From: an uncultured delta proteobacterium
GTDB lineage: Bacteria > Desulfobacterota > Binatia > Binatales > Binataceae
Direction: 5' to 3'
Length of the DNA stretch: 64,000 nucleotides
Assembly (NCBI GenBank): GCA_963761255.1
Contig: CAVXGH010000001.1
Span: 345,675 to 409,674 of the forward strand
In this document: positions 1-64,000 of the stretch, piece after piece
Position numbering within the stretch: the first letter of the stretch is position 1
Layout of the letters: each line of letters opens with the position of its first letter
Made by a program: the position numbers and the translations under genes
Notes under the pieces: generated by a model
Told to the model about the DNA's origin: nothing
Database searches by the model: none
What the model saw: only the letters and a program-made list of their open reading frames with translations

Positions 1-1
1 G

Positions 2-1780
2 GTCTTTCTTTGGCGAGTTCAGGACCAGGCCGCGCTCACCCGATGGATTGAACATAGCGACCAGGTGATGCTGCGGGGGAAGGACGCGGAGCTCCAAATC
101 CGCGACATCCAGATCGCATATCGCAGCTATATGATGCTGCCCGATCAGCAATTTCTGACGGATCTTGCTGAGGCGCGGAAAAAGCTAAACGAAGATTTGG
201 GGGGCCTTGCGTCGGCGGTTTCCGACAACCAGGAGCAGGAGGACATCCTGCTCAAGGTTAGCGAAACCCGCGACGCCTGGGTCGAAGCTATCGAACGGCT
301 GATCGCCCAAAAGGATTCCGGGCAAGCTAAACCGGATTCCTTCGCGCGAATCCAGCCTCGCGCGCAAGCAGTGGTTTCCGCCCTCGATGAGTTCATCGCC
401 GCAGAGCAGAGATTGCGGGTCAACCGTGCGGCGCATCAGAGATCGCAATATCTCGTCCTGTTTATTCTGGTCCCCGCATTGTCGATCCTCGTGATGGTTA
501 TCCTGAGCTATTGGGGATGGCGACAGATCAAACTGGCGACCGAGCAGTTTCACGCCGCGCTGGACGACGCCGAGCGCGCCCAGGCCGACGCCGAGAAGGC
601 CAGCGAACGAGCCGAGAAAGCCAATCGCGCCAAGGACAACTTCCTCGGTACCGTTTCGCATGAACTGCGCAATCCCCTGAACTCGATCCTGCTGTGGTCC
701 ACCGCGCTGCTGCGCGATGCAACTTTGGCTGACAACACCCGGCGCGGCATCGCCACCATCGAGCGGGCGGTCCGGGTGCAGAGTCAATTGATCGAAGATC
801 TCCTCGATATTTCGCGCATCGAAAGCGGCCGGCTACGCCTCGATGTCCAGACCGTCGATCTCGCCGAAGTAGTGAAGGCGGGCGCGGAAAGTATGCGCGC
901 GGCGGCGGAGGCCAAATCCATCACGTTGCAGGAGATCCTCGATCCCCGCGTCGACTCGATCGCGGGCGACCCCGGACGCCTGCAGCAAATCGTCTGGAAC
1001 CTGGTTTCCAACGCGGTCAAATTCACCCCGAAGGGCGGCACGATCCAGGTTCGCCTCGAACGCATCAATTCGCATGTCGAGATCGTCGTCGCCGATAATG
1101 GCCAAGGCATCGAACCGGAATCGCTTGGCTCGGTGTTCGAGCGCTTCTGGCAGGGCGCCGATTCAACTGAAAGCAGACACGGAGTCGGCCTCGGCCTCTC
1201 GATTGTCAAGGAGTTGGTAGGCCTCCACGGCGGTACGGTGGTTGCCCATAGCGAGGGGGCCGGCAAGGGCAGCACTTTTACCGTGAGGCTTCCGCTACCG
1301 GCCAGCACGCCCTCGTGGGAGTCGCGCCGTCATCCGACCACGGCTCAAAACGCCAATGGGGCCAGCGCTCCACGCCTCGACGGGGTTGCGATCCTCGTGG
1401 TCGATGACGATCCGGACACCTGTGATGCGCTGAAGAGCTTGCTCGGGGCGCTGGGCGCGAATGTGACGACGGCGACCTCGGTGCGCGCGGCATTGGCGAT
1501 CTACGAGAACGCTCATCCCGACGTGATTGTCTCGGACATCGGAATGCCGGTCGAGGATGGCTATGCGCTGGCGCGCGAGCTTCGTACCCGCGAACGTGGT
1601 GCCGGAACCGAAAGCAGAACGCCGCTAGTCGCGTTGACGGCGTATGGCCGGGTCGAGGATAAGGTGCAGATTCTGACCGCCGGTTTCGATAGCCACGCGA
1701 TCAAGCCGGTGGATCCGGTGGAACTTTCGACGGTTTTGTGGACCTGCATCACCTCGCGCAAAGGCGCGGCGACCGTTTAA
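2..1780 (+). CDS. Hybrid sensor histidine kinase (periplasmic sensor region, TM helix, HisKA, HATPase_c and C-terminal receiver domain). It is 5'-partial: the reading frame is open to the window edge
   Basis: The ORF 65..1780 frame has no stop back to position 2. H-box SHELRNPLNSI, G-box VADNGQGI, G2 GVGLGLSIV; receiver ILVVDDDPDTCDALKSLL...SDIGMP; hydrophobic TM segment YLVLFILVPALSILVMVIL. Confidence 0.85.
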   Translation, partial: VFLWRVQDQAALTRWIEHSDQVMLRGKDAELQIRDIQIAYRSYMMLPDQQFLTDLAEARKKLNEDLGGLASAVSDNQEQEDILLKVSETRDAWVEAIERLIAQKDSGQAKPDSFARIQPRAQAVVSALDEFIAAEQRLRVNRAAHQRSQYLVLFILVPALSILVMVILSYWGWRQIKLATEQFHAALDDAERAQADAEKASERAEKANRAKDNFLGTVSHELRNPLNSILLWSTALLRDATLADNTRRGIATIERAVRVQSQLIEDLLDISRIESGRLRLDVQTVDLAEVVKAGAESMRAAAEAKSITLQEILDPRVDSIAGDPGRLQQIVWNLVSNAVKFTPKGGTIQVRLERINSHVEIVVADNGQGIEPESLGSVFERFWQGADSTESRHGVGLGLSIVKELVGLHGGTVVAHSEGAGKGSTFTVRLPLPASTPSWESRRHPTTAQNANGASAPRLDGVAILVVDDDPDTCDALKSLLGALGANVTTATSVRAALAIYENAHPDVIVSDIGMPVEDGYALARELRTRERGAGTESRTPLVALTAYGRVEDKVQILTAGFDSHAIKPVDPVELSTVLWTCITSRKGAATV

Positions 1781-2032
1781 GGCTTCGGTTGGGTCTGTTT
1801 TTGCACTCCGCAATTCGTTATCGACGATGCTTCTTGTAGTGCGGTGCTGGCAAATCCTCCAGACGAGCGCCAAGCTAAGCAGTTGAGGCGACTTGCGTAG
1901 CGTAAATCGATTTGTAACTATGAGCGAGTTTTACGGAACAGCGGCCTTGCTGTATTTGGCCGGCATCCACGGACGATCACTACACGACAAGAACTGGGTT
2001 TTGCATCCGGTAATACCAGGAGGTGAGTTAGG

Positions 2033-2314
2033 ATGAAGACGTTAGCAAGTCTGCTTGGGGCACTTACACTCGCGGCGCTGATCGCGGGCTGCGGTCCCGA
2101 CATGAAGACCATCAACGCCGCGGGCGACAAGGCCGAAGCGGACGCGACCAAGGCGGAAGCCTCGGCAACCTCGGCAGAGCAGTCGGCCAATCAGTCTGAT
2201 GCGGCTGCGAAGCAGGCCGAAGAAGCCGCTTCCGGTGCTGAAGACGCAGTGCGGCGCGCCAATGACGCAGTATCGCGTCTCGAGGCGGCCTTCTCGACTT
2301 CGGTCACGAAGTAA
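2033..2314 (+). CDS. Small Ala-rich alpha-helical lipoprotein, Lpp/OprI-like, with a C-terminal Lys
   Basis: Signal peptide plus lipobox LIAGC; the mature part is Ala/Glu/Lys-rich and likely coiled-coil; it ends ...TSVTK (terminal Lys as in Braun lipoprotein); RBS aggagg about 8 nt upstream. Confidence 0.6.
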   Translation: MKTLASLLGALTLAALIAGCGPDMKTINAAGDKAEADATKAEASATSAEQSANQSDAAAKQAEEAASGAEDAVRRANDAVSRLEAAFSTSVTK

Positions 2315-2338
2315 ACTTTTCGTAGCGAGTTTGAAGTG

Positions 2339-2370
2339 GGCGGGAGGAGCAATCCTCCCGCTTTAATTTG
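2339..2370 (+). terminator. Rho-independent terminator (GCGGGAGGA-gcaa-TCCTCCCGC followed by TTTAATTT)
   Basis: Perfect 9-bp GC-rich stem, 4-nt loop and T-rich tail immediately after the lipoprotein stop; it lies between convergent genes. Confidence 0.7.
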
Positions 2371-2380
2371 GGCTGCGGAC

Positions 2381-2767
2381 TTACTTGGGTTTGTCGGAAC
2401 CCGAGGCGGCCGTCTTGCTGCCAGTGGCCGAGGCCTTGAGCGCATCGAGCACGCGTTCGTGAACGATTGGATTGCGCTCGATTTTGTCTTCCAGCGTGCG
2501 GAACTCATCCAGGGTCAAGCCCTGCTTGGAGGCGGCCTGCTCCACGGTGAGACCGTGATTCTTCTGCATCGACGAATACACCGCGATGTATTTGTCAACC
2601 TGATCGCTGGGAACCGCGTCTTCATCGGGAATGCTGTCGTCATCCTGCGCCAGGCGCGTTAGGGCTGGCCGATGGGACGGGTTTGACTGCGCGGGCGCTG
2701 CAAACGAGATCGCGGGCAACATAAACGCACCGGCAACCGCGGAACATATCGCCAGTCGCGACCACAT
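2381..2767 (-). CDS. Secreted DUF4168-like hypothetical protein
   Basis: Internal Met start gives signal peptide MWSRLAICSAVAGAFMLPAISFAAPAQS; the C-terminal region (DKYIAVY...MQKNHGLTVEQ...GLTLDEFRTLEDKIERNP) resembles the DUF4168 family. Confidence 0.45.
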   Translation of the reverse strand: MWSRLAICSAVAGAFMLPAISFAAPAQSNPSHRPALTRLAQDDDSIPDEDAVPSDQVDKYIAVYSSMQKNHGLTVEQAASKQGLTLDEFRTLEDKIERNPIVHERVLDALKASATGSKTAASGSDKPK

Positions 2768-2935
2768 CAGCTCAGATTTTTTGCTTCTATCCACCCGAAA
2801 TCCAGACCTCCGGCGCACACGATGATGCAGGAACCTCATAGTGGCATTTGGCCGCCGCCGCTGAAAGGCCCGTCACGGCAATCGTCCGCGGCCCTTGCAA
2901 ACTGATGCTGCATGCTTAAGTTGTCCGCTATCTTG

Positions 2936-2960
2936 TGGCACTCTAATGCCGCGAGTGCCA
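2936..2960 (+). promoter_or_regulatory. CIRCE-like HrcA operator (TGGCACTC-N9-GAGTGCCA) about 100 nt upstream of groEL
   Basis: Perfect 8-bp inverted repeat with a 9-nt spacer matching the CIRCE consensus TTAGCACTC-N9-GAGTGCTAA in its core. Confidence 0.6.
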
Positions 2961-3057
2961 ATAATTCCTGGAATCTCACAGAAGTAAACGAACCCAAGTC
3001 AAAATTGCCGAGGCGGGCTCCGGTCGGCCGAGGTGAATCTAACGGAGACGAAAATCA

Positions 3058-4788
3058 ATGTCAGCCAAAGTGGTTGAACTTCACGAGAAAGCCCGCGTCG
3101 GCATCGTTCGCGGCGCCAACCTGGTCGCCAAAGCCGCGCAAGTCACCCTCGGCCCCAAAGGCCGCAATGTCCTGATCCAGCGCTCCTTTGGCGCACCGCT
3201 GGTGACCAAGGACGGCGTCACGGTAGTCAAGGAAATCGAGCTCGAAGACCGTTTCGAGAACATGGGCGCTATGATCATCCGCGAGGTCGCGCAGAAGACC
3301 GGCGATGTCGCCGGCGACGGCACCACCACCGCCACCGTCCTCGCGAAAGAAATGGTGACCGAGGGCATCAAGCTGTTGGCGGCGGGCCTCGCGCCGATGG
3401 AAATCAAGCGCGGAATGGACCTCGCACTGGCGGCGGCGCGCAACGCCATCAAGGAAATGTCCAAACCCATCAAGGATCGCGAACGGATGGAGCAAGTTGC
3501 GACCATCGCGGCCAATGGCGATTCCACCATCGGCAAGCTCATCGCCGATGCGATGCAGAAGGTTGGCAAGGAAGGCGTCATTACGGTGGAAGAAGGGCGC
3601 ACCCTCGAGACCACGCTCGATCTCGTTGAGGGGATGGTTTTCGATCGCGGCTATCTATCACCGTATTTTGTCACCAATCCGGATCGCCTCACCGTCGAGC
3701 TCGATGAGCCGGTGATCCTGCTGCACGAAAAGAAAATTTCCAACCTGCGCGACATGATTCCGTTGCTCGAACAAATCGTCCAGACCGGCCGTCAGTTGCT
3801 CATCATCGCGGAAGACGTCGATGGTGAGGCGCTCGCGGCATTGGTCGTCAATAAGCTGCGCGGCGCGCTCAAGGTTGCGGCAGTCAAAGCCCCGGGTTTC
3901 GGTGACCGTCGCAAAGAGATGCTCGAGGATCTCGCCATCCTCACCGGCGGTGAAGTTATCGCCGAGGAGTTGGGCCTCAAGCTGGAGAGCGTGAAGGTGA
4001 CCCAGCTCGGCAAGGCGCGCAAGGTGGTCATCGACAAGGACAACACCACCATCATCGGCGGCTCCGGCAAGAAGTCGGATATCAGTGGGCGCATCGAGCA
4101 GATTCGCCGTCAGATCGCGGACACCACCTCCGATTACGATAAGGAAAAACTTCAGGAGCGCCTCGCGAAGCTGACCGGCGGTGTTGCCGTCCTCAAGGTG
4201 GGCGCCGCAACCGAAGTTGAGATGAAAGAAAAGAAGGCGCGCGTTGACGATTCAGTTCATGCGTTGCGCGCCGCGGTGGAGGAGGGCGTGGTGCCCGGCG
4301 GCGGGGTCGCATTGGTTCGCGCGATGAAAGCCGTGCTCGAGTTGAAACTTCGCGACGAGCGCAAAGCCGGCGCGGAGATTGTCGCACGCGCGATGGGCGA
4401 GCCGCTGCGTCAGATTGCGAAAAACGCCGGCAGCGAACCCGAAGTCATTTTCAACGCGGTGCGCGAAGGGAAAGACGACTACGGTTTCAACGCCCGCACC
4501 GATACCTTCGAGAAGCTGAACGAGACTGGCGTCATCGATCCGGCCAAGGTGGTTCGCTCTGCGCTGGAAAACGCCGTCAGCGCGGCCTCGTTGCTGCTGA
4601 CGACCGAAGCCGCCATCGCCGAGAAGCCTCGCAAGGCTGCGCCGATGGGGATGCCTCCAGGAATGGGTGGAATGGGAGGCATGGGCGGTATGGGAGGCAT
4701 GGGTGGAATGGGCGGTATGGGTGGAATGGGAGGCATGGGAGGAATGGGCGGAATGGGCGGAATGGATGACATGGGTGGTGATTTCTAA
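3058..4788 (+). CDS. groL: Chaperonin GroEL (Cpn60) with an extended (GGM)13 C-terminal tail; no groES upstream
   Basis: Unmistakable GroEL sequence ([36 protein letters not shown]...; [11 protein letters not shown]); the C-terminus has 13 GGM repeats. Confidence 0.97.
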
Positions 4789-5036
4789 CCCGGATCATTG
4801 AAGAAAAGGTCGGCAGAGCAGGTTTAGTTGGTCATCAGTAAACTAGAAATCACTTGGATAACTACTTGGAGCGATAACTTCGAAGATGCAATCCGCTAAT
4901 GCTGAAAGTTTCTTCGAAGTAGAGTTTCGTATCTGAAAAGCTTGCATGCTCGACATGGTTATGAGACAAAAATAGGGTTCGTGCGCGGTTGCTTATGACA
5001 CTGGGCTACCGCGCGAGTTTTATTTAGGAGGACAGA

Positions 5037-5456
5037 ATGGAAGGGTTAATAAAGAAATCTTCAAAACTTGTCGGGCTGGCTGCCGGGGCTGCGTTGGCCC
5101 TTTCCTTTGCGGCAGGATGCTCGTCAGGTCAGCCCGATCCCGCGCAGCGCGCCGTGAATGCGGCGAATCGCGCGGACCAGGCTGCATCACGCGCCGAGGC
5201 TGCCGCTACCAAGTCGCAGCAGTCGGCTGCCCAGGCTCAGGCTGCTGCCAGCCGCGTCGAGCAGGCTGCCAGCGATGCGAAGGCTGCGGCTGATCGCGCA
5301 GAAGCGATTGCGGCCAAGACCATGGCCGGCGCCAAGCACGGCGGTGGCATGCATCATCGCCATCACAAGAAAGCGGCGGCTGAAGGCGGCGAAGGCGGAG
5401 CCGCGGCTCCCGCTCCGGCCGAAGGCGGCGCTGCACCGGCTCCTGCAACTCCGTAA
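5037..5456 (+). CDS. Ala/Gln-rich lipoprotein, paralog of 2033..2314, with a His-rich segment
   Basis: Signal peptide plus lipobox AAGC; Ala-rich helical repeats (AASRAEAAATKSQQSAAQAQAAASRVEQAASDAKAAADRAEA); HGGGMHHRHHKK; RBS aggagg. Confidence 0.55.
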   Translation: MEGLIKKSSKLVGLAAGAALALSFAAGCSSGQPDPAQRAVNAANRADQAASRAEAAATKSQQSAAQAQAAASRVEQAASDAKAAADRAEAIAAKTMAGAKHGGGMHHRHHKKAAAEGGEGGAAAPAPAEGGAAPAPATP

Positions 5457-5480
5457 CGACTGCCAGTTAGTTTGAAACTT

Positions 5481-5518
5481 GGGGGGTGTTCGCGAAAGCG
5501 AGCGCCCCTTTTGTTTCG
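5481..5518 (+). terminator. Terminator-like hairpin (GGGG..TCGC-GAAA-GCGA..CCCC then TTTTGTTT)
   Basis: G/C stem with an internal GNRA-type tetraloop hairpin followed by a T-run, after the lipoprotein stop. Confidence 0.45.
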
Positions 5519-5561
5519 CGGGGGGCAGTCGCAATGTCGTTGCGCGCTGCGCTGATCGCTA

Positions 5562-6584
5562 TCAATCGCGAAAGGTCACGACAACCTTGAGCGACTGGGG
5601 CTTCTGCGCCATCGCATATGCATCCGATATTTGCGCGAGCGGGAAATGATGCGTCACCAACTCGCGCGCGTTGATCACGCCTCGCGCGACGAGGTCCAAC
5701 GCGATCCGCGTATCATCGGGGCCGCAGGAGTAACTCGGCACCAGCTTCGTCTCATTGAAATACAAATCGTGCGGATGAACGATCAGCTCATCGTCGGGAG
5801 GCGTCGCGGTGAACTGCACGACCGTCGCGCCTTTTCCCGCGGCTGCGATGCCGGTTGCTATCGCTTTGCTGCTCCCCGGACCGACGATGACCACATCGGC
5901 CATCGCACCGTTAGTCACCTCGCGGACTTGTTCGACGAGATTGTCGCCCGCGACAATAATCGCGCGATCGGCGCCGAGCTCCAGCGCGCGACTTGCGCGC
6001 TGCGCGAAGAGATCCGCGCCAATGATGGTTCCCGCGCCGAGATGACGCGCCATCTTCACGTGCATCATGCCCATGATGCCGAGCCCGATGATGAGGATTG
6101 ATTCGCCCGGCTTAAGCGCCGCGCGCTTGAGCGATTTCACCACGCATGCGGCGGGCTCGACCAGCACACCGTCGGCATCACTGAGCGCCGCGGGCAGATG
6201 GAGCGTATCGCGCTGATTGGTGGCGCTGACGAGAAAATATTCCGCCATCCCGCCCGGATCGATTTTGGTGGAGCGCCAGGTCGCGCATTGCACATACTCG
6301 CCGCGCCGGCACGCCGCGCACGAAAAACATGGCGCATGATGATGCGCGAAGACGCGATCGCCGGGCTTGAAGTCATGCACCGCAGAACCCGTTTCCTCCA
6401 CGATGCCGACCGGTTCATGGCCGAGCACTGCGCCCGCCTTGCGCCGGATGTACCACGGCATGATGTCGCCGGAGCAGATTCCACAGGCGCGGGCGCGCAC
6501 CAGGATGTCGCCCGGGCCAACCTCTGGGCGGGCGGTTTCTTCGACGCGGATATCACCAAAATCGTATAAGCGAGCGACCTGCAT
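5562..6584 (-). CDS. Zn-dependent alcohol dehydrogenase / threonine-sorbitol dehydrogenase family (MDR)
   Basis: GroES-like ADH_N with GHEPVGIVEETG and the Cys cluster CGICSGD; Rossmann GLGIMG; start taken at the internal MQVARLY. Confidence 0.8.
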   Translation of the reverse strand: MQVARLYDFGDIRVEETARPEVGPGDILVRARACGICSGDIMPWYIRRKAGAVLGHEPVGIVEETGSAVHDFKPGDRVFAHHHAPCFSCAACRRGEYVQCATWRSTKIDPGGMAEYFLVSATNQRDTLHLPAALSDADGVLVEPAACVVKSLKRAALKPGESILIIGLGIMGMMHVKMARHLGAGTIIGADLFAQRASRALELGADRAIIVAGDNLVEQVREVTNGAMADVVIVGPGSSKAIATGIAAAGKGATVVQFTATPPDDELIVHPHDLYFNETKLVPSYSCGPDDTRIALDLVARGVINARELVTHHFPLAQISDAYAMAQKPQSLKVVVTFRD

Positions 6585-6666
6585 AGTCGCATCGACTTTG
6601 TTGACCAGCGGCCCGGATGTCAACCGTGATCTCGGGCGTGCGCGGCGCAAATGCTAGAATTGGAGG

Positions 6667-7098
6667 ATGCCGCGTCCAGTATGTCCTCCTATTGCCGCCG
6701 ACATGATCACCGAAATTGGTGATCGAATCGTACTCATCGAGCGCAAGAATTTTCCGGAAGGATGGGCGATACCCGGCGGTTTCGTCGATTTCGGCGAAAC
6801 CGTCGAGCACGCCGCCATCCGCGAGGCGAAGGAAGAAATCTCCGTCGATGTGGAGATTCGTGCGCTGCTGGGAATTTATTCGCGGCCCGATCGCGATCCG
6901 CGCGGGCAGACGATCACCGCGGTTTACATTGGGCGCGCGAAAGAGACGCCGGTCGCGGCGGATGACGCGAAAAATTGTGCGCTATTCGATCCGCGCATGC
7001 CGCCGACGCCGTTAGCTTTCGACCATGCGGAAGTATTGCGCGACTATGTGCACTTCCTTGAAACCGGCGCACATCCGGCGCCGTGGAAAGGCAAATAG
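6667..7098 (+). CDS. NUDIX hydrolase
   Basis: Nudix box GGFVDFGETVEHAAIREAKEEISV (Gx5Ex7REUxEExGU). Confidence 0.85.
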   Translation: MPRPVCPPIAADMITEIGDRIVLIERKNFPEGWAIPGGFVDFGETVEHAAIREAKEEISVDVEIRALLGIYSRPDRDPRGQTITAVYIGRAKETPVAADDAKNCALFDPRMPPTPLAFDHAEVLRDYVHFLETGAHPAPWKGK

Positions 7099-7484
7099 TC
7101 GCGCCAAAAAAATCAGACGCCGCCCCGAGCGTGACCAGTGCAGTCGCAAGGAGTGATCAATCCATTGCCCATGTGCCGATGCCACGCGTGGCCGAGTTTG
7201 CAACTATGATGCGTGAACGGCCCGTTCTCTTCGCCGCCTTCGGCATGATGGATTGGAGGCTCATCCTTGCCGATTAGTTCTTCATTACAAGACTTCCCAT
7301 TGTCCAATTTCCCTTGGCATCTATCCATCATTCTAACTCCTTTTCAGTGAATTAGACGACGACCGCCGCGCATTCGATCAATTTCAAATTTCGCTCCTAA
7401 TGCCTCGCCCGGTGGACGAGCTTGCCGCGAGGCTTTGCGAGCGGGCTGGAGTGGACCTTATTCAGCGCGCGCTTCGCGAGCGAT

Positions 7485-7525
7485 CAAAGAAAGGGCGCGA
7501 CGTTGATGATGCCGCGCCCTTTGTA
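7485..7525 (-). terminator. Rho-independent terminator downstream of ilvC (minus strand: GGGCGCG-N13-CGCGCCC then TTTCTTTG)
   Basis: 7-bp GC stem followed by a T-rich tract when read on the minus strand, about 55 nt after the ilvC stop. Confidence 0.55.
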
Positions 7526-7575
7526 TTCGAGCTCCTTCGAAGACTAAGGATGACTCCTCGCCTTCGGCTATGGAG

Positions 7576-8592
7576 TCAATTCTTTGCCTTATCCACCAAC
7601 CGGTCGCTGGCCAGCCATGGCATGAACGAGCGCAACTTCTTTCCCACTTCCTCGACCGGGTGATGCTCGCCTTCCTTGCGCATCTCGCGGAAGTGCGGAA
7701 GCCCCGCGCGATACTCATTGATCCATTCGTTGGCGAATTTGCCCGATTGGATATCCGCGAGGATCTGCTTCATGGCCTTGCGCGCATCTTCGCTGACGAC
7801 TTTCTTGCCGCGCGTCATATCGCCGTATTCGGCGGTGTTGCTGATCGAGTAGCGCATGTTGGAAATGCCGCCCTCGTAAATCAGATCCACGATCAGCTTC
7901 ACTTCGTGCACGCACTCGAAATACGCCATCTCGGGCGCGTATCCCGCTTCGACCAGCGTCTCGAAACCGGCGCGAATCAATTCGGTCAACCCGCCGCATA
8001 GCACCGACTGCTCGCCGAAGAGATCGGTTTCGGTTTCTTCCTTGAAGGTGGTTTCGATGATCGCCGCACGCGCTCCGCCGATCGCCGCGCCGTACGCGAG
8101 GCCGATTTTGGTGGTGTCGCCCGAGGGGTCCTGCTGCACCGCGAGAAGGCAGGGAACGCCGCGTCCCTTCGTATATTCGGAGCGCACCAGATGGCCGGGT
8201 CCCTTGGGCGCGATCATGAACACATTGACGTCCTTGGGCGGTTTGATGAATCCGAAATGGATGTTGAAGCCGTGGCCGAAGGCGAGGTACTTGCCGGGCT
8301 TGAGCGCGGGTGCAATTTCCTTTTCGTAAATTTCGCCGCCCTGCTCGTCGGGCACTAGCATCATGATGATCTCGGCTTCGGTGGCCGCCTCGGTCGTGTC
8401 GAGCACCTTGAGGCCGTTTTTCTGCGCCTTGTCGATGCTCGCGCTGCCCTTGCGCAGACCGACGCGCACATCCATGCCGCTGTCGCGCAAGTTGAGCGCA
8501 TGCGCGTGTCCCTGGCTTCCATAGCCGATGATCGCGATCTTCTTGGGACGAAGAAGGCTCAAGTCAGCGTCGCGATCGTAATAGACTTTCAC
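7576..8592 (-). CDS. ilvC: Ketol-acid reductoisomerase
   Basis: [39 protein letters not shown]...; class I KARI length (338 aa). Confidence 0.95.
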
Positions 8593-8594
8593 GG

Positions 8595-9125
8595 TTATTC
8601 TCCTGCCTTTTGCGCCGGGCGCCGATTGTGGTTGTCGCTGGGTTGGACCGCGCGCGCCATTGCGATTTTGCCGGAGCGCACGATCTCCTTGATGCCGAGC
8701 GGGCGGACCAGCGCGATGAACGCCTTGATTTTTTCTTCGTCGCCGGTGAGTTCGATGGTGACCGCGTTGCGTCCGATGTCGACCACATGGGCGCGGAAGG
8801 CGGTCACGATCGTATCGAGTTCGGGGCGGGTGCGCTCGTCAACCGCGATCTTGACCATCACCATTTCGCGATCGACGATGTCAACGCCCTGGAAATCCGT
8901 GACCTTGATCACGGACACCAGGCGGTTCAGCTGCTTATTGATTTGTTCGAGGATCGTGTCGTCTCCGGAAGAGACGAGCACGATGCGCGAGACCGTCGGA
9001 TCCAGCGGATCCTCGTTGACGGTGAGCGACTGGATGTTAAATCCGCGGCCCGAAAAAAGACCGGCCACGCGGGCCAGCACGCCGAATTCGTTTTCGACCA
9101 GTACAGATATTGTGTGGCTTGGCAT
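8595..9125 (-). CDS. ilvN: Acetolactate synthase small (regulatory) subunit
   Basis: ACT domain: [31 protein letters not shown]; it sits directly upstream of ilvC. Confidence 0.9.
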
Positions 9126-9162
9126 TCGGTAGTGTTCTAGCTCTCATGGCCGGATCCGCGGC

Positions 9163-9399
9163 TCAGTGTGCCTCGTGCTGATGCTGATGGCGTTCGAGCA
9201 TCGCCATCAATTTATCTTTCGAGGCCAGCTTGAGTTTTTGGATACGCTTTTTTTCGAGTTCCTCTTCGGTGCTTAGGTGGATTTTATCGCGGAAGCCTTC
9301 CAGTTGATGCTTGAGCTCCTGGTGTTCGGCATACAGGGCCCGCATCTCGTCGTCATGAGACATCAGTTGCTGAATGATCTCTTCGTCTCGTCGCTCCAT
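9163..9399 (-). CDS. DUF465 (YdcH-like) small coiled-coil protein
   Basis: 78 aa, charged helical, HQELKHQLEGFRDKIHLSTEEELEKKRIQKLKL pattern typical of DUF465. Confidence 0.5.
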   Translation of the reverse strand: MERRDEEIIQQLMSHDDEMRALYAEHQELKHQLEGFRDKIHLSTEEELEKKRIQKLKLASKDKLMAMLERHQHQHEAH

Positions 9400-10181
9400 G
9401 GCCTCTCCTTGGCGGCGGCAACTGGAGGTGCCGCCACGGGTTTGAACGTGGCTTCAGCGCTGCGGACATAAAGTGGCTCGAGGGTCGCAGGCGTATCGAT
9501 CTCGCCGCGCGATATCCTCTCCACCGCCAACGCCGCGACGTATCGGCCGCGCGAGTTAAGCTCCACCCCTTCCAAAACAGTGGACCGTATTCCTCGCTCG
9601 TTGAGTAACAACGATGCTACCTTCGCTTTCGAATCTCCGACCAGTATAACTCCATCCGAAAGCTCTGGGTAAAGGTTCTGTAACTTTATTACCAAGGGTT
9701 GCGAAATTTTGTCCAGCCGATCCGCCCTCGCGCGATAAAGATTTGTATAGACCTCTCCCTTGCGCGCATCGAGGATGGGGCAAATGTCGATGCCCTCAGG
9801 CGGTGCGGCCTGCTCGAACGCCGCGAGAGCTACACAATCAAACGTCGGAATACCTACCAAGGCGCACCTTAACGAAAGGACCAGCCCCTTCGCGTAGGCG
9901 ATCCCGACGCGCAAGCCGGTGAAGGAGCCGGGTCCGGTACCGACCGCGATGCCCTCCAAATCTTTCAGGGTGAGGTTTGCCTGTTCGAGCACTTCGGCGA
10001 CGGCAGCGGGAAGCTCCGCCCCGTGCGATGCTGCCGAGCGCGTGAGTTGGGCGAGCACTTTCCCATGCGAGATCACCGCGAGCGATGCGGTCGCGCTCGC
10101 CGTATCCAGCCCCAGCACCGGTCCCACGCCGGCGCCTAATGCGAGAAGTTTCTCAGCTTTGAATAAGATGCGAGATGTCAT
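9363..10181 (-). CDS. tsaB: tRNA t6A biosynthesis protein TsaB (YeaZ; inactive Kae1/TsaD paralog); the true start is probably internal
   Basis: LGLDTASATASLAVI...GPGSFTGLRVGIAYAKGL motif; the ORF is longer than the typical ~230 aa. Confidence 0.75.
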   Translation of the reverse strand: MTSRILFKAEKLLALGAGVGPVLGLDTASATASLAVISHGKVLAQLTRSAASHGAELPAAVAEVLEQANLTLKDLEGIAVGTGPGSFTGLRVGIAYAKGLVLSLRCALVGIPTFDCVALAAFEQAAPPEGIDICPILDARKGEVYTNLYRARADRLDKISQPLVIKLQNLYPELSDGVILVGDSKAKVASLLLNERGIRSTVLEGVELNSRGRYVAALAVERISRGEIDTPATLEPLYVRSAEATFKPVAAPPVAAAKERPWSDETKRSFSN

Positions 10182-11646
10182 TGAAAATGACGAACGCCAT
10201 CAGCGCCACGAGCAGCAGCAATCCCACCTGAAGCGCCATCTCGCGCGTCCGCAGCTGCAGCGGCTTGCCGCGCAGTCCCTCGAATGCGAAAAACAGCAGA
10301 TGCCCGCCATCGAGCAGCGGCACCGGCAACAGGTTCAGGATGCCGAGTTCGAGGCTGAGCATGACCATGAACATCAGAACGGCGGAGAGGCCCTCATGCG
10401 CCTCCTTGCCGGCCATTTGCGCGATCATGATGGGGCCGCCCAGCGCCTGGCGCACCGGTGTCGAGCCGTTGATGATCTGCCAGATGCCGATGACGAGGGT
10501 TCCCGCCATATCTACCGTTTGGGCAACGCCTTTCTCGACCGCGTCGATGGGGCCGTAGCGCTCGGTCTCTTCATCGCCACGCGGCATCACACCAATGATC
10601 CAGGTAGGCACCTTGGTGCCGTACACGGTTGGCTCATCTTCGCGTTTGGGCGTGATGGTGAGGTCTTCGCGCACCATCGATGAGCCGGTGCCGCGCTCGA
10701 TACCCAACTTGAGTGGAGTGCCGGTTCCGCCTTTGACCTCGGCGGAAAAATCATTCCAGAAATGAATCGGGTTTCCATTGACCGAAACGATACGATCGCC
10801 CGGGAGCAATCCTGCCGCATGCGCCGGCAGTCCTTCTTTGGCCTGACCGACGACGGGAAGGAGCATCGGCACGCCCCACAAGAAGACAATCGTCATCAGG
10901 ATGGGCGCGAAAATGATGTTCGAGAGCGGCCCCGCGAGAACAATCGCGAAGCGCTTCCACAGGCGCTGGGTCGGGAACGAGCGTTTCGTGAAAGATTGGA
11001 GCAGCGCCGGCGTCGGGTGCTCGCCGAGGTAAGTTTGTGCGTCGGCCACCGAATCACGCCCATCGATCTCGTGCATCACGATGGCTTCTTCGGGCTTCAG
11101 CGCGCGTCCGATAACTTCGGAAGCATCGGGGGATTCGACGATCTCCGGCAACGGCGCCGCAACCAGCGCCTGGACCGCGGTCGAGCCTCGTACTTCGGCC
11201 ACTAGCTGCGCAGGTTTGCGAGGGTCGCGAGAGCCGAGGCGTTTGGCGAGCGCGAGGATCTTTTCGTCGGGATCCTTCGAGGGCAGGCTCCAGCGATAAT
11301 TCTCCGCCGCCTCGAGGACATCGAGCGCGAGCTCATGAACATAATTCTGCAGCTCGTCGGAGCGCGGCTCTTCGCCGACTTCCTCGCCGAGCATGCGGAC
11401 ATAGCCGCCAAATGGCGTCAGCCCGATCGAATAGTCAGTCTCGCCACGGCGTACGCCCCAAACCCGGGGCGGGTAACCGATCGAGAATCTGATGACGCGG
11501 ACTCCGAGTCGCTTCGCCATCGCGAAGTGTCCGGCCTCATGTACGATGATTAGAACTGCGAGAATGATTGCGGCGGCGGCAATTGAAGTCAGCAAAACGC
11601 GCTCCTCCGAAATGTCCCTGACAGGACGCCCCCCGAGACAAAACAA
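10153..11646 (-). CDS. rseP: RIP zinc metalloprotease RseP (site-2 protease) with PDZ domain
   Basis: HEAGHF HExxH motif, membrane helices, PDZ region (GLLPGDRIVSVNGNPI), C-terminal LDGG motif. Confidence 0.9.
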   Translation of the reverse strand: MFCLGGRPVRDISEERVLLTSIAAAAIILAVLIIVHEAGHFAMAKRLGVRVIRFSIGYPPRVWGVRRGETDYSIGLTPFGGYVRMLGEEVGEEPRSDELQNYVHELALDVLEAAENYRWSLPSKDPDEKILALAKRLGSRDPRKPAQLVAEVRGSTAVQALVAAPLPEIVESPDASEVIGRALKPEEAIVMHEIDGRDSVADAQTYLGEHPTPALLQSFTKRSFPTQRLWKRFAIVLAGPLSNIIFAPILMTIVFLWGVPMLLPVVGQAKEGLPAHAAGLLPGDRIVSVNGNPIHFWNDFSAEVKGGTGTPLKLGIERGTGSSMVREDLTITPKREDEPTVYGTKVPTWIIGVMPRGDEETERYGPIDAVEKGVAQTVDMAGTLVIGIWQIINGSTPVRQALGGPIMIAQMAGKEAHEGLSAVLMFMVMLSLELGILNLLPVPLLDGGHLLFFAFEGLRGKPLQLRTREMALQVGLLLLVALMAFVIFNDISHLIQS

Positions 11647-11668
11647 TGCGACCGCACGCGCCGTCGCA

Positions 11669-12460
11669 TCACCGAGAGTAATAGTAAGTTAAAACCGCCG
11701 CAAAGACCAGTGAACAAGTTCGATCGAGCAATCCGCCATGCCCGGGGAAAATCCACCCTGAATCCTTGACTCCCGCAACACGTTTGAACGCCGAGTTAGC
11801 AAGGTCTCCGATGATGGCGAGGATCGCCACCATCGCGGCGAAGACGATCATCGTTCCGATGCTCCAACTAGCCACCAGCCATGGCCGCAGGATGAGGCCG
11901 CCCGCGATCGATGCGATGATACCGCCGATCGCGCCCTCGATGGTCTTGCCGGGGCTCACCTTGAAGGCGAGCTTATGCCGTCCGATCGCGCGTCCGACGA
12001 AGTAGGCGCCGGTATCGGCGAGGATCACGAGCAGCAGCATCAGCACCAGCAACTCGATGCCGTTGGGTCCGTTTCGCACTGCCGCAAAAAACGGGAACAG
12101 TACGAAAACTGAACCGTAGCCTAGAAGCGCTAGTTTAAGATCTTTGGAAATACTTTCCGGGCCGAGAGCCGCAACTCGCCCTACCAGAATGGTCATCAAG
12201 ACAATGACGATGGCCGGAAGGATCCATCCGCGATTGTGATCCACCAGATATCCAAGCAGGAGCAGCGCTGCGAACGCGAATAAGCTCCAATCGGATTCCT
12301 GTCCGCTAGCCCCATCGCGCATCATTTCGCGGACCTCATAGAGGCCCCACATGCCAAACGCGCCGACCATTAGCGTGAAGGCCCAATCGGAAAGAAGGAA
12401 GATCGCCACGAGGAGAGTAGGGAGCGCGACCGCCGCGGTCAGAAGCCTAGTTCTGAGCAC
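11669..12460 (-). CDS. cdsA: Phosphatidate cytidylyltransferase
   Basis: Polytopic membrane protein with CTP_transf_1 signature (KRxxGVKDSGxxxPGHGGxLDR). Confidence 0.9.
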   Translation of the reverse strand: MLRTRLLTAAVALPTLLVAIFLLSDWAFTLMVGAFGMWGLYEVREMMRDGASGQESDWSLFAFAALLLLGYLVDHNRGWILPAIVIVLMTILVGRVAALGPESISKDLKLALLGYGSVFVLFPFFAAVRNGPNGIELLVLMLLLVILADTGAYFVGRAIGRHKLAFKVSPGKTIEGAIGGIIASIAGGLILRPWLVASWSIGTMIVFAAMVAILAIIGDLANSAFKRVAGVKDSGWIFPGHGGLLDRTCSLVFAAVLTYYYSR

Positions 12461-13232
12461 GCAGTCGGTCGTCGCCGTCGGCGGGAACTCCGCCGAACCT
12501 GCGCTCGCGCGCCTGATACGCCGACAGCGCGGTCAAAAATTCGCGCTCGCGGAAATCAGGCCATAACGTCTCAGTGAAATAGAGCTCGGTGTAGGCGAGC
12601 TGGAACAGGAAGAAGTTCGACACCCGCTGCTCGCCCGAGGTGCGGATGAAGAGGTCCGGATCAGGCATCGTGCCGGTCGCCAGCGAGCGCGAGATGGTCG
12701 CCTCGTCGATGTCCGCGGGCTTCAGCGTGCCGGCCGCGACCGCCTCGGCGATCTTGCGCACGGCAGAGGTGATATCCTGCCGCCCGCTGTAGGGCAGCGC
12801 GAGGCCGAGTGTCATGCCGTCGTTCTTCGCGGTCATCTCGACTGTCTGCTCCAGCGCGTGACGCAGCGGCGGCGAGAGCCGATCGCTTTGGCCCAGCGCG
12901 AGCACCTTGATGCCGCGTTTCATCAGCCGCTTGCCCTCGGTGATGAGGTAGCGATGAAACAGGCGCATCAGAAAATTTACTTCGGTGGAAGGCCGTCCCC
13001 AGTTCTCGTGCGAGAAGGCGAACAGGCTCAGATACGGGATGCCGAGTTCGCGCGCGGTTTCCACCACCGCGCGCACGGAGTCCTTGCCGCGGCGATGGCC
13101 TTCGTTGCGGCTGAGGCCGCGCCGCTGCGCCCATCGTCCATTGCCGTCCATCACGATAGCGACGTGGCGCGGGAGCACTTCGCGATCGAGAGATAGATTT
13201 GGAAATTCGTCGGTTGGTAGTGAAATCGCCAC
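12447..13232 (-). CDS. uppS: Undecaprenyl diphosphate synthase (cis-prenyltransferase)
   Basis: HVAIVMDGNGRWA...; FSHENWGRP; RFGG C-terminal motif. Confidence 0.93.
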   Translation of the reverse strand: MAISLPTDEFPNLSLDREVLPRHVAIVMDGNGRWAQRRGLSRNEGHRRGKDSVRAVVETARELGIPYLSLFAFSHENWGRPSTEVNFLMRLFHRYLITEGKRLMKRGIKVLALGQSDRLSPPLRHALEQTVEMTAKNDGMTLGLALPYSGRQDITSAVRKIAEAVAAGTLKPADIDEATISRSLATGTMPDPDLFIRTSGEQRVSNFFLFQLAYTELYFTETLWPDFREREFLTALSAYQARERRFGGVPADGDDRLRAQN

Positions 13233-13262
13233 TTCCAGATGTGACCTGACTCGATCCCCTCG

Positions 13263-13820
13263 TCAGACCTCCATTATCTCCGCTTCCTTCGTCGTCAGGA
13301 CCTTGTCGATCTTCTCGATGAATTCGGTGGTAAACTGCTGCACCTTGGCCTCGGCGGCGTGCAGGTCATCTTCGGAAATTTTCTTGTCCTTGTGCAGGTC
13401 CTTGAGCATGTCGTTGGCGTCGCGGCGATGGTTGCGCACGCCGACGCGATGGTCTTCGGCCATTTTCTTGACGTGCTTGGCGAGTTCCTTGCGCCGCTCC
13501 TGGGTCAACTCGGGAATCGGGATGCGAATGATCTTGCCGTCATTTTGCGGCGTCAGTCCGAGGTCGGAACTCTGGATCGCTTTTTCGATTTCATGCAGCG
13601 CGGTCTTGTCATAGGGCGTGATGACAATGAGCCGCGGCTCGGGCGCGGCCAGCGATGCCACCTGGCGAATCGGGGTCTTGGCTCCGTAGTAATTAACCTG
13701 CAGACCCTCGACCAGACCCGTCGAGGCGCGGCCGGTGCGAACCTTGGTCAGTTCGTGACGGAATGCCTCGACGGTCTTTTCCATCTCCGCGCGCGCTAAA
13801 TCGATTACCTCGTCCTGCAT
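13263..13820 (-). CDS. frr: Ribosome recycling factor
   Basis: 185 aa; VRTGRASTGLVEGLQVNYYG... Confidence 0.95.
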   Translation of the reverse strand: MQDEVIDLARAEMEKTVEAFRHELTKVRTGRASTGLVEGLQVNYYGAKTPIRQVASLAAPEPRLIVITPYDKTALHEIEKAIQSSDLGLTPQNDGKIIRIPIPELTQERRKELAKHVKKMAEDHRVGVRNHRRDANDMLKDLHKDKKISEDDLHAAEAKVQQFTTEFIEKIDKVLTTKEAEIMEV

Positions 13821-13821
13821 G

Positions 13822-14571
13822 TTATGCCTCGCTGCCTACCCACGTGCCGATCGTCTCCCCCATCACGGCTCGCCTTATATTACCCGGTTTGCGCAGATTG
13901 AAAACGATAATCGGCAATCGATTGTCCATACACATCGAGATAGCGGTCGAGTCCATCACCTTGAGGCCGCGATTGAGCACATCTATATAGGTCAGCCGGT
14001 CGAAACGCACCGCCCCCGCCTCCTTCAGCGGATCGCGATCGTAAACCCCATCTACCGTATGACTCGCTTTAAGGATAACGTCGGCGCCGATTTCGAGCGC
14101 GCGCAGACTCGCGGCGCTGTCGGTGGTGAAGTAGGGATTGCCGGTGCCGGCCGCGAACAGAATGACGCGGCCCTTCTCCAGATGACGCACCGCGCGCCGG
14201 CGAATGTATGACTCGGCGACCGATTGCATCGCGATCGCAGAGAGCACCCGGGTCGGAACCTTGTTGCGCTCCAGCGCATGCTGCAGGGCTAGCGCATTGA
14301 TGACCGTCGCGAGCATCCCCATCTGATCAGCGGTCGAGCGATCCATGCCGCGGGCTTCGTATTCGCTGCCGCGCATCATGTTGCCGCCGCCGATGACCAG
14401 CGCGAGCTGGATGCCGAGGTCGTAAACTTCCTTGATTTCGAGGGCGATTTCAGCGAGCGCATCGAGATCGATGCCGGTGCCGCCAGCGGGCGCCAGCGCC
14501 TCGCCCGAGAGCTTCAACAACACGCGATTGTAGCGAGGTAAGGGACTCAAACGGTTTTGACCCTCCGCCAT
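13822..14571 (-). CDS. pyrH: UMP kinase (the track ORF extends to 14586; the MAEGQ start is preferred)
   Basis: [11 protein letters not shown]; aspartokinase-fold motifs; [13 protein letters not shown]. Confidence 0.93.
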
Positions 14572-14750
14572 CGTTTGCAATCCCACCCAGGATAGTTTCG
14601 TTACGCCCCGTAGCTAAGTGACCGACCGCCCCAAACTGTCCCCGTGGTCACCTTGTAGCAAGCGGAACGTTTTTTGTTTGTCATTCTGCGGTGAGCGACG
14701 CGCTCCGCGCTTGCTTCAGAATGACAAAAAGGAAGCACTTTTCGCGAATC

Positions 14751-15380
14751 CTACGATGCCGCGCCGTCTTCCGATTTCGCCGCGATGCCTTCGCCCAACT
14801 GGAAGCGCACGAAGCGCCGGATGTCGATCTTCTCGCCTGACTTGCCGGTGTATTCGCCAATCAGATCGGTGATGGTCTTGTTGGGATCTTTCACCCAGCT
14901 CTGCTCCATCAGGCACGCCTCTTTATAAAATTTGTCGAGCTTGCCTTCGACGATCTTCGCGATGACCTGGGCGGGCTTGCCGCTGCCCTCGGCCTGCGAG
15001 GCGTAAATCTGCTTTTCCTGCTCCAGCACATCGCTGGGGATCTCCTCACGCTTGATCGCGCGCGGATTGGTCGCGGCGATCTGCATCGCGATATCTTTCA
15101 CCAGGGTCTGGAAATCCGCGCCCTTGGCGAAGAAGTCAGTCTCGCAGTTGACCTCGACCAGCACGCCGAGCTTGCCGCCCGCATGAATGTAGGTCCCGAC
15201 CGAGCCTTCCGAAGCGACGCGGCCCGCGCGCTTGGCGGCCGAGGCGATGCCTTTCTCACGCAGCCATACGGTGGCCTTTTCGAGGTCACCCTTGCTCTCG
15301 GCCAGCGCCTTTTTGCAATCCATTACACCCGCGCCGGTCTTCTCCCGCAGCTCTCTTACGATATTGGCGTTGACTTCCAT
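14751..15380 (-). CDS. tsf: Elongation factor Ts (short form)
   Basis: N-terminal UBA-like IVRELREKTGAGVMDCKKAL; 209 aa. Confidence 0.93.
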   Translation of the reverse strand: MEVNANIVRELREKTGAGVMDCKKALAESKGDLEKATVWLREKGIASAAKRAGRVASEGSVGTYIHAGGKLGVLVEVNCETDFFAKGADFQTLVKDIAMQIAATNPRAIKREEIPSDVLEQEKQIYASQAEGSGKPAQVIAKIVEGKLDKFYKEACLMEQSWVKDPNKTITDLIGEYTGKSGEKIDIRRFVRFQLGEGIAAKSEDGAAS

Positions 15381-15490
15381 CGGTCCTGCTCTATGTCAAA
15401 TTTGAAAAACGTTATTTACAGATACACGAACCCGAGTCCGCGTTTCCCATTCGAAGCGATGGGGACGGGCCTCGGGTCGCTCACTTACTA

Positions 15491-16264
15491 CTATACTGCG
15501 GGCGCCGTTTCAGCCGATCCGCCGCCATCGCCATTCGAACTCGGCCCCGAATCATCGATGCCCTTCTGACGCTCTTCCGCCAGATGCTTCCCTTCGATGG
15601 CCGCGTCGGCAATCGCCGCGGTGAACAACTTGATCGCGCGAATCGCGTCGTCATTGCCGGGGATGCGATAGGCGATCAGATCCGGGTCGCAATTGGTATC
15701 GACCACCGCGATCACCGGAATGCCGAGGCGCTGCGCCTCCGATACCGCGATATATTCCTTCTTGGTATCGATGACCCATAGCGCATCGGGCAGCTTGCGC
15801 ATGTTCTTGATGCCGCCCAGCACCAGCATCAGCTTCTCATGCTCGCGGGCGTTGTCGCTCATTTCTTTTTTGGTGAGCGCGTTCACCATCTCGGGGTCGG
15901 CCATGATCTCTTCGAGCTTCTTCAGGCGCTCGATCGACGCGCGGATGGTCTGGAAGTTGGTCAGCATCCCACCGAGCCAGCGATTGTTCACGAAGAACAT
16001 GCCGCATCGCTCGGCTTCCTCCTTGACGATATCCTGGGCCTGCTTCTTGGTGCCGACGAACAGGATGGAGCCGCCCTGCGCGGAAATATCGCGCGCGAAG
16101 TCGTAACAGGCGCGGAACATTTTCACGGTCTGTTGCAGGTCGATGATGTAGATGCCGTTGCGGGCCCCGAAAATGTACGGTTTCATCTTCGGGTTCCAGC
16201 GGCTGGTCTGATGGCCGAAGTGGACCCCGGCCTCGAGCAGCTGCTTCATAGAAATTTCGGTCAT
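15491..16264 (-). CDS. rpsB: 30S ribosomal protein S2
   Basis: [38 protein letters not shown]. Confidence 0.96.
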
Positions 16265-16434
16265 AACGTCTGTTTAGTCCTCAATTTTCGCGAGCGTAGC
16301 CCACCAACTTAGCAAGCTATTCGCCTCGTTCCAAACGCCAATTTATTCCACATTGCCCACCCTCGCAACCTCTCCCGGCGCGGTACGCAACCTCTCCCTT
16401 CAGGAGACGGACCAAGGAAGGTGGACACCCTTAT

Positions 16435-17872
16435 TTAGGCATTCATTGAATCGAGGAATTCGTCGTTGGTCTTGGTCTTCTCCATCTTGTCGATGAGGAA
16501 TTCCATCGCCTCGACCGAATTCAACTGCGACAGCAACCGCCGCAGGATGAACACCCGATTCAGCGTCGCACGCTGCAGCAGCAATTCTTCCTTACGCGTC
16601 GAGGAGCGCTGGATATCAATGGTCGGGAAGATGCGCTTCTCGATCAGCCGGCGGTCCAGCCCAATCTGCTGATTGCCGGTGCCCTTGAACTCCTCGAAGA
16701 TGACCTCGTCCATCCTGCTAGCCAGTGTCCACCAACGCGGTCGCAATAATCGTCAAGCTGCCGCCATCTTCAGTATTGCGCGCGGCGCCGAAAAACTTCT
16801 TCGGCTTATGCAACGCATTGGAATCGACGCCACCCGAGAGAATCTTGCCCGACGGCGGCACCACGGTGTTGTAGGCGCGCGCGAGCCGGGTGATGGAATC
16901 GAGCAGGATGACGACGTCGCGGCCATGCTCAACCAGCCGGCGCGCCTTCTCGATGACCATTTCTGCCACCTGCACGTGACGGGTCGGAGGCTCATCGAAG
17001 GTGGAACTGACCACCTCGCCCTGCACCGAGCGGAGCATGTCGGTGACTTCCTCGGGACGTTCATCGACGAGCAACACGATCAGCACGATCTCGGGATGAT
17101 TGTGCGCGATCGCTTTGGCAATCGCCTGCATCATCATGGTTTTGCCGGTGAACGGCGCCGCCACAATGAGTCCGCGCTGACCTTTTCCGATTGGCGCGAT
17201 CAGGTCGATGACGCGGGTCGTGAGGTCCTCGTGATTGTATTCGAGCTTGATGCGTTCGGTCGGGTAAAGCGGCGTCAGGTTGTCGAACAGGATCTTGTCG
17301 CGCGCTTTTTCCGGATCCTCGTAGTTGATCGATTCGACCTTGAGCAGCGCGAAGTAGCGCTCGCCCTCTTTCGGCGGCCGAATCAGGCCGGAGACGGTGT
17401 CGCCGGTGCGAAGATTGAACTTCCGAATCTGGCTCGGCGATATATAGATGTCGTCGGGGCCGGGCAGGTAGTTGTAATCGGGCGAGCGCAGGAAGCCGAA
17501 GCCGTCGGGCAGGATTTCCAGCACGCCCTCGCCGAGGATGGCGCCATTGCGATGCGCCTGGGCCTGGAGGACCGCGAAGATCATCTCCTGCTTGCGCATG
17601 TTGACCGCGCCTTCGACCTCGAAGTCGCGCGCGATCTGCGCCAGGTCGGTGACTCGGGCCCGCTTGAGCGCTTTGAGATTCAGCACTCCCTCGGGCGAAA
17701 TCACCTCGACCGGTTCCGACGGTGGTTGTAGCTGTTGCGGACGATCTACGATCTGGCGCGGCTCGGACTGGACCGAATCATCGCGCAGGTCGTGGTGTCT
17801 CGCCGCACCTCTGCCTTTAGCCATATGCCTCCCCCGCATCCTGCCAACTCTGCCTTCTTCTTGATTCTCCAT
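16435..17872 (-). pseudogene. rho: Transcription termination factor Rho, interrupted by a +1 frameshift near 16720 (pseudogene or sequencing error)
   Basis: ORF 16718..17872 encodes the Rho N-terminal extension, CSD, P-loop GKT and most of the ATPase, ending ...ALVDTG*; ORF 16435..16746 in another frame continues [16 protein letters not shown]...AMEFLIDKM, the canonical Rho C-terminus; one extra nucleotide separates them. Confidence 0.9.
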
Positions 17873-18125
17873 TTAACCTGAACTCCGTCCTGAACAGTCG
17901 TTCCAATGACGGCATTTGAAATCGTACGTGAAATCCCGCCCGAGTCAGGGCAATCCTGAGGATTAGACCCACCTAAGCTCTGGCGATCGGGGTACGGATA
18001 GGAATTACGCCGTGTCTCGGGTGTAGAGGGGTTGGCCGACAGATTGGCCGAGGCCGTTAGAACTTAACCCCAGCGTCCCAAAGTGCGGAAGCTACAATTA
18101 ACCGTAATCATAGTTGTAAAAGCTG

Positions 18126-19124
18126 TCAACGGCCTGACAGATGTTCTTTCACCATCGTGTCGATACGCGATTGCTCGAGGGTAACCCCGCGCGCGGTGAG
18201 AAAGCCGGCGAAGTCCGGCGGCATCGGCGCGAAATAAACCTGCCGCTGATGCGTGCGCGGATGCTCGATCGATAGATACATCGCGTGCAACGCATGCCGC
18301 TCGAAGTCGCCGGCCGCGCCGACGCGCTTGTCCTTCGAACCGCCGCCATAAAGGACATCGCCAAGGCATGGATGCCCGATCGAGGCGAGATGCACGCGTA
18401 TCTGATGCGTACGGCCGGTTTCCGGCATCACCGCGACCAGCGTCGAATCGCGCATCCGCTCGACGACGGCCACGTTGCTCAGCGCGTCACGCGCGGCATG
18501 TGAATGGATCGACATCTTTTTGCGCTCCGTCGGATGCCGCCCGAGCGGATGCTCGATAGTGAAGCGATCGCGGGCGACGATCCCGCGTACGATCGCGAGG
18601 TAAACCTTCTTCACCGTGCGCGCCTTGAACTGTGCGGAGAGCGCCGCCTTCGCAAACGGAGTCCTCGCCACCACCATGACGCCTGAGGTTTCCTTGTCGA
18701 GCCGATGCACGATGCCCGGCCGCAACACGCCTCCCGCCTCGGCCATCGTGGCTAGCTCGGGAAACCTCGCGAGTAGTGCGTCGACTAAAGTTCCGTCGTG
18801 ATGCCCGGGCGCCGGATGCACCGTCATCCCGGCTGGCTTGTTGACGACGATCACTTCGGCGTCGTTGTATAGCACCTCAATCGAGGGCGCGGACTGCGAG
18901 ACCTCGCGCGGCTCCATCGGAGGTGGTTCCGCAATGGCGATGCTATCTCCCTGATGCACCGCACTCGACGGCCGCGACGACGGCGCACCATTGACGGTCA
19001 CCAGCCCGGCCTTGATCATCCGCGCAACTTGCGAGCGCGTGTACTCGGCGCCGAGCGCGGAAGACACGAAGACATCGAGCCGCATGCGCTCGTGGTCGGG
19101 CGCGACTTTCAGGTCGGCGAGCAT
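18126..19124 (-). CDS. rluD: 23S rRNA pseudouridine synthase, RluD/RluA family with N-terminal S4 domain
   Basis: S4 region (VARMIKAGLVTVNG); catalytic HRLDKETSGVMVVART. Confidence 0.88.
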   Translation of the reverse strand: MLADLKVAPDHERMRLDVFVSSALGAEYTRSQVARMIKAGLVTVNGAPSSRPSSAVHQGDSIAIAEPPPMEPREVSQSAPSIEVLYNDAEVIVVNKPAGMTVHPAPGHHDGTLVDALLARFPELATMAEAGGVLRPGIVHRLDKETSGVMVVARTPFAKAALSAQFKARTVKKVYLAIVRGIVARDRFTIEHPLGRHPTERKKMSIHSHAARDALSNVAVVERMRDSTLVAVMPETGRTHQIRVHLASIGHPCLGDVLYGGGSKDKRVGAAGDFERHALHAMYLSIEHPRTHQRQVYFAPMPPDFAGFLTARGVTLEQSRIDTMVKEHLSGR

Positions 19125-19149
19125 CGATGTCGATTTAAGCGAAGTCGGA

Positions 19150-19338
19150 TTACAGGAAGAATCCCCAATGCGAGCCTCCGGTGGGCTTCGAGGTGCAGGT
19201 CTGCGTGCCGTCGCTGGCGGTGGTGCAGGTAGTGCTGGTCGACGGCGGGGAACTGCTGGAGACGTCGATACATCCGCAGACCGTGAATGCGGCGACGAAG
19301 GCCAGCGCGCGAATGATGTTGGTCAGGTTGATTCGCAT
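19150..19338 (-). CDS. Small Ser/Thr/Cys-rich lipoprotein (hypothetical)
   Basis: 62 aa; hydrophobic signal sequence then TVCGC lipobox-like site; mature part SSSSPPSTSTTCTTASDGTQTCTSKPTGGSHWGFFL. Confidence 0.35.
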   Translation of the reverse strand: MRINLTNIIRALAFVAAFTVCGCIDVSSSSPPSTSTTCTTASDGTQTCTSKPTGGSHWGFFL

Positions 19339-19386
19339 CGTAGATCCATTTTAGCCATCAAACGGTTCCCTCGCGAGAGCGCGAAA

Positions 19387-19611
19387 TTATTGCACCGGCG
19401 CAGGCTTGACGCCTCCGGGCGCGATGTCCGGCGCGGGAGGTTGCGCAGGTTGCTCGCAGGTTACATCGGGGCGGCTCAGGAACATCAGTCCCGCGGTTTG
19501 CGCTTTGCAGTTCGTGCCGAGCGAGCTGTTTACCGGCTGCGAACTATAGAAGCATCCGGACGTGAGAACAGCGATCGAAGCGGCGAAGATGAGATGGCGA
19601 GGTTTCATCAA
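19387..19611 (-). CDS. Small lipoprotein (hypothetical), in tandem with 19150..19338
   Basis: 74 aa; signal peptide with LTSGC lipobox; 4 Cys; Pro-rich tail. Confidence 0.4.
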   Translation of the reverse strand: MMKPRHLIFAASIAVLTSGCFYSSQPVNSSLGTNCKAQTAGLMFLSRPDVTCEQPAQPPAPDIAPGGVKPAPVQ

Positions 19612-19714
19612 GTGGAAGCTCCAGGTGGCGATGCGGAGAAGGATCGGGAAGCATTACCAGTGTGACTTACCGCATTTGCGAATGGTAGAAGAGCGCGGGG
19701 CTTCGTAAAACCGA

Positions 19715-21577
19715 ATGAAAATACCTGCTTCACGGATCTTCGCTGGACGCGCCGGCCTGTTCGGCATCTTCATCGCCATCGCGCTGACCGCCTCGACTTC
19801 GCGCGCAGCCGACACTCCCGATGCGTCATCGCCGGCGCGCGGGCGCATCGTCATCCTGATGGTATGGGATGGGCTGCGGCCTGACTTCGTCACGAGGCGC
19901 GACACGCCGAATCTGTATGACCTCGGGCGCGAGGGCACCCGCTTCGACCGCCATCATTCGATGTATCCGACGCTGACTATGGTGAATGCGGCGGCGCTCG
20001 CGACCGGCGCCGCGCCGGGTGTGAATGGCATCGTCGGTAATGTGCTGTATCTCGCGCCGCTGCTCGGCGACAAAGCCTCCGTCAACCCGAAGCTCGCCAA
20101 GCCGGTAATGCTCGAAAGCACGCCGCTGCTGGCCGACCTCGATAGCGACGGCGAGTTTGCCGGGCATCTGCTTGGCCTTGATTCGGTGGCACAGCAACTT
20201 GAACGCGAGGGCGGCTACGTCGCGATTGCGGGCAAGGGAGGGCCCGCATTTCTCTTTGATGATCGAGTGGAAACCATCAAGGACGGCCGCGATTCGCTCG
20301 GCAATCCGCACAAGGACTACCTTTTCGCGACCGATGATCTCACCGAGCCCCCGCAAGCCGCGGTCGAGAAGGCTCCCGCCGGAAGCCATGAGGGCGTGGC
20401 CGATTCCGCACGCGATGTGTACTTCACCCACATCGTTACCGAGGACGCCATCCCCGCGGCGAAGCGCGCCTCCGATGCGGGGCGTCCCTCGCTCATCGTG
20501 CTATGGCAGCACAACCCCGACCTGACGCAGCATATCGCCGGTCTGGGCACGCTGCCGGCGCTGGAGGCACTGAGCGGCGCCGACATCAACCTCGGCAGGG
20601 TGCGCGCGGCGCTCGACAGCAACGGTATCGCGGACCGCACCGACGTCATCGTGGTATCGGATCATGGCTTCGCGACGGTGCGGATGACCATCGATCTGAA
20701 TGCGCTGCTGGTTGGCGCGGGCCTCAAGAAGGACCTCGACAGCGACGACGTGGTGGTCGCGCGCAACGGCGGCAGCGACCTCATTTATCTATCGAAGACT
20801 GCGTTCCCGACCGAGAGTGCGCGCCACGATGAGCTTCAGAAGATCGTCAATTTCGCCGAGGCCCAGGAATGGTGCGGGCCGATTTTTTCGCGCCAGACCG
20901 CGCCGATGCCGGTCGAAGGGAAGCATCGCCGGCGGCCGCCGCCCGAGGCATCCTTCATGGGATGGATCGATGGCACCTTCGCGCAGGAGGCTATCGGCAT
21001 CTTCAATCCGTCGCGCTCGCCCGACCTGACGCTTTCGTTTCGTGAAATCTCCGAGCAGGACAACCGGCAACTCACCGGCCCGGACGCGCCCGCATTCGCG
21101 ATCGCGGCCAAAGGGCAAACCTCGGTGAAAAACAATTCGAAGACCCTGGTGCATCCTGTGCGCGGCATCATGTATGCCGATGCGGGCGCTTCCTTCACCA
21201 CTGGAATGGGGATGCATGGCGCGGCCGGCGCCGCTGAGATCCACAACGTGTGCGCGGCCATCGGACCCGACTTCAAGCGGGGCTTCGTCGATGCGAATCC
21301 GACCGCCAACATCGATGTCGCCCCGACGATTACTCACATCCTGCAGATGGCGCCGAATGTCGGCCCCGGCGGCGCGCATGCGACCGGACGCATCCTGACC
21401 GAGGCGTTTCCGGGTGAGCGGCAATGGGTCGGGACCGCGAAATCCCTCGCGCCGAGCACTAAGCTGACGCTGCAAGGGGTCGAGGTGACTAATACCCTGC
21501 GCATCACGCGGTTGGGCGAGCATGACTACCTCGACAATGCGACCGAGGCGCGCAATCCGCTGGGCAGCAGCCCCTAA
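19715..21577 (+). CDS. Secreted alkaline-phosphatase-superfamily enzyme (type I phosphodiesterase / nucleotide pyrophosphatase-like)
   Basis: Signal peptide; metal-binding core IVILMVWDGLRPDF...MYPTLTMVN...VIVVSDHGF typical of the NPP/AP superfamily. Confidence 0.75.
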   Translation: MKIPASRIFAGRAGLFGIFIAIALTASTSRAADTPDASSPARGRIVILMVWDGLRPDFVTRRDTPNLYDLGREGTRFDRHHSMYPTLTMVNAAALATGAAPGVNGIVGNVLYLAPLLGDKASVNPKLAKPVMLESTPLLADLDSDGEFAGHLLGLDSVAQQLEREGGYVAIAGKGGPAFLFDDRVETIKDGRDSLGNPHKDYLFATDDLTEPPQAAVEKAPAGSHEGVADSARDVYFTHIVTEDAIPAAKRASDAGRPSLIVLWQHNPDLTQHIAGLGTLPALEALSGADINLGRVRAALDSNGIADRTDVIVVSDHGFATVRMTIDLNALLVGAGLKKDLDSDDVVVARNGGSDLIYLSKTAFPTESARHDELQKIVNFAEAQEWCGPIFSRQTAPMPVEGKHRRRPPPEASFMGWIDGTFAQEAIGIFNPSRSPDLTLSFREISEQDNRQLTGPDAPAFAIAAKGQTSVKNNSKTLVHPVRGIMYADAGASFTTGMGMHGAAGAAEIHNVCAAIGPDFKRGFVDANPTANIDVAPTITHILQMAPNVGPGGAHATGRILTEAFPGERQWVGTAKSLAPSTKLTLQGVEVTNTLRITRLGEHDYLDNATEARNPLGSSP

Positions 21578-21674
21578 CGACCCATAGTTTACCAAATGTG
21601 CTATAGTTAAGGACGGTCGCCGCTCCGCTCAGGGGCGGCGGCGCCGTTTATGGGAACAACGATTTTTCAACATC

Positions 21675-22080
21675 GAAAAATGCGAAAACAAACCCACTTC
21701 TCGGCAACGCCGAGAAGTGGCCCTGAGGCCGCCGAAGGGCCTCCGCGAAGCGATTTGAGGATTCGGCAACGCCGAGAAGTGGCCCTGAGGCCGCCGAAGG
21801 GCCTCGAAGGGCAAGATGTCGAGCATCAGAAGCGCAAAAACAAAGCCACTTCGGGATTGCCGCCGACTGCGGAAATCGCAAAAACAAACCCACCGCGAGC
21901 ATCGCGAGCGGTGGTCCTGAGCGCTTCGCGAAGGACCTCGAAGGGCAGGATGCCGAGTGTCAGAAGCGCAAAAACAAAGCCACTTCGGGATTGCCACCGA
22001 CTGCGGAAATCGCAAAAACAAACCCACTTCGCGGTTCAGGAGAACAAACATCGAAAACCCGTGCCAGTATTGGGTTTTCT
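21675..22080. repeat. Non-coding block of degenerate tandem and interspersed repeats with embedded palindromic hairpin modules
   Basis: Five copies of gcaaaaacaaa[g/c]ccac; a 41-bp module occurring twice (CTCGGCaacGCCGAG and GGCCCT-N11-AGGGCC palindromes); a ~66-bp module occurring twice ~135 bp apart; terminal hairpin AAAACCC-N11-GGGTTTT plus TTTTCT at ~22054-22080; ORFs are open in all frames, which fits repeat DNA rather than coding sequence. Confidence 0.7.
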
Positions 22081-22212
22081 GAATCTCTTGGCTCATGGCG
22101 CTATGGCAAACTTCGGCCTGTGACCCAGCTATCGGGCGGACTATCGCTTGGCGCGCAGCGAGGTTCGATGCTAGTACCTTAGGCTTGGAGACGAGGCCAG
22201 GAGGCCATCATC

Positions 22213-23004
22213 ATGAGTGCCAAAGGATGGGTCAAAACCCCGGAACAGATTCGCAAGATCCAGGAACGCCTCAACCAGCCCGCGTTCCTGCAGGGCAAGA
22301 TGATGAGCGTCAGCTTCCTGACCCGGCCCGAAATCGTGCGCGAGGTCCTGCCGCCTCCGCTCGAGCCGGGCAGCCAGCCGCTGGTCACCGTGAGCGTATG
22401 CACCTTCGGCTCCTCGAACTGCGTCGGTGAGTTCGCGGGAGGGGTGGTTGATATGTCGGCGAAGTACAACGGCATCGAGGCCAACCACTGCCTCGCGATG
22501 CCGATGTCGACTGACGTGGCGATCATCTTCGGCCGCGAGCTCTTCGGCGAGCCCAAAAAGCAGGGCCGCGTGCAGCTCAAGAGCGATGGCGATGTGGTGC
22601 GCGGCACCGTCGAGCGTTTCGGAATTCCATACATCCAGCTCGAAGGACGCTTCACTGAAAATGTTCCGATCACCGGGCCGACCTTCAGCGATCGCTTCCA
22701 CTTCAAGTTTATGCACGCCGCCGACGGCAACGGGCTCGAGTTCGATCCCATCATCGTACACGCGCACTTCCGCAACGAGTTCAAAACCATCAAGCGCGGG
22801 GCCGGCAAGGTGACCCTCAAGGCGACCCCGCACGATCCATTGCCGGAGATCGAAATGGTCGAGCTGATGGGGGCGACCTATAGCGAGGGCGACATCTTCG
22901 CGGAAGCGAAGGCGATTGGAACGGTGGCGGCGGCTAAGTTTTTACCCTATTCGTTCCAGAACATCGACGATTACAGCGGGGAGATTCCGCGAAACAATTT
23001 GTAG
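22213..23004 (+). CDS. Acetoacetate decarboxylase (ADC)-family protein
   Basis: AIIFGRELFGEPKKQG aligns with the ADC active-site region AIAVGRELSAYPKKLG (catalytic Lys); similar length; RBS aggagg. Confidence 0.65.
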   Translation: MSAKGWVKTPEQIRKIQERLNQPAFLQGKMMSVSFLTRPEIVREVLPPPLEPGSQPLVTVSVCTFGSSNCVGEFAGGVVDMSAKYNGIEANHCLAMPMSTDVAIIFGRELFGEPKKQGRVQLKSDGDVVRGTVERFGIPYIQLEGRFTENVPITGPTFSDRFHFKFMHAADGNGLEFDPIIVHAHFRNEFKTIKRGAGKVTLKATPHDPLPEIEMVELMGATYSEGDIFAEAKAIGTVAAAKFLPYSFQNIDDYSGEIPRNNL

Positions 23005-23177
23005 GAACCGGGCTCGTCATCCACACCGGAGGTGTCACAATTTCACACACATTCGGGAGGGTTAGGCGCGCCGTGATTTTGCCGCTCTCGCCTGATCCAT
23101 AGCAGTGGAGGGTGTTTCCGCACGCTGCCCGACGCAGCCGTTTGCTGTAAACGCTTTCCTTTTGCGCCTGTTTTTGC

Positions 23178-25382
23178 GTGTCTCCGAGTCCCGCGGAAGG
23201 GCTCATAAGCTCCGGTCGGTTTGGCTGTTCGTGGGCGCGGAAATTGCTGCCTACCTCCGCGAATATGAAACATCGGGGGCAGCCCGCGCGATCGCAACCG
23301 TCCCGGCATCCGCCGCGGGTAGCCGACATTGGCACGTTTGCCGTCTCGACTGCCGCACCTCAACTCGCGCTGGCTTCGCCTCACTACAACCTCGGGAATA
23401 AGCTTCTCGCGAAGGGCAAACTCGCCGAAGCCGAAAGAGCATACCGGCAGGCGGTCGCACTCGCTCCGTCCGATGCGCAAGCGTGGTCGAACCTCGGCCT
23501 CACGGTTTGGAAGCTCGATCGCCTCGCCGAGGCCGAAGCGTGTCTGAAGCGCGCCCTCGCCTTGAAGCCCAACCTGGCCGAGGCCCGCAACAATCTTGGC
23601 GGGGTGCTGGAAGCGCTCGGGCGATTTGAGGATGCGGGCGATCAGTACCGCATCGCCATTGATAGCGATCCCAAACAAGCGCAGCCCCACTGCAACCTGG
23701 GCGCGATTCTGCATCGGCTCGGCAAATTCGAAGAAGCCAAGGTCGAGTACGCGCGCGCGTTGACCCTTAAGCCGGACTTCGCGGAGGCATGGTCAAATCT
23801 CGGCGCGGCGTTCCTCGCGCGCTCAAAATTCACCGATGCCGAGGCCTGTCTGTCGCGCGCCAGGGAATTCGCTCCCAACCATCGCCAGGTGCTCAGCAAT
23901 CTCGCGGACGTCCAGCGCATCGAGGGCAAGTTCGCCGAGGCAATCGAGACCTATCATCGCGCCTTGAAAGTTGATCGGGAGAACGTTCCCCAGAAGGTGA
24001 AGCTCGCGCTCGCGCAGGAAGTAATCCTCACCTCGCGCGAGAGCGCGATGAAGCGTCGCGCCGAAGTGATGGCGTCGCTCAGCGAGCTGATCGATCGGCG
24101 CCTCAAGCTCGATGACCCGCAAAGCGAAGTGGGGATGACGAATTTCTACTTCGCTTACCAGGACGTCAATGACATCGAGTTGCAGTCGTTGACCGCGAAG
24201 TTTTATTTGAGCGCGTGTCCGAAGCTCGGGTGGATTGCTCCACATTGTGCGGCGCCTTCTGCATCATCAAGCGGCCGTCTGCGGGTAGGTTTCGTTTCGA
24301 CCAGTCTGTTTCAGCACACGATAGGCAAGTTCTACCACGGCATCATCCAGAAGCTCTCGCGCGAGCGGTTCGAAGTCGTGGTGATTCGGCCGCCGCAGGA
24401 CGCCGATGAGATTGGCGATGCGATCGGGCGCGACGCCGATCGGAATGTCGAGATCCCCTACGATTTGTATCGCGCGCGCGAGATCATCGCCGCCGAGCGC
24501 CCCGACGTTCTTTTCTATCCCGATATCGGGATGACCCCGCTCACCTATTTCCTCGCGTTCGCGCGGCTCGCGCCGGTCCAATGCGTAAGCTGGGGGCATC
24601 CGGTGACGACCGGGGTTCCGGCCATCGACTATTTCATTTCGGCCACCAGCATCGAGCCTGCCGACGCGCAAACACATTATTCGGAGCGGTTGATTCTGCT
24701 TGACCGGCTGCCGAGCTACTACTGGCGGCCACATCACCATGCCAATGCTTTCACGCGCGCCGAGATGGGATTCGCCGCCGACGCGAAGCTCTACGTATGT
24801 CCCCAGAGTCTGTTCAAGCTGCATCCCGATTTCGACCTCGTGCTCGCCACACTATTGCGACGGGATCCGAAGGCGCGGCTGCTGTTGCTGTCGGGTGTTC
24901 ATAAGCATTGGGATCGCTTGCTCGCCGCACGTATCGCCAAAACTTTCCCGGATATCGTCGAACGCGTCATCTTCGTGCCGCGCATCCCGCAAACGGAATT
25001 CTTCCGCCTCCTGATGATGGCTGACGTGATCCTTGATCCGCCGTTTTTCGGCGGCGGCAATACCAGCTACGAAGCCTTCGCGATGGGTCTGCCGATCGTG
25101 ACCTGGCCGGGAGCGTTCATGCGCGGACGCGTGACCGAAGGCTGCTACCGGCAGATGGGCTTCACCGAACTGGTGGCCGACAGCCTCGATTCATACGTCG
25201 AGATCGCGCTGCGCCTCGCTAATGACAATGAGTGGCGCGAGCGCGTGAAGCGCGAAATCGCAACTCGCTCGGCGGTGCTTTACGAGGACGCACGCGTGAT
25301 TACCGAGCTGGAAGACTTTTTCCGCGCCGCCCTCGACGCGCATCGACGGGGAGGCCGCATCACGCAATGGAGACCATTATGA
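23178..25382 (+). CDS. TPR-repeat protein fused to a GT41 (O-GlcNAc transferase / SPINDLY-like) glycosyltransferase domain; an alternative ATG start is at 23265
   Basis: At least 7 TPR units (AWSNLG... repeats) followed by the OGT C-terminal catalytic region (GFVSTSLFQHTIGKFY...LYVCPQSLFKLHPDFD...FGGGNTSYEAFAMGLPIVTWPG). Confidence 0.8.
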   Translation: MSPSPAEGLISSGRFGCSWARKLLPTSANMKHRGQPARSQPSRHPPRVADIGTFAVSTAAPQLALASPHYNLGNKLLAKGKLAEAERAYRQAVALAPSDAQAWSNLGLTVWKLDRLAEAEACLKRALALKPNLAEARNNLGGVLEALGRFEDAGDQYRIAIDSDPKQAQPHCNLGAILHRLGKFEEAKVEYARALTLKPDFAEAWSNLGAAFLARSKFTDAEACLSRAREFAPNHRQVLSNLADVQRIEGKFAEAIETYHRALKVDRENVPQKVKLALAQEVILTSRESAMKRRAEVMASLSELIDRRLKLDDPQSEVGMTNFYFAYQDVNDIELQSLTAKFYLSACPKLGWIAPHCAAPSASSSGRLRVGFVSTSLFQHTIGKFYHGIIQKLSRERFEVVVIRPPQDADEIGDAIGRDADRNVEIPYDLYRAREIIAAERPDVLFYPDIGMTPLTYFLAFARLAPVQCVSWGHPVTTGVPAIDYFISATSIEPADAQTHYSERLILLDRLPSYYWRPHHHANAFTRAEMGFAADAKLYVCPQSLFKLHPDFDLVLATLLRRDPKARLLLLSGVHKHWDRLLAARIAKTFPDIVERVIFVPRIPQTEFFRLLMMADVILDPPFFGGGNTSYEAFAMGLPIVTWPGAFMRGRVTEGCYRQMGFTELVADSLDSYVEIALRLANDNEWRERVKREIATRSAVLYEDARVITELEDFFRAALDAHRRGGRITQWRPL

Positions 25383-26698
25383 ATGAGCGCATATCGCGCC
25401 ACGATATTTGTCAGTCGTTGTGTCCGGCCTGCGGATTTCAAATCGCCGCGCCATTTTTCCATGGCGGAGCGCAGCCACTGGCGACTCTCGCCTGGCCCGC
25501 GAGCGAGGAGGCCGCGCGTTCGATGCCGCGACTGCCGGTGGACTTCGTGCGCTGCGTGGAATGTGGGCACGTCTACAATCCCGCCTTCGACTACGCGCAA
25601 GTTCCATACAGCGACAAGCCGAACCTGATGTTCAATCGCGGCGCGTTGTGGTCGGAATTTCTCAAAGACACGATGCGGCAGATGCTGCATCAGCTACCCG
25701 AACATCCGGTGATCGTCGAGATTGGTCATGGCGACGGCAGCCTGCTCGGGGCGCTTGCCGAAGCGCGGCCCGGGGGCCATTTCGTCGGATTCGATCCGCA
25801 TGGCGCGACGCAAGGCGAAGGCGACCTCGAGCTGCGTGCCGCGCTGTTCGATCCCGAAGAACATCTCGCGGAACTTGCGCCCGATCTGGTGGTAAGCCGC
25901 CACGTCCTCGAGCATCTGAACAGCCCGCTCGCGTTTCTACAACGAATCGCATTCGCCGCCGCGCGCCTCGGTCGCGAACAGCTCGCATACTTCGAGGTTC
26001 CCTGCGTCGATCGCGCGCTGGCCACCGGGCGAACCGTCGATTTTTACTACGAGCACAATTCCCAATTCAGCAGCCAGTCTTTTCGTAAGATGCTCTCGCG
26101 ATGTGGCGCCACCATCAATTGCGTCGGTCATGGCTACGGCGGCGAAGTCATCTACGGGTACGTGACTCTCGGTGGTCAGCAGCGGCGCTTGAAGATTGCC
26201 GATGAGGCGCGCGAATTCCTTGATGCCGCGGCGGCAGGTTTGGAGCGCATCCCCGCCCAGCTCGACGAGCTGGCGAAGTCGGGCGCGCGCATCGCGCTTT
26301 GGGGCGGCACCGGCAAATCCGCGGCCTTCATCAATCGCTACGGACTCGACCGGTTGCGATTCCCGATTGTGGTGGATTCAGATTTTGCCAAGGTGGGAAC
26401 CTTCGTTCCGGGCACCGGCCAGGAAATTCGCTCCCGCGACTGGCTCAAGGAAAATCCAGGTGCGGTGGTTATCATTCCGCCGCAATGGCGCGCCCTCGAC
26501 ATCGTGCTCGAAATGGAACGCGCGGGCATCTCATTCAAACAGGTGTTGATCGAGCACGAAGGCGCGCTGATCGACTATTTCACTGATGCGCATCCTTACG
26601 ACCTCGGCAAATATCGGAGCCTTGCCCCCAATCCGATGCGCGATTCAAAGCGCCCTTACCCGCACGGCGATACCTCGAAGAACGCTCACCTGATGTAG
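25379..26698 (+). CDS. Class I SAM-dependent methyltransferase with N-terminal zinc-ribbon and C-methyltransferase-type C-terminal domain (TylCIII-like architecture)
   Basis: CPACG...CVECGH zinc ribbon; SAM motif VIVEIGHGDGSLL; C-terminal domain; start ATG overlaps the upstream stop (ATGA), so translational coupling is likely. Confidence 0.7.
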   Translation: MNERISRHDICQSLCPACGFQIAAPFFHGGAQPLATLAWPASEEAARSMPRLPVDFVRCVECGHVYNPAFDYAQVPYSDKPNLMFNRGALWSEFLKDTMRQMLHQLPEHPVIVEIGHGDGSLLGALAEARPGGHFVGFDPHGATQGEGDLELRAALFDPEEHLAELAPDLVVSRHVLEHLNSPLAFLQRIAFAAARLGREQLAYFEVPCVDRALATGRTVDFYYEHNSQFSSQSFRKMLSRCGATINCVGHGYGGEVIYGYVTLGGQQRRLKIADEAREFLDAAAAGLERIPAQLDELAKSGARIALWGGTGKSAAFINRYGLDRLRFPIVVDSDFAKVGTFVPGTGQEIRSRDWLKENPGAVVIIPPQWRALDIVLEMERAGISFKQVLIEHEGALIDYFTDAHPYDLGKYRSLAPNPMRDSKRPYPHGDTSKNAHLM

Positions 26699-26709
26699 CA
26701 GGTGCCAGC

Positions 26710-28488
26710 TCAAACCGCGGCGCGAAGCCCGCGCGAATGCCGGTGGCTGCCGTTTTGGAAGCTGCGCAGGATGTCGGTTTTGGTCACGATACCTGCCAGG
26801 CGGCCGTTATCGTCGATGACCAGCAACATCTGGTCGCCGTCCTCGCGCGTCAGCAAGCGCAAGGCCTCGGAGAGTTCGGAATCGGCGGCCACGCGGGTGG
26901 TGTCGCGGCTTGCGAGATCGCCGACCTTCGCCGTGCTCCACTCTGCGGGCTCTGTTTTCGGCAGCACCCCGGTTGCGATGGTGCCGATGACTTGGTCGGC
27001 ATCGTAAACCGGGAACATCGTGTGGCGATGGTGCGCGGCGATACCGGCGCGAAAATCTCTTATCGAGGTGTCAGCCTGCACGCTCACCACCTGGGTTTGC
27101 ATCACCTCGCGAACCTTGACCCCGCTCAACTCCGCGATTTTCACCATCTCGTGCAGGTGCTGATCGCCGGAGACCGAGGCCTCGCCTGAAACCGCATAAG
27201 CGACTGCGGCGCCAATCAGGCTCGGAATCAGGTACGAATGACCGCCGGTGGTCTCGGCGACGAACACCACCGCGGTGAGCGGAGTCTTGTAGCCTCCCGA
27301 GATGAAGGCCGCCATCCCGACCGCCGCATACAAGTCCACCGCATTGGTGTGTACCACCGTCTGCCCGAATGCGTTCCCGATACATCCGCCGGCCAGCAGC
27401 AATGGAACAAACATCGCGCTCACGCCGCCGGTGCCGAGCGAGCAAATGGTTGCGGCGAGTTTGAGCGCGGCGAAAACCAGCAGCATATGCGACGGATGCG
27501 AGTGCGCGAGGATCTCGCGTACCGCTTCGTAATTGGGTCCGATCGGAATCAGCGAGTTATCGTAGAGGTTGACGAACAGCAATCCGCATAGCGCGGTGCC
27601 GAGCCCGCCGATGATGAGCTTCGCAACGTGCGGGAGGTGGAGGGTTACAAAAAAGCGTCTGACTCTACGAAAGGTAATGTCAAAGACGATCGCGAGGAGC
27701 CCGATGATCGCGCCGAGCAGCGCCGACCACAGCAGGTCACTTTCACGGAAGCTGATGCTGCCGGCAAAGCCGAACAGCGGCTCCGAACCGGCGAATGCTA
27801 CCAGCGTTGCATAGGAAACCACCGATGCGATGAGCGACGGCAGCAGCGCCTCATGCGCGAGGTCGTCTTTGTAGGGCATCTCGAGTGCGAATACGAGTCC
27901 GGTCAGCGGGGCGCGAAACACCGCCGCCATTCCGGCCGCCGCTCCGCTAATCAGCATGATGCGGCGATCGCGCGGCTCCAGTCCGAATCGGCGCAGCCGG
28001 GTCCATAGCCAGGAGCCGATCGCGCCGCCGCCATAGATGCTTGGCCCTTCGAGGGCGGCGCTGCCGCCGGATCCGACCGTGGTCACCGCGGCGAGAATTT
28101 TCCACCAAAACGAGCGCAGGTCGATGTCACCTTGATGCTCATGGTAGGAACGAATTATCTCTTCGGTGGAATGCTCATCGGGATCCGGCGCGCGGAATTG
28201 CATGATCAGGCCGGTGAGCGTGAAACCGATCAGCAATCCGATCAGGATGGCCCAATGATGTAACAAGTAGTAGGGTAGGACGCGGACCCAAATCGTATCG
28301 AGGATCAGGGTTGCGATCCCGGTTATGAACAAACCGGTGATGACGCCGATGATCGGCGCGACCAGCAGCCACTTCTGGATATCGCGCGAATAGGTCGCGG
28401 TCAGGTCTTCATTTATAAGCGCGGTGTAACGCCGGATGGACGGATGGTTGAGCAGTTCGGACTGGAACAGGCGATCCAGGAAAGCCAA
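26710..28488 (-). CDS. ClC family chloride channel / H+-Cl- antiporter with C-terminal CBS pair
   Basis: Multi-TM protein with ClC selectivity motifs (GSGGSAALEGP, GxFxP-like) and two CBS domains at the C-terminus. Confidence 0.85.
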   Translation of the reverse strand: MAFLDRLFQSELLNHPSIRRYTALINEDLTATYSRDIQKWLLVAPIIGVITGLFITGIATLILDTIWVRVLPYYLLHHWAILIGLLIGFTLTGLIMQFRAPDPDEHSTEEIIRSYHEHQGDIDLRSFWWKILAAVTTVGSGGSAALEGPSIYGGGAIGSWLWTRLRRFGLEPRDRRIMLISGAAAGMAAVFRAPLTGLVFALEMPYKDDLAHEALLPSLIASVVSYATLVAFAGSEPLFGFAGSISFRESDLLWSALLGAIIGLLAIVFDITFRRVRRFFVTLHLPHVAKLIIGGLGTALCGLLFVNLYDNSLIPIGPNYEAVREILAHSHPSHMLLVFAALKLAATICSLGTGGVSAMFVPLLLAGGCIGNAFGQTVVHTNAVDLYAAVGMAAFISGGYKTPLTAVVFVAETTGGHSYLIPSLIGAAVAYAVSGEASVSGDQHLHEMVKIAELSGVKVREVMQTQVVSVQADTSIRDFRAGIAAHHRHTMFPVYDADQVIGTIATGVLPKTEPAEWSTAKVGDLASRDTTRVAADSELSEALRLLTREDGDQMLLVIDDNGRLAGIVTKTDILRSFQNGSHRHSRGLRAAV

Positions 28489-28888
28489 TAGCGATTCTCC
28501 CTTCGCTCACTTGCTGTTCTCTTTCGCCACGGTCGTTGAAACAACCCCGTCCATGGGGTGTTTCATAACGGCACATGGAGGCCGGCGAATTGTCGCGCCA
28601 ACGCTACGCATCATGCAGCCGGCATCCCGGGCGATTCGCGAAGCCTGAAGGATAGATCAACGGAAACCAGAATAAAATGCATCCAATAGCAACGTTACGG
28701 AGCAGTTACCGTAATCCGCGAAAGTATCGGGGACAGGTGTCGTAGTATAACCGATGGTCTGCTGTTAGAACTGGCTCAATGGCACGGCAATTGGATCGTT
28801 TTCACCTACCGAAGCGTGCAGAATTTTTGAGGGCCGAGGGCGAATCCTTTTCATCCATTTTTCGTCTATTACTGAGCACGACATTCTG

Positions 28889-29368
28889 ATGAAAGAAGAA
28901 ATCCAGCGTAGCAGGAAGCTCGACGTTCCCGGCGATCCTATCGGAATTCGTATTCTCCTCGTCGAGGATAACGCCGATCATGCCTTCGTGGCGCTGACGG
29001 TCGCGCGCCAGGTGCTGGGCGAATGCATCGAGCTGATCCACGCGCAGAACGCCAACGAGGCGGTCGATCTCATCGGCCACTTCACCGCGGAAGATCGCCC
29101 GGATCTTTTTATGGTTGATCTGCGCCTGCCCGACAATGGCGGTTTCTCGGTGATCTCCGCGGTGAAAGGCAGCACCGCCTGCGAGAACGTGCCACTCTTC
29201 GTCATCACCACTTCCGGTTATGATCGCGACATTGCCGAATGCTACGAACTTGGCGCATCCGCGGTGCTGTGCAAGCCGCTTTCGCGCGCCACCTTCCGCG
29301 ACGAGATCGCGCGAGTCGGATTGATTCCAGGATCGGCGGCCAAACCGGCCTACCTCATCCGCCAGTAA
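28889..29368 (+). CDS. Stand-alone response regulator receiver (CheY-like) protein
   Basis: IRILLVEDNADHAF...MVDLRLPDNGGFSV...LFVITTSG; no output domain. Confidence 0.8.
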   Translation: MKEEIQRSRKLDVPGDPIGIRILLVEDNADHAFVALTVARQVLGECIELIHAQNANEAVDLIGHFTAEDRPDLFMVDLRLPDNGGFSVISAVKGSTACENVPLFVITTSGYDRDIAECYELGASAVLCKPLSRATFRDEIARVGLIPGSAAKPAYLIRQ

Positions 29369-29382
29369 AATCGCATTAGTAG

Positions 29383-29427
29383 GATGCCGAGGATCGTGCG
29401 CTCACGCGCCGCCTCGGCGCCTTTGTT
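29383..29427 (+). terminator. Terminator-like hairpin (GCCGAGG-N19-CCTCGGC then GCCTTTGTTTT)
   Basis: 7-bp GC stem plus T-rich tail just after the receiver gene stop. Confidence 0.45.
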
Positions 29428-29491
29428 TTCATCCGGGTTGCGCCTCCCGGCTTCCCTCTTCACTTCACCGCTTCCGCCAGCGTAGGATTCT

Positions 29492-30772
29492 GTGACTGTT
29501 CCGCGCCGCTGCGCATGCGAGGATGCAATCGTGAAGCCGTATCAATTCACCCACAGTGAAGCCCTGTTCGAACGCGCGAAGAAAGTCGTTCCCGGCGGCA
29601 TCTATGGGCATCAAACGCCGCTGCTGCTCACTCCGGGTTCCTATCCGTCATTTTTCGCGCGCGGCAAGGGCGCTCATATCTGGGATGTCGATGGCAACGA
29701 ATACATCGACTACATGTGCTCGTACGGCCCCATCGTCGTCGGTCATCTCAATCAACGGGTCGAGGAAGCGGTACGCAAGCAGGCCGCTGAGGGGAACTGC
29801 TTCAATGCCCCGACTGCGCGATGGGTCGAGCTCGCCGAACGCCTGGTGTCGATCACGCCCTTCGCCGACTGGGCTGCGTTCGCGAAAAACGGCTCTGATG
29901 TATGCACCTGGGCGACCGAGGTCGCGCGCCACGCGACTGGCCGGCCGAAAATCGCGATGGCCGAGGGCGCGTATCATGGCGCGCATGCATGGGTGACGCC
30001 GGTTCCCAATGGAGTGATGCCCGAGGATCGCGCGAACATCGTGTACTTCCGCTACAACGATCTGGCGAGCCTCAAGCGCGTCGTCGATGAAAATCGCGGC
30101 AAGATGGCGGGCCTCATTATCTCGCCATTCCGTCATGATGCGGGACATGACTCTGAGCTACCGGTGGAAGGATTCTTAAGCGGCGTGCGCAAAGTATGTG
30201 ACGACAACGGGATGGTTTTCATCCTCGACGATGTGCGCGCGGGCTTTCGCCTTCACATGGGCGGCTCGGGTGAGGTTTTCGGCGTGCGACCGGATCTCTC
30301 GACCTACTGTAAGGCCATCGCCAACGGCTATCCGCTCTCAGCGTGCGTGGGCATCGACAGCCTGAAGAAGGCCGCCGCGGAGGTTTTTTTCACCGGCTCG
30401 TATTTCACCAGCGCGGTGCCGATGGCGGCCAGCCTCGCCACGCTGGATGAACTCCAGGCGACCGGCGGCATCGATAAGATGCGCACGCTGGGCGAGATGC
30501 TGCGTGACGGGATGCTCGCGCAGGCGCGCAGCCACGGCATCGAGGTGACGTGGTCCGGCCCGCCGGCGCTGCCCTACCTGAGTTTCAAGGCGGACGCGGA
30601 CAAGCATTCGCGCAACAAGCTTTTCTGTGGTGAGGCCGCGAAGCATGGCGTCTATCTACATCCGCGCCACAACTGGTTTCTCTCGGCGGCGCACACCGAG
30701 GACGACATCAAGCGCACCCTCGAGGTAACCAACGACGCCTTCGCGGTGGTGAAGAAACAATTCGGAGATTAG
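29492..30772 (+). CDS. Class III (PLP-dependent) aminotransferase, glutamate-1-semialdehyde aminomutase-like
   Basis: HemL-like N-terminus (VVPGGIYGHQTP...GKGAHIWDVDGNEYIDY) and overall length of 426 aa. Confidence 0.75.
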   Translation: MTVPRRCACEDAIVKPYQFTHSEALFERAKKVVPGGIYGHQTPLLLTPGSYPSFFARGKGAHIWDVDGNEYIDYMCSYGPIVVGHLNQRVEEAVRKQAAEGNCFNAPTARWVELAERLVSITPFADWAAFAKNGSDVCTWATEVARHATGRPKIAMAEGAYHGAHAWVTPVPNGVMPEDRANIVYFRYNDLASLKRVVDENRGKMAGLIISPFRHDAGHDSELPVEGFLSGVRKVCDDNGMVFILDDVRAGFRLHMGGSGEVFGVRPDLSTYCKAIANGYPLSACVGIDSLKKAAAEVFFTGSYFTSAVPMAASLATLDELQATGGIDKMRTLGEMLRDGMLAQARSHGIEVTWSGPPALPYLSFKADADKHSRNKLFCGEAAKHGVYLHPRHNWFLSAAHTEDDIKRTLEVTNDAFAVVKKQFGD

Positions 30773-30824
30773 TACTTCGGGGACAAACGGACGCGCTCGT
30801 GATAAGCCTTAATGGGCCTGAGAG

Positions 30825-31052
30825 ATGAAAAAGAACGTACAAAAGTTTTCGGTCATCGTAGAGCGGGAAGACGGTTGGTACATCGCCGAATGCCCCGCGT
30901 TGCCCGGCTGCGTGTCTCAGGGCCGTACCTTGAAAGAGGCACTCAAGAACATTCGCGAAGCCATTGAGGGCAGTCTCGAAACCCGAACGGTCCACAAGAT
31001 TGGAACTGGTCCCAAAGTATTCGAGATCGAAGTTCGGCCCGGCATTGAATGA
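30825..31052 (+). CDS. hicB: HicB-family antitoxin (UPF0150)
   Basis: FSVIVEREDGWYIAECPALPGCVSQGRTLKEALKNIREAIEG, 75 aa. Confidence 0.8.
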   Translation: MKKNVQKFSVIVEREDGWYIAECPALPGCVSQGRTLKEALKNIREAIEGSLETRTVHKIGTGPKVFEIEVRPGIE

Positions 31053-31072
31053 GCCGCCTGCCCGTTTGCTGA

Positions 31073-31270
31073 GGTGCGAACGCGATTCGCGCTTTTGAAC
31101 GGGCCGGATGGAAACGAGATCGTCAGAAGGGCGATCACGTAATGATGTTCAAGCCCGGTTCAGCTTTTGTACTAACCGTTCCGCTCCATAGAGAACTTGC
31201 CAAGGGAACTCTCCGACGCCTCATTCGCGACGCTGGTCTGACCGTCGAGGAGTTCTCCGACAAACTCTGA
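31073..31270 (+). pseudogene. hicA: HicA-family toxin remnant lacking a canonical start codon
   Basis: Frame translation GANAIRAFERAGWKRDRQKGDHVMMFKPGSAFVLTVPLHRELAKGTLRRLIRDAGLTVEEF matches HicA (..GW..VRQKGSH..PGS..TVP.H..L..GTL..I...AGL); an in-frame TGA sits immediately upstream and there is no ATG/GTG/TTG before the conserved N-terminal region; this ORF was missed by the ORF track. Confidence 0.5.
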
Positions 31271-31291
31271 CCTGATCGTGACCAGGTTAGC

Positions 31292-32704
31292 CTAAATCGC
31301 CGGCCATTTGTCGTTCCAGGGGCGCGCCTGCTCGTAGGCATATGAGGCCTGCAACACCAAATCATCCCGATGGCGCTCCGCTATAATCTGTAGGCCGCAG
31401 GGTAAGCCGCTGTCCGTCAGGCCCGCGCGCACCGATGCCGCTGGATGTCCGCTAAGGTTGATTGGATAGGTGAACACCACAGCCTCCAGCGGCCCAGCCA
31501 GCTTCTTGCCGTCGATCTCGCTCGGCATTGGCCCTTTGGCGGGAAATGCTTCCGTCGGTAGCGTCGGAGTGAGGAGCAGATCGAAGCGCTCGAAGATGCC
31601 GCGCATCCATTCGTTGAACTTGAGGCGTAAACGATAGGCCTCGCCGTAGTGGCGCCAGGTCAGATGCTTCGCCGCCTCGGTGCCGCTCAGAAAAGCGCGC
31701 CCGAATTCGCTCCGATGTGGATCGATATATTCCCACAACATCGCGAGGCCCTGCCCGCCGCCGACTCGCTGCCATGCGCTGCCCGTCTCGGGCGGCACAT
31801 CGGTGATGACTTCGACCTCATGTCCCAGGTCTTTGAAAACACCGACCGCCTTTTCCACCTCGCGGTTCACGTCCCGCTGCACGATGCGCCCGAAGTCGGG
31901 GTGGTACGCGATGCGCAATTTCTTCGGCAGCCGATCCAGCATCGCCGCGTATGAGATCCCCGGGTGCGGCAACGAATCCGGGTCGACCGGATGATAGCCC
32001 ATCGCGACATCCATGAAGATCGCGGTATCCCGGACGGTGCGCGTCAGCGCGCCGACCACCGCAGTATCATTCCACTGCTGCATGCCGAGCGTGGGATTAT
32101 TCGGGATGCGGCCGAATGACGGCTTGAGCCCGAAACATCCGACGTAGCAGGCCGGGATGCGAATCGAGCCGCCGCCGTCCGAGCCGGTCGCGAGCGGCAC
32201 CACTCCGGCGGCGATCGCCGCCGAGCTTCCACCCGACGATCCGCCGGGCGTGCGCTCGAGGTTCCAGGGATTGCGCGTCGGGCCGAACAGCACATTCTTG
32301 GTGAAGGCGGTGTAGCCGAATTCGGGCGCGTTGGTTTTTCCGATGACGATGGCGCCGGCCGCCCGGAGCCTCGCGACCTGCACCGAATCTTCTTTGGGGA
32401 TCAGATTTTGGAACGGCACCGAGCCATGCGTCGTCGGCAGCCCCGCGACATCTTCCAAATCCTTGACTCCGAGTGGTAGACCGGCGAGCGGACCGATTTC
32501 TTCCTTGCGCGCGATTTTCTCATCCAGCGCACGCGCCTCCGCCAACGCCTGATCGCTCCGCAGCGCGACGAATGCATTGATCTTCGGGTTAGTGGCCTCG
32601 ATGCGCTCGATGGTGGCCGCCATCAACTCGCTGGGTTTAATCTCGCGGCGCCGAATCATCGCCGCAAGTTCGTAGGCCGGTTTGAAATGGAGATCGCTCG
32701 CCAT
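31292..32704 (-). CDS. Amidase (amidase-signature family)
   Basis: AS signature GGSSGGSSAAIAAGVVPLATGSDGGGSIRIPA; 470 aa. Confidence 0.88.
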   Translation of the reverse strand: MASDLHFKPAYELAAMIRRREIKPSELMAATIERIEATNPKINAFVALRSDQALAEARALDEKIARKEEIGPLAGLPLGVKDLEDVAGLPTTHGSVPFQNLIPKEDSVQVARLRAAGAIVIGKTNAPEFGYTAFTKNVLFGPTRNPWNLERTPGGSSGGSSAAIAAGVVPLATGSDGGGSIRIPACYVGCFGLKPSFGRIPNNPTLGMQQWNDTAVVGALTRTVRDTAIFMDVAMGYHPVDPDSLPHPGISYAAMLDRLPKKLRIAYHPDFGRIVQRDVNREVEKAVGVFKDLGHEVEVITDVPPETGSAWQRVGGGQGLAMLWEYIDPHRSEFGRAFLSGTEAAKHLTWRHYGEAYRLRLKFNEWMRGIFERFDLLLTPTLPTEAFPAKGPMPSEIDGKKLAGPLEAVVFTYPINLSGHPAASVRAGLTDSGLPCGLQIIAERHRDDLVLQASYAYEQARPWNDKWPAI

Positions 32705-32832
32705 GATGCGTGTCCTCGGAGAGAATAATGATCGTCGCCAGACTCTTACTACGAAGCCTGAAAAATTAGAACGCTCGGTTGCGACACATTCTTCGATCGG
32801 TCACAAAAGGTTCGGCGCATCTGAGTTGACCA

Positions 32833-32850
32833 CCTAACGCATGTTAGGTA
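32833..32850. promoter_or_regulatory. Candidate TetR operator: ACCTAAC-gcat-GTTAGGT palindrome overlapping a TTGACC -35-like hexamer
   Basis: Perfect 7-bp inverted repeat in the divergent amidase/TetR intergenic region; TTGACC -N17- TAGATT. Confidence 0.5.
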
Positions 32851-32872
32851 GATTGGAGGTCAGAGACATCTC

Positions 32873-33562
32873 ATGGGGCGGAGTATCCACAAAAGCGCGA
32901 CTCGTTCCGGCAAGGTGGTCGAGATTCATCGCTCGCCCGATACCCGCGATCGCGTCCTCGCCGTCGCGCGGACCTTGTTCGCGGAGCACGGATATCGCGG
33001 CACCAGCCTGCGCGATATCGCGCGCCGCATTGGCATCAAGGCACCCTCGTTGTTGCATCATTTTCCCTCCAAAGAACAACTTTATATCGCGGTGCTCGAC
33101 CGCATTTTCGAAGGGATGGAGGAATCGGCGCAGACCGTGCTTTCGGGCCGCGGCGGTTATCATGAAGCCTGCCGCGCCGCGATCGTCGGCGCAATCGATT
33201 GCATCGCCGCGAGTCCCGATGCGATGCGCATCATCTGGCACGAGATGACCGAGGAGAGCGGGGTCGGACGCCAGCTCCTGAAGCGCCGAGTGCCGCCGCT
33301 GTTCGCGATGGGGGTGAATTTCATTTTTCGCGGTCAGCGCGCGGGCGAATTCCGCGAGGAAGTTGACCCGTTTCATTTTTTGCTCAGCCTGAATTCAATC
33401 ACGATCGGATTCTTCACCACTGCGGCGATGGTGCGGCGGCTCTGGAACAACAATCTCCTCGAGCCTGCGGTGATCGAACGGCGCAAGCGTGAAGTTATCG
33501 ATATGGTCGAGCGGACCCTGTTCGTGCCGCGCAAGGTTACCGCCGAACCGCCGATCGTCTAG
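32873..33562 (+). CDS. TetR/AcrR family transcriptional regulator
   Basis: HTH RDRVLAVARTLFAEHGYRGTSLRDIARRIGIKAPSLLHHFPSKEQL. Confidence 0.9.
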   Translation: MGRSIHKSATRSGKVVEIHRSPDTRDRVLAVARTLFAEHGYRGTSLRDIARRIGIKAPSLLHHFPSKEQLYIAVLDRIFEGMEESAQTVLSGRGGYHEACRAAIVGAIDCIAASPDAMRIIWHEMTEESGVGRQLLKRRVPPLFAMGVNFIFRGQRAGEFREEVDPFHFLLSLNSITIGFFTTAAMVRRLWNNNLLEPAVIERRKREVIDMVERTLFVPRKVTAEPPIV

Positions 33563-33606
33563 CGCCGCCGCAAATTTTCGAATCGCAAAAGGAGACCCGT
33601 TCAGAG

Positions 33607-34800
33607 ATGAAACTGGGAACATTCTACGAGCATCAACTGCCGCGCCCTTGGAACGAGGGCGATGAGCTCAAGCTTTTTCAGGACGCGCTCGATCAGGTCG
33701 AGCTCGCCGATAAACTCGGCGTCGATCATATGTGGGAAGTGGAGCATCACTTCCTCGAAGAGTATGCGCATTCGTCGGCGCCGGAGATTTTTCTCGCGGC
33801 GTGCAGCCAGCGCACCAAAAACATCCGCCTCGGCCACGGCATCGTGCTGCTGCCGGCCGGCTACAATCATCCCGCGCGCGTGGCGGAGCGCATCGCGACG
33901 CTTGATTTGGTGAGCAACGGCCGCGTCGAGTTCGGCACCGGCGAATCCTCCGCGGAGCTGGAACTGGGAGGCTTCAACATTCCGCGTGCCGACAAGCGCG
34001 AGATGTGGCAGGAATCGCTCGGCGCGATCGCGCGCATGTTCGTCGAGAATCCGTTCCTTGGCCACGACGGAAAATATTTCAAGATGCCGGTGCGCAACGT
34101 GGTGCCCAAGCCGGTGCAGAAACCGCATCCGCCACTCTGGGTTGCGTGCTCGCGGCGCGAAACCATCCACCTTGCCGCCAAGCTCGGAATCGGCGCGCTG
34201 ACCTTCGCGTTCATCTCGCCCGAGGAGGCCAAGCAGTGGGTCAACGATTACTACACCACGCTGGCCAATGAATGTGAGCCGATCGGCTACGCGATCAACG
34301 CCAACATCGCGATCGTGACCGGCTTCATGTGCGATAAGGACGAGCAGCGCGCGCGTGCGATGGGCGAGGAGGGCCTGAACTTTTTCTCCTACGCGCTCGG
34401 CCATCATTATTTCTTCGGTCAGCACGAAGTAGGAAAAACCAACATCTGGAGCAACTTTAAGAACAACAAGTTTCAGATGCCGGGAATGGGCGGCGAAGCG
34501 GCGTGCGTCGGCACTCCCGACAAAATCCGCGCGAAGCTCCGCGAATACGAAGATGTCGGCGTCGATCAGGTGGTGTTCATCTCGCAGGCCGGCAAGAACA
34601 AGCATGAGGACATCTGCAGCTCGCTGAATCTGTTCGGCAAGGAAGTCCTTCCCGAATTCAAGGACCGCGAACAGCAGAACGCCAAAAAGAAGGCCGAGCG
34701 GCTCGAGCCGATCATCGAAAGTGCGATGAAGCGCAAACGTCAGCCGAGTGTGCCGAAGCACGACGGGCCCACCATCGTGACGGCAGCGCCGCTGCCATAG
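33607..34800 (+). CDS. LLM-class flavin-dependent oxidoreductase (luciferase-like monooxygenase)
   Basis: TIM-barrel LLM motifs (VDHMWEVEHHF; RLGHGIVLLP; NGRVEFGTGES). Confidence 0.8.
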   Translation: MKLGTFYEHQLPRPWNEGDELKLFQDALDQVELADKLGVDHMWEVEHHFLEEYAHSSAPEIFLAACSQRTKNIRLGHGIVLLPAGYNHPARVAERIATLDLVSNGRVEFGTGESSAELELGGFNIPRADKREMWQESLGAIARMFVENPFLGHDGKYFKMPVRNVVPKPVQKPHPPLWVACSRRETIHLAAKLGIGALTFAFISPEEAKQWVNDYYTTLANECEPIGYAINANIAIVTGFMCDKDEQRARAMGEEGLNFFSYALGHHYFFGQHEVGKTNIWSNFKNNKFQMPGMGGEAACVGTPDKIRAKLREYEDVGVDQVVFISQAGKNKHEDICSSLNLFGKEVLPEFKDREQQNAKKKAERLEPIIESAMKRKRQPSVPKHDGPTIVTAAPLP

Positions 34801-34826
34801 CCGCAGGCGCGATTTTCACATGCACC

Positions 34827-34861
34827 AGGCCGGCCCACTCTCGGGCCGGCCTTTTTTTGAT
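34827..34861 (+). terminator. Strong rho-independent terminator (GGCCGGCCC-actctc-GGGCCGGCC then TTTTTTT)
   Basis: 9-bp GC stem plus T7 tail after the LLM stop. Confidence 0.8.
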
Positions 34862-34878
34862 CTTTCGTTAAGCTCCAC

Positions 34879-34900
34879 ATCTGGAGTACTATCTCCAGAT
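34879..34900. promoter_or_regulatory. Perfect palindrome ATCTGGAG-tactat-CTCCAGAT 10 nt upstream of the antitoxin start; candidate autoregulatory TA operator
   Basis: 8-bp perfect inverted repeat with a 6-nt spacer in the TA promoter region. Confidence 0.5.
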
Positions 34901-34909
34901 AGAGATATC

Positions 34910-35341
34910 ATGCAGGCGCGCCACGCAACCGTACCCGTCAGTCAATTCGACCGGGGAGATCGCCAGGACCCTGACGCGCGCAAGAGGTTGTCCGGCCCCG
35001 CAATACGAGCGTTTTTCAACCTGGCCAGAAAATGGGAACTCAGCGTCGATCAGCAGCGCGGCCTGCTCGGATGGCCTGCTCCTTCGACCTATCACAAGTA
35101 CAAGGCGGGACGGATTGGAACCCTGTCTTTCGATGCACTTACGCGGGTTTCGCTGCTGCTCGGAATCTACAAGGCGCTCCACATTCTCTATCCGCAGGCC
35201 GAACTCGCCGATCAGTGGATCAAGCTGCGTAACACGAACTCAATTTTCGGGGGGAAATCGCCGCTCGCGCTGATGCTGGATGGCGGCATCGACGCGCTTT
35301 ACCAGGTGCGCCGCCTGCTCGATGCGCGCCGCGGCGGCTGA
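34910..35341 (+). CDS. DUF2384-domain antitoxin (Xre/MbcA/ParS family)
   Basis: C-terminal toxin-binding domain pattern (WLxxPNxxFGGKSPLxLM...G); genetic pairing with a downstream RES protein. Confidence 0.7.
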   Translation: MQARHATVPVSQFDRGDRQDPDARKRLSGPAIRAFFNLARKWELSVDQQRGLLGWPAPSTYHKYKAGRIGTLSFDALTRVSLLLGIYKALHILYPQAELADQWIKLRNTNSIFGGKSPLALMLDGGIDALYQVRRLLDARRGG

Positions 35342-35387
35342 TCTGCGTCCTCCGCTTCATCACATCAGGTGGCGCGGAACCCATCGC

Positions 35388-36011
35388 ATGATTCCGAGCC
35401 GCTATCCATCGGTCGGGATCCTCGATGAGATCGCCGCGCCGGAGGATCTCGACGCAATTTTCGAACTCGAAGGATGGACCAACGATCGCATCAGCAACGA
35501 ACTTGGCCTCCTGCATACGATTCCTAAAGAGGACTGGGTCACCGCCCAACCGATGGCGACCGTCATCATGGGCGCGTTTTGTCATCCGCGGCCTTCTGGC
35601 GGGCGCTTCAACGACGATCGGCGCGGCGCATGGTATTGCAGCCTCGCGATCAAGACCGCGCATGCCGAGGCCATTTTCCATCGCACCCGCGAGCTCGAAG
35701 AAATCGGCGGATGGTTCGACACCGCGGTGCAAATGGCTGACTATCGCGCCGATTTCAACGCCGATTTCCACGACCTTCGAGGGCGAGGTTTTTCCGCTTT
35801 CCTGAGGCCGGACGACTACCGCGCCTCGCAGAAAATTGCGCGCGCGCTTTTGGAAGATGGTTCCAACGGCATTGTCTATCCGAGCGTGCGCGATCGTGAT
35901 GGCCTATGCCTCGTATGCTTCAGGCCCCGGCCTGTTGCCAATGTGAAGCTCGCGGCGGTCTACGAATATCGGTGGTTGGGAACTCCGACGCCCTCCGTCC
36001 GAAAGTTGTGA
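35388..36011 (+). CDS. RES-domain toxin (MbcT/ParT-like NAD+-targeting family)
   Basis: R...E...S core: GGRFNDDRRGAWYCS..., ...AHAEAIFHR..., NGIVYPSVRDRDGLCLVCF; start MIPSRYPS after the antitoxin. Confidence 0.75.
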   Translation: MIPSRYPSVGILDEIAAPEDLDAIFELEGWTNDRISNELGLLHTIPKEDWVTAQPMATVIMGAFCHPRPSGGRFNDDRRGAWYCSLAIKTAHAEAIFHRTRELEEIGGWFDTAVQMADYRADFNADFHDLRGRGFSAFLRPDDYRASQKIARALLEDGSNGIVYPSVRDRDGLCLVCFRPRPVANVKLAAVYEYRWLGTPTPSVRKL

Positions 36012-36072
36012 CTAGGGCGTATCGTTTTTGCCTGACGACTGGATATCGCAAATCATCTATAATGCGGGGCCG

Positions 36073-36618
36073 ATGAAGATCAGCAAGCTGGTGATTTTGG
36101 GGATGGTCGCGCCCGCGTTTCTCGCGGCTGCAATCATCGCGCGCGCGGACAGCGTTACGGATAAACTCCTCGGGGTGCCGAGCGCCAAGGCGGCGACGGT
36201 GCGCGCCGGTGATGTCGAGGCGATCATCAAGCCGGCGGTCAGGCAGGCGGCGCCGGGCCAGGACATTCCGGTCAGCGCGGATTTCACCATCGGTTCGGGA
36301 TGGCACATTTACGGCAAGCCGATCTCGACCGATTACGTTGCGACGACCGTCACCTTCGACAACGGCCTGCTCGCGAAGCAATCGATGGACTTTCCGAAAC
36401 CCGAGATGGTCAAGTTCGAGGCGCTTGGGCAGACGCTGCCGGTTTACAAGGGCAGCATGCACGCCGGCGGCAACATCAAGCTGCGACCCGATCTGAAGCC
36501 GGGCGACTATCAGCTAGCGGGAAAGGTCGAGTTCCAGGAGTGCAGCGACAATATCTGCAAGATGCCGCAATCTTTGTCGTTCGAAATCCCGATCACCGTC
36601 GCATCCTCCGCACATTAA
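36073..36618 (+). CDS. Secreted protein with DsbD-N-terminal-like (thiol-disulfide interchange alpha-domain-like) fold
   Basis: Signal peptide MKISKLVILGMVAPAFLAAAIIARA; WHIYGKP...; C-terminal EFQECSDNICKMP resembles the DsbD alpha-domain Cys motif. Confidence 0.5.
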   Translation: MKISKLVILGMVAPAFLAAAIIARADSVTDKLLGVPSAKAATVRAGDVEAIIKPAVRQAAPGQDIPVSADFTIGSGWHIYGKPISTDYVATTVTFDNGLLAKQSMDFPKPEMVKFEALGQTLPVYKGSMHAGGNIKLRPDLKPGDYQLAGKVEFQECSDNICKMPQSLSFEIPITVASSAH

Positions 36619-36627
36619 AATGAAAAA

Positions 36628-36660
36628 GGGACGGACCTTGCGATCCGTCCCTCGTGATAA
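36628..36660 (-). terminator. Terminator for the minus-strand amidohydrolase operon (GGGACGGA-N8-TCCGTCCC then TTTTTCATTTT on minus)
   Basis: 8-bp stem; T-run on the minus strand. Confidence 0.6.
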
Positions 36661-36675
36661 CCGATAGCTGCGAAT

Positions 36676-37878
36676 TTATACGGGCAGTTTGTAGGCGTTG
36701 GCGACGTTCTCGCCGAGGATGGCGCGGCGCCCCGACTCCTTCATCGGCGCGATGAGGCCGCGCAACTCTTCCAGGTAGTTGCCCGGATGATCCGGATGCG
36801 GATAGTCACTCGCCCAGAAGAATTTATTTTCGCCAATTAGTTCCATCATGGCGGCGATGGTGCGCTCATCGGGATCGGCCGAGATGTAGCATCGATTTTT
36901 GAAGTAGTACGAAGGCTTCTCTGCCAGTCGCACAGTCGCCCCGAGCGGAGTGCCGGTGAAAATCGCGTCGGCGCGGTCGAGCCAGTAACCAATCCATCCG
37001 GCGCCGGCTTCGAGCACCACCAGCCGCATCTTCGGAAAGCGATCGAAGACGCCATACTGGAAGAAGGTCCCCAGCGCGTGCTGACAGCCCTGCGCCGCGA
37101 ACAGGTCGTTGTACCATGCGGCCCAGCCGAATTTGTCGAAGCGATGATGCACGCCGAACGCGATCGGCTCCAGGGTCGGATGAATCGCCAGCGGCACATC
37201 GAGATCCTGCGCGGCCGCAAACACCGCATCGTGATCGGGATGCCCATGCGGTTTGCGCGTGATGGTGAATGGCGCGACGAATGCGCCTTTGCATCCATCT
37301 TTCACAGCGCGCTCAAACTCCTTCGCGGCGGCCTCGGGATCGCCGAGCGACAGATGCGCGATCGGCACCAGGCGTCCGCCGGTGTCGCGACAGAAGTCCG
37401 CGATCCATCGATTGTAGGCGCTGCAGTAGGCCGCCGAGAGTTCGGGGTCGAAAAGTTCCGCCTCCCACAACAGTCCGATAGTCGGGTAGAGCAGCGCCTT
37501 GGCCATGCCCTCCTTGTCGATCAGCTCGATGCGCTCCTTCGCATCCATGGTGCCGAAGGCCGCGCCCTTCATGTAGGTCTGCTCCGGCGTGGGACGCATC
37601 GCGCGCGCGTCTTCGGGGCGGATTTTTCCGGTCATCATGGATTCGCGAAGTTGCTTCGCCTCGTTGACATTCTTTCCCATTCCGCCAAGAGAACCGAGGA
37701 CGCCGGGTTGGGTCAGGCGGGCGCGCTTCCCGTCGATTTCGAGAAATTCGTAGCCGTCCTCCGCGACGCGGATGCGCATCGCACGCGCGCGATACTTCGG
37801 ATCGAGGTATTTCTCCCACAAATCCGGCGGCTCGAGGATGTGCCCGTCGGCATCGATGACCAGCGCTTCAGCAGGCAT
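36676..37878 (-). CDS. Amidohydrolase-2 family protein (ACMSD-like metal-dependent hydrolase/decarboxylase)
   Basis: IDADGHILEPPDLWEKYL N-terminus and HPxxxD...YPHPDHPG patterns of Amidohydro_2. Confidence 0.7.
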   Translation of the reverse strand: MPAEALVIDADGHILEPPDLWEKYLDPKYRARAMRIRVAEDGYEFLEIDGKRARLTQPGVLGSLGGMGKNVNEAKQLRESMMTGKIRPEDARAMRPTPEQTYMKGAAFGTMDAKERIELIDKEGMAKALLYPTIGLLWEAELFDPELSAAYCSAYNRWIADFCRDTGGRLVPIAHLSLGDPEAAAKEFERAVKDGCKGAFVAPFTITRKPHGHPDHDAVFAAAQDLDVPLAIHPTLEPIAFGVHHRFDKFGWAAWYNDLFAAQGCQHALGTFFQYGVFDRFPKMRLVVLEAGAGWIGYWLDRADAIFTGTPLGATVRLAEKPSYYFKNRCYISADPDERTIAAMMELIGENKFFWASDYPHPDHPGNYLEELRGLIAPMKESGRRAILGENVANAYKLPV

Positions 37879-37893
37879 GGATGGTTTCCTCAG

Positions 37894-38817
37894 CTAGAAA
37901 ATCGCGATCGGATTGACCGGGGAGCCGGTTCCGCGTTCGAGGATGAGCGGCGCCATGGTGAACATGAACTCGTAGCGCGAATGCTTCTTCGCCTTCTCCG
38001 AGAGCGAATCGAAGTCGCCATTGTCGATAAGATGGATGCCCTGCATCACCAGCGTGCCGACGTGCACCGGCAGCATCAGGCCCTCGTAGCCGCTGGGCAT
38101 CACGTCACTCACCGCGTCGGAGCCGAGCACCGCGATTTTGCGCTCATGCAGCCACTTGAGGCAGCTCGCATCGAGGCCGGGCAGTCCCTCGGCCGGATCC
38201 CATCCGCCTTTGGCCTTGCGATTCGCGGCGCGACCGGTCCGCACCAGCAGCACGTCGCCCTCTTCGACGTGAACCTTGTGATCCTTTTCGGCAGCATCGA
38301 GGTCCTCGGGAAAAATCGCCACGCCTTTCTCAAGCCAATCAACTTTTTTAAGCTTGGGGATATCGAGCAGCACGCCGCGGCTGACGATGCCGGTGCGGGT
38401 GACATCGATCGGGCATTTACGCGCGCCATGGGAACCGACCTCGCTCGCATCGAAGCCGTTGTACATTTTCTTTTCCCAGAACACGTGGCAGAGCGCGTCG
38501 ATGTGAGTGGTCGCCATCCCATGAAACGAAATCGCGAAATAATCGCCCGAGTACGGCAGCGGCGTATGATGCGCGTCGTGCCCCGACTGCACCATCAGAT
38601 GGGTGACCGGAGTGGGATTGTCGGGCGCGGGGGTGACCGGGAGTGGCAGCGCGCATGATGCGGTCTCGCCGGTCTGCACCAGCTTGCTGGCGCGCGCGAC
38701 CTGCTTTTCGGTGATATAGTTCAGCGCTCCGCGCTGGTCGTCCTTACCCCATTTTCCCCAGTTGTTGCACTTTTCGAAGAGTCCTTTGATCTCGGCAGAC
38801 GTGAGCCGTTGCGCCAT
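37894..38817 (-). CDS. Cyclase-family protein (kynurenine formamidase-like)
   Basis: Cyclase fold motifs (HxGTHxDAxxH: HGMATTHIDALCHV; VLLDIP...DVLLVRTG). Confidence 0.7.
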   Translation of the reverse strand: MAQRLTSAEIKGLFEKCNNWGKWGKDDQRGALNYITEKQVARASKLVQTGETASCALPLPVTPAPDNPTPVTHLMVQSGHDAHHTPLPYSGDYFAISFHGMATTHIDALCHVFWEKKMYNGFDASEVGSHGARKCPIDVTRTGIVSRGVLLDIPKLKKVDWLEKGVAIFPEDLDAAEKDHKVHVEEGDVLLVRTGRAANRKAKGGWDPAEGLPGLDASCLKWLHERKIAVLGSDAVSDVMPSGYEGLMLPVHVGTLVMQGIHLIDNGDFDSLSEKAKKHSRYEFMFTMAPLILERGTGSPVNPIAIF

Positions 38818-38940
38818 GGTAGTGTCTCCTTGCAGAGTCGATTTTTCCGTATAGCACGAACTACGAGATGCGGAACAACTGAGAATTATTGAACGATTGG
38901 TATGCGCGCGGGCGGTATGCGAGCGGGATAGAATCAGTCA

Positions 38941-40470
38941 GTGGGCAATTTCGACATCGAGGCGGCGCGTACTTATCACGAGATCACCAAGCATTCGTAC
39001 ACCAGTGTGCGCGCCGGAGCCTATGCGCTCGATTGGGACAATCGCCCGGGGCCGTACAAGATTTACCCCGAGGCGGGCACCATGGCGCTGCCGCGCGATA
39101 TCGAGCTGCCCACGATGCCGGCGCTCGAGGCGATCGCATCGCCGGCCAATGGCTCCAATGCTCTCGACCTCGCGACGTTGACGCGCATCCTCTTCTGCGC
39201 CAACGGGTTGACGCGGCAACGCAAGGTCGGCGGCGAGGATTATCATTTCCGTGCGGCGGCCTCGGCGGGCGCGCTCTATCCGATCGAAACCTACATTGCG
39301 GCGGCGAATATCGACGGAATGGAGACCGGGCTCTATCACTTTTCGCCCGCCGATCTCAAAGTGCAGGGTCTGCGTCGAGGCGATTGGCGCGAGATCATCG
39401 CCAATGCGACCGCCAATGCGACCGCCAATGCGACCGCTAACCATCCTTCGATTGCGAATGCGCGCGCAATTCTCATCATGAGCGCGGTGTTCTGGCGGAG
39501 CGCCTGGAAGTATCACGCGCGCGCGTATCGCTATTGCTTTTGGGATGCGGGAACCATCCTCGCGAATCTGCTCGCGGCCGCGGCGGCGGAAGGCATCGGC
39601 GCCGAGGTCGTCACGGCCTTCGTCGATAAGGACCTCGAGACGTTGATTGGAATCGACGGCGAGAGCGAGGGCGTCATGTGTCTTGTCGCGCTCGGCTCGA
39701 ACGGCGAAGCGATGACGAAATCGCCGGAGCTGACGCCGCTGGGAATGGAATCGATCCAGCTATCGGAGGAGGTCGTTTACCAGCCGCTGGTCAAGATGCA
39801 TCGGGAATCGCGGCTCGCTTCTTTGCAGGAAGTTGCCAAGGTTTCGAACGCTAAGGTTGCGATGCCGTCTGCCACCAGCGGTGAGCAAGTCCACTTTGAG
39901 ACCATCGATCCCGCGGATGCGCGCGGTTTGGGCGACACCATCCTGCGGCGCGGATCGAGCCGTGCCTTCGCGCTCGAAGCGATCGGCTCCGATGACCTGG
40001 CGACGATTCTTTCGACCTCGAGTGGACATTATAACGTCGATTTTCCGCGCTTGACGGATACCTATCTCTTCGTGAACGCGGTGCATGACCTGGAGTGCGG
40101 CGCCTACTACTTCAACCGCGAGAACCAGGCCTTCGAGTTGCTCAAAGCAGGCGACTTCCGCGCCTCGGCGGGCTACCTATGCCTGGAGCAGCAGCTTGGG
40201 TACGAATGCTCGGCGCTGATTGTTTACATGGCCAACCTGGATAATGCGCTGGAGGTGCTGGGAAATCGCGGCTATCGCGATGCTCACCTCGAGGCTGGCA
40301 TGCTGGCGGGTCGCGCCTATCTCGCGAGCTATGCGCTGGATCGGGGCGCCACCGGGCTAACCTTCTACGATGACGACAGCACGAAGTTTTTCTCTCCGCA
40401 CGCTGCGGGAAAGAGCCCGCTCCTGATGGTAGCTATCGGGGTTCCGCGTTCCAGTTCGAAATCCGACTAG
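38941..40470 (+). CDS. Two-domain nitroreductase-fold protein, SagB/ThcOx-type dehydrogenase family
   Basis: N-terminal SagB-type domain (YHEITKHSY...PGPYKIYPEAG...RAAASAGALYPIETYI...YRYCFWDAGT); second nitroreductase-like domain at the C-terminus; internal (ANAT)x3.5 repeat. Confidence 0.65.
   Translation: MGNFDIEAARTYHEITKHSYTSVRAGAYALDWDNRPGPYKIYPEAGTMALPRDIELPTMPALEAIASPANGSNALDLATLTRILFCANGLTRQRKVGGEDYHFRAAASAGALYPIETYIAAANIDGMETGLYHFSPADLKVQGLRRGDWREIIANATANATANATANHPSIANARAILIMSAVFWRSAWKYHARAYRYCFWDAGTILANLLAAAAAEGIGAEVVTAFVDKDLETLIGIDGESEGVMCLVALGSNGEAMTKSPELTPLGMESIQLSEEVVYQPLVKMHRESRLASLQEVAKVSNAKVAMPSATSGEQVHFETIDPADARGLGDTILRRGSSRAFALEAIGSDDLATILSTSSGHYNVDFPRLTDTYLFVNAVHDLECGAYYFNRENQAFELLKAGDFRASAGYLCLEQQLGYECSALIVYMANLDNALEVLGNRGYRDAHLEAGMLAGRAYLASYALDRGATGLTFYDDDSTKFFSPHAAGKSPLLMVAIGVPRSSSKSD
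39400..39441 (+). repeat. 12-nt in-frame tandem repeat (gccaatgcgacc x3.5) inside the SagB-like gene, encoding ANATANATANATAN
   Basis: Direct read of the sequence. Confidence 0.9.
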
Positions 40471-40631
40471 AGCCATGCTGATTATCTAATCAGCCTCTCC
40501 ACCTTTCTTCCGAACTGGATATCGTCCGGTCGGCCTAGACTTGATGCTCGACAAATGGGCGGGTGCTCAGGCGTTGCGCATTGCATAATGTTTCATTCAT
40601 TCAAAACGCAACGCAATTTGTTGCATTTTGG

Positions 40632-40647
40632 TGGCATTCTTCTTGCG
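40632..40647 (+). promoter_or_regulatory. Sigma-54 (RpoN) -24/-12 promoter TGGCAT-N5-TTGCG about 75 nt upstream of the APC permease
   Basis: The GG-N10-GC spacing and flanks match TGGCAC-N5-TTGCW; an upstream inverted repeat GCGTTGCG-N29-CGCAACGC (40570-40614) is a possible enhancer site. Confidence 0.6.
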
Positions 40648-40721
40648 CTAAGGCTCTCGACCAAGCTGTCCCCGGGTGGGAAGTTCTCGTCCCGAAAAAA
40701 ACTGACGGCTAAGGAGGAGAG

Positions 40722-42392
40722 ATGGCTGAGCAAGAAGCGCCAAAGATGAAAGCGACGCTCGGGCTCACGGGAGTGACCGTGAACGCGATGGCGTTGATCG
40801 CGCCAGGAGCCTTTCTTTGGATCACGTTCTTCACACAGGCGAACCAGGCGTATCCATCCGCCATTGCGATGTGGGCGGGCATTTTCCTCGCCTTGTGCCT
40901 CGCATACGCGACCGCGATTTCGTATTCGGAACTCGCGAAACTGTATCCCGGCGCGGGGAGCTCGTATTTGTTCGCCGAGCAGGCATTCCTGAACACGACG
41001 ACCGCGTACAGGTTTGCGCGTATCGCCAAGTTTGTAATCGGATGGTCGTCGCATCTTTATTACTGGGTCTATCCCGGAGTCATGGTCGCCACCATGGGCG
41101 TCATGATCGGGTATATCGTCGGAACCCTGGCGCCGGGCGTGATGAACGCAGGGGTGCCGGGCCCGGTCTTCATGGCATTGATCGCGATCATCTTCTCATA
41201 CGTGGTTGCCTACATTGCCTTCCGCGGAGTGAACGGCTCGACCGGAGTCAACGTCGCGATCAACGGCATCCAGATCGTCGCGCTGCTGTTCTTCTCGGCG
41301 CTGGCGATCGCTTATCGTATTTCGCATCCTGAGGGTTCGGCCGGTCTCGCACTCGACCCCAATGGCAACACGATTCCTGCGACCATCCACTATGCCTTGA
41401 CGGGAGATCATCCTGCCCATGCCAGCGCGCTCTCGGTCATCCTGCCGCACGGCTTGAGCAACACCATCATGCAGGCGACGGTCGCAATCCTGCTGCTGGT
41501 CGGATTCGAGTCCGTCACCGCGATGGGTGAGGAAGCGATCAACCCCAAGAAGGACATTCCTCGCGGCGTCCTGCTGTCGCTCACCATCCAGGGATTGTTC
41601 TGCTACCTGATCGAATACTTCGCGGCGAACTACTTCCTGAGCAGTGCGTACAGCCTTGCGGAAGCGAAGGGCTCGGCGGCGCCAATCGGCGACATGATGG
41701 TCATCCTTGGCAATGCGCTGCTGGGTGGGCATGGCCAGGCCTTCATGTTGTTGGAAGCGTTCACGGTGTTCCTCGCTCTCATCGGAACCACTCTGAGTTG
41801 CATCAACACCGGCGCCCGCGTGACCTACGCGATGGGCCGTGACGAGGAAGTGCCGGAGCATTTCGGCATGCTGCACGGCGACAACCTGACGCCGCATCGC
41901 GCAATCTGGGTGTTGGCGACGATCTCCGCGCTGATCGGCGCATACGGTGCGCTGTACTACTTCGGTGGCGGCTCGGCGCCCGATGACAAGACCATTGCGA
42001 CCTTGCCGCACAGCATCTGGTATAGCGTCGGTATCGGCAGCAATGCTTACCTCGCGTCGCTACCCAATGGACTATTGCTGGTGACGTTGCTCTCGAACTT
42101 CGGCACCTTCCTGCTCTATGGGCTCACCAACATCGTCTGCATCATCGCGTTCAAGGAGCACCACGACTTTTCTGGCTTCAAACATATGATCGTGCCAGTG
42201 TTTGGGGCGCTCGCGAACTTCGCCTGCCTCGCCTTCTACATCATCGGACCACTGGAGGGGATCGGCAGCCCGAAAGAGCCGCTGATCGCAGTCGGATTGT
42301 CGATAATCTTCGGTGCGTACGGAGCGTTCTACTTCGTGCGGAACTCGAAGAAGAAAGGCAAGAGCACGCTGATGGTCGCGAAGCCTGCGTAA
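40722..42392 (+). CDS. APC-superfamily amino acid permease
   Basis: 12-14 TM permease with APC family motifs; RBS aaggaggag. Confidence 0.8.
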   Translation: MAEQEAPKMKATLGLTGVTVNAMALIAPGAFLWITFFTQANQAYPSAIAMWAGIFLALCLAYATAISYSELAKLYPGAGSSYLFAEQAFLNTTTAYRFARIAKFVIGWSSHLYYWVYPGVMVATMGVMIGYIVGTLAPGVMNAGVPGPVFMALIAIIFSYVVAYIAFRGVNGSTGVNVAINGIQIVALLFFSALAIAYRISHPEGSAGLALDPNGNTIPATIHYALTGDHPAHASALSVILPHGLSNTIMQATVAILLLVGFESVTAMGEEAINPKKDIPRGVLLSLTIQGLFCYLIEYFAANYFLSSAYSLAEAKGSAAPIGDMMVILGNALLGGHGQAFMLLEAFTVFLALIGTTLSCINTGARVTYAMGRDEEVPEHFGMLHGDNLTPHRAIWVLATISALIGAYGALYYFGGGSAPDDKTIATLPHSIWYSVGIGSNAYLASLPNGLLLVTLLSNFGTFLLYGLTNIVCIIAFKEHHDFSGFKHMIVPVFGALANFACLAFYIIGPLEGIGSPKEPLIAVGLSIIFGAYGAFYFVRNSKKKGKSTLMVAKPA

Positions 42393-42473
42393 GTCGGTCA
42401 ATCAACTCGGTTAATCCGGGGGCGAGCCGCACACGCGGTATCGCCCCCGAGACATTTCCACGGATAGGGCAGG

Positions 42474-43322
42474 TTGGGAGCTTTGGCCAAAGCGGATACT
42501 GAACCGGATGTCGCGGGCGAACCGATTCCCGCGACGTTTGAGTTGGCGATGCTGTCAGACATTGGAACCAATCGTTCCAACAACGAGGATTTCTGCGCGC
42601 AGCTGGTCGAAGCGCCGGATGCCGTCGTGTTCGCGGTCGCGGACGGTGTCGGCGGTTACGAGGGCGGCGAGGTCGCGAGCAAGATGGCGGTCGAAACCCT
42701 GCTCGACGCCTACCGCAACAGTCCCCGCGAATGGGGCGCGAGCAAGCGCCTCCATCGCGCGGTCCAGACTGCCAACATCGAGGTCTACAACTTCGCCTCG
42801 ACGGTTCCCGAATTGCGCCGGATGGCCACCACGCTGACGGCGGTTGCGATCGAAAACGGCACCCTCAATGCCGCCCACATCGGGGATTGCCGGCTCTATC
42901 TGCTTCGCGCGGGCAAGATCACGCAGATGAGCAAGGACCATACGATGGTGGGCGAGCGGGTGCGAATGGGTTTGATGAGCGAGGAACGCGCGCGCAATCA
43001 CCCCGAACGTTCCGCGCTGTTGCGTAGCCTCGGCCGTGAGCTGATCGTCTCGGTCGATCGCATCACGATGCCGCTGCGCCGGCATGACGAGCTGATTCTG
43101 TGCAGCGACGGCCTCTACAACGTGTTCGAGCCGGTCGAGCTCATCTCGTTGACGCGCGAGTTCTCGGCGCCCGACGCGTGCGAAAAACTGATCCGCAACG
43201 CCAACAGCCGTGGGACCGGCGACAACCTGACGGTGGCATTTTTCAAGCAACTCGGCGAAACGCCCGAAGTTGCCGCGCCCTCGGGAATCCTAGGCAGGCT
43301 CAAAAACCTCTTCTCGCGATGA
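42474..43322 (+). CDS. PP2C-family Ser/Thr protein phosphatase (Stp-like); an alternative start is at ~42549
   Basis: SDIGTNRSNNED, FAVADGVGGYEGGEVAS, CSDGL motifs. Confidence 0.88.
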   Translation: MGALAKADTEPDVAGEPIPATFELAMLSDIGTNRSNNEDFCAQLVEAPDAVVFAVADGVGGYEGGEVASKMAVETLLDAYRNSPREWGASKRLHRAVQTANIEVYNFASTVPELRRMATTLTAVAIENGTLNAAHIGDCRLYLLRAGKITQMSKDHTMVGERVRMGLMSEERARNHPERSALLRSLGRELIVSVDRITMPLRRHDELILCSDGLYNVFEPVELISLTREFSAPDACEKLIRNANSRGTGDNLTVAFFKQLGETPEVAAPSGILGRLKNLFSR

Positions 43323-43406
43323 GGCCGGCAAGTCACCCCTGATTGATCCGGTCTTCGCGCGGATGTTAAGGTCCGCGCCCATGCGCTCGGGAGCGGCGCC
43401 TATCTC

Positions 43407-44426
43407 ATGCGCGAGGTCAGTGTTGGTGAGAAACTCGATCAGTACCAATTGACCGAAGTGATCGCGCGCAGCGGGATGGCCTCGATCTTCAAGGCGATCG
43501 ACACGCGCACCAACCAGACCGTCGCGATCAAGGTTCCCTACGTCCAGTTCGAGAGCGATGTGGTCTTCTACTCGCGATTCCAGCGCGAGGAGGAGGTCGG
43601 CCGCCGCCTCAATAACCCGCATATCGTCAAGGTTCTAACGCCGGAAAAGAAAAGCCGGATGTACATCGCGATGGAGTACGTCGACGGCATTTCGCTGCGC
43701 GCGCTGATGCGCGATTTTCGCCCGATGCCGCTCGACCGCGCGCTCAACTATTCGTCGCAACTTTGCGAGGCGCTGGTCTACATGCATAGCGAGAAAGTAG
43801 TGCATCGCGACCTGAAGCCGGAGAACGTGCTGGTGACCGGGGACGGCACTTTGAAAATCATGGACTTCGGCATCGCGCTCGATGAATCCGCGCGCCGCCT
43901 CACCTGGTCCGGCCTGTCCTCGACCATCGGCACCCCGGATTACATGGCGCCGGAGCAGGTCAGCGGACGGCGCGGCGACGTGCGCACCGACATCTACGCA
44001 ATGGGCACAATTCTCTACGAAATGTTGACCGGTGAATTGCCGTACGCCGGCAGCAGCAACGTCTACGCAATGATGAAGGCTAAGACCACCGAGGACCCGC
44101 AGCCCCCGACCCGCTTTCGCGCCGACCTCGATCCGCATCTCGAGGAAATCATCTTGCACGCGATCGAACGCGCCCCGCGCGATCGCTATCAAACCGCAGC
44201 CGAGATGCTGAAGGACTTGCAGGATCCGTCGCAGGTGCAAATCCACAATCGCGCCCAGGCGCTGCATCCGACCAGCCTCAGGAAGCGGCAGATTCGGCGC
44301 GCGGTCGGGGTCGGGGCTTTCTTCGTCTCGCTGATCGCGGCGTTCGCGTTTTTGATTTGGCTCGCTAACCGGTATCCCGCACCGGCTGGAAAGCCGCACC
44401 ATTCATATCGAGGTGAGGTGAAATGA
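43407..44426 (+). CDS. Hanks-type Ser/Thr protein kinase with C-terminal TM helix
   Basis: HRDLKPENVLV, DFGIA, GTPDYMAPE; a C-terminal hydrophobic segment. Confidence 0.9.
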   Translation: MREVSVGEKLDQYQLTEVIARSGMASIFKAIDTRTNQTVAIKVPYVQFESDVVFYSRFQREEEVGRRLNNPHIVKVLTPEKKSRMYIAMEYVDGISLRALMRDFRPMPLDRALNYSSQLCEALVYMHSEKVVHRDLKPENVLVTGDGTLKIMDFGIALDESARRLTWSGLSSTIGTPDYMAPEQVSGRRGDVRTDIYAMGTILYEMLTGELPYAGSSNVYAMMKAKTTEDPQPPTRFRADLDPHLEEIILHAIERAPRDRYQTAAEMLKDLQDPSQVQIHNRAQALHPTSLRKRQIRRAVGVGAFFVSLIAAFAFLIWLANRYPAPAGKPHHSYRGEVK

Positions 44427-45859
44427 TGCGCTATCGCAGAGTGTTGTCCGTGACCATCGCCGCGGCTGCGATGGCAATCGCCATGCTCCCCTCGATAAGC
44501 CACGCGCAGAATGCCGGCGCGCCGTTCCCCCTCGATCAATCGCTCAACCTCGCCTGGGTGCTGGTGGCGGGCTTCCTCGTGATGTTCATGCAGGTCGGCT
44601 TCGCGATGCTGGAGACCGGCTTCACGCGGGCCAAAAACGCCGTCAACACGATGGCGATGAACATGATCATCTATCCGATCGGCATCCTGGGGTTCTGGTT
44701 TACCGGCTATGGCCTGATGATGGGCGGCGTCGGTCATTGGACCTCGCTCGGCGCGGTCGCGCTCGCTCACTACGAACTCTCAGTCACCATCGGTGGACAT
44801 GCGTACGGATTGCTGGGCGCGAGCAAGTTCGCGCTCCTGAATGTGAGTCATGATCCTTCGAGTCTCGCGATGTTTCTGTTCGCGGTGGTCTTCATGGATA
44901 CCGCCGCGACCATCCCGACCGGCGCGATGGCCGAGCGCTGGAAATTTTCCGCCTTCGCCATCTACGGCTTCTTTATGTCGATGTTCCTCTACCCTTTGTA
45001 TGGCAACTGGGTGTGGGGCGGCGGCTGGCTTTCGCAGCTCGGCGCAAACCTCGGACTCGGACATGGGCACGTCGATTTCGCGGGATCATCGGTGGTGCAT
45101 ATGACTGGCGGTATAACCGCGCTTGCGGGCGCGATCGTGCTCGGCCCGCGCATCGGAAAATTTCGCCGCGACGGACACATGGCCGCGATCCCGGGCCATA
45201 ACATTCCGATGGCGATGATCGGAACCTTGATCCTCGCGTTCGGATGGTTCGGCTTCAACGCGGGATCGACGCTGGCGGCCTCGGACCCGCGCATCGGACT
45301 GATCGCGGCGAACACCATGATCGCATCGGCAGCCGGAGCGCTAGCTGCACTGTTCTATCTATGGCTGCGATTCCATAAACCCGACGTCTCGATGGCGTGC
45401 AACGGATTGCTCGGCGGACTGGTCGCGATCACCGCGCCTTGCGCGTTCGTGACGCCCCTGGCGGCGTTGCTGATCGGCCTCATCGCCGGCTTGCTGGTGG
45501 TAGCCCTCGTGCTGACGCTCGAGCGCCACTTCCGCATCGATGATCCGGTCGGCGCGATTGCGGTGCACGGAGGATGCGGCATCTGGGGCGCGCTCGCGCT
45601 GGGAATCTTCGCGGACGGAAGTTACGGCGACGGATGGAACGCGGTCGCGGGACCGGTGCGCGGCATTTTGTACGGAGATGCCGGACAATTCGTGGCGCAA
45701 TTGATCGGCGTCACCGTCAACATCGTAGTGGTGTTCGGACTGGCGTTCGCATTCTTCATGATCATCGAGCGCACCATCGGCAATCGCGTCATCCCGGAGG
45801 TCGAATGGAGCGGGCTCGACGCGCTCGAAATGGGCACCGACGCGTACACCAACGTGTAG
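44423..45859 (+). CDS. amt: Ammonium transporter (Amt/MEP)
   Basis: Signal peptide plus Amt signature (LVMFMQVGFAMLETGFTRAKNAVN...); its start overlaps the kinase stop (ATGA). Confidence 0.92.
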   Translation: MMRYRRVLSVTIAAAAMAIAMLPSISHAQNAGAPFPLDQSLNLAWVLVAGFLVMFMQVGFAMLETGFTRAKNAVNTMAMNMIIYPIGILGFWFTGYGLMMGGVGHWTSLGAVALAHYELSVTIGGHAYGLLGASKFALLNVSHDPSSLAMFLFAVVFMDTAATIPTGAMAERWKFSAFAIYGFFMSMFLYPLYGNWVWGGGWLSQLGANLGLGHGHVDFAGSSVVHMTGGITALAGAIVLGPRIGKFRRDGHMAAIPGHNIPMAMIGTLILAFGWFGFNAGSTLAASDPRIGLIAANTMIASAAGALAALFYLWLRFHKPDVSMACNGLLGGLVAITAPCAFVTPLAALLIGLIAGLLVVALVLTLERHFRIDDPVGAIAVHGGCGIWGALALGIFADGSYGDGWNAVAGPVRGILYGDAGQFVAQLIGVTVNIVVVFGLAFAFFMIIERTIGNRVIPEVEWSGLDALEMGTDAYTNV

Positions 45860-45934
45860 CGATGCGGCCGCACATCCGGTCCGCTAAAATAGCTGGTTCG
45901 TCTCAACTTCAACCTGCTCAGACGGAGGTCTGCC

Positions 45935-46633
45935 ATGAATCTCAAGAGACGGAAGTTCATCGGTCGCGCGTGCAAGACCGCGTTGACCGTAGTTGGCGGC
46001 TATGTCGTCGCCATCAACACCGCGCAGGCGGCGGAGCAAGAAGAGGGTGAGGGCGACGTCGGCCCCATCGAGGATCTCATGCGGGAGCATGGCGTGCTCC
46101 GTCGCGTGCTGCTGATTTATGAGGAGGGTCTGCGCCGCATCGCCGCGCATCAGGACATTCCCGGCAATCCCTTCCTGACCGGCGCGCAGCTCATCCGCAA
46201 ATTCATCGAGGACTATCACGAGAAGAACGAGGAGAAGTTCATCTTCCCGAAGCTGCAAAAGAATCTCGGCGAGGCCGGCCGCGACGTTCCGATTTTGCTC
46301 GAACAGCATCAGGCGGGACGGAAACTCACTGACATCATAATTCGAGTTTCGACCTCGAATGCGAAAGACACCCGGCTGGTCGATCCGGTTACGCAATTCA
46401 TTCGGATGTATCGGCCGCACGCCGCGCGCGAGGATACCATCGTGTTTCCCGCGTTCCATCAGGCGGTCAGCGCGAAGGAGTTCGACGACGTAGGCGAGCA
46501 GATGGAAAAGCAGGAGCAGAAGCTTTTCGGCGAAGGCGGCTTCGCGAAGATCGTCGAAGCGGTGGCCGAGGAAGAACGCGCGCTCGATATTTACGAACTC
46601 GACAAGTTCACTCCCCGAGTCGAGGCTAATTGA
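45935..46633 (+). CDS. Hemerythrin-HHE domain protein with twin-arginine (Tat) signal
   Basis: KRRKFIGRACKTALTVVGG...AQA Tat signal; HHE cation-binding patterns (HxxxE...H...E). Confidence 0.6.
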   Translation: MNLKRRKFIGRACKTALTVVGGYVVAINTAQAAEQEEGEGDVGPIEDLMREHGVLRRVLLIYEEGLRRIAAHQDIPGNPFLTGAQLIRKFIEDYHEKNEEKFIFPKLQKNLGEAGRDVPILLEQHQAGRKLTDIIIRVSTSNAKDTRLVDPVTQFIRMYRPHAAREDTIVFPAFHQAVSAKEFDDVGEQMEKQEQKLFGEGGFAKIVEAVAEEERALDIYELDKFTPRVEAN

Positions 46634-47706
46634 AGCCGCGGGCAAAACGCATCGCAAAAGTCATCGCCATCCTGGTCGTTATCGTTATGCTCCGCGGTTC
46701 GGCACTGGCAGCCGACCAATGCTCCCCGTTTGGCGATCCTCCCGCGCAAATTAATCATGGAGTTATCGCGACCTCGTTCGCGGCGCACAATCCGATTTGC
46801 TTCGGTGGCCGCGTCCTCGGCCCATGGAAGGATTCCGACGGCAGCGATCGCTATGCATGCATCTATGAACCGGAGGGCCACAGCCGTGACAATCCGCTTC
46901 CGCTCTTAGTGTTTATTCACGGCTCGATCGCGACGGCGGATTCGGTCAAGCTGACCGGCCTTGTCGGCGAAATCGGCAAGGCTGACCTCGGCGGGAAGAA
47001 GCCGGGTTTCATCCTGCTCGCGCCGGAGGGGCGCTACACCGCGCACTACTATCCCGGCCTCGATTCCGATGCGATGGGATGGGACAACTGGTACCGCAAG
47101 CTCAGTCCCGCCGGCGATGTGACCGTCGGTGGAACGACCTACAAGGAAAACGTCAACGCAGCGACCATCGATCATTTCATCCAGGCTGAGACTGCGAGTG
47201 GCGAAGTGGATCCTTCGCGCATTTATCTGACTGGATGGTCCAACGGCGCCGCGATGGCGCTGCTGTATGCGCTCAATCGTCAGTCGATTGCGGCGGCCGC
47301 GGTCTATTCCGCGCCCGATCCGTTTGGCGCCTTCAACGATCCCTGTCCGCAGACGCCGGTGCCGCGCGCGCCGACCTCGAATGCGCAACTGCAAATTTTC
47401 AATCCGCATATCCCGCTCATGCATGTGCGCAACAGTTGCGACATCGGCGGCATCTGCCCTAATGGCGATACTTTCGCGTCCCAGATGCGCTCGCTCGGAG
47501 TCAACCTCGACGACGTGATTCTCGATCCCGAGGGCAAGCCGGTCAGCGCATGCGATCCATCATGCGGGAGCAGTCCGATGGCGACCGGCGACGTAAGCAC
47601 CGGCGGGACCTTGCGCGGCATCCTGCATCACGTGCAATGGCCGGTGGCCTCGAATGCGCGGATGTTTGCTTTCATGAAGCAGCATCCCCTCGGGCTGGGG
47701 AAATAG
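46630..47706 (+). CDS. Secreted alpha/beta-hydrolase (esterase/PHB-depolymerase-like)
   Basis: Signal peptide; GWSNG (GxSxG) nucleophile elbow; LVFIHGS. Confidence 0.65.
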   Translation: MKPRAKRIAKVIAILVVIVMLRGSALAADQCSPFGDPPAQINHGVIATSFAAHNPICFGGRVLGPWKDSDGSDRYACIYEPEGHSRDNPLPLLVFIHGSIATADSVKLTGLVGEIGKADLGGKKPGFILLAPEGRYTAHYYPGLDSDAMGWDNWYRKLSPAGDVTVGGTTYKENVNAATIDHFIQAETASGEVDPSRIYLTGWSNGAAMALLYALNRQSIAAAAVYSAPDPFGAFNDPCPQTPVPRAPTSNAQLQIFNPHIPLMHVRNSCDIGGICPNGDTFASQMRSLGVNLDDVILDPEGKPVSACDPSCGSSPMATGDVSTGGTLRGILHHVQWPVASNARMFAFMKQHPLGLGK

Positions 47707-47821
47707 TGTGGCGTTTCGCCTCACCTGGCTTGCTTGACGGAACTTTTCACTCTCTGAGAAGCTGCAAAGTACCGAATCGAATCTATACCGGGTCGTCACG
47801 ACTCGCGCGGGAGCAAACGCC

Positions 47822-48628
47822 ATGGCCTATAGCGAAATTCTCTTCGAGAAGCAGAACGCAATCGCGACCATCACCATCAATCGTCCGCAGGCGATGAACG
47901 CGGGAACTATCAGGACTTGGGGCGAGATTGCCGATGCGTTTCATGATGCCGAGCGCGACAACGACGTCCGCGTCGTGGTCCTGACCGGCGCGGGCCGCGC
48001 GTTTTGCGCCGGCGATGACGTGAAAGAGATTTTCCTCAATCCCGAATTTCGCGACGCGAAGCCCAACGCCTCGAAAGAAGTCGAGGAGTGGCGCTCGCAT
48101 GCACCCGTCGCGCTGGATTTTCTCATCGAGTATCCCAAGCCGACCATCGCGTCGGTCAACGGCGCCGCGGTTGGTTACGGATGCGACATCGCGTTGATGT
48201 GCGACATGCGCGTGTGTTCTGACCAGGCGCGCTTCGGCGAGGTATTCATCCGGCGCGGATTGATTCCCGAGGCGGGCGGTCTGCTGGTGCTGCCGCGGCT
48301 GGTCGGTTTGGCGCGCGCGTATGAGCTGATCCTCACCGGTGATATCATCGATGCCAAGGAGGCCGAGCGCATCGGCATGGTCAATCGCGTGGTGCCGCAT
48401 GCGCAACTTGGCGAAGCGACGATGGCGCTCGCCACCAAGCTGGCGCAGCAGGCGCCGCTCGCCCAGCGCCTCGCGAAGGAAGCGCTGCGGGTCGGATTGA
48501 ATCTCAACTTGCCATACTTTTACGGCTATCAACGCCACGGGCAGCATCTGATGTTCGGGACCAAGGACCACATCGAGGGCGCGAAATCATTCGTCGAAAA
48601 GCGTCCGGCGAATTTCAAGGGCGAATAA
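47822..48628 (+). CDS. Enoyl-CoA hydratase/isomerase (crotonase) family protein
   Basis: ITINRPQAMNA...VVVLTGAGRAFCAGDD...; ~268 aa. Confidence 0.85.
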   Translation: MAYSEILFEKQNAIATITINRPQAMNAGTIRTWGEIADAFHDAERDNDVRVVVLTGAGRAFCAGDDVKEIFLNPEFRDAKPNASKEVEEWRSHAPVALDFLIEYPKPTIASVNGAAVGYGCDIALMCDMRVCSDQARFGEVFIRRGLIPEAGGLLVLPRLVGLARAYELILTGDIIDAKEAERIGMVNRVVPHAQLGEATMALATKLAQQAPLAQRLAKEALRVGLNLNLPYFYGYQRHGQHLMFGTKDHIEGAKSFVEKRPANFKGE

Positions 48629-48659
48629 AGATCTCAAAGCCGCGCTTACATAGGACGAA

Positions 48660-49919
48660 ATGATCGCGCGATTGGGGCGGATCGCGATTGCGTTATTTTG
48701 CGTCGCGTTGCTGATAGCGTCGGCGGCGCGCGCCGAAGATGCCGCGCCTGTGGTCGATAGCGCGCCGGTCGGCACCCGGCAGAATTACTTCCGCGCGCCT
48801 TTTCGCGAAGGCTCGTTCCGCCACATGGATCGGATCTTCCCATTCCATGTGGTGCATCGCGCGGGCGCAGTCTCGGAGTTACCGCGCGACGATCATCAGC
48901 TCGGCGAGGTCACCTATCAATGGAACGGCTCCTCGCACACGCTCGAGGAGTTCCTTCAGCAATCCAAAACCACCGGCTTTCTCGTCATCAAGGACGGCAA
49001 GGTGGCCCTCGAGCGTTACTTCGGCGGCGCGAGTGAAACCTCCGCCTTCACCTCGATGTCGGTGGCGAAGTCGTTCACCTCGACGTTGGTGGGCCTCGCG
49101 CTCGCCGATGGAAAGATCAAAAGCCTCGATGATCCGATCACCGACTACGTGCCGGAGCTGAAGGGCAGCGCCTACGACGGAGTGCCGATCAAGGCGATCC
49201 TCCAGATGTCGTCGGGCGTGAAGTTCACCGAACGGTACGTGGTTGGAAAGACCGCGGATATGGACCTGATGTTTCTGCGCGCCATGATCAATGAGAGCGA
49301 GCCGCTCAATGATTACCTCAAGGGACTGTCGCGCTCGCGGCCGCCGGGCGAAAAATTCTTCTACAAGGGCGCCGACACTCAAGCTCTCGGATGGATGGTG
49401 CGCCGCGTCACCGGCGAATCGCTCGCGCACTATCTCTCGGAAAAAATCTGGCAGCCGATGGGCATGGAGCATGACGCGTTCTGGAATACCGACGCGCCCG
49501 GACCCGACGGAATGGAAGCGGCATTCACCTGCCTCAACGCGACACTGCGCGACTACGGCCGCTTCGGGCTCATGTTCCTCAATCATGGAAAATGGAACGG
49601 CAAGCAGATCGTTCCCGCCGATTGGATCGATCATGCGACGGTACCTGAAAGTCCACAGGTGCAACCCGGTAAACTGGTCAGAGCATCGGGGCTTGGTTAC
49701 GGATACCAGTGGTGGACGTTTCCGACTGACGACGCGTATTCCGCGGAGGGAATATACTTCCAGTTCATCTTCGTGAATCCGGAAGAAAACCTCGTCATCG
49801 TGAAAACCAGCGCCTTCGATCGTCCCTGGGATCCGGATTTTGAAGGGCAGACCTACGCCGCATTTTGGGCGATAGCGGCGGCCCTGCACGACGCGAATCC
49901 GGCGCCGGCCACCGACTAA
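48660..49919 (+). CDS. Secreted serine hydrolase of the beta-lactamase/transpeptidase fold
   Basis: Signal peptide; S-x-x-K motif SMSVAKS; YxN-like region. Confidence 0.7.
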   Translation: MIARLGRIAIALFCVALLIASAARAEDAAPVVDSAPVGTRQNYFRAPFREGSFRHMDRIFPFHVVHRAGAVSELPRDDHQLGEVTYQWNGSSHTLEEFLQQSKTTGFLVIKDGKVALERYFGGASETSAFTSMSVAKSFTSTLVGLALADGKIKSLDDPITDYVPELKGSAYDGVPIKAILQMSSGVKFTERYVVGKTADMDLMFLRAMINESEPLNDYLKGLSRSRPPGEKFFYKGADTQALGWMVRRVTGESLAHYLSEKIWQPMGMEHDAFWNTDAPGPDGMEAAFTCLNATLRDYGRFGLMFLNHGKWNGKQIVPADWIDHATVPESPQVQPGKLVRASGLGYGYQWWTFPTDDAYSAEGIYFQFIFVNPEENLVIVKTSAFDRPWDPDFEGQTYAAFWAIAAALHDANPAPATD

Positions 49920-50137
49920 TTAACTTAGCCGGGGAGTCCTCGTTCTGCCCTTTTCTGAGGCAAATGCCCGCGCCTGAAGCATTCTAGCCTTGAAAAGCGG
50001 CCTCGCACCTTCCAAAACCTTGGTGGGCGGAGCAAAAACCTCCTCAAATTCGCCTTTGATGGTGTTTTCGCCTAAGAAAAGGTTGACTCACATCACGATT
50101 ATAAATATCTTCGGCGGCTCCGGATCGAGGTTCCCTT

Positions 50138-50704
50138 ATGAAATTAGGCTCCGAAGCGCTGGAGCTCGATGCCATCGACCTCCAGATTCTCGAGACTCTG
50201 CAGGACCAGGGACGCATCCCTTTGGTCAAGCTCGGCGAGCAGGTCGGACTGTCGTCGCCCTCGGTGATCGACCGCGTAAAGAAACTCGAAGATAGCGGCA
50301 TCATCAGCGGCTACCAGGCGACCGTCGACGCGCGCAAGCTCGGCAAGGATGTCACCGCGTTCATCGGCGTTTCGATCGCGCATCCCAAAGCGATCGCGAC
50401 CTTCGAGCATACGGTCGCGCTGGTCGACGATGTGCTGGAATGTCATCACGTCACCGGCGAACATTCGCTCCTGCTTAAGATCAAGACCAATAACACTTCG
50501 TCGCTGGAGCGGCTCATCAGCACGATCCGCTCGATCGAGGGAGTGTCGCGAACGGAAACGATGGTGGTGTTGTCGACCCATACCGAGCGCTCCAACATTT
50601 CGGTGGGCGCCTCCAATGAACCCGAGGTGTCCACCAACGGTCACGGACGCAAGTATCGCCACGGCATCGTGAAGACCATCGTCGCGGACCCCAAGAGGGT
50701 GTGA
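50138..50704 (+). CDS. lrp: Lrp/AsnC family transcriptional regulator with C-terminal extension
   Basis: HTH_AsnC ([47 protein letters not shown]) plus RAM domain; ~35 extra C-terminal residues. Confidence 0.85.
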
Positions 50705-53700
50705 TCATGCATGACCATAGCAGCATACCGCCGGCCCAAGGCCTCTACTCGCCCGGACATGAGCACGACGCATGCGGCGTCGGCTTCGTCGTCAACATCA
50801 AGGGCGCGCGCTCGCACGATATCGTGCTCAAGGGCATCGAGGTCCTCAACCATCTCACCCATCGCGGCGCATGTGGATGCGATCCGCGCACCGGCGACGG
50901 CGCCGGCATGCTGCTGCAGATTCCGCATGAGTTCCTGAGCCGCGAAACGCGGAAGCTCGGCTTCGAGTTGCCCGCGCGCGGCGAGTACGGCGTCGGGATG
51001 CTGTTTCTGCCGCTCGATGACGAGAAACGCAAGGCCGCCGAGGAGATCGTCGAGCACGTCGTGCGCGATGAGGGACTCACGCTGCTCGGATGGCGCGACA
51101 TTCCGCACATTCCCGGCGCATGCGGCGATATCGCGCGGCGCGGGATGCCGGCGTTCCGGCAAGTCTTCGTGGGACGCGGCGCCTCGACTCCCGATGCGGC
51201 ATCGCTGGAGCGCAAGCTCTATGTCATCCGCAAGCGCGCCACCAATGAAGCGCTCGCGTCGCTCGGATTGCGCGATCCGGAGCTGTTTTACTTCTGCAGT
51301 CTCTCGTCCATCACCATCGTATATAAAGGTCAGCTCATCTCGACGCAGATCCCGGAATTTTTTCCTGACCTCATCGATCCGGACATGGTCAGCGCGCTGG
51401 CGATGGTGCATCAGCGCTTCTCTACCAATACGTTCCCGAGTTGGGACCGCGCGCATCCGTATCGCTTCGTCGCGCACAACGGCGAAATCAACACCCTGCG
51501 CGGCAACGTCAACTGGATGCACGCGCGCGAGAAGCTGTTCGCCTCGCCGCTGTTCGGCGACGACATTCACAAGCTCCATCCCATCATCGAGCCGACCGGC
51601 AGCGACACCGCGATGTTCGACAACTGCGTCGAGCTGCTCACCCGCACCGGCCGCTCATTGCCACACGCAGTCATGATGATGATTCCCGAGGCGTGGCAGA
51701 ACGACCCGCAGATGAAGCCCGACAAGCGCGCCTTCTACGAGTATCACTCCTGCATGATGGAGCCGTGGGACGGTCCCGCCTCGATCGCGTTCACCGACGG
51801 GGTGCGCATCGGCGCAGTGCTCGATCGCAACGGATTGCGCCCCTCGCGCTATCTCGTCACGAAGGACGGCCTCGTGGTGATGGCGTCGGAGACCGGCGTC
51901 CTCGACATCCCGCCGGAGAACGTGGAGAGCAAGGGCCGCCTGCAGCCCGGCAAAATGTTCCTCGTCGATACCGAGCTCGGCCGCATCGTGCATGACGAGG
52001 AGATCAAGGGCGCGCTCTCGAAACGTCAGCCCTATCGGCAATGGCTCGACGAAAGCATCGTCGCGCTGAACAGCCTGCCCGAGCCGCCGTCCTCGCCACC
52101 GATCGATCAATATCACGGCCACGAGCTGCTCAAGCTCCAGCAGGCATACGGATACACCGTCGAAGATTTGAAGATGCTGCTCGCGCCGATGGCGGTGAAC
52201 GGGCAGGAGCCGGTTGGCTCGATGGGCACCGACACGCCACTCGCAGTGTTGTCGGATCGTCCGCAGCCGTTGTTCAACTATTTCAAACAGCTGTTCGCGC
52301 AGGTCACCAACCCGCCCATCGATCCGATTCGCGAGGAGATGGTGACCTCGGCCGAGACTTCGCTCGGCGCCGAGCAGAATCTCTTCGAGGAGAGCCCGGT
52401 TCATTGCCGCCAACTCCAGGTCAAGCGCCCGATTCTCACCAACGCCGAACTCGAGAAGATTCGGCAGCTCGACAAGCCGGGCCTGCGCGCCCGGACGATC
52501 TCGACGCTCTATTCGGTGAATGACGGCGCGAGCGCGCTCAAGGCGGCGCTCGATCGCATCTGCCGCGAGGCTTCCGAAGCCATCGAGCAGGGCTACAGCA
52601 TCCTGGTGTTGTCCGACCGCGGCGTCGACGCCACTCATGCGGCGATTCCGTGTCTGCTCGCGTGCGCGGGCGTGCATCATCATCTGATTCGCGCAGGCAC
52701 GCGCACTCGATGCGGTATCGTGGTCGAGTCCGGCGAGCCGCGCGAGGTGATGCATTTCTGTCTGCTGGTAGGCTACGGCGCGGCGGCGGTCAATCCGTAT
52801 CTCGCGTTCGCGACGATGGCTGAAATGATCCGCGACGGACGCCTGACAGATGTCGAACCCGAGGACGCGGTCAAGAACATCATCAAGGCCGCCGGCAAGA
52901 GCATGATCAAAGTCGCGTCGAAGATGGGAATCTCGACGTTGCAAAGCTATCACGGCGCGCAAATCTTCGAGGCGATCGGACTCAGCCGCGAAGTGGTCGA
53001 CAAGTATTTCACCTGGACCGCCTCGCGCATCGGCGGCGTCGGCCTCGAGGAGATCGCGCGCGAGACCAGCGCGCGTCATCAGCACGCTTTCCAGATCGCC
53101 GCGAACCTCGACGGCGAGCTCGACGTGGGTGGCCAGTACCAGTGGCGCCGGCGCGGCGAGTTCCACATGTGGAACCCCAACACCATCGCGAAGCTTCAGC
53201 ACGCGGCGCGTTCGGGCAACTACAATTTGTTCAAGCAATATACCGCCGCGGTAGATGACCACACGCGGCGTCTCGCGACGCTGCGCGGGCTCTTCAAGTT
53301 CAAGCCGATTGGACCCGCGGTGCCGCTCGAAGAGGTCGAGCCCGCGAGCGAGATCGTCAAGCGCTTCAAAACCGGCGCGATGTCGTTCGGATCGATCAGC
53401 AAGGAGGCGCACGAAAACCTCGCGATTGCGATGAACCGCATCGGCGGCAAGAGCAACACCGGCGAAGGCGGCGAGGACCCGGGCCGCTTCGTGCGCGATG
53501 CGAATGGCGACTGGCGCCGTAGCGCGATTAAGCAGGTCGCCTCCGCGCGCTTCGGGGTGACCAGTCATTACCTCGTCAATGCCGAGGAGCTCCAAATAAA
53601 AATGGCGCAGGGCGCGAAGCCCGGCGAGGGTGGCCAACTTCCGGGGCACAAGGTGGACGACTTCATCGCGAAGATTCGCTACTCGGTGCCTGGCGTCGGA

Positions 53701-55267
53701 CTGATTTCGCCGCCGCCGCATCACGACATTTATTCCATCGAGGACCTCGCGCAGCTCATCCACGATCTGAAGAACTCCAACGATCGCGCGCGCATCAGCG
53801 TTAAGCTGGTGGCCGAGGTCGGCGTCGGCACGGTCGCCGCGGGCGTCTCCAAGGCCAAGGCCGACGTTGTTCTCATCAGCGGATACGACGGCGGCACCGG
53901 CGCCTCGCCGCTGCAATCGATCAAGCATGCCGGCGCGCCATGGGAGCTCGGCCTCGCCGAGACGCAGCAGATTCTCGTCATGAACGATCTGCGCGGGCGC
54001 ATCCGCGTCGAGGCCGACGGGCAGCTCAAGACCGGCCGCGATGTCGCGGTGGCATGCCTCCTCGGCGCCGAGGAATTTGGTTTCGCAAGCGCGGCGCTGA
54101 TCGCCTCGGGATGCATCATGATGCGCGTGTGCCACCTCAATACCTGCCCGGTCGGCATTGCCACGCAGGATCCGAAGCTGCGCGCGAAATTCGAGGGTAA
54201 GCCGGAGCACGTGGTGAACTTCATGATGTTCATTGCGAGTGAATTGCGCGAGTACATGGCGCAGTTGGGTTTCCGCACCGTCGACGAGATGGTCGGCCGC
54301 GTCGAATGCCTCGACACCAACGACGCGATCAAACATTGGAAGGCGAGCAACATCGACTTGAGCGCGATCCTCTATAAGCCGAGCGTCGGCCCCGATGTCG
54401 CGCTCCACAACATCCAGACTCAGGACCACGGCCTCGAGGCCGCGCTCGATGTGCAACTGCTCGACCTCGCGAAGGACGCGCTGGAGCACAAGAAGCCGGT
54501 CGAGATTCATCTGCCGATTCGCAACTCCAATCGCACCGTCGCGACGATGCTGTCGGCGGAAGTGTCGCGTCGTCACGGCGCGGAAGGCCTGCCGCCCTAC
54601 ACCATTCAATGTCACTTCAAAGGTTCGGCCGGGCAGAGCTTCGGCTCGTGGCTCGCGCCCGGAGTCGCGGTCTATCTAGAAGGCGACGCCAACGACTACT
54701 GCGGCAAGGGTTTGTCCGGCGGCTTCATGACGGTGCGTCCTCCGCGCGAGGCCACCTTCAAGGCCGAGGAAAACATCCTCATCGGGAACGTCGCGCTGTA
54801 TGGCGCGACCGGTGGCGAGGCGTTTTTCCGGGGCGTCGCGGGCGAGCGATTCGCGGTGCGCAACAGCGGCGCGACCGCGGTGGTCGAGGGCCTCGGCGAT
54901 CACGGCTGCGAGTACATGACTCGCGGTCTGGTAGTCGTCCTCGGCAAGACCGGCCGCAACTTCGCGGCAGGCATGAGCGGCGGCACCGCGTACATCTTCG
55001 ATGAGGCCGGGAGACTTCGCCTCCAAGTGCAACATGGGCATGGTCGAACTCGGTCCCATCACCCATGGCGAGGAGATAAGTCATCTTCACGCGCTCATCG
55101 TGCGGCATCATCAATATACCCAGAGCGCGGTTGCGCGCCGGATGCTCGATCATTGGGATGAGCACGTGAAGCAATTCGTCAAGGTGCTTCCGACCGAATA
55201 CCGGATGGTGCTCGAGCGCCAGCATCTGGGCGCGAACAACGACATGGCGAAACTGGCGGCGGTGTAG
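50701..55267 (+). pseudogene. gltB: Glutamate synthase large subunit, interrupted by a +1 frameshift near 55010 (pseudogene or sequencing error)
   Basis: ORF 50701..55161 covers the amidotransferase (CGVGFVV), central, FMN and GXGXG domains; after ...[10 protein letters not shown] the frame runs into nonsense, while ORF 55001..55267 in another frame encodes the canonical C-terminal tail [16 protein letters not shown]...[17 protein letters not shown]; a single extra A in GGG-A-GAC separates them. Confidence 0.92.
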
Positions 55268-55337
55268 GGCAGGAAGTGGAGGTCTATCGACAGATTTCAG
55301 TAAAGGGAAGAATCGGATTTTCGATGAGCAGGGTGCG

Positions 55338-56786
55338 ATGGGAAAAATAACGGGCTTCATGGAGATCAAGCGGGAAACGCCGTCGCGGCGTCCCGTCAAG
55401 GAGCGCCTGCAGGATTGGCGCGAGTATGACCTCAAGATGCCCGAGGACAAGCTTCGCGCGCAGGGAGCGCGATGCATGGATTGCGGGATCCCCTTCTGCC
55501 ACAAGGGCTGCCCGCTCGGCAACATTATTCCCGATTGGAACGACCTGATCTATCGCGGGCGCTGGAAGGACGCGATCGACCGGCTCCATTCGACCAACAA
55601 TTTTCCCGAGTTCACCGGCCGCGTGTGTCCGGCGCCGTGCGAAGAAGCCTGCGTCCTGAACATCAACAACGATCCCGTCACCATCAAGCTGATCGAACGC
55701 AACATCATCGACCATGCGTGGGCGGAGGGATGGGTGCGGCCGCAGCCCGCGCCGCGCAGCAGCGGCAAGCGCGTCGCGGTGGTCGGCTCGGGCCCGGCAG
55801 GCCTCGCGTGCGCGCAGCAACTCGCGCGCGCCGGTCACGCCGTCACATTGTATGAGCGCTCGGATCGCGTTGGCGGATTGCTGATGTACGGCATTCCCGA
55901 TTTTAAGATGGAGAAGCATCTGGTCCATCGGCGCGTCGAGCAGATGAAGGCCGAAGGCGTCGAGTTCGTGACTAGCTGTCGCGTCGGCACCGATATCACC
56001 GCCGATGAATTGCGCGGGAAGTTCGATGCGATCGCGCTCACGATGGGCGCGACCAAGCCGCGTGACCTTCCGATTCCCGGCCGCGAGCTCAAGGGCATTC
56101 ACTTCGCGATGGAGTTTCTGCCGCAGCAGAACAAGCGCAACCAGGGCGACATCATTCCCGAAGATATTTTCATCACCGCGAAGAACAAGCGCGTGGTGAT
56201 CCTCGGCGGCGGCGACACCGGCTCCGATTGCCTCGGCACTAGCAATCGCCAGGGCGCGATGAGCGTGCATCAATATGAATTGCTGCCGATGCCGCCGGAG
56301 TCGCGCACCATCGAGATGCCGTGGCCGGACTGGCCGATGATCCTGCGTACCTCCACCTCGCATGAAGAGGGGGTGAATCGCGACTGGAGCATCAACACGA
56401 AAAAGTTTTCCGGCGAGCATGGCCGCGTCACCAAGCTGCACGGCATCCGGCTGGAGTGGGAACGTGCTTCCGATGGCCGCATGGCGATGAAGGAAATCGA
56501 GGGCAGCGACTTCGAGCTCGAATGCGACCTGGTGCTGCTGGCGCTCGGATTCCTCGGCCCGGAGCCGGACGGAATCATCTCGCAGCTCGGGCTCAAGCTC
56601 GATCCTCGCAGCAACGTGCTATGCGATAACTACCAGTCGAGCGTACCGGGAGTTTTCGCGGCGGGCGACACGCGGCGCGGACAGTCGCTGGTGGTATGGG
56701 CGATTTGGGAAGGCCGCGAATGCGCGCGCGCCGTCGACGCCTACCTGATGGGCGAATCATTCCTGCCCGCGAGTCCCGAGCTCTAG
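55338..56786 (+). CDS. gltD: Glutamate synthase small (NADPH) subunit
   Basis: Fe-S Cys cluster ([16 protein letters not shown]); FAD/NAD Rossmann motifs [24 protein letters not shown]. Confidence 0.93.
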
Positions 56787-56788
56787 GA

Positions 56789-57418
56789 GTGCTGCGGCTC
56801 TACGATTATCTGCCGTCCGGCAACGGCTACAAGGTCCGGCTGCTCCTTACGCAGCTCGCGGTTCCGTTCGAGCTGATCGAGCGCGACATCATCAAGGGCG
56901 AGACGCGCACGCCGGGGTTCCTTGCGAAATTCCCCAATGGCCGGATCCCCGCGGTCGAGTTCGATGACGGCAAGTTACTGTTCGAGTCGAATGCCATCAT
57001 CAGCTACTTCGCCGAGAGCAGTCAGTTCCTTCCGCGAGATAGGTTCGAGCGCGCGCAGGTCCTGCAGTGGCTGTTCTTCGAGCAGTACAGTCACGAACCC
57101 TACATCGCGAGCGTGCGCTACCTCGTGCATGTCGGCCCGGACGTTCCTGATCCTCGGCGCGCGATGCTCGACATGATGATTCGCCGCGGCTACGACGCGC
57201 TCGACGTGATGGAGAAGCATCTCGCCTCGCGCGAATGGTTCGTGGGCAACAGCTACTCGATCGCGGACATCGCGCTCTACGCATATACGCACGTCGCCGA
57301 TGAGGGCGGATTCGTTCTCGGCAAATATCCCGCGATTCGCGCATGGCTGGCTCGCGTGAAATCGGAGCCGCGCCATATCGCGATCACCGAACGTCCAGGT
57401 TCAGCGGCGAAGGCCTAG
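56789..57418 (+). CDS. Glutathione S-transferase family protein (GTG start)
   Basis: Thioredoxin-like N-terminus (LRLYDYLPSGNGYKVRLLL...GRIPAVEF..ESNAII) plus a helical C-terminal domain. Confidence 0.75.
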   Translation: MLRLYDYLPSGNGYKVRLLLTQLAVPFELIERDIIKGETRTPGFLAKFPNGRIPAVEFDDGKLLFESNAIISYFAESSQFLPRDRFERAQVLQWLFFEQYSHEPYIASVRYLVHVGPDVPDPRRAMLDMMIRRGYDALDVMEKHLASREWFVGNSYSIADIALYAYTHVADEGGFVLGKYPAIRAWLARVKSEPRHIAITERPGSAAKA

Positions 57419-58003
57419 CGCGTCGAGCTTTTTGATCATCCACTCGACGCGATCCTCACCCCAGAAGGGCTCGCCGTCCACCATGAACATCGGAACTCCG
57501 AAGATCTGATCGGCGGCCGCCTCCTCGAAGCAGCGATCTAATTCGGCGCGCGCATCGGTCTCGACATAGCGATGGAACTCCGACGTGTCGAGGCCTACTT
57601 CCTGTAGGACACCATCGATGGCGTCGGGTTTTTCGACGTCGAGCTCGTTTTTCCAGAAGCGCTCGAACACGCGGTCGGAGTAAGGCAAAAAGCGATCGTG
57701 CTTAGCCGCGAACTGGCCCCCATAGAACGCGAGCCGGCAGGAGAAAATTTTCTTCGGCGGATAAATAATGAGGCCGCGCTCCTTCGCGATACGCCGCGCG
57801 TCGAGGTACAGATAGCGGACCTTGCGCCGCTCAACCGCAGGATCATTGAGGTTGCCGTAGGTCTTATAGATGTTCACCCCGTGCGGGATGAAACGCAGCT
57901 TGACTCGATGAGAGCGCTCGAGCTCGCGCGCCGGCGCCCACGCCAGGTATGTGAACGGACTGGTGTACGCGAAGTAGAATTTGATCTCGAGGTCGTTGGC
58001 CAT
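57401..58003 (-). CDS. 2-hydroxychromene-2-carboxylate isomerase / DsbA-like thioredoxin-fold protein
   Basis: IKFYFAYTSPFTYLA N-terminus characteristic of the HCCA isomerase family. Confidence 0.7.
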   Translation of the reverse strand: MANDLEIKFYFAYTSPFTYLAWAPARELERSHRVKLRFIPHGVNIYKTYGNLNDPAVERRKVRYLYLDARRIAKERGLIIYPPKKIFSCRLAFYGGQFAAKHDRFLPYSDRVFERFWKNELDVEKPDAIDGVLQEVGLDTSEFHRYVETDARAELDRCFEEAAADQIFGVPMFMVDGEPFWGEDRVEWMIKKLDALGLRR

Positions 58004-58004
58004 C

Positions 58005-59285
58005 TTAGTAATCGTCCGGCAGCGCGAGCGCGAGAAAATCCGCGAGGTGAATCACCGTGAGGTGCACGCCGCGCCGCCGCAACTCCGCGGCAATTTGAAA
58101 TTCGCATCCGGGATTCGACAGCACGACGTAGTCGGCGCCCGTCGCAACGATGTTGTCGGCCTTTCGCTTCGCCAGCGCGCGCGCCATCTCGGGCTCGGTG
58201 AGATTGTAACTGCCCGCCGAGCCGCAGCAGAGATCTGCCTCGACGAGATCGATGAGCCGCACGCCCGGGATCGATCGCAGCAGCTTGCGCGGATTGTCGC
58301 GCACGCCGAGGCCATGCACCAGATGACACGCATCATGATAGGTGACCGTACATTCGAGCTTGCGAAATTGCGGCATCCGCTCCAGGAGCAGCGCGCTGAG
58401 GTCGCGCACTTTCGCCTGCACCTCGCGCGCGTCGTCCGCGGCAAAATCGTTTTTCAGGATGGCGGCGTATTCGGCCATCGCCGTCGAGCATCCCGAGGCA
58501 GCCGAAACGATCGCATCGGGCGCGAGAGCCTTGAGGGTGCGGACGTTCTCGCGCGCGAAAGTGATCGCACGCGCGTCGTTGCCGGCATGCAAATCGAGCG
58601 CGCCACAACACACCGTCGCGGGCATCTTGAGCACGCGATATCCCGCCGCGGCGAGGAGTTTTTCGCTGTTGCGATTTTCCGAATCGGCGAGCACCTGCGC
58701 GACGCATCCATGATGCACGACGACGCTCGGCGCATCCGCGGCCGGATGGGAGTCAACATGAACCGGCGCGGGCTGCGCGCGACGCACCAGCGGCGGGAGC
58801 AGTTCGACCCACTCTCGCAATGCTTTGGGAAGTATCGCTTCGATTGCGCCGCGCAGATGGAGCCGCTCCGCGAGCGCTAGCGGCGAAAGCATCGCGCGCA
58901 GACGATTTGGATACGGGAAGACCGCGCTGATGAGCGCGCGCTTCGCCCGGTCCAGCGGTCCGCGCTGATGATGATGCTCGACGTACGCGCGCGCGTCCTC
59001 GATGAGGCGGCCGTAGTGAACGCCCGACGGGCACGCGGTTTCGCATCCGCGGCATCCGAGGCAGAGATCGAGGTGGCGCACGACGTCGGCGTCGAGTTCG
59101 AGCCGGCCCTCGGCGAGCGACTTCATCAGGTAGATGCGGCCGCGCGGCGAATCCATCTCGGCGCGCGTCATCGCGTAGGTCGGGCACGCTTCGAGACAGA
59201 GCCCGCAATGGACGCAGTCGAATAGCAACTCGTAGTCAACGACGTCGCGAACCGGCTTGACGAGAGCGGCGGCAAGCTCAGCCAT
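58005..59285 (-). CDS. glcF: Glycolate oxidase iron-sulfur subunit
   Basis: Two 4Fe-4S motifs (CVHCGLCLEACPTY; CLGCRGCETACPSG) and CCG domains. Confidence 0.85.
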   Translation of the reverse strand: MAELAAALVKPVRDVVDYELLFDCVHCGLCLEACPTYAMTRAEMDSPRGRIYLMKSLAEGRLELDADVVRHLDLCLGCRGCETACPSGVHYGRLIEDARAYVEHHHQRGPLDRAKRALISAVFPYPNRLRAMLSPLALAERLHLRGAIEAILPKALREWVELLPPLVRRAQPAPVHVDSHPAADAPSVVVHHGCVAQVLADSENRNSEKLLAAAGYRVLKMPATVCCGALDLHAGNDARAITFARENVRTLKALAPDAIVSAASGCSTAMAEYAAILKNDFAADDAREVQAKVRDLSALLLERMPQFRKLECTVTYHDACHLVHGLGVRDNPRKLLRSIPGVRLIDLVEADLCCGSAGSYNLTEPEMARALAKRKADNIVATGADYVVLSNPGCEFQIAAELRRRGVHLTVIHLADFLALALPDDY

Positions 59286-60518
59286 CTAGACCCCTCCCAC
59301 GAAGCATCCGGCATTGAAGACCCCCGCCGGATCGAAGGTGTTCTTGAGCCGCCGCATCAGCTTTAATGCGCCCGGATTGGGGCGATCGAAAAATTCGATC
59401 TGCTCCCGGATCGACGCCGGCGCCGAGACGACGCGCAGATGGCCGCGCGCGGAATGCGCCAGCTCGCGCCATTGCGCGACGAGGTGCGGGTCCGCGGCCT
59501 GCGACCAGAGCTCCGCGATTCCTGAACCAACATGCGCGACGAACTCGCGCGACGACTCGCGAGCGCATCGCGCGAGCTGGTTCGGCATTACCGCGATACG
59601 CGCGGCGATAGCGCCTTCGCCGAAGCTGAGATCGCGCAACGCGGAATAGAGTTGCACCGCAGGCTGCCCTTCGAGCAGTTCGACATCGGGACCGAGAGCT
59701 TTCGCGACTCGCTCGCTTAGGTAGTTGAGCTCGCTACGAATGCCGCCGAAGCCCGCCAACACCAGGAAGCGCACCGAGGTGCCGATCGCGGCACTCGCGG
59801 CGCGGCTCGTCACTTCGAGGTGAATCAACGAAGCCTGCTCATGGAGATTCGAGGCGGCGGCGAAGGCCGCGTCCGCATCGGGAAAGGCGGCCACTGCGAG
59901 TGTGTAGTTTTCCGGAATCGGGCGCACCTTGAAGGTCGCCTCGGTCACGATGCCGAGGGTGCCGAATGAGCCGGTCATCACCTTCATCAGATCGTAGCCG
60001 GCCACGTTCTTGACCACGCGGCCACCGGCGCGAACGACACGCCCGCCGACGCCGACGTACTGAATTCCAATCAGAAGATCGCGCACCGTTCCTTCCAAGA
60101 GCCGCAGCGGGCCGGCATGCGCCGCGCCGATCAGCGAGCCGAGTGTGGTCGCATCGGGGCCGCGAGGATCGACCGGCAGTCGCTGACCGGGAGTGGCGAG
60201 GGTCGCATTCAGGTTGCCGACCGTGAGGCCCGCCTGCGCAACGACCGTCATGTCCTCGGGCTCGTACGCGACGATATTCGCCATGCGCCGCAGGGAGATC
60301 CCGACTCGCGCCGGCGCGCGCCTGATCTGCGAGAGCGTCCGCGCCGCACCAATGGGCGCGAGGCTGATCTTATCGGACTCGCATTTGCGCACCAGCTCGG
60401 CGATCTCCTCGACGCTTTGCGGCTCGACGATCGTCTCGACGGCGCCGCTCGGATGTGGTTCTTCGAGGACCGCGCTCACAGCGGGATTTGCCTTCGCGGC
60501 GAGGTGACTTCGACGCAT
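59286..60518 (-). CDS. glcE: Glycolate oxidase FAD-binding subunit (the track ORF extends to 60692; the internal start is preferred)
   Basis: FAD_binding_4 domain; positioned between glcD and glcF. Confidence 0.75.
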   Translation of the reverse strand: MRRSHLAAKANPAVSAVLEEPHPSGAVETIVEPQSVEEIAELVRKCESDKISLAPIGAARTLSQIRRAPARVGISLRRMANIVAYEPEDMTVVAQAGLTVGNLNATLATPGQRLPVDPRGPDATTLGSLIGAAHAGPLRLLEGTVRDLLIGIQYVGVGGRVVRAGGRVVKNVAGYDLMKVMTGSFGTLGIVTEATFKVRPIPENYTLAVAAFPDADAAFAAASNLHEQASLIHLEVTSRAASAAIGTSVRFLVLAGFGGIRSELNYLSERVAKALGPDVELLEGQPAVQLYSALRDLSFGEGAIAARIAVMPNQLARCARESSREFVAHVGSGIAELWSQAADPHLVAQWRELAHSARGHLRVVSAPASIREQIEFFDRPNPGALKLMRRLKNTFDPAGVFNAGCFVGGV

Positions 60519-61930
60519 GCGCCGGGGGTGGGAATCACCTTGCCGGGATTCGAGCGCGCCTCGGGATCGAAGACGCGCCGCAGCTCCGCCATCGCCATCA
60601 GATCGCCGGGTGAGAACAGCAGCGGCATCTCGCCCATTTTCTCGACGCCGATGCCATGCTCGCCGGTCAGGCTGCCGCCCAGCTCGACGCATGCGGTGAG
60701 GATTTCGCGGCCGGCATCGATGGCATGCTGCACCTGACCCGCGATGCGCTCATCATAGAGCACGATCGGATGGATGTTGCCGTCGCCGGCGTGAAAGACG
60801 TTTCCGATCGCGAGGCCGTGACGCTCGCTGACCTGGTTGATCACGCGCAGGATGTCGGGCAGCCGCGTGCGCGGAACGACGCCATCCTGGGTGGCGTAAT
60901 TCGGCGCGAGCCTGCCGACCGCTCCGAAAGCCCGTTTGCGCGCTTTCCAGAGCAGCGCGCGCTCGGCCTCATCGCGGGCGAGCTTCGCTTCACTCACGCC
61001 ACACGCGCGCATCAGTTCGATCGCCGCCGCCGCGCGCTCATCGAGGCCGACTTCGAGGCCATCAAGTTCTACAATCAGTACAGCGCCGGCGTCGGGAGAA
61101 AATCCGACGTGGAACGCCGCCTCGACCGCTTTCAGGATGAGCCGATCCATCATCTCGATGGCGCCGGGAATCATTCCCGAGGCGATGATCTTCGAGACCG
61201 CCGCGGTCGCGTTTTCCACATCGGCGAAAGTCGCGAGGATGGTGCGATGGCCTTCGGGCTCGCGCATCAGCCGCAGCGTCGCCGCCGTGACCATCCCGCA
61301 GGTGCCTTCCGATCCGACCACCGCGCCGACCAGATCGTAGCCGCATCGTTCGTCGACCGGACCGCCGAGCGCGACGATTTCGCCATCGGGGAGAACGACT
61401 TCGAGCCCAAGGACGTGATTAGTGGTGACGCCGTATTTCAATGTATGCGGCCCGCCGGAATTTTCCGCGACGTTGCCGCCGATGGTGCAGGCCTGCTGCG
61501 ATGACGGATCCGGCGGATAGAAGTAGCCATTGGCCTTGACCGCGTTGGTGACGTGAAGATTCACCACCCCGCTTTGCACCTCGACGCGGCGATTGGCGAG
61601 GTCGATCGCGAGGATGCGGTTCATCTTCGAGGTGCAGATCATCACCGGCGCGAGCGGCAGCGCGCCGCCCGAAAGCCCGGTCCCGGCGCCGCGCGGTACG
61701 AAGGGAATTCCGCGCCGATGCAGCGCGCGCAGCACCGCGCTGACCTCCTCGGTCGAATGCGGCATGACGAGCAAATCCGGCGCGCTCTTTTCGATGGTCC
61801 AGCCATCGCATTCGTAGACCTTGAGTTCGCTGGCGCGCGAGACGATCGCGTCGTCGCCGACAATCGCGCGCAACTCCGCGGCGACGTTCGCGCTGATCGC
61901 AAGCCGAGGCGAGGTTCCGTTTCCTTCCAC
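60476..61930 (-). CDS. glcD: Glycolate oxidase subunit GlcD (FAD-linked oxidase)
   Basis: FAD_binding_4 plus FAD-oxidase_C; HSTEEVSAVLRALHRRGIPFVPRGAGTGLSGGALP. Confidence 0.9.
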   Translation of the reverse strand: MEGNGTSPRLAISANVAAELRAIVGDDAIVSRASELKVYECDGWTIEKSAPDLLVMPHSTEEVSAVLRALHRRGIPFVPRGAGTGLSGGALPLAPVMICTSKMNRILAIDLANRRVEVQSGVVNLHVTNAVKANGYFYPPDPSSQQACTIGGNVAENSGGPHTLKYGVTTNHVLGLEVVLPDGEIVALGGPVDERCGYDLVGAVVGSEGTCGMVTAATLRLMREPEGHRTILATFADVENATAAVSKIIASGMIPGAIEMMDRLILKAVEAAFHVGFSPDAGAVLIVELDGLEVGLDERAAAAIELMRACGVSEAKLARDEAERALLWKARKRAFGAVGRLAPNYATQDGVVPRTRLPDILRVINQVSERHGLAIGNVFHAGDGNIHPIVLYDERIAGQVQHAIDAGREILTACVELGGSLTGEHGIGVEKMGEMPLLFSPGDLMAMAELRRVFDPEARSNPGKVIPTPGACVEVTSPRRQIPL

Positions 61931-62023
61931 GCCGACGACTCTAGCATGTTCCGCGATTACGCCATGAAACGCCCGGAGCTTTTTGCGGCGTTTTCAAAGC
62001 GCGTCCGATGGTGGCTAATATGG

Positions 62024-63277
62024 ATGCCTCGATTTCCACAACCGAAAAGAGGTTCTACGTTGGCAACTGCGGCAAATACGTTCCCTGAACTGCGCCCCCC
62101 TAATCGCTTTTTGCTCGGACCTGGTCCGTCCAATGTGCATCCGCGCGTGATGAAGGCGATGCTGTCGCCGGTGCTCGGTCATCTCGATCCGGAGTTCGTC
62201 GGCATCATGGAAGACATCAAGAAGATGCTGCGGCTGGTGTTCCGCACCGCCAACGAGATCACCTTTCCGGTTTCGGGCACTGGTTCCGCGGGCATGGAAT
62301 GCGCGATGGCGAACCTCATCGAGGAGGGCGACGAGGTCGTCATCGGCGTCAACGGCGCGTTCGGCGGCCGGCTCGCCGAGGAGGCGCATCGGATGGGCGC
62401 CAAGGTGCACAAGGTCGAGGCCGAATGGGGCCGTATCGTCGAGCCCGACCAGGTGGCGCAGGTGCTGTCGAAAATCCCGAAGCCGAAGCTGGTCGCGATC
62501 GTGCATTCGGAGACCTCGACCGGGATTCATCAGCCGCTCGTCGAAATTTCGAAGATGACGCATCGCAGCGGCGCGCTGTTGGTAATCGACGCGGTCACCT
62601 CGCTCGGATGCGTGCCACTCGAAGTGGACGAATGGGGCATCGACGCGTGCTACAGCTGCACCCAGAAAGGCCTCGGCGCGCCTCCGGGACTCGCTCCGGT
62701 GACATTCAGTCAACGCGCGATGGAAGCGGTGCGCAAGCGCAAGAGCAAATGCCGCTCCTGGTACCTCGACCTCGGCCTCATCGAGCAGTATTGGGGCCCC
62801 GACCGCCTCTACCATCACACCGCGCCAATCACGATGAACTACGCGATCTACGAGGCGCTGCGCATCGTGCTGGAGGAGGGCCTCGAGGCGCGCTGCCAAC
62901 GCCACCTCGCCAATGCGGGCGCGCTGGTCGCCGGCCTCAAGGGGATGGGCATCGAGCTAGCCGCGCAGGAGGGCCATCGCTTGCCGCAACTTACCGCGCT
63001 CACCATTCCCGACGGCATCAAGGACGCGAAGGTGCGCGAGCGCCTGCTCAAGCTGTTCAACATCGAGATCGGCGCGGGCCTCGGACCGTTCAAGGGCAAG
63101 ATGTGGCGCATCGGCCTGATGGGCGAGGGGTCGCGGCGCGAGAACGTGATGCTGGTGCTTAACGCGCTCGAAGAGATCCTCGGTTCGATGGGGCTGGAGA
63201 TTGCACGGGGGCGGGCGCTTTCGGCGGCCGACAAGGCCTACCAATCGATGGGGTTGGGGGCGGGCGAGCCGCAATAA
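62024..63277 (+). CDS. Class V aminotransferase (alanine-glyoxylate / serine-pyruvate aminotransferase-like)
   Basis: LLGPGPSNV, SGTGSAGME, PLP-Lys region (SCTQKGLGAPPGL); adjacent to glcDEF. Confidence 0.85.
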   Translation: MPRFPQPKRGSTLATAANTFPELRPPNRFLLGPGPSNVHPRVMKAMLSPVLGHLDPEFVGIMEDIKKMLRLVFRTANEITFPVSGTGSAGMECAMANLIEEGDEVVIGVNGAFGGRLAEEAHRMGAKVHKVEAEWGRIVEPDQVAQVLSKIPKPKLVAIVHSETSTGIHQPLVEISKMTHRSGALLVIDAVTSLGCVPLEVDEWGIDACYSCTQKGLGAPPGLAPVTFSQRAMEAVRKRKSKCRSWYLDLGLIEQYWGPDRLYHHTAPITMNYAIYEALRIVLEEGLEARCQRHLANAGALVAGLKGMGIELAAQEGHRLPQLTALTIPDGIKDAKVRERLLKLFNIEIGAGLGPFKGKMWRIGLMGEGSRRENVMLVLNALEEILGSMGLEIARGRALSAADKAYQSMGLGAGEPQ

Positions 63278-63493
63278 AGTTTTACTCCACGCAAGTTGGC
63301 CGGGCTGCTAAGTTAGCGGATAGTCCGCCTGCGGCGGTTTCCGTCGGCCGTCTTTTTGGCAGGAATTCCTACCTTCAGGCTCATTTTCGATGCGCGTTAA
63401 AACTTGTGATGACGCGATAAAGTTGCTAAAAATGCGCTCAAGGTAGCGTTCGCGCGCGGTTCGAAGTCATCCATTTTCGGTGGGGAACACAGA

Positions 63494-64000
63494 GTGAAAA
63501 GGGGTCCTGAGGAGCTTCTCGAGCAAGAGCATCTGTCAGTCAATCATTCCGAAGCAGAAGAGTCATCGAGCCGCAGCCAACCTCGCACGCCAAGCCGGCG
63601 CGCCTTCCTGAAGGGATTTGGGGTCGCGACGATCGCCGGCGCGGTTCCCGCAGTCGCGGCCGCCGCGGCACAGAAGGTGATGCCCGACGTCATTTCCGAT
63701 CTGCATTCGTCGAAGCTCAACATCAACGCGCGTCGCGGCAAGGCCTATCAGAATCGGCTCAAGGCGGCGGCGCAGGATCGCAAGCCGAAAACGCCGCCGA
63801 GCAGCAACAACGGCGACGAGGCAAAATATTCCAACGGCATCGCGAATTTCACCAAGGGTTTTGCGCACGACGACATGGGTATCGTGGATGCGGCGCCCTA
63901 TGCCGCTTATCTCGCCGCGATCCGAAGTGGCAAGCGCCAGGATTTCGACAGCCTGGTGATGGGCGGGACGATTCCGCTGGTCGATCCGCAGGCGGGCCTG
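63494..64000 (+). CDS. Tat-signal secreted protein, 3'-partial (it runs off the window end); function unknown
   Basis: GTG start with GGTGGGGAA RBS; SRRAFLKGFGVATIAGAVPAVAAAAA twin-arginine signal; open to position 64000; not in the ORF track because it has no stop. Confidence 0.5.
   Translation, partial: MKRGPEELLEQEHLSVNHSEAEESSSRSQPRTPSRRAFLKGFGVATIAGAVPAVAAAAAQKVMPDVISDLHSSKLNINARRGKAYQNRLKAAAQDRKPKTPPSSNNGDEAKYSNGIANFTKGFAHDDMGIVDAAPYAAYLAAIRSGKRQDFDSLVMGGTIPLVDPQAGL

Follow-up and report, generated by a model that had tools for sequence, protein, structure and literature searches.

A single extra base divides the rho gene of an uncultured Binatia-like bacterium and is likely a consensus artefact

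Background

In the DNA analyzed here, a stretch of 64 kb that we call the window, the gene for Rho is interrupted by a stop codon, and its remaining part is read in another frame. Does this locus record the loss of Rho, a Rho assembled from two chains, or an error in the deposited sequence? An earlier, sequence-only reading of the window placed the break at 16700-16750, which is correct, and offered two interpretations of a one-base insertion, pseudogene or sequencing error. Our analysis leaves that alternative standing as it was put, with the evidence favouring the error. We consider it likely that the extra base is an artefact of assembly or consensus calling in a metagenome assembly, as opposed to a biological loss of Rho.

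Results

One extra base separates two reading frames of rho

The N-terminal frame of rho runs on the minus strand from an ATG at 17872 to a TAG at 16720-16718 and encodes 384 aa ending in ALVDTG. The C-terminal part begins directly after it, one frame over. The features of the locus are as follows (coordinates, strand, description).

16718..17872, minus strand: rho N-terminal reading frame, covering the N-terminal extension, Rho_N, Rho_RNA_bind, and most of the RecA-type ATPase domain
16720..16720, minus strand: extra base (T; A on the plus strand), through which the frame changes and both the TAG at 16720-16718 and the hexamer GCTAGC arise
16435..16719, minus strand: rho C-terminal reading frame, 94 codons (ending in DSMNA) followed by TAA at 16437-16435
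16435..16713, minus strand: 92-aa open reading frame (MDEVIFEEF...) called for the C-terminal piece, its product recorded exactly

The deposited consensus therefore lacks a single uninterrupted rho frame, the TAG following residue 384. The start ATG of the 92-aa frame corresponds to a conserved methionine (the equivalent of E. coli Met327) and lies 4 nt past the TAG (UAGCAGGAUG). The protein collection lists the exact 384-aa and 92-aa products as two gene calls on one 463,350-bp contig (NCBI/ENA), together with the adjacent S2, EF-Ts, and RluD proteins.

When the window was aligned at the DNA level with five relatives (L082, L081, L083, L002, and L001), all five showed a one-column gap at 16720. 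At the break, the window reads GGC-T-AGC where the relatives have GGC-AGC or, for L081, GGC-TCG. In silico deletion of the T at 16720 yields a 478-aa open reading frame without a stop, which bears out the proposal that one inserted nucleotide splits the gene. Deletion of the preceding C (GGC to GGT) also restores the residues G-S-R-M, and which of the two bases counts as extra is a matter of alignment convention. The flanking bases of the extra T are C and A, and the site lies outside any homopolymer, as had been pointed out before. In tblastn searches of the window with the Rho proteins of relatives, the alignments pass from frame -1 to frame -2 at 16721/16722.

The two pieces are parts of one Rho protein

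The 384-aa piece contains the N-terminal RNA-binding region of Rho proteins, with matches to PF07498 (Rho_N) at residues 69-110 (E=1.8e-13) and to the cold-shock-like PF07497 (Rho_RNA_bind) at residues 115-188 (E=2.1e-35), and it also matches PF00006 (ATP-synt_ab nucleotide-binding domain). Against the NCBIfam profile TIGR00767 (rho), this piece aligns to positions 3-321 of 415 (E=3.7e-165) with a score of 549.8 bits, which on its own exceeds the curated cut-off of 509.45 bits. The C-terminal piece, translated from 16716, aligns to positions 323-414 (E=1.5e-37), so that the C-terminal RecA-type ATPase domain is present and the profile is covered from end to end. A single residue, Ser, bridges the junction between the two matches. 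We conclude from these adjoining matches that the two pieces are parts of one Rho; they confirm, together with the reading frames, that the conserved C-terminus resumes in the other frame where the main frame stops.

Once the frames are joined, the window encodes a full-length protein that is colinear with known Rho proteins (TIGR00767 / PRK09376; E. coli Rho, PDB 1PV4, 1PVO, and 3ICE) and retains a conserved 24-residue motif. The joined protein scores approximately 608 bits against the E. coli Rho structures over query residues 62-476. It differs from E. coli Rho by the one-base interruption and by an N-terminal extension of about 60 aa, which is absent in E. coli and present in close relatives. 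This extension (17684-17872, minus strand) is rich in charged residues and Pro/Gln and varies in length among close relatives; the only other gap in the rho DNA alignments falls within its region.

Residue equivalences were taken from the alignment with 1pv4_A (query residues 64-476 against chain residues 1-416, with a 3-residue insertion in E. coli). By this alignment, the counterparts of E. coli Ser325 and Lys326 are query residues Ser385 and Arg386, which places the break inside the R-loop, between the equivalents of G324 and S325. The R-loop and the Q-loop form the secondary RNA-binding site in the central channel of Rho (PMC4499133). Lys326 is the C-terminal residue of the R-loop; most species have Lys or Arg at this position, and the K326A substitution lowers the ATPase activity of E. 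coli Rho by about 75% (PMC4499133). In the window, this last R-loop residue and everything after it are encoded in the C-terminal frame; the 384-aa product ends before the Arg in question and is missing the entire last quarter of the motor domain. That quarter carries the arginine finger (Arg366). Read at face value, the 384-aa chain should have no activity.

The frame break is private to the window

A protein search returned full-length Rho relatives of 475-478 aa at 96-98% identity, all with the same 22-residue stretch. For comparison at the DNA level we assembled rho loci from three sources: 80 from species-representative genomes, 4 via exact protein matches, and 65 from a scan of a metagenome collection. 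One locus, L084, was set aside since its sequence starts at the junction. The peptide spanning the junction aligns without gaps in all 148 related loci that cover the site. This comparison of the orthologous locus in relatives, which the sequence-only reading had named as a check, thus finds every spanning locus in frame. The metagenome collection was also scanned for any extra base at the site, using degenerate codon-aware flanks, and gave 0 contigs, while a longer and stricter pattern for the intact site was found in 65 contigs. Since the break occurs in none of the 148 loci and in none of the metagenome contigs, it is private to the window sequence.

The relatives are labelled as Candidatus Binatia or Binataceae, 'Deltaproteobacteria', and uncultured proteobacterium metagenome-assembled genomes (MAGs). 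Across rho, the nearest of them at the DNA level are L097 (92.7%), L082 (92.5%), and L081 (91.4%). The nearest relatives are a different species, and no sequence of the window's own species turned up in the collections searched, the best DNA identity among the 148 loci being 92.7%. The gene order rluD-rho-rpsB-tsf-pyrH-frr-uppS-cdsA-rseP is common to the window and its relatives. L081, the closest relative at the protein level, carries a HicB-like antitoxin gene upstream of rho (L081:459-935), at the place of rluD in the window, L082, and L083, so the synteny upstream of rho is not fixed in the group.

Two short Rho proteins also came to light. One of them, a JGI metagenome fragment of 92 aa (P0136), was considered as a second split rho and rejected, being merely a gene cut by the contig start. 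The other (P0109) is a 365-aa Rho ending in FFGAARN, and its end point differs from the break in the window.

The serine codon at the break (window 16717-16719) is variable among the compared loci: AGC in 113, TCG in 23, AGT in 5, TCC in 4, TCA in 2, and TCT in 2. It switches between two unconnected codon families even among close relatives, as illustrated by the TCG of L081, and this AGC/TCG alternation makes local strain differences at the site plausible. L084 (L084:1-1659, JGI metagenome, 91% DNA identity) starts at the break position, one base after the point where the serine codon plus A would end. This contig start may reflect strain variation, with the assembly graph branching there if the preceding base varies. 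Directly after rho, L084 has an IS481-family transposase where the window has rpsB.

Rho is conserved on both sides of the break

The closest relatives share up to 98% protein identity with the window and 91-93% DNA identity, and from 98% at the protein level against about 92% at the DNA level it follows that nearly all of the divergence is synonymous. Such a pattern argues that rho is under strong purifying selection in this clade. Upstream of the break, the codon comparison with L081 gave 89 synonymous and 10 non-synonymous differences; in the 94 codons downstream, all 17 differences were synonymous. Changes private to the window (bases found in none of six relatives) numbered 10 synonymous and 2 non-synonymous upstream, and 3 and 0, respectively, downstream. 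The GC content at third codon positions of rho is 0.78 upstream and 0.80 downstream of the break. These counts are small, and they suggest no drift of the downstream part.

The locus thus shows neither several lesions nor an excess of non-synonymous change downstream, the marks of a decaying pseudogene: there is one lesion and there are 0 downstream non-synonymous differences. With counts this small, the test rules out only an old pseudogene. The absence of downstream decay implies that the frameshift, if real, is extremely recent.

Rho is the only broken gene found in the window

A Pfam scan of about 48 other open reading frames with coding-like codon-position GC gave full or near-full domain matches for all but three frames that match no family, and rho is the only broken gene found in the 64-kb window. 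The window contains 23 homopolymer runs of at least 6 bases, none of which breaks a gene. Neither a second rho nor any Rfam match was found in the 64 kb.

Several apparent interruptions were considered and rejected. A frame change in ilvC seen by tblastn belongs to the relative L083, the ilvC of the window (7576-8568, minus strand) being intact. An apparent split of 'tsaD' resolves into a complete tsaB-like gene and, after it, a small open reading frame of its own. The contiguous same-frame pairs at 36676-38937 and 58005-60749 each consist of distinct genes whose domains are complete.

Other observations concern the composition and gene content of the window. A 78-aa open reading frame rich in Glu, Lys, and His (9163-9399, minus strand) overlaps the 3' end of the tsaB-like gene (9363-10181), an arrangement kept in L083. 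At 34781-36011 on the plus strand, an Xre-like/MbcA-ParS antitoxin gene adjoins a RES-domain toxin gene, and the two look like a RES-Xre toxin-antitoxin pair. Across the whole window, the tetranucleotide CTAG is much rarer than base composition predicts (33 observed versus approximately 227 expected); one CTAG, inside GCTAGC, is due to the extra T.

Discussion

A probable consensus error in an otherwise ordinary gene

The directly observed facts are a single-base lesion, intact genes in all relatives, and no decay. From these we infer that the extra T is missing from the real DNA. The rho gene of the window would then be an ordinary, single-copy, functional-looking gene whose deposited consensus carries one spurious T at 16720. 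The source is most likely a MAG of an uncultured Binatia-like soil bacterium, in which a residual assembly indel inside a gene would leave two called open reading frames, here of 384 aa and 92 aa. The organism itself would make a normal Rho of about 478 aa.

In metagenome assemblies, one to a few single-base indels normally remain per 100 kb. One residual indel in 64 kb is an ordinary rate for such an assembly, a general figure that is in line with published experience (PMC9262707). Frameshifts from consensus indels are a documented problem of long-read genomes and MAGs (PMC9262707), and correction tools for gene-fragmenting indels, proovframe and Kastor, are available. A possible example among the relatives is L083 (ENA ERZ25039491 contig_39783, a name in the style of a long-read assembler), in which three genes are split within 21 kb. 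These are the ilvC already mentioned, where the frame break relative to the window lies at L083:19061-19330, and the genes at 2320-3241 and 4712-5951, where ferrochelatase (183+118 aa) and a DinB/IMS polymerase (154+257 aa), respectively, are each called in two parts. The L083 assembly looks indel-prone.

The rho locus resembles such gene-fragmenting assembly indels in that one inserted base causes an otherwise perfect core gene to be called as two adjacent open reading frames. It differs from them in that the site is not a homopolymer, the classic context, and in being the sole such break in 64 kb. Both differences weigh against an artefact: an insertion outside a homopolymer is not the most typical long-read error, and the clean remainder of the window indicates that the assembly is not generally error-ridden. 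One way in which an error could arise at this particular site would be a consensus mis-merged across co-assembled strains with AGC and TCG serine codons, as GGC-T-AGC looks like a blend of GGC-AGC and GGC-TCG. We offer this strain-blend origin of the extra T as conjecture.

The artefact is favoured because an error strikes any base equally, giving a chance of the order of a few percent per genome for a gene of 1.4 kb, whereas a real majority-allele knockout of so conserved a core gene should be far rarer. This preference rests on a ratio of probabilities and not on direct proof.

A possible real and very recent mutation

The extra T could instead be real in the sequenced population or in its dominant strain, with rho a fresh pseudogene whose loss is tolerated or is compensated by a second rho or rho-like gene elsewhere. 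We regard this as unlikely, although several facts speak for it. The base is present in the deposited consensus, which seems of good quality locally, as the window has no other frame error. Some phyla, such as Bacillota, can do without Rho, and others lack it (PMC12360218); short Rho paralogs exist as a family (NF041509 paralog_Rho2 was among the matches of our profile search). The sequence-only reading held that a truly inactivated rho would be remarkable. This is fair, but the prior for such an inactivation is low, and the essentiality behind the remark is not universal, given the dispensability of Rho in Bacillota (PMC12360218).

Against a real mutation stands the very strong purifying selection on Rho in this clade, and the lesion is found in 0 of the 148 relatives. 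The part of the gene downstream of the break has neither a non-synonymous nor a further disabling change, so the mutation would have to be extremely young, and a second copy that might relieve the loss does not occur within the 64-kb window. In addition, the prior for a natural knockout of a conserved core gene as the majority allele is far below the chance of a consensus indel per gene.

Possible recoding or a two-chain Rho

A third explanation accepts the extra T and retains the protein. The ribosome would shift by +1 at GGC-UAG-C, or two chains, residues 1-384 and a 92-aa chain re-initiated at the AUG, would assemble non-covalently; we give either event very little credence. Under the recoding version, the product would be a full-length Rho reading ...ALVDTGSRMDEV... 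across the junction. That the extra T is real and that Rho activity is kept, through low-level +1 recoding or through a natural split Rho reassembling around the R-loop, seems to us very unlikely.

The site bears a superficial resemblance to the prfB (RF2) programmed +1 frameshift site, CUU UGA C. As in prfB, the window has a 0-frame stop exactly at the shift site, where the frame moves, and a C after the stop. The window differs from prfB in lacking a slippery P-site codon, a well-placed Shine-Dalgarno stimulator, conservation in orthologues, and any regulatory logic that would tie Rho to the recognition of stop codons. Re-pairing in the P site from GGC to GCU would give a central C:C mismatch with tRNA-Gly(GCC). 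The upstream GGUGGA, 4 nt before GGC, is a weak Shine-Dalgarno-like match with a central mismatch to the anti-Shine-Dalgarno sequence, and the same GGUGGA codons occur in relatives without the frameshift. A stimulatory structure would be expected near the site, but the fold of 16620-16760 (minus strand, 141 nt) is less stable than 196 of 200 shuffled sequences (z=+1.82). Programmed frameshifts are conserved among orthologues, whereas this one is present in 0 of 148 loci and in 0 metagenome contigs, against 65 intact ones.

For two chains, termination at the TAG and re-initiation at the in-frame AUG 4 nt past it (UAGCAGGAUG) would be possible in principle, and the break falls in a loop (the R-loop), outside the core secondary-structure elements. 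However, both chains would be without the Ser and the Lys326-equivalent Arg. Transcriptional slippage, translational hopping, and an RNA element were rejected in turn, as the site has no homopolymer, no matching pair of take-off and landing codons, and neither an Rfam match in the window nor a stable fold.

Conclusions

On the preferred reading, that of a consensus artefact, the rho locus of the window is not a new biological feature, and the finding is an ordinary one. If the break were real, a factor on which most Gram-negative bacteria depend for life would be missing or split in a free-living bacterium whose clade conserves it very tightly, and if the split Rho were true, it would be the first natural Rho in two pieces. 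As the evidence stands, this rho is best annotated as intact, with a note that a consensus indel is suspected, and comparative or metabolic studies of the genome should not score it as lost.

Follow-up and report, generated by a model that had tools for sequence, protein, structure and literature searches.

In the window, the whole 64,000-nt stretch of DNA analyzed here, a repeat block was located in a 636-nt gap between a phosphodiesterase open reading frame (ORF) (PF01663; positions 19715 to 21577) and an ADC ORF (PF06314; 22213 to 23004), both taken from the ORF list and Pfam. The block and the two ORFs are co-oriented on the + strand, and homologues of the ADC protein carry the name Candidatus Binataceae. 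The region was rich in A (0.286) and poor in T (0.152), with a maximum AT skew of 0.45 and a GC content of 0.55 to 0.62 compared with ~0.62 to 0.68 in the flanking genes, in agreement with the lower-GC, A-rich character described in an earlier sequence-only reading.

Repeats and layout of the window copy

The five motif copies counted in that reading were all recovered. The sequence GCAAAAACAAASCCAC was present five times on the + strand, with exact copies at 21834, 21878, 21968, and 22012 and one copy with a single mismatch at 21682, against a chance expectation of 0.02 in the whole window. The consensus of the repeated element, here termed the box, was AAAC(A/G)AA(C/G)CCA(C/A), and the boxes were irregularly spaced at 152, 44, 90, and 44 nt. 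The module previously given as 41 bp proved to be an exact 43-nt duplicate at 21701 and 21763, 62 nt apart as stated, and its degenerate third copy (GGTCCT...AGGACC) was found at 21913 to 21937. The duplication reported as ~66 bp at a distance of ~135 bp was correct in its spacing (134 nt) but not in its length, the module being 114 nt (21795 to 21908 and 21929 to 22042; 89% identity). Tandem Repeats Finder gave no report on the block, and the copies are interspersed modules and not head-to-tail units, so the term tandem repeats does not apply.

The window copy extends from ~21599 to 22110 on the + strand. It opens with an extended −10-like motif, TGCTATAGT (21599 to 21607; family consensus, TGCTATCAT), read as the promoter of the element. 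The 5′ GC-rich hairpin GTCGCCGCTCC/GGGGCGGCGGC, with two U·G wobbles, lies 8 nt after it (21616 to 21643) and is followed by GTTTATGGG (21646 to 21654). Box 1, GCGAAAACAAACCCAC (21682 to 21697), forms one canonical unit together with hairpin H1, CCACTTCTCGGC-AAC-GCCGAGAAGTGG (21694 to 21720), and hairpin H2, GGCCCT-GA-...-GA-AGGGCC (21719 to 21741), the two hairpins spanning 21694 to 21741. The second 43-nt module, made of a partial H1 and H2 (21763 to 21805), belongs to a 62-nt sub-repeat that is present three times in locus L061. Box 2, of the G type, and the hairpin GATT...AATC (21855 to 21877) make up a short 44-nt unit (21834 to 21877), whose hairpin is retained with different bases in the orthologous locus L003. 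Box 3 is joined by a tandem G·A variant of H1 (21890 to 21914), H2 (21913 to 21937), and a tail to give the best-scoring canonical 90-nt unit (21878 to 21959). Box 4, again of the G type, with its short-unit hairpin (21968 to 22011) lies within the second 114-nt module copy, and box 5 is the last (22012 to 22027). With covariance model R1, built from box, H1, and H2, the units at 21870 to 21959 and 21674 to 21762 scored 96.5 bits (E = 1.8e-21) and 75.1 bits, values that are partly circular, both copies being in the seed alignment; independent members scored 70 to 93 bits.

The copy closes with a T1-type 3′ module (22033 to 22110), which aligns with 17 other loci and contains TCAGGAGAA (22036 to 22044), a terminal A-tract/U-tract hairpin GAAAACCC/GGGTTTTC (22053 to 22079), and the end ...TATGGCAAA (22102 to 22110). 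The AAAACCC-N11-GGGTTTT hairpin noted earlier was thus located, at 22054 to 22078, but the extra TTTTCT run said to follow it is really the hairpin's own 3′ arm (GGGTTTTCT). The hairpin contains just three G-C pairs, with a loop of 11 nt, was not called by a simple terminator scan of the window, and by inspection is kept in L003 through G·U pairs. Taken as a whole, the earlier observation was right that the repeats are real and wrong about the TTTTCT tail and the six open frames considered below. The block is bracketed by an 11-nt direct repeat, AACATCGAAAA, which was rejected as a target-site duplication because its sequence is that of the pre-box consensus (cGAAAnnGC), present once more at a truncated last unit, and because L003 lacks the 5′ copy.

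A dispersed family of box arrays

The block is one copy of an undescribed multi-copy modular noncoding family of uncultured Binatia soil bacteria. Members were defined as intergenic sites with at least two same-strand cores AAC[AG]AA[CG]CCA within 400 nt; the window copy has five + strand boxes (21682 to 22027) between two ORFs. A scan of GTDB genomes with the box pattern returned 91 stretches, with up to 11 loci per metagenome-assembled genome (MAG) (CAWKOR01, 11; CAWKCZ01, 8; CAWFIF01, 7). The lack of other genomic copies, which the sequence-only reading had named as grounds for abandoning its interpretation, is therefore not the case. The Binatia set consisted of 50 same-strand arrays of 2 to 8 cores. 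Adjacent core pairs were on the same strand in 151 of 151 cases, with none opposite, and the core AAC.AA.CCA was 96 to 100% conserved, these statistics being conditioned on the box pattern with which the loci were gathered. Every array examined for gene context was intergenic. Viral contigs gave 0 matches, the metagenome scan used contigs of at least 1 kb throughout and hence says nothing on RNA ends, and L002, a short-read Logan contig, breaks off within the repeat. Literature searches with the box sequence returned unrelated primers only, and those on Binatota repeats returned no description of a box-array family, although TAACTGA repeats surfaced as an analogue. Two matches elsewhere in the window were set aside: a P-like match at 2926 is a CIRCE operator 5′ of a Cpn60 gene, and an R1 match scoring 27 bits at 7509 to 7595 corresponds to an ordinary gene terminator.

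Family members share a fixed order, namely, a 5′ P module, a first box (ttACATAAACGAAsCCAC), internal boxes, and a T1 or T2 module. The P module consists of a TGCTATCAT-like motif, a GC hairpin 1 to 13 nt later (mostly 5 to 8), and GTTT, and the motif, the hairpin, and GTTTATGGG at 21646 supply these parts in the window. Sites matching TG[CG]TA[TC][ACT]AT numbered 19 in 875 kb (both strands of the Binatia loci and the window), and in 18 cases a same-strand box followed within 160 nt, a placement for which 2.5% of positions qualify. At least 20 further arrays carried the −10-like motif, some of them with a divergent upstream gene (e.g., L092, L053, L056, L040, and L098), where the 5′ hairpin cannot be that gene's terminator. 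The arrangement from −10 to hairpin recurred in 20 members with varying stem sequence and preserved pairing, and inspection of the upstream sequence showed no sigma-54 or CbrB-type promoter. At the 3′ end, the block AAACAAAsCCAC-N-TCAGGAGAA...TTAGGGCAAA was common to 18 loci and defines T1, whose form is TCAGGAGAA...GGCAAA; RNAalifold gave no pairs for T1 on a MAFFT alignment. In T2, ACCAAACGAAGCCAAAT is combined with a small hairpin and a run rich in U.

Paralogues inside one genome were diverged except at the motifs. Unit number and order differed even between orthologous loci (the window and L003, L022 and L091, and L026 and L077), the arrays evolving via internal unit gain and loss with retention of the 5′ and 3′ modules. 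In both L001 and L003, the block is again flanked by the phosphodiesterase and ADC genes. For L001, identity across the gap reaches 100%, which is uninformative on conservation because the entire 20- to 27-kb block is nearly identical as well. Loci L004, L005, and L007, with ADC homologues at 75 to 87% identity, lacked the block. The genes flanking the arrays were unrelated housekeeping and metabolic genes, and ten sampled neighbor proteins had ordinary Pfam domains, with no transposase or RAYT among them. By crude ORF calls, the gene 3′ of an array was convergent in 26 cases and co-oriented in 17. Some arrays without a P module start 6 to 100 nt after a co-oriented gene (L026, L077, and L064), and such copies may be parts of 3′ untranslated regions (UTRs) and not separate genes.

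MAGs labelled Planctomycetota, Alphaproteobacteria, and Acidobacteriota also had promoter-led arrays of the box, with degeneracy at the same positions. The spacers between boxes differed there, and many boxes had no adjacent hairpin. The arrays of one Phycisphaerales MAG were preceded by TTGCAA-N16-TATACT-type promoters, a hairpin, and the boxA-like sequence GCTCTTTGACAA.

Secondary structure and strand signal

The folding z-score of the block was −4.8 for the + strand and −3.0 for the − strand, and Rfam 15 gave no match at the gathering score in the whole window; of the checks proposed earlier, folding thus returned a signal and Rfam no family. Within the region, Rfam matches up to an E value of 10 were at chance level, and 18 related loci yielded one tmRNA only. 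H1 and H2 were well supported, with 89.5% and 95.2% of cells paired, respectively, and 8 of 13 pairs changing on both sides, a value reached by 0 of 500 shuffles. In the L003 orthologue, GGCCC/GGGCC is replaced by GGTCC/GGACC. The wobble test on H1 and H2 gave 3 G·U versus 6 A·C pairs (11 versus 7 with one doubtful pair); this carries no strand signal, and their conservation is compatible with DNA and with RNA of either strand. A further hairpin, H3 (GGCAnnnTGCC), was dropped at only 58.7% paired. The 5′ hairpins, by contrast, showed 14 G·U versus 3 A·C pairs across members under symmetric scoring (one-sided binomial, ~0.006), which points to a + strand RNA. The predicted paired probability was 0.30 in boxes versus 0.61 outside, with 37 of 37 arrays agreeing in direction; predictions leave the A-rich half of every box unpaired, and stable hairpins separate the boxes.

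Interpretation as a possible box-array RNA

From this layout, there is about an even chance that positions 21599 to 22110 (+) are a multi-copy modular noncoding RNA gene, with a product that would be independently transcribed, stable, and multivalent and would serve as a decoy or scaffold. Transcription would start at the foot of the 5′ hairpin, which would protect the 5′ end of the RNA, and the RNA would act in trans by multivalent display of the box to a factor that binds it, which could be an RNA-binding protein or else an RNA rich in G and U. The promoter and the 5′ and 3′ ends are all predictions from sequence. As a side effect suggested by the pattern, each box with its hairpin becomes, on the opposite strand, a hairpin and then GGGTTTGTTTT, which could stop antisense or convergent transcription. 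The earlier interpretation was partly supported, in that two of its three candidates each capture part of the picture. A structured noncoding RNA is the better-supported reading, in view of the −10-like motif, the G·U-rich 5′ hairpin, the covarying hairpins, and the 3′ modules. The proposal of a REP/BIME-like array holds for the dispersal (91 stretches) but not in the strict sense, with 0 of 151 core pairs inverted, no GTAG-type signature, and diverged copies inside a genome. An insertion scar is unsupported, the block having the family's full ordered architecture, while the companion idea of a recombination hotspot is right to the extent that internal modules do turn over between the window and L003.

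The strongest competing explanation is a genomic repeat of the REP/BIME, BOX, or MIRU kind, that is, selfish or structural DNA spreading intergenically by recombination, slippage, or an enzyme, in which hairpin and U-rich tract would terminate antisense transcription. Its effects would be local only (mRNA 3′ end stabilization, termination, or insulation), with no trans-acting RNA. We regard this as possible but on the unlikely side. The elements are indeed dispersed, intergenic, modular, and palindrome-rich, and they are flanked by unrelated genes, yet divergence of the paralogues everywhere but at the motifs is unlike a recent mobile burst, and the ten sampled neighbors held no transposase or RAYT. 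Variable unit number and order between orthologues, the exact 43-nt duplication, and the break of contig L002 inside the repeat would all suit repeat DNA, against which stand a module order with defined 5′ and 3′ ends and a strictly direct orientation (151 versus 0), BIMEs and REPINs being inverted pairs. The lack of strand-specific wobble bias in H1 and H2 and the position of some arrays directly after a co-oriented gene also fit this rival, whereas the G·U bias of the 5′ hairpin, the near-consensus extended −10 tied to arrays, and the recurrence of the same box, with the same degenerate positions and different spacers, in other phyla do not.

Three narrower explanations were weighed against the same observations. 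An array of intrinsic terminators on the − strand, insulating against transcription from the right, appears improbable. H1 followed by GTGGGTTTGTTTT does give a GC stem and a U-rich tract, a scan calls terminators at 21720 to 21694 (12-bp stem, then GTTTGTTTTC) and 21907 to 21893, the same geometry exists at a Phycisphaerales locus, and the downstream gene is more often convergent than co-oriented (crude ORF calls). However, with the ADC gene on the + strand, there is no − strand transcript to stop in the window; in short units ~10 nt separate the hairpin from the U-rich tract, in other phyla many boxes stand without a neighboring hairpin, a U-tract needs no invariant G or GTGG although the core is 96 to 100% conserved, and the promoter-like motif and wobble bias point to the + strand. 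A locus-specific role as ADC 5′ leader, cis-regulatory region, or phosphodiesterase 3′ UTR would fit a block that is co-oriented with both neighbors and kept between them in L001 and L003; it is slightly more improbable still, in that family arrays mostly face convergent genes and adjoin unrelated ones, ADC homologues in three loci lack the block, and the 100 nt 5′ of the ADC gene hold its own TGCTAGTAC −10-like motif and AGGAGG ribosome-binding site, both kept in L003. A small basic repeat protein, encoded by a 157-amino-acid (+) or 155-amino-acid (−) ORF, is scarcely credible. Each strand does have one frame that is stop-free across the block (21640 to 22100), and not all six as first stated. 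The ORFs had no Pfam match, the 157-amino-acid frame is truncated after ~40 shared residues in the syntenic L003, the box spacings are mostly not multiples of three, and conservation tracks nucleotide motifs and base-pairing and not a reading frame.

The closest known analogues of the proposed box-array RNA would be CrcZ and CsrB. CrcZ is a 407-nt RNA with six A-rich stretches that titrate Hfq, binding its distal face (PMC4063720). The resemblance to CrcZ/CrcY of Pseudomonas and to CsrB/RsmZ would lie in a noncoding RNA of ~400 to 500 nt with its own promoter (predicted here) and in several single-stranded motif copies spaced by hairpins, five here and six in CrcZ. The family differs in having no sequence or Rfam match to these RNAs, in a box that is neither pure (ARN)n nor GGA, and in its many paralogues, up to 11 loci counted per MAG, where the known RNAs have one to three genes; it also shows no sigma-54/CbrB-type promoter and no excess of lone boxes outside the arrays. 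Isolated cores outside arrays numbered 6 versus 2.35 expected in 437 kb, in a sample that is biased toward array loci and would miss degenerate target sites. There is thus no visible mRNA target set with the same box, unlike the prediction from CsrB and CrcZ, which weakens the proposed sponge role. By inspection, the CsrA-type motif GGA occurred ~8 times within 430 nt, close to what chance would give. Against the Hfq distal-face motifs (ARN)n and AAnAAnAA, the box variant AAAAACAAA comprises three ARN triplets, while the frequent AAACGAA and GGAAACAAA variants do not fit. Complementarity to tRNA T-arms, fitted by the AACGAACCCAC variant alone, was judged coincidental, and a CRISPR array or type III toxin-antitoxin RNA array was rejected on the irregular spacings and the phosphodiesterase and ADC neighbors.

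Among repeat families, BOX elements of Streptococcus pneumoniae are dispersed intergenic mosaics of boxA-(boxB)n-boxC with no known associated transposase. They share with the Binatia family defined end modules, variable internal direct repeats, and predicted secondary structure, but they are unrelated in sequence and phylum, and the Binatia family adds a 5′ module resembling a promoter and a short box whose conservation reaches into other phyla. REP/BIME and REPIN sequences of enterobacteria and Pseudomonas consist of inverted units associated with RAYT transposases. They too are short GC-rich intergenic palindromes, dispersed, in mosaics, and often at gene 3′ ends; the Binatia units are direct only, without inverted doublets, a GTAG-type head, or a RAYT among the ten neighbors, and their paralogues are diverged. 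In Mycobacterium, MIRUs are tandem repeats arranged head to tail, with small ORFs whose ends overlap the neighboring genes. MIRU/VNTR loci resemble the family in their direct units of 40 to 100 bp, tens of intergenic loci, and copy number variation between related strains, whereas the Binatia units are interspersed with hairpin modules, give no Tandem Repeats Finder report, and keep no frame. TAACTGA repeats of Beggiatoaceae, Cyanobacteria, and Bacteroidetes, present as sets of 2 to 6 at many intergenic loci, precede start codons by a few nucleotides, and binding of a post-transcriptional regulator has been proposed for them (PMC4679880). They are likewise a short oriented motif common to distant phyla without a visible transfer mechanism, but the Binatia arrays are untied to start codons, contain hairpins between the boxes, and come with promoter-like and 3′ modules of their own.

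A broader proposal, advanced tentatively and doubtful on present sequence comparisons, is that the box AAC(A/G)AA(C/G)CCA(C/A) is the recognition element of a conserved RNA-binding factor and marks a promoter-led, antitermination-protected class of multivalent RNAs, regulatory or scaffolding in role, that crosses phyla. Such a class may take in Binatota, Planctomycetota, some Alphaproteobacteria, and Acidobacteriota, with dozens of paralogues per Binatia genome. The box was invariant and degenerate at identical positions in every group examined, which supports a recognition element, and because arrays of it recur across phyla, the box offers a practical starting point for identifying whatever binds it. 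We know of no noncoding RNAs or repeat families described for Binatota, an uncultured, globally common soil phylum, and a gene-like RNA family at 10 or more loci per genome, with one conserved box repeated several times in every copy, would imply an abundant RNA-centered system for sequestration, scaffolding, or processing. For genome annotation, box arrays break short-read assemblies, as in L002, and their hairpin and U-tract modules may be miscalled as terminators; the box itself is a simple sequence signature by which such loci can be annotated in metagenomes.

Repeats between the phosphodiesterase and ADC genes

The block lies in a 636-nt gap between a type I phosphodiesterase ORF (620 aa, 19715-21577, + strand, PF01663) and an acetoacetate-decarboxylase-family (ADC) ORF (263 aa, 22213-23004, + strand, PF06314). 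The sequence-only reading of this region was largely, in places partly, borne out. The repeats were found to be real, with five + strand copies of GCAAAAACAAASCCAC, four of them exact and the fifth carrying a single mismatch, against a whole-window chance expectation of 0.02, and the shorter duplicated module was recovered as two identical copies of 43 nt, 62 nt apart. The region was A-rich with mildly lower GC, as described, and also T-poor (A 0.286, T 0.152). A second duplication, given as ~66 bp, was present but was 114 nt long, with 89% identity and a spacing of 134 nt. Tandem Repeats Finder reported no repeats in the block; the modules are therefore interspersed rather than head-to-tail, and not "tandem" as had been stated. 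All six frames had been called open, whereas only one frame per strand was free of stops. A Logan short-read contig 99.98% identical to the window (L002) ended at window position 21998, within the second 114-nt copy, indicating that de Bruijn assemblies are broken by the repeat.

A dispersed Binatia family with an ordered layout

One genome per GTDB species was scanned with the pattern CAAASCCAC-N20-45-AAAACAAASCCAC, which returned 91 stretches, mostly from long-read MAGs labeled "uncultured delta proteobacterium" or Binataceae, with up to 11 loci in one genome (CAWKOR01, 11; CAWKCZ01, 8; CAWFIF01, 7). The modules, whose dispersal had been raised as a question, are thus dispersed. In a set of 48 sequences (47 Binatia-type loci and the window), the core AAC[AG]AA[CG]CCA occurred 207 times and formed 50 arrays of 2 to 8 cores. 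The arrays examined were intergenic, with the sole exception of one probably spurious spanning ORF. The element differs in the defining sense from REP/BIME, which had been proposed as a candidate, because inverted units were absent, with 151 of 151 adjacent core pairs on the same strand. Ten sampled neighbor proteins were ordinary enzymes (P450, amidohydrolase, cupin, CinA, TamB, and others) and included no transposase. Rfam 15 gave no match for the region up to E = 10 or for the whole window, and none for 18 related loci except an unrelated tmRNA; no description of the family was found in the literature searched. The block is a member of a modular, multicopy noncoding family of Binatia, previously undescribed.

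Family members share an ordered layout of a P module, a first box, internal boxes with hairpins in between, and a 3' module, the box being the C/A-rich motif AAAC(A/G)AA(C/G)CCA(C/A). The P module consisted of (GTCGAAAT)gTGCTATCAT, a spacer of 1 to 13 nt (mostly 5 to 8), a GC hairpin, and CGTTT..GGAG. When both strands of 875 kb were searched, TG[CG]TA[TC][ACT]AT was found at 19 sites, 18 of them no more than 160 nt upstream of a box on the same strand (qualifying positions, 2.5%). This motif was also found at loci with a divergent upstream gene, and the P-module hairpin there is therefore not the upstream gene's terminator. The first box was often ttACATAAACGAAsCCAC and internal boxes gcaAAAACAAAsCCAC, in canonical units of 90 nt (box and hairpins H1 and H2) or short units of 44 nt. 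The 3' module was either T1 (TCAGGAGAA...GCGTAAC...TTAGGGCAAA) or T2 (ACCAAACGAAGCCAAAT, a small hairpin, and a U-rich run). The window copy is complete, carrying every part of the layout: the P module (21599-21654), five boxes (21682-22027), and a T1-type end (22033-22110). Within the latter lies the terminal hairpin GAAAACCC/GGGTTTTC (22053-22079), of which TTTTCT, described earlier as an additional T-run, is the 3' arm.

Relatives of the ADC protein were named Candidatus Binataceae or "Deltaproteobacteria bacterium" MAGs. The near-identical strain L001 carried the same gap, which is uninformative because the entire 20-27 kb block is nearly identical too. On its ENA contig, gene calling split the phosphodiesterase gene (L001 3645-5365) into pieces of 133, 323, and 121 aa, versus one ORF in the window, with 13 gap openings in the alignment, probably long-read indel errors. 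At the syntenic locus L003 (ADC 90% identity, flanks ~83% nucleotide identity), the order phosphodiesterase-gap-ADC was kept. In its homologous gap of 676 nt, the 5' end, first unit, last two boxes, and 3' end were conserved and the internal modules rearranged, and one hairpin exhibited a compensatory change (GGCCC/GGGCC to GGTCC/GGACC). The block was absent at the more distant ADC loci L004, L005, and L007. Two orthologous locus pairs from different Binatia MAGs (L022/L091 and L026/L077) had neighbors (e.g., a convergent Cupin_2 gene) and 5' and 3' modules in common and internal units differing in number and kind, which shows unit turnover inside a fixed frame.

Ahead of the ADC gene, the upstream 100 nt (window 22160-22212; L003 ~4950-5000) were conserved in L003 and contained GGTTCGATGCTAGTAC, similar to the P-module promoter (GTCGAAAT-TGCTATCAT), together with an AGGAGG ribosome-binding site; the ADC gene probably has its own promoter. 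Two further dispersed modules were observed. One of ~150 nt (...GGTGG..CTCCACC..GGCTCTCATCCG.CCGTCACGG.TCTCGCATCGAAGCCATCGCGAGAAC...CCTTCTCTCGC..GCGAGAGAAGG), without an Rfam match, often lay inside Binatia arrays outside the window (L008 ~4880-5020, L026, L034, L043, L046, and L078). The other, the palindrome CTATCGACAT-N3-ATGTCGATAG or its variant TACCGAC...GTCGGTA, usually lay directly past the 3' module of arrays (L008, L051, L054, L056, L064, L067, L019, L040, L053, and L015).

Predicted structure, strand, and possible function

Helices H1 and H2 were 96 to 97% paired across 25 units; the pooled value for three helices, 89.5%, includes the unsupported small hairpin H3 (58.7%). In 35 hits of a covariance model, aligned by fitting to that model, which favors structure, 95.2% of cells were paired and 8 of 13 pairs had changed on both sides, and none of 500 shuffles reached the observed value. 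By inspection, a tandem G.A/A.G motif was kept in H2 and in one H1 variant. Predicted pairing was lower in boxes than in the rest (0.30 versus 0.61) in 37 of 37 arrays, and the A-rich half of the boxes was predicted to be unpaired (0.08 to 0.23). No wobble bias was observed in H1 and H2, which were nearly pure Watson-Crick. In 20 P-module 5' hairpins, 14 G.U and 3 A.C pairs were counted by a scoring that treats both alike (one-sided binomial, ~0.006), an excess expected from selection on a + strand RNA. The window folded better than shuffled sequences on both strands (z of -4.8 for + and -3.0 for -). Taken together, the -10-like motif, the G.U bias, and the folding scores make + the likely transcript strand.

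The favored reading, at about even odds, is that the block is an independently transcribed, + strand structured RNA gene. Its product would be a multivalent RNA displaying boxes, since the order of parts (a strong promoter-like element and a 5' stem-loop, then boxes predicted to be single stranded that alternate with stable hairpins, then a 3' module) is that of RNAs acting by sequestration or as scaffolds, among them CrcZ, a 407-nt RNA with six A-rich stretches binding the Hfq distal face (PMC4063720). CrcZ/CsrB-type RNAs would be the closest analogs in the proposed working. By inspection, the box seems to match neither the GGA motif nor (ARN)n in clean form. Action in trans is a step that we infer, and it has a real weakness: isolated cores numbered 6 of the 207, against 2.35 expected from shuffling, so that single boxes are not enriched elsewhere and no target set with the same motif is visible.

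In genomic behavior, the element comes closest to pneumococcal BOX elements or to MIRU loci. A purely genomic repeat is possible but rather unlikely, as paralogues within a genome had diverged except at the motifs, unlike a recent mobile-element burst. H1 with GTGGGTTTGTTTT after it matches the intrinsic terminator pattern when read on the - strand, in the window and likewise at the Phycisphaerales MAG locus L084, and the blocking of antisense or convergent transcription may be a real, though secondary, property of the element. As an explanation of the element, however, a - strand terminator array is improbable, because no - strand gene lies to the right of the block in the window, the adjacent hairpin is missing from short units and from many boxes of other phyla, a U-tract needs no invariant core, and the promoter-like motif and wobble bias indicate the + strand. 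Marginally less probable still is a locus-specific leader or 3' UTR: orientation to neighbors was mixed, with the downstream gene convergent at 26 loci and co-oriented at 17, which argues that the arrays are not leaders of particular genes. Protein coding can practically be dismissed, since the two long ORFs spanning the block had no Pfam match and the + strand ORF ended after ~40 shared residues in L003.

Box arrays beyond Binatia

Same-strand box arrays were also found in MAGs whose records are labeled Phycisphaerales, Phycisphaerae, Planctomycetaceae, Alphaproteobacteria, Bryobacterales, and Terriglobia. The loci included L023, L036, L057, L074, and L084 (the Phycisphaerales MAG), L013, L027, L038, L079, and L059 (Alphaproteobacteria), L080 and L073 (Acidobacteriota), and further L009, L090, and L039. 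In position-frequency matrices, the individual core positions of the near-invariant AAC.AA.CCA were 88 to 100% conserved within each group, with identical degenerate positions (R at 6, S at 9, and C/A at 13), whereas flanks and spacers were lineage specific and the Binatia hairpin modules (model R1) were not found in these loci. This suggests that the groups have a recognition element in common, rather than that the element as a whole is inherited by common descent. Because the loci were found by the box pattern itself, the independent evidence consists of the degeneracy pattern and the surrounding architecture. The likeness to the TAACTGA direct-repeat system lies in a short oriented motif common to several phyla (PMC4679880).

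Arrays in the Phycisphaerales MAG were preceded by a promoter-like (sigma-70-like) TTGCAA-N16-TATACT with an upstream TG, then by a hairpin and GCTCTTTGACAA. The last of these resembles the boxA antitermination site. Very long, regular tandem arrays containing the same 12-mer box, with as many as 76 copies within 5 kb and periods of ~13, 25, 29, and 83 nt, occurred in low-GC metagenome contigs (GC 0.36-0.45) (L100, L102, L173, L156, L144, and L130) and are probably an unrelated satellite or coding repeat.

Elsewhere in the window, a solitary box-like GCAAAAACAGACCCAA (1786-1804, - strand), with two mismatches and within chance expectation, runs opposite in strand to ORF 65-1780 and lies directly past its stop codon. 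A CIRCE-like inverted repeat, TGGCACTC-N9-GAGTGCCA (2936-2961), presumably an HrcA operator, lies upstream of a Cpn60/GroEL ORF (3058-4788), and a single box-like AAACGAACCCAA (2986-2997) is located between this repeat and the start codon.

Follow-up and report, generated by a model that had tools for sequence, protein, structure and literature searches.

We showed that a TPR-containing family GT41 glycosyltransferase (GT41) and a SAM methyltransferase (MT), encoded side by side in the window (the whole 64,000-nt stretch of Binataceae DNA analysed here), form a functionally coupled, genuine and widely conserved two-gene cassette. Both enzymes look active, with catalytic residues retained in GT41 and in MT. 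The coupled pair may represent a self-contained protein-glycosylation cassette of the FlmG or flagellin-OGT type in which MT tailors the sugar, a reading that we prefer with somewhat less than even confidence.

The coupling is seen in a comparison of MT loci, 68 of which, drawn from some ten major bacterial lineages, had enough upstream sequence to be informative. The pairing proposed in the initial annotation was found in 48 of these 68, where the two genes are neighbours: GT41 lies directly upstream of MT in 37, and in 11 the two form one ORF. Another 10 of the 68 loci have GT41 within 10 kb of MT, and about ten MT loci have no adjacent GT41. The fusions occur in both orders, TPR-GT41-MT (L030, P0364 and P0366) and MT-TPR-GT41 (P0361). 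In the window, the suspected stop/start overlap was borne out, the MT start codon ATG at 25379 overlapping the GT41 stop codon TGA at 25380-25382 by 4 nt (ATGA), with a GGAG 6 nt before the ATG. The same 4-nt overlap is present in the relatives L001-L005 and L008, in which the MT match begins 3 nt before the GT41 reading frame ends, and in the called genes of Azospirillum. Among the neighbouring proteins (n = 144; 145 Pfam families), no alternative gene context recurred across lineages. Neither a 4,6-dehydratase nor a ketoreductase has been conserved along with the pair, and the window and most loci have none; an SDR resembling NDP-sugar 4,6-dehydratase or UDP-4-keto-pentose synthase comes directly after MT in L027 and L028 and some 1.5 kb past it in L064. 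The neighbouring proteins sampled around the loci included none from a nonulosonic-acid pathway.

All three ORFs reported at this place, for an acetoacetate decarboxylase (ADC)-family protein, the TPR-GT41 and MT, are present on the + strand of the window (Table 1). The glycosyltransferase gene stands as described except for its start: GTG at 23178 was rejected, since ATG at 23265 matches the database gene calls exactly, and conservation upstream of GT41 among relatives starts only at about 23231, which counts against the GTG.

Table 1. Coordinates of the cassette, its functional sites and its upstream elements in the window.
Feature	Position	Strand	Remarks and evidence
ADC-family gene	22213..23004	+	Pfam ADC; neighbour only, outside the module
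Sigma54-like -24/-12 motif GGGCGCGGAAATTGCT	23233..23248	+	17 nt 5' of GT41 start codon; conserved
TPR-GT41 glycosyltransferase gene	23265..25382	+	705 aa; Pfam, exact database protein P0001, AF2, Foldseek
GT41 disordered N-terminus	aa 1-29	+	AF2 model
GT41 TPR superhelix	~aa 37-250 (nt 23373-24014)	+	followed by linker helices; AF2 model has TPR helices at aa 30-249
GT41 GT-B catalytic domain	~aa 339-694 (nt 24279-25346)	+	Pfam, AF2
GT41 His351 codon (FQH)	24315..24317	+	equivalent of human OGT His558; HMMER alignment to 3pe3-type chains
GT41 Lys518 codon (SLFKLHP)	24816..24818	+	equivalent of human OGT Lys842, the essential phosphate-binding lysine; HMMER alignment
GGAG Shine-Dalgarno for MT	25369..25372	+	within GT41 3' end; sequence
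TcaB9/MtmC-like three-domain SAM methyltransferase (MT) gene	25379..26698	+	439 aa; Pfam, PDB sequence matches, family alignment, AF2, Foldseek
MT predicted zinc ribbon C15/C18/C59/C62	nt 25421-25564	+	family alignment
MT SAM motif VEIGHGDG	nt 25715-25738	+	invariant in family alignment
MT predicted catalytic YYEH, aa 223-226	nt 26045-26056	+	family alignment
MT WGGTGKSAAF, aa 308-317	nt 26300-26329	+	family alignment

The initial annotation had grouped all three genes into one pathway modifying a small molecule or a protein. The ADC-family gene is a clear profile match (Pfam ADC, 3e-39), is separated from GT41 by 260 nt on the same strand and is intact in the window and its own assemblies, which would fit such a trio. 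However, L001, whose MT is 95% identical, keeps only a C-terminal remnant of it, L008 has it broken into three pieces, and L002, L003, L005 and every locus examined outside the Binataceae lack it. Because it is missing or degraded in close relatives and occurs beside the pair only in the sub-lineage of the window, it was placed outside the module; the conserved motif between it and GT41 also suggests separate control. A three-gene pathway is thus extremely unlikely, and the ADC-family gene should be annotated as an incidental neighbour.

GT41 contains about six TPRs and a Glyco_transf_41 domain (PF13844, 95.2 bits vs a cut-off of 25). Its AF2 model (pLDDT 90) matched SPY and OGT best in Foldseek (E ~1e-32), the top 50 matches all being GT41 structures, and the closest solved relatives are human OGT, SPY, TtOGT and XcOGT. 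The N-terminus revealed disorder and no signal or transmembrane segment, and the arrangement of N-terminal TPRs and C-terminal GT-B domain in a predicted soluble protein is that of the FlmG class. Loss of catalytic residues had been named as a possible objection; the equivalents of human OGT (hOGT) K842 and H558, as read from an alignment of about 20% identity, are both kept. Lys518 is invariant in 30 homologues and in 12 GT41s that are paired with or fused to MT, among them the distant enzymes of Azospirillum, and His351 is at least 90% conserved in both homologue alignments (A3 and A5). By profile match and catalytic Lys and His, the protein is assigned to CAZy GT41 / Pfam Glyco_transf_41. 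The label 'OGT-like' holds for the fold, the TPRs and these two residues, but is doubtful in its strict sense because the UDP-GlcNAc contacts are replaced: as read from sequence alignment, hOGT K898, H901, R904, H920, T921, T922 and D925 correspond to Q, F, L, G, N, T and E, so that only T922 of the seven is retained. The donor is therefore probably not UDP-GlcNAc, and 'protein O-GlcNAc transferase' labels on these GT41 genes probably give the wrong donor sugar. The NCBIfam NGTferase model matched GT41 partially, at 77 bits, far under its equivalog cut-off of 1000 bits. Among the PADLOC defence-protein models, GT41 gave just a generic TPR match (1.5e-10), and MT and the ADC-family protein gave none.

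MT matched Methyltransf_23 (PF13489, 50.8 bits) and Methyltransf_14 (PF08484, 38.9 bits), both above cut-off. The zinc-ribbon sugar C-methyltransferase architecture assigned to it earlier was confirmed in all three domains, although the zinc-binding domain model Methyltransf_13 gave no match: the CxxC...CxxC cysteines (C15, C18, C59, C62) are invariant in 32 homologues and align with the Cys pairs of MtmC. The AF2 model (pLDDT 88) had full-length Foldseek matches only to the NDP-sugar C3-methyltransferases MtmC, KijD1 and TcaB9 (E 1e-17 to 1e-21), which are also its closest solved relatives by PDB sequence. H179, Y223, E225 and H226 are invariant in the family, align with motifs of MtmC and KijD1, and can be equated with TcaB9 H181, Y222, E224 and H225 in an alignment of about 20% identity; the equivalence of Y77 with TcaB9 Y76 is ambiguous between two alignments. 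An invariant GxGxxK-type motif aligns to the C-terminal domain of MtmC and KijD1, and we take this WGGTGK motif as a putative nucleotide-binding site.

Gene context was examined for a hint of the acceptor. Of 78 loci, 25 have flagellar or chemotaxis markers within 10 kb; among the 47 that span 12 kb or more, the number is 20. In the Binataceae relative L046, whose MT and GT41 catalytic region are 78% and 74% identical to those of the window, the order is flgG-A-H-I-J-K-L, GT41, MT, followed by cheY-hpt, cheR and cheB. Azospirillum has fliI, two TPR-GT41 genes and MT, then DUF1217, flbT, flaF and flagellin on the opposite strand, and in Gimesia-type Planctomycetes a fused GT41/MT gene stands between flagellin and fliD. 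Flagellar neighbours were also found in Nitrospinota, Vampirovibrionales, Gammaproteobacteria and other Alphaproteobacteria, and they recur in at least six major lineages. Since the cassette is often found among flagellar genes, flagellin is the most likely recipient of the methylated sugar, and the neighbours of the orthologous genes suggest that the acceptor is flagellin or the flagellar filament. No flagellar or chemotaxis genes are present in the window or within 10 kb of the pair in the six closest syntenic relatives. One relative with the window-type PDE-GT41-MT-CLC synteny, L003 (4.34-Mb contig_15114), carries a full flagellar operon elsewhere on the same contig.

We compared the cassette with known systems. 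GT41 shares with human OGT, Arabidopsis SPY, TtOGT and XcOGT the TPR superhelix and GT-B domain, lacking the metazoan intervening domain, and the two catalytic residues; it differs in overall sequence (about 20-23% identity) and in the uridine/GlcNAc contacts. We know of no obligate MT partner for OGT and SPY. MT has the Cys4 zinc ribbon, class I SAM domain and Methyltransf_14 C-terminal domain of TcaB9, KijD1 and MtmC (TylC3 type), but is only about 20% identical to them, is not encoded among antibiotic deoxysugar genes and has a predicted protein glycosyltransferase as its gene partner or fusion partner. The deoxysugar-pathway setting of that type was not found in the window or in most loci, most having no adjacent dehydratase, aminotransferase or ketoreductase and only three an SDR. 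The HMW1C and ApNGT N-glycosyltransferases and Yersinia pestis HmwC share the GT41 catalytic domain, but they have neither TPRs nor an MT partner and act on adhesins or many cytoplasmic proteins. FlmG of Caulobacter crescentus and Brevundimonas is a soluble, cytoplasmic protein encoded with flagellar genes, whose TPRs bind flagellin and whose GT-B domain sets donor specificity (PMC7591256; bioRxiv 10.1101/2022.03.25.485807). It resembles GT41 in architecture (N-terminal TPR and C-terminal GT-B); it transfers CMP-activated pseudaminic or legionaminic acid, needs a nonulosonic-acid pathway and has no dedicated methyltransferase partner, and the window pair lies outside a flagellar locus. In Dickeya dadantii, the 'OGT' Dda3937_03424 is required for FliC glycosylation (PMC6637903). 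Enterobacterial flagellin glycosylation islands encode GT41 ('SPINDLY-family OGT') enzymes next to fliC, nearly all with a fused AdoMet methyltransferase domain (PMC4875605), which was typed just as generic cd02440 and may or may not have the TcaB9-like three-domain build. Those islands also carry sugar-biosynthesis genes (aminotransferases and others) and are confined to the fliC-fliA interval of one family, whereas the present cassette spans about ten lineages and often stands alone. The earlier description of the module as undescribed is thus only partly true, with GT41 flagellin glycosyltransferases, enterobacterial GT41-MT fusions and the FlmG paradigm already published (PMC4875605, PMC6637903, PMC7591256).

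What GT41 modifies, which sugar it draws on and whether methylation precedes transfer are inferred here from domain architectures, conserved residues, the pairing and gene context. The TPR arm of GT41 would capture the acceptor in the cytoplasm before it is exported, most likely flagellin or else a different filament or hook-associated protein, and the GT-B domain would move a sugar from a nucleotide sugar onto Ser/Thr. MT, built like the NDP-4-keto-sugar C3-methyltransferases TcaB9, KijD1 and MtmC, would supply the methyl group, most likely by C-methylating a nucleotide-activated keto-sugar donor made by housekeeping dehydratases, and GT41 would therefore install a methyl-branched sugar. With neither a 4,6-dehydratase nor a ketoreductase conserved beside the pair, the keto-sugar donor would have to come from elsewhere. 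In this genome the cassette lies apart from the flagellar operons, maybe under its own sigma54-like promoter. We tentatively propose that MT converts a housekeeping NDP-4-keto sugar and that TPR-GT41 passes the product to Ser/Thr, so that flagellin or some other protein would end up with a sugar that is C-methyl-branched or C-methylated in another way. In the C-branched form of this proposal, MT might perhaps also reduce the sugar, as the bifunctional MtmC does. The fate of the 4-keto group is left unexplained by the keto-sugar donor model.

The order of the two steps could also be reversed on the same kind of acceptor, GT41 attaching an ordinary sugar and MT then O- or C-methylating the protein-linked sugar or a nearby flagellin residue with the Glu-His dyad as base. 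Fusion of TPR, GT41 and MT in both orders fits two domains working sequentially on a TPR-held substrate, as does the lack of a co-conserved gene for forming or reducing a keto sugar, and known flagellin glycans commonly contain methylated sugars (PMC3927599, PMC4875605). Yet MT has kept all three domains of the NDP-sugar C-methyltransferases, with the WGGTGK motif invariant, and it stands apart from GT41 in the ten or so loci mentioned. Its sequence has also changed far less (50-63% identity over some ten major lineages) than that of flagellins or of its GT41 partners, which in some cases share only 25-30% identity with the window GT41; such constancy suits a small, invariant substrate. We therefore regard a reversed order as possible but rather improbable. 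A general regulatory transferase of O-GlcNAc type with many cytoplasmic substrates, beside which MT has an unrelated role, would agree with the GT41 fold, the TPRs and the kept Lys and His, and multi-target bacterial OGTs have been reported (Y. pestis HmwC and Thermobaculum OGT; PMC11329713, PMC4683255). It is very unlikely, leaving the obligate pairing and fusion with MT unexplained and conflicting with the replacement of five hOGT contacts (K898, H901, R904, H920, T921) by Q, F, L, G and N; also, no O-GlcNAcase-like family stood out among the sampled neighbouring proteins.

Another reading keeps the cassette and changes its target: here the acceptor would be a pilin, an adhesin, another surface or secreted protein or a non-protein molecule, and the flagellar contexts elsewhere would show just one among the various roles of a mobile cassette that spreads by horizontal transfer. 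Flagellar neighbours are lacking in about two thirds of the loci, the window and its closest relatives among them, and several Betaproteobacteria loci lie in non-flagellar contexts. So does that of Desulfonema magnum, a gliding bacterium described as non-flagellated, in which MT is followed by two TPR-GT41 genes. Tad-pilus and VWA genes lie close to a few loci, and a cyanobacterial OGT homologue modifies pilin (PMC9306852). Against this, no other context recurs across lineages as the flagellar one does, the ortholog from the same family (L046) sits at the end of flgKL, and the syntenic L003 is genetically flagellated. A different acceptor is thus unlikely here, and flagellin remains our preferred candidate.

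Bacteria have many GT41 ('OGT') homologues, most of which lack an assigned substrate. For a large subgroup of them that crosses lineages, the cassette names flagellin as candidate acceptor, MT as obligate partner enzyme and a methylated, possibly C-branched sugar as candidate chemistry. The natural proteins that already join TPR, GT41 and MT can be used directly as constructs for biochemical work. To our knowledge, no branched-chain sugar has been described in protein glycosylation; the tentative C-branched product, if true, would be the first, made by a minimal, horizontally mobile two-gene module in about ten lineages. Flagellin glycans influence how cells move, how phages and the immune system recognise them, and what their surface is like, so that a cassette of just two genes passing between distant lineages could be a useful part for glyco-engineering.

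Upstream of the pair, the sigma54-like motif is found at about the same distance in L001-L005, L008 and L069, in a region that is otherwise poorly conserved, and may be a putative promoter or operator of the cassette itself. The pattern GGCNCGNNNNTTGCW has a single match in the window, which is this site, with 0.8 expected by chance, and is not significant alone. Further upstream, the repeat- and hairpin-rich block noted in the initial annotation is real and extends from 21674 to 22042.

The study site, in a window of ~60% GC, carries three plus-strand ORFs encoding an acetoacetate-decarboxylase-family protein (ADC), an OGT-like glycosyltransferase with tetratricopeptide repeats (TPR-GT41, hereafter GT41) and a zinc-ribbon SAM methyltransferase (MT), and the Pfam searches bore out this part of the initial annotation. 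The longest GT41 ORF opens at GTG 23178, where the gene had been started. The real start is ATG 23265: a database protein matches the 705-aa product exactly, gene callers picked this ATG in three assemblies, and conservation among relatives starts only ~30 nt 5' of it. The MT ATG at 25379 was confirmed to overlap the GT41 TGA (ATGA), with GGAG 6 nt upstream of the MT start. NCBIfam returned zero models for MT and only sub-threshold TPR and NGT matches for GT41, the PADLOC defence models were negative, and the database names of MT-family members are generic. By the names of its homologues the window belongs to Candidatus Binataceae, and it matches contig_32982 (514 kb) of ENA ERZ25039548. The phosphodiesterase gene (PDE), a single ORF in the window, is split into three calls at 6593-8313 of L082, an ENA copy of apparently the same contig. 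This split, the frameshifted-looking ADC of locus L008 and the frameshifted-looking flgL of locus L046 are probably long-read assembly errors.

Features at and around the study site, in window positions
Feature	Position	Strand	Description
Upstream flank			rho, RluD-like pseudouridine synthase, type I phosphodiesterase (Pfam)
PDE	19715-21577		620-aa ORF
Repeat and hairpin block	21674-22042		between the PDE and ADC genes
ADC	22213-23004	+	Pfam acetoacetate-decarboxylase family, 3e-39
Sigma54-like motif	23233-23248		GGGCGCGGAAATTGCT
TPR-GT41	23265-25382	+	start ATG 23265, 705 aa; Pfam: ~six TPRs and Glyco_transf_41, 95 bits (cut-off 25)
MT	25379-26698	+	start ATG 25379; Pfam Methyltransf_23 and C-methyltransferase C-terminal domain Methyltransf_14, both above cut-off
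Downstream flank			CLC channel gene, convergent (Pfam)
Response-regulator receiver gene	28889-29368		stand-alone, beside the CLC gene; position inferred from the L082 precomputed annotation
HicB-like antitoxin gene	~30830-31060		downstream of a class III aminotransferase gene; position inferred from the L082 precomputed annotation

The three genes had been proposed as one undescribed modification module. Conservation and gene fusions show that the GT41-MT pair is real, whereas ADC is a bystander. MT is 50-63% identical among Binataceae, Alpha-, Beta-, Gamma- and Deltaproteobacteria, Planctomycetota, Vampirovibrionales, Acidobacteriota, Armatimonadota, Chloroflexota, Rokubacteria and Nitrospinota. 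Seventy-eight loci were fetched around MT homologues, and the 68 with at least 1.1 kb of upstream sequence were used for counting arrangements. A GT41 catalytic-domain gene lies directly upstream of MT on the same strand in 37/68 loci, and in 11/68 the two form a single ORF, so the two genes are indeed conserved as neighbours. GT41 was found elsewhere within 10 kb of MT in 10/68 loci (L072, counted here, is really adjacent) and was not found near MT in the other 10/68, several owing to contig ends. Binataceae loci and Azospirillum share the stop/start overlap. TPR-GT41-MT fusions were confirmed by Pfam in L030 (1413 aa) and in the database proteins P0364 and P0366, and a reverse-order MT-TPR-GT41 fusion in P0361; long fused proteins make up 6 of the 10 best 50%-identity cluster representatives. 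That the two have fused independently, and in either order, argues strongly for GT41 and MT acting in one pathway.

ADC was rejected as a third member since it is not co-conserved: outside the window's own assemblies it was seen only in L008, broken into three pieces, and in L001 (MT 95% identical), where a C-terminal remnant is left. L002, L003, L005 and every other lineage examined lack it. The PDE and CLC genes were also rejected, their synteny being restricted to Binataceae. All-vs-all clustering of 890 ORFs and a Pfam census of 144 neighbouring proteins (145 families) gave no universal third partner.

In the AF2 model of GT41 (pLDDT 90) the N-terminus is disordered; a TPR superhelix (aa 30-249) and linker helices follow, and the GT-B domain, unlike that of metazoan OGT, has no intervening domain. 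Every Foldseek match to this model was a GT41 structure (SPY, human and fly OGT, TtOGT, XcOGT). In the HMMER alignment to human OGT (hOGT), Lys518 corresponds to hOGT K842 and His351 to H558. The catalytic residues, questioned at the outset, are retained: Lys518 is invariant and His351 at least 90% conserved in 30 homologues, and also in 12 MT-partnered or fused GT41s, the set including 29%-identical GT41s of Azospirillum. However, the hOGT uridine and GlcNAc contacts K898, H901, R904, H920 and T921 are replaced by Q, F, L, G and N, and the window protein is therefore classed as a GT41 and not as an O-GlcNAc transferase.

For MT (AF2 model, pLDDT 88), the only full-length fold matches were MtmC, KijD1 and TcaB9, which are NDP-sugar C3-methyltransferases (Foldseek, E 1e-17 to 1e-21), while the rest cover the Rossmann domain alone. 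Invariant in 32 MT homologues are the Cys4 ribbon (C15, C18, C59, C62), the SAM-motif core (window sequence VEIGHGDG), D139, H179, Y223/E225/H226 of the DFYYEH motif and the core of WGGTGKSAAF. Their counterparts in the alignment with MtmC and KijD1 are the Cys pairs, the CH/AH histidine, the catalytic YxEH motif and, in the C-terminal domain, the GxGxxK motif; we take this last motif as nucleotide-binding. The invariant catalytic residues are presumably the counterparts of TcaB9 H181, Y222, E224 and H225, mutants of which are among the PDB entries in the Foldseek matches, while the equivalent of TcaB9 Y76 is ambiguous.

At other loci the gene surroundings point to the flagellum. In a seed-based census, flagellar or chemotaxis markers occurred within 10 kb in 25/78 loci, and in 20/47 among loci of at least 12 kb. 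Flagellar clusters take up ~1-2% of a genome, and a random 20-kb window would touch one a few percent of the time, a figure which is a rough estimate and not a computed control. The most telling context is that of L046, a Binataceae MAG (MT 78% and GT41 catalytic region 74% identical), where the pair ends a flgG-flgA-flgH-flgI-flgJ-flgK-flgL run and is followed on the other strand by cheY-hpt, cheR and cheB. In Azospirillum sp. ST 5-10, fliE, flgB/C and fliI are followed by two TPR-GT41 genes and MT, after which the opposite strand encodes DUF1217, flbT, flaF and a 593-aa flagellin. Gimesia-type Planctomycetes encode a 602-aa flagellin directly 5' of the fused gene, and genes for a sulfotransferase-like protein, a PhyH-type dioxygenase and FliD come after it; this filament locus suggests that the same glycan may be further tailored by sulfation or hydroxylation. 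Other Planctomycetes have flagellins of 477-1063 aa within 7 kb of the pair. Homologues of flagellin, FlgK/H/I/G, FlaF/FlbT or FliD also occur near MT in Nitrospinota (L049), Vampirovibrionales (L059, L066), a gammaproteobacterium (L065) and Alphaproteobacteria (L028, L056, L072).

The gene order of the fused type at L030 4965-16820 (also L032-L037, L040 and L044) is flagellin (602 aa), fused TPR-GT41-MT (~1400 aa), sulfotransferase-like gene, PhyH-type 2OG dioxygenase, an unknown gene and FliD (905 aa). Giant flagellins of ~1060 aa with Flagellin_N, Flagellin_IN and Flagellin_C domains were observed in Pirellulales and Planctomycetales MAGs (L053 2755-5946, L068 2575-5751).

No flagellar or chemotaxis genes were present in the window or within L001-L008, and the six closest syntenic relatives are without a flagellar neighbour. 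L003 shares the PDE-GT41-MT-CLC synteny of the window, and the same 4,344,026-bp contig encodes a FlgI homologue (P0293). This homologue belongs to a complete operon, flgE-fliL-fliPQR-flhBA-sigma-flgFGAHI-flgM-flgK-flgL, which occupies 92-113 kb and lies ~2.7 Mb away from the pair. Thus the genes for a flagellum are present in at least one Binataceae genome of the window type, and the cassette has simply moved. Desulfonema magnum glides and is reported to be non-flagellated; on its chromosome the order is inverted (MT, TPR-GT41 and a second canonical TPR-GT41; L011 9953-15860) and the neighbourhood is non-flagellar. Acceptors other than flagellin may thus exist, and this locus is a natural test case for one.

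TPR-GT flagellin glycosyltransferases such as FlmG bind flagellin by the TPR, while the GT-B domain sets the donor (PMC7591256; bioRxiv 10.1101/2022.03.25.485807). The Dickeya 'OGT', encoded between fliA and fliC, is needed for FliC glycosylation (PMC6637903), and in enterobacterial flagellin glycosylation islands an AdoMet methyltransferase domain is fused to nearly all GT41s (PMC4875605). By analogy, we propose flagellin or another filament protein as the target, which the initial annotation had left unnamed: the TPR arm would take hold of it in the cytoplasm, and GT41 would then put a sugar on Ser/Thr.

MT would, in the reading we favour, work on the nucleotide-sugar donor, because it keeps all the equipment of an NDP-sugar C-methyltransferase, shows much stronger conservation than the GT41s it is paired with, which would suit a small invariant substrate, and sometimes stands without an adjacent GT41. 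The same is argued by sugar-nucleotide genes nearby: an SDR resembling NDP-sugar 4,6-dehydratase or UDP-4-keto-pentose synthase begins 0-7 nt 3' of MT in L027 (1575-2516) and L028 (7292-8233), and in L064 (Bilophila, 11197-13703) such an SDR lies ~1.5 kb downstream, with a B12-radical-SAM methyltransferase-like gene between. The main rival is that GT41 and MT act in sequence on one held substrate, which the fusions fit equally well. The weak point of donor-side methylation is that no dehydratase or ketoreductase is co-conserved with the pair in the loci examined; as a speculation, MT might deal with the 4-keto group itself, as bifunctional MtmC does.

The repeat- and hairpin-rich block noted upstream of the trio was found again between the PDE and ADC genes. 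Within it, two copies of a 114-nt unit (89% identity) stand 134 nt apart, a 43-nt sequence is repeated exactly and a 31-nt unit occurs five times; the minus strand has terminator-like hairpins. The block lies at the border of the lineage-specific ADC insertion. Rfam gave zero matches at E ≤ 1 in 21400-23400 (repeat block and GT41 leader), and nothing in a sigma70 promoter and terminator scan of 21500-27000 exceeded shuffle expectation.

Window-type Binataceae keep little 5' of the GT41 ATG except GGGCGCGGAAATTGCT and its immediate flanks. In spacing and key bases this motif agrees with a sigma54 -24/-12 element (pattern GGCNCG-N4-TTGCT, 17 nt before the GT41 start). L001-L005, L008 and L069 have it too, upstream of the pair and at a similar distance (~7856-7876 or 6719-6733 of the loci). 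It is the sole match in the window, with 0.8 expected by chance, and relaxed scans of Binataceae flagellar operons gave 7 matches vs 4.1 expected, an enrichment that is not significant. We therefore treat it as a putative conserved control element of unproven type, the support being its positional conservation upstream of GT41 alone. Lying between ADC and GT41, it speaks for separate regulation of the GT41-MT pair. No Shine-Dalgarno site is visible before the GT41 ATG; if the motif were a promoter, the transcript would be near-leaderless.

Both the TPR-GT flagellin glycosyltransferase and the occurrence of a GT41 with a methyltransferase in a flagellin locus are already known. Searches of the literature on flagellin C-methyltransferases and on the gene neighbourhoods of GT41 yielded no account of the GT41-MT pair, and papers on flagella in Binatota were uninformative. 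No earlier description was found of this highly conserved family of TcaB9-like MTs, which occurs next to TPR-GT41 or fused to it in about ten major lineages, and the finding would gain interest if the product proved to be a C-branched sugar on protein. Plasmid tblastn with MT retrieved nothing beyond paralogues of 25-30% identity, for example those on megaplasmids of Sinorhizobium and plasmids of Leisingera. In the representative library, P0422 and P0426 (26-28% identity) are tandem MT-MT fusions of ~815 aa with Methyltransf_23 and Methyltransf_14 in each half, and among the distant family members P0447 carries a fused GDP-mannose-dehydratase-like fragment and P0427 a fused HNH domain.

Follow-up and report, generated by a model that had tools for sequence, protein, structure and literature searches.

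We consider it likely that the SagB-like gene in a 64-kb stretch of a Binataceae (Binatia) chromosome (the window) codes for an FMN-dependent dehydrogenase/oxidoreductase that stands alone and belongs, within the nitroreductase superfamily, to the SagB/ThcOx family, in its 3EO7/At1g02020-like branch. There is nothing exceptional about the gene product within its family of two-domain FMN enzymes, which is known but functionally uncharacterised; both this family membership and the fold were demonstrated in the present analysis. The gene spans 38941-40470 on the plus strand and specifies 509 aa from a GTG start that is consistent with its aligned homologues, which start MGNFDIEAAR. A dN/dS of 0.10-0.15 showed that it is under purifying selection. 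Homologues number in the thousands and are found in Binataceae, in Nostocales (including the symbiont Richelia) and in haloarchaea, and plants have an organellar orthologue (At1g02020) of the 3EO7-like family (PMC7538488).

Profile searches bore out the SagB/ThcOx signature that an earlier note, made from the sequence without database searches, had assigned to the protein. The whole protein scored 151.7 bits against the SagB model TIGR03605 (cut-off 78.4) in two stretches, and it carries the Lys-Tyr dyad described below. With the same model, domain 1 alone reached 112.4 bits, whereas domain 2 alone scored 42.9 bits (E 3.6e-11) and stayed under the cut-off. PF00881 matched at 73.6 bits and BLASTP showed the two halves to be homologous (E 5e-4), in agreement with the two nitroreductase-like domains that had been proposed. 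PDB 3EO7 was colinear with residues 8-481 (phmmer E 1.9e-44). Furthermore, the AF2 model (pLDDT 89.9, pTM 0.92) matched 3EO7 in Foldseek with E 1.8e-38 and TM 0.75/0.79; ThcOx, BmdC and McbC each matched one domain only, and nitroreductases were also among the matches. Judged by sequence, the protein is an orthologue-grade, full-length relative of 3EO7, an Anabaena protein with two domains and bound FMN that is described as a "putative nitroreductase". Two other assignments were rejected. The score against TIGR04511, the model of a SagB-related 'putative peptide maturation dehydrogenase', was 111 bits and did not reach the required 240, and membership among classical NAD(P)H nitroreductases of the NfsA/NfsB type was dismissed as no NCBIfam or PDB sequence match to NfsA or NfsB was obtained.

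The protein begins with an N-terminal extension of ~71 residues (38941-39153, plus strand) bearing the motif A9..H13..T16 (YHExTKHS) together with P36 and Y42, all of which are invariant across three clades (alignment A2); helices are predicted there by AF2 at residues 7-16 and 20-25. No RRE domain was found in the protein, and in Foldseek ThcOx aligned over the flavin domain only. Domain 1, of the SagB-type nitroreductase fold (residues ~72-262; 39154-39726, plus strand), contains R104, S108, K190-Y191 and D202. The Lys-Tyr dyad, encoded at 39508-39513 (plus strand), was located by alignment with ThcOx and BmdC, in which AWKYHARAY of the present protein lies opposite FWKYHDIAY of ThcOx and MPKYGAAGY of BmdC. 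Y191 does not vary among 48 sequences from three clades. Lys at position 190 is shared by Binataceae and haloarchaea, and cyanobacteria have Arg there. An interdomain linker (residues ~263-325; 39727-39915, plus strand) varies in length and sequence (alignments A1 and A2) and has helices at 281-290 and 295-302 in the AF2 model. It leads to domain 2, a diverged nitroreductase-fold copy (residues ~326-509; 39916-40470, plus strand) that has V-L at the K-Y position of BmdC in place of the dyad and carries a motif, R337-x-S339-x-R341, whose three named residues are invariant.

3EO7 contains FMN, contacted by R98, P101, S102, D188, H191 and R334, which are drawn from both domains (PMC7538488). These contacts map to R104, A107, S108, D202, T205 and R337, among which R104, D202 and R337 are invariant in the 48 sequences from three clades. 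A single FMN site is thus probably formed between the two domains, the figure of one FMN per chain being based on this residue mapping and on the secondary-literature description of 3EO7.

We propose that the two fused, diverged nitroreductase-type domains stand in for the usual homodimer as an intramolecular pseudo-dimer. One FMN would be held at the domain interface by R104, S108, D202 and T205 of domain 1 and by R337, with S339 and R341, of domain 2, and the K190-Y191 dyad of domain 1 would lie beside the flavin. Because domain 2 has lost the dyad, the other site expected from the ancestral dimer is probably inactive. The Lys-Tyr dyad is catalytically important in BcerB and McbC. By analogy with the azoline oxidases, it may aid proton removal while hydride goes to flavin N5, so that the outcome would be a two-electron desaturation of a substrate, and the flavin would afterwards be re-oxidised by O2 or another acceptor. 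Dehydrogenation chemistry is proposed for the two-domain family by analogy only, because no member of it has a demonstrated substrate or reaction.

Alternatively, the enzyme could be a general NAD(P)H-dependent nitro, quinone or flavin reductase used in redox-stress defence or detoxification, with SagB-like features that reflect ancestry only. This appears rather unlikely. A SagB-subgroup enzyme of 187 aa from soil DNA (SagB1) did reduce metronidazole (PMC10055417), and an oxidative-stress role has been put forward, as speculation, for the plant orthologue (PMC7538488). In addition, universal stress protein genes are found close to several of the haloarchaeal copies, and the gene is solitary in varied neighbourhoods, as housekeeping-type genes are. 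However, the dyad Tyr is invariant, and the dyad characterises, to our knowledge, the dehydrogenating azoline oxidases and not NfsA/NfsB-type reductases. Classical nitroreductases matched the model at the fold level only (Foldseek E ~1e-4, TM ~0.24), and SagB1 has a single domain and a nitroreductase activity that may be promiscuous.

The preferred reading, a stand-alone dehydrogenase, is in line with the gene content around it. No YcaO was detected when all major ORFs in the window were scanned with Pfam, or when the full set of its stop-to-stop ORFs of 60 aa or more was searched by phmmer with two real YcaO probes; each probe finds the other across phyla, which provided a working positive control. 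The YcaO partner that the earlier note had found missing is therefore absent from the whole window. The note had also implied that this stand-alone status was unusual, which was not supported: probes for YcaO and TOMM partners matched at 0 of 92 family loci from Binataceae, cyanobacteria and haloarchaea and did match three control clusters, and the canonical SagB genes fetched as controls had YcaO directly adjacent. Occurrence without YcaO is thus the rule for the 3EO7-like family and hence normal here. Probes for TOMM leader-binding proteins (E1-like, Ocin-ThiF or RRE) matched the control loci only. When the flanking spacers were searched for precursor-peptide ORFs, no frame-specific conservation was seen; all six frames matched equally, because the conserved element is a promoter. 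The flavoprotein is outside any RiPP cluster, and a TOMM or linear azol(in)e peptide cluster was rejected, as no YcaO, leader-binding protein or precursor gene lies near the SagB-like gene.

Both the SagB signature and the dyad seen here would also suit an orphan azoline oxidase working in trans on an NRPS product, or on a peptide with thiazolines or oxazolines, made by genes elsewhere in the genome, and the TOMM literature has discussed SagB-like dehydrogenases that lie apart from any cyclodehydratase gene. We nevertheless regard this reading as extremely improbable. Neither the window nor the 92 family loci have YcaO, a leader-binding protein or a conserved small ORF nearby, although the controls were detected; the protein has no RRE, and its alignment with ThcOx is confined to the flavin domain. 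Moreover, Nostocales, among them a symbiont with a reduced genome, conserve the gene in a single-copy-like manner, and the family also occurs in plant organelles, which makes a role in natural-product tailoring a poor fit.

The layout of the locus agreed with the divergent arrangement described in the earlier note. A cyclase-family gene (PF04199, E 3e-20; 37894-38817, minus strand) is divergent from the SagB-like gene, and 15 bp downstream of it on the same strand lies an ACMSD/PtmU3-like Amidohydro_2 gene (PF04909, E 9e-25; 36676-37878, minus strand), with which it is probably co-transcribed across the short gap. The next gene, found by Pfam to encode a DsbD_N protein with a hydrophobic N-terminus (E 2e-10; 36028-36618, plus strand), is convergent with the amidohydrolase gene and poorly conserved, and is therefore a mere neighbour. 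The spacer from which the cyclase and SagB-like genes diverge (38818-38940) holds a 15-nt direct repeat at 38899-38927; its cyclase-proximal ~90 nt are 80-96% conserved in close relatives, and the part with the repeat is conserved with locus L001 only. A promoter scan upstream of the SagB-like gene found no sigma-70-like site. To the right, a permease gene is preceded by a sigma-54 promoter at 40632-40646 that is kept in 49 of 51 loci. Because the left neighbour is divergent and the permease has its own promoter, the SagB-like gene is probably transcribed alone.

Within Binataceae, the cyclase gene was the most persistent neighbour, being adjacent and divergent in 48/62 loci (77%). The Amidohydro_2 gene was present along with the cyclase in 43 of the 62, and 14 had neither. 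Both were absent from all 10 loci outside Binataceae, which comprised five haloarchaeal and five cyanobacterial loci (the cyanobacterial five include one region twice) and had gene neighbourhoods that all differed from one another. The adjacency to the cyclase was retained in a clade with a rearranged downstream block (L034, L037, L044, L050, L058, L068 and L080) and in loci with duplicated cyclases. The cyclase/Amidohydro_2 pair is a frequent, dispensable and Binataceae-specific neighbour, and the flavoprotein would act independently of its neighbours. Still, the adjacency of 77%, which includes the rearranged clade, means that cyclase and flavoprotein may be functionally or regulatorily coupled within Binataceae. 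The earlier proposal that the enzyme acts on a product of the neighbouring hydrolases accordingly keeps weak support from the 48 Binataceae loci with the cyclase, and it does not extend to the 14 that have neither hydrolase or to the 10 from other phyla.

A stronger form of such coupling would be a Binataceae catabolic module of three genes, in which the flavoprotein desaturates, aromatises or reduces an N-heterocyclic or aryl-amide compound and the two metal hydrolases then open the ring, decarboxylate or hydrate, with expression coordinated from the shared intergenic region. Besides the frequency of the two genes, such a module would account for an adjacency that outlives a wholly different downstream block and cyclase duplications, for the conserved cyclase-proximal intergenic stretch, and for the aromatic acids and ACMSD-type substrates that Amidohydro_2 relatives use; the PDB relatives of this protein are PtmU3 and non-oxidative decarboxylases. 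We consider the module quite unlikely, however. The flavoprotein occurs without either hydrolase in 14 of the 62 Binataceae loci and in the 10 cyanobacterial and haloarchaeal loci, and it evolves several times faster than the cyclase. The supporting loci all come from one bacterial family, so that inherited synteny explains much of the signal, and the rearranged group represents a single event. Neither hydrolase has a characterised close relative; the best PDB match of the cyclase, 5IBZ (E 8e-42), is itself an uncharacterised protein. It is very unlikely, in our estimate, that the Binataceae pairing with the cyclase, usually together with Amidohydro_2, gives a first hint from genomic context as to what the whole 3EO7/At1g02020 family acts on. 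If it did, the substrate would be a small N-heterocyclic or aryl-amide metabolite, which the family would desaturate or reduce with no YcaO involved.

The SagB-like gene also contains a 12-nt repeat, which had been noted earlier as frame-preserving and prone to length variation; its frame is indeed kept and its copy number differs between relatives. TRF reported a period of 12 with 3.2 copies and 100% match at 39399-39437. Read directly, the in-frame array consists of GCCAATGCGACC x3 (39400-39435) followed by GCTAAC, which places the whole repeat at 39400-39441 on the plus strand, and it encodes A154-N167 of domain 1 (ANATANATANATAN). Only two other tandem arrays occur in the window, so the repeat is not due to chance. 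It overlaps the sole segment of the AF2 model with pLDDT <50 (residues 160-166), and most relatives have one repeat unit, L001 having one additional, diverged unit. This ANAT repeat is a recent, lineage-specific expansion that arose by replication slippage; it sits in a surface loop that is disordered, and no function is evident for it.

Among known systems, the closest is 3EO7 (Ava_2154 of Anabaena variabilis), with At1g02020. These are likewise stand-alone genes for two-domain pseudo-dimers of ~510 aa. The FMN contacts R98, D188 and R334 of 3EO7 are kept here as R104, D202 and R337, and the dyad Tyr is invariant. In contrast, identity is just ~27-30%, T205 replaces H191, cyanobacteria have Arg in place of Lys190, and the loop that carries the 8-residue ANAT expansion here is shorter in 3EO7. 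The cyclase/Amidohydro_2 pair, usual beside the Binataceae genes, is never found beside the cyanobacterial ones. The azoline oxidases (SagB, BcerB, McbC 6GOS, ThcOx 5LQ4/8PZ5 and BmdC 7LY4) have in common with the present protein the SagB domain, the nitroreductase FMN fold and the Lys-Tyr dyad. However, they are homodimers or parts of complexes, their genes adjoin a YcaO cyclodehydratase or NRPS, and RRE domains are frequent among them, whereas the protein studied here has a fused, degenerate second nitroreductase domain and no RRE, YcaO or precursor; the resemblance extends over a single domain only (E 1e-6 to 1e-4; Foldseek TM ~0.3-0.4). The mycobacterial Acg family (PDB 2YMV; Foldseek E 1.8e-4) also has two nitroreductase-type domains in one chain that mimic a dimer, but it is distant (11% identity, TM 0.30), has neither the SagB signature nor the Lys-Tyr dyad and belongs to a different subgroup, which makes its likeness to the SagB-like protein an analogy of architecture and not a matter of membership.

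The 509-aa product of the flavoprotein gene (38941-40470, + strand) was scored against profile models; its GTG start agrees with a protein alignment in which more than 20 homologues begin MGNFDIEAAR. The protein reached 151.7 bits against TIGR03605 (cut-off 78.4) and 73.6 bits against Pfam Nitroreductase. Against TIGR03605, domain 1 alone (approximately residues 72-262) scored 112.4 bits and domain 2 alone (approximately residues 326-509) 42.9 bits (E 3.6e-11), which identifies domain 2 as a diverged copy, and the two halves align with each other (E 5e-4). Domain 1 carries the Lys-Tyr dyad of azoline oxidases (AWKYHARAY in the alignment, versus FWKYHDIAY in ThcOx and MPKYGAAGY in BmdC), and domain 2 has V-L at the dyad position. 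The SagB-type identity proposed in the earlier note is therefore upheld: with both SagB and nitroreductase models run, the SagB signature was found, the reading as an ordinary nitroreductase without such a signature fails, and the family assignment stands. Standard annotation would call the protein a "SagB/ThcOx family dehydrogenase". Among PDB entries it matches 3EO7 best; this is a 511-aa two-domain putative nitroreductase (Ava_2154) from Anabaena variabilis, and the two proteins are colinear over residues 8-481 (E 1.9e-44).

The gene had been described as lacking a YcaO partner, and this stand-alone state had been implied to be unusual. All stop-to-stop ORFs of 60 aa or more were searched by phmmer with the YcaO and leader-binding proteins from three positive-control loci: a B. 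thuringiensis plasmid, where a canonical 263-aa SagB directly adjoins YcaO and a TOMM leader-binding protein; a thiopeptide cluster containing a Streptomyces SagB; and a Brevibacillus match with YcaO adjoining. The control loci matched each other across phyla. No match was found in the window, confirming the absence, nor in 92 3EO7-like loci (84 Binataceae, 4 haloarchaeal and 4 cyanobacterial), and two further 3EO7-like loci were also negative. Standing alone without YcaO is thus the rule for the 3EO7/At1g02020-like subfamily, and the implication that it is unusual was not borne out. SagB probes matched all sources with a clean score split, family members at 146-318 bits versus canonical SagBs at 70-115 bits. 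In a search for precursor peptides, small ORFs in the spacers flanking the flavoprotein gene showed no frame-specific conservation. A SagB-domain match in a protein of ~500 aa with full-length alignment to 3EO7 should hence not be read as pointing to an azole-peptide cluster.

The subfamily is large. Among 8000 scored candidates in each case, full-length homologues numbered 5492 for the window protein (E <= 1e-5), 2643 for 3EO7 and 7830 for one haloarchaeal member. The cyanobacterial clade shows 78-99% identity across Nostocales and is retained in the symbiont Richelia. No two of the neighbourhoods compared, from five haloarchaeal and four distinct cyanobacterial genomes, were alike.

Every one of the window's closest relatives is a MAG assigned to Candidatus Binataceae/Binatus, and many of these MAGs were deposited under the name "uncultured delta proteobacterium"; the window therefore derives from a Binatia chromosome. 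It has a G+C content of ~60% and an ordinary core gene content (rpsB-tsf-pyrH-frr-uppS-cdsA-rseP, ilvNC, groEL, rho, amt, gltBD); Pfam scans also identified a PP2C phosphatase and a Ser/Thr kinase. The groEL gene (3058-4788) has at its 3' end a 9/18-nt tandem array of ~13 copies, GGAATGGGT (4659-4778), corresponding to the Gly-Gly-Met tail usually found at the C-terminus. The luciferase-like monooxygenase and DsbD_N genes are separated by genes for an Xre-type antitoxin (34820-35341) and for a RES-domain toxin (35280-36011). Both occur at the homologous Binataceae locus L005, and neither does at two others, L007 and L010, where the flanking genes are contiguous; at 34820-36011 the pair looks like a mobile toxin-antitoxin insertion.

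We further examined the hydrolase neighbours, which had been put forward as a possible source of the substrate. A cyclase-family gene (37894-38817, - strand) is divergent from the flavoprotein gene and co-oriented, across a 15 bp gap, with an Amidohydro_2 gene (36676-37878, - strand), to the left of which a small gene (36028-36618, + strand) encodes a DsbD_N-domain protein whose N-terminus is signal-like. Sufficient upstream sequence was available for 62 Binataceae loci; in 48 of these the divergent cyclase adjoined the flavoprotein gene, accompanied by the Amidohydro_2 gene in 43 and alone in 5, and in the other 14 neither hydrolase was found. In several Binatus loci (e.g. L028-L030 and L040), TetR and luciferase-like monooxygenase genes directly abut the flavoprotein gene. 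One group of loci retains the cyclase beside the flavoprotein gene despite an entirely different downstream block; these were rejected as independent support for a cyclase link because all have one common alternative downstream block and count as a single rearrangement. None of the cyclase, Amidohydro_2, DsbD_N or permease genes was present in any of 10 loci from other phyla. PDB searches with the two hydrolases gave nothing specific on function: the only relative of the cyclase is the uncharacterised 5IBZ, and the Amidohydro_2 protein matched the broad ACMSD/PtmU3 group (PtmU3 and ACMSD-type non-oxidative decarboxylases). Functional coupling of the flavoprotein and the hydrolases is possible in Binataceae, where adjacency is frequent, but it is neither required by the flavoprotein nor general to the 3EO7-like family. 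Taken together, the earlier observation is confirmed and its interpretation partly supported, in that the SagB kinship is real and the hydrolase link is lineage-restricted; the Binataceae neighbourhood offers a weak lead to the subfamily's substrate.

Two variations of this neighbourhood were also seen. In L001, the nearest relative of the window, gene calling breaks the Amidohydro_2 gene (7735-8938) into two fragments of 173 and 214 aa, and uninterrupted alignment is limited to residues 145-400; the frameshift behind this split marks a pseudogene or else an assembly error. Some Binataceae loci (L042, L048, L069, L076 and L084) have two tandem cyclase paralogues between the Amidohydro_2 and flavoprotein genes.

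Downstream, a 251-bp spacer between the flavoprotein gene and an amino-acid permease gene (40722-42392) shows coding-level conservation (79-96%). The match is equally good in all six frames, and a small ORF was therefore rejected. A riboswitch or leader was likewise rejected: Rfam gave no match at E <= 1, and the conserved core of the spacer, within 40530-40721, is a sigma-54 -24/-12 promoter, TGGCATTCTTCTTGC (40632-40646, + strand). This is the only strict sigma-54 match in the 64 kb window (0.28 expected), and the promoter precedes the permease orthologue in 49/51 loci. The permease is thus served by a separate promoter, and monocistronic transcription of the flavoprotein gene is probable. 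Immediately upstream of the promoter come an invariant inverted repeat, GCAACGCAATTTGTTGC (40608-40624), and further conserved blocks that may bind an activator. The sigma-54 promoter and the proximity of amt, gltBD and an AsnC regulator suggest that permease expression is nitrogen-regulated. In one Binatus clade (L018, L019, L023, L025, L027, L032, L035 and L051), extra genes separate the flavoprotein gene from the permease; these are found 2-4 kb downstream of the former and include a second ammonium-transporter paralogue ~40% identical to the window Amt.

The flavoprotein gene is under purifying selection, with dN/dS of 0.10-0.15 versus 0.015-0.07 for the cyclase (compared with L001, L002, L005 and L007). 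It diverges several times faster than its neighbours: protein identity between the window and L001 is 89% for the flavoprotein versus 98-99% for the cyclase and permease. The ANAT repeat, noted earlier as prone to length variation in a linker of the first domain, consists of three perfect copies of GCCAATGCGACC (39400-39435, + strand) followed by a diverged GCTAAC and encodes residues 154-167. Its copy number indeed varies. At this site a single A-[H/R]-A-T-A-N unit is present in most relatives; L001 (90% identity) has one extra unit, already diverged, and in the window there are two extra units of identical DNA sequence, which indicates stepwise, recent slippage. In the predicted structure the insertion coincides with the only segment with pLDDT < 50 (residues 160-166), and 3EO7 is shorter at this point. 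The insertion is a tolerated, neutral-looking expansion of a surface loop, with no sign of a function. Immediately before the GTG start, a 15-nt direct repeat, GGTATGCGCGCGGGC GGTATGCGAGCGGGA (38899-38927), falls in a part of the intergenic region conserved with L001 only, and two of the window's three tandem arrays fall within 550 bp at the 5' end of the gene. For the window itself the finding matters little, since the subfamily normally lacks YcaO and the repeat looks like a neutral product of slippage.

AlphaFold modelling from a shallow 22-sequence alignment gave a pLDDT of 38.8, whereas a 48-sequence alignment of Binataceae, Nostocales and haloarchaea yielded a usable model (pLDDT 89.9, pTM 0.92). 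3EO7 is reported to hold FMN contacted by R98, P101, S102, D188, H191 and R334 (PMC7538488), which correspond in the flavoprotein to R104, A107, S108, D202, T205 and R337. R104, D202, R337, S339, R341 and Y191 are invariant in 48/48 sequences; at position 190, Binataceae and haloarchaea have Lys and cyanobacteria have Arg. Because the contacts come from both domains, the R-x-S-x-R motif occurs in domain 2 only and the dyad in domain 1 only, we infer that each chain forms one composite FMN site and that the other site of the ancestral dimer has degenerated. The flavoprotein would most likely be a single-chain pseudo-dimeric FMN enzyme, catalysing two-electron dehydrogenation of its substrate or the reverse reduction.

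Plants have an organelle-targeted orthologue, At1g02020 (PMC7538488). Literature searches, including Ava_2154 and At1g02020, found no functional study of any 3EO7-like member. The subfamily is widespread and conserved, being shared by plants, cyanobacteria, haloarchaea and Binatia, and has a solved structure; the flavoprotein is a further member of this known, functionally uncharacterised group. In Foldseek comparisons, ThcOx, BmdC, McbC and ordinary nitroreductases cover only one domain of the flavoprotein model (TM ~0.3), whereas 3EO7 matches the model with E 1.8e-38 and TM 0.75/0.79.
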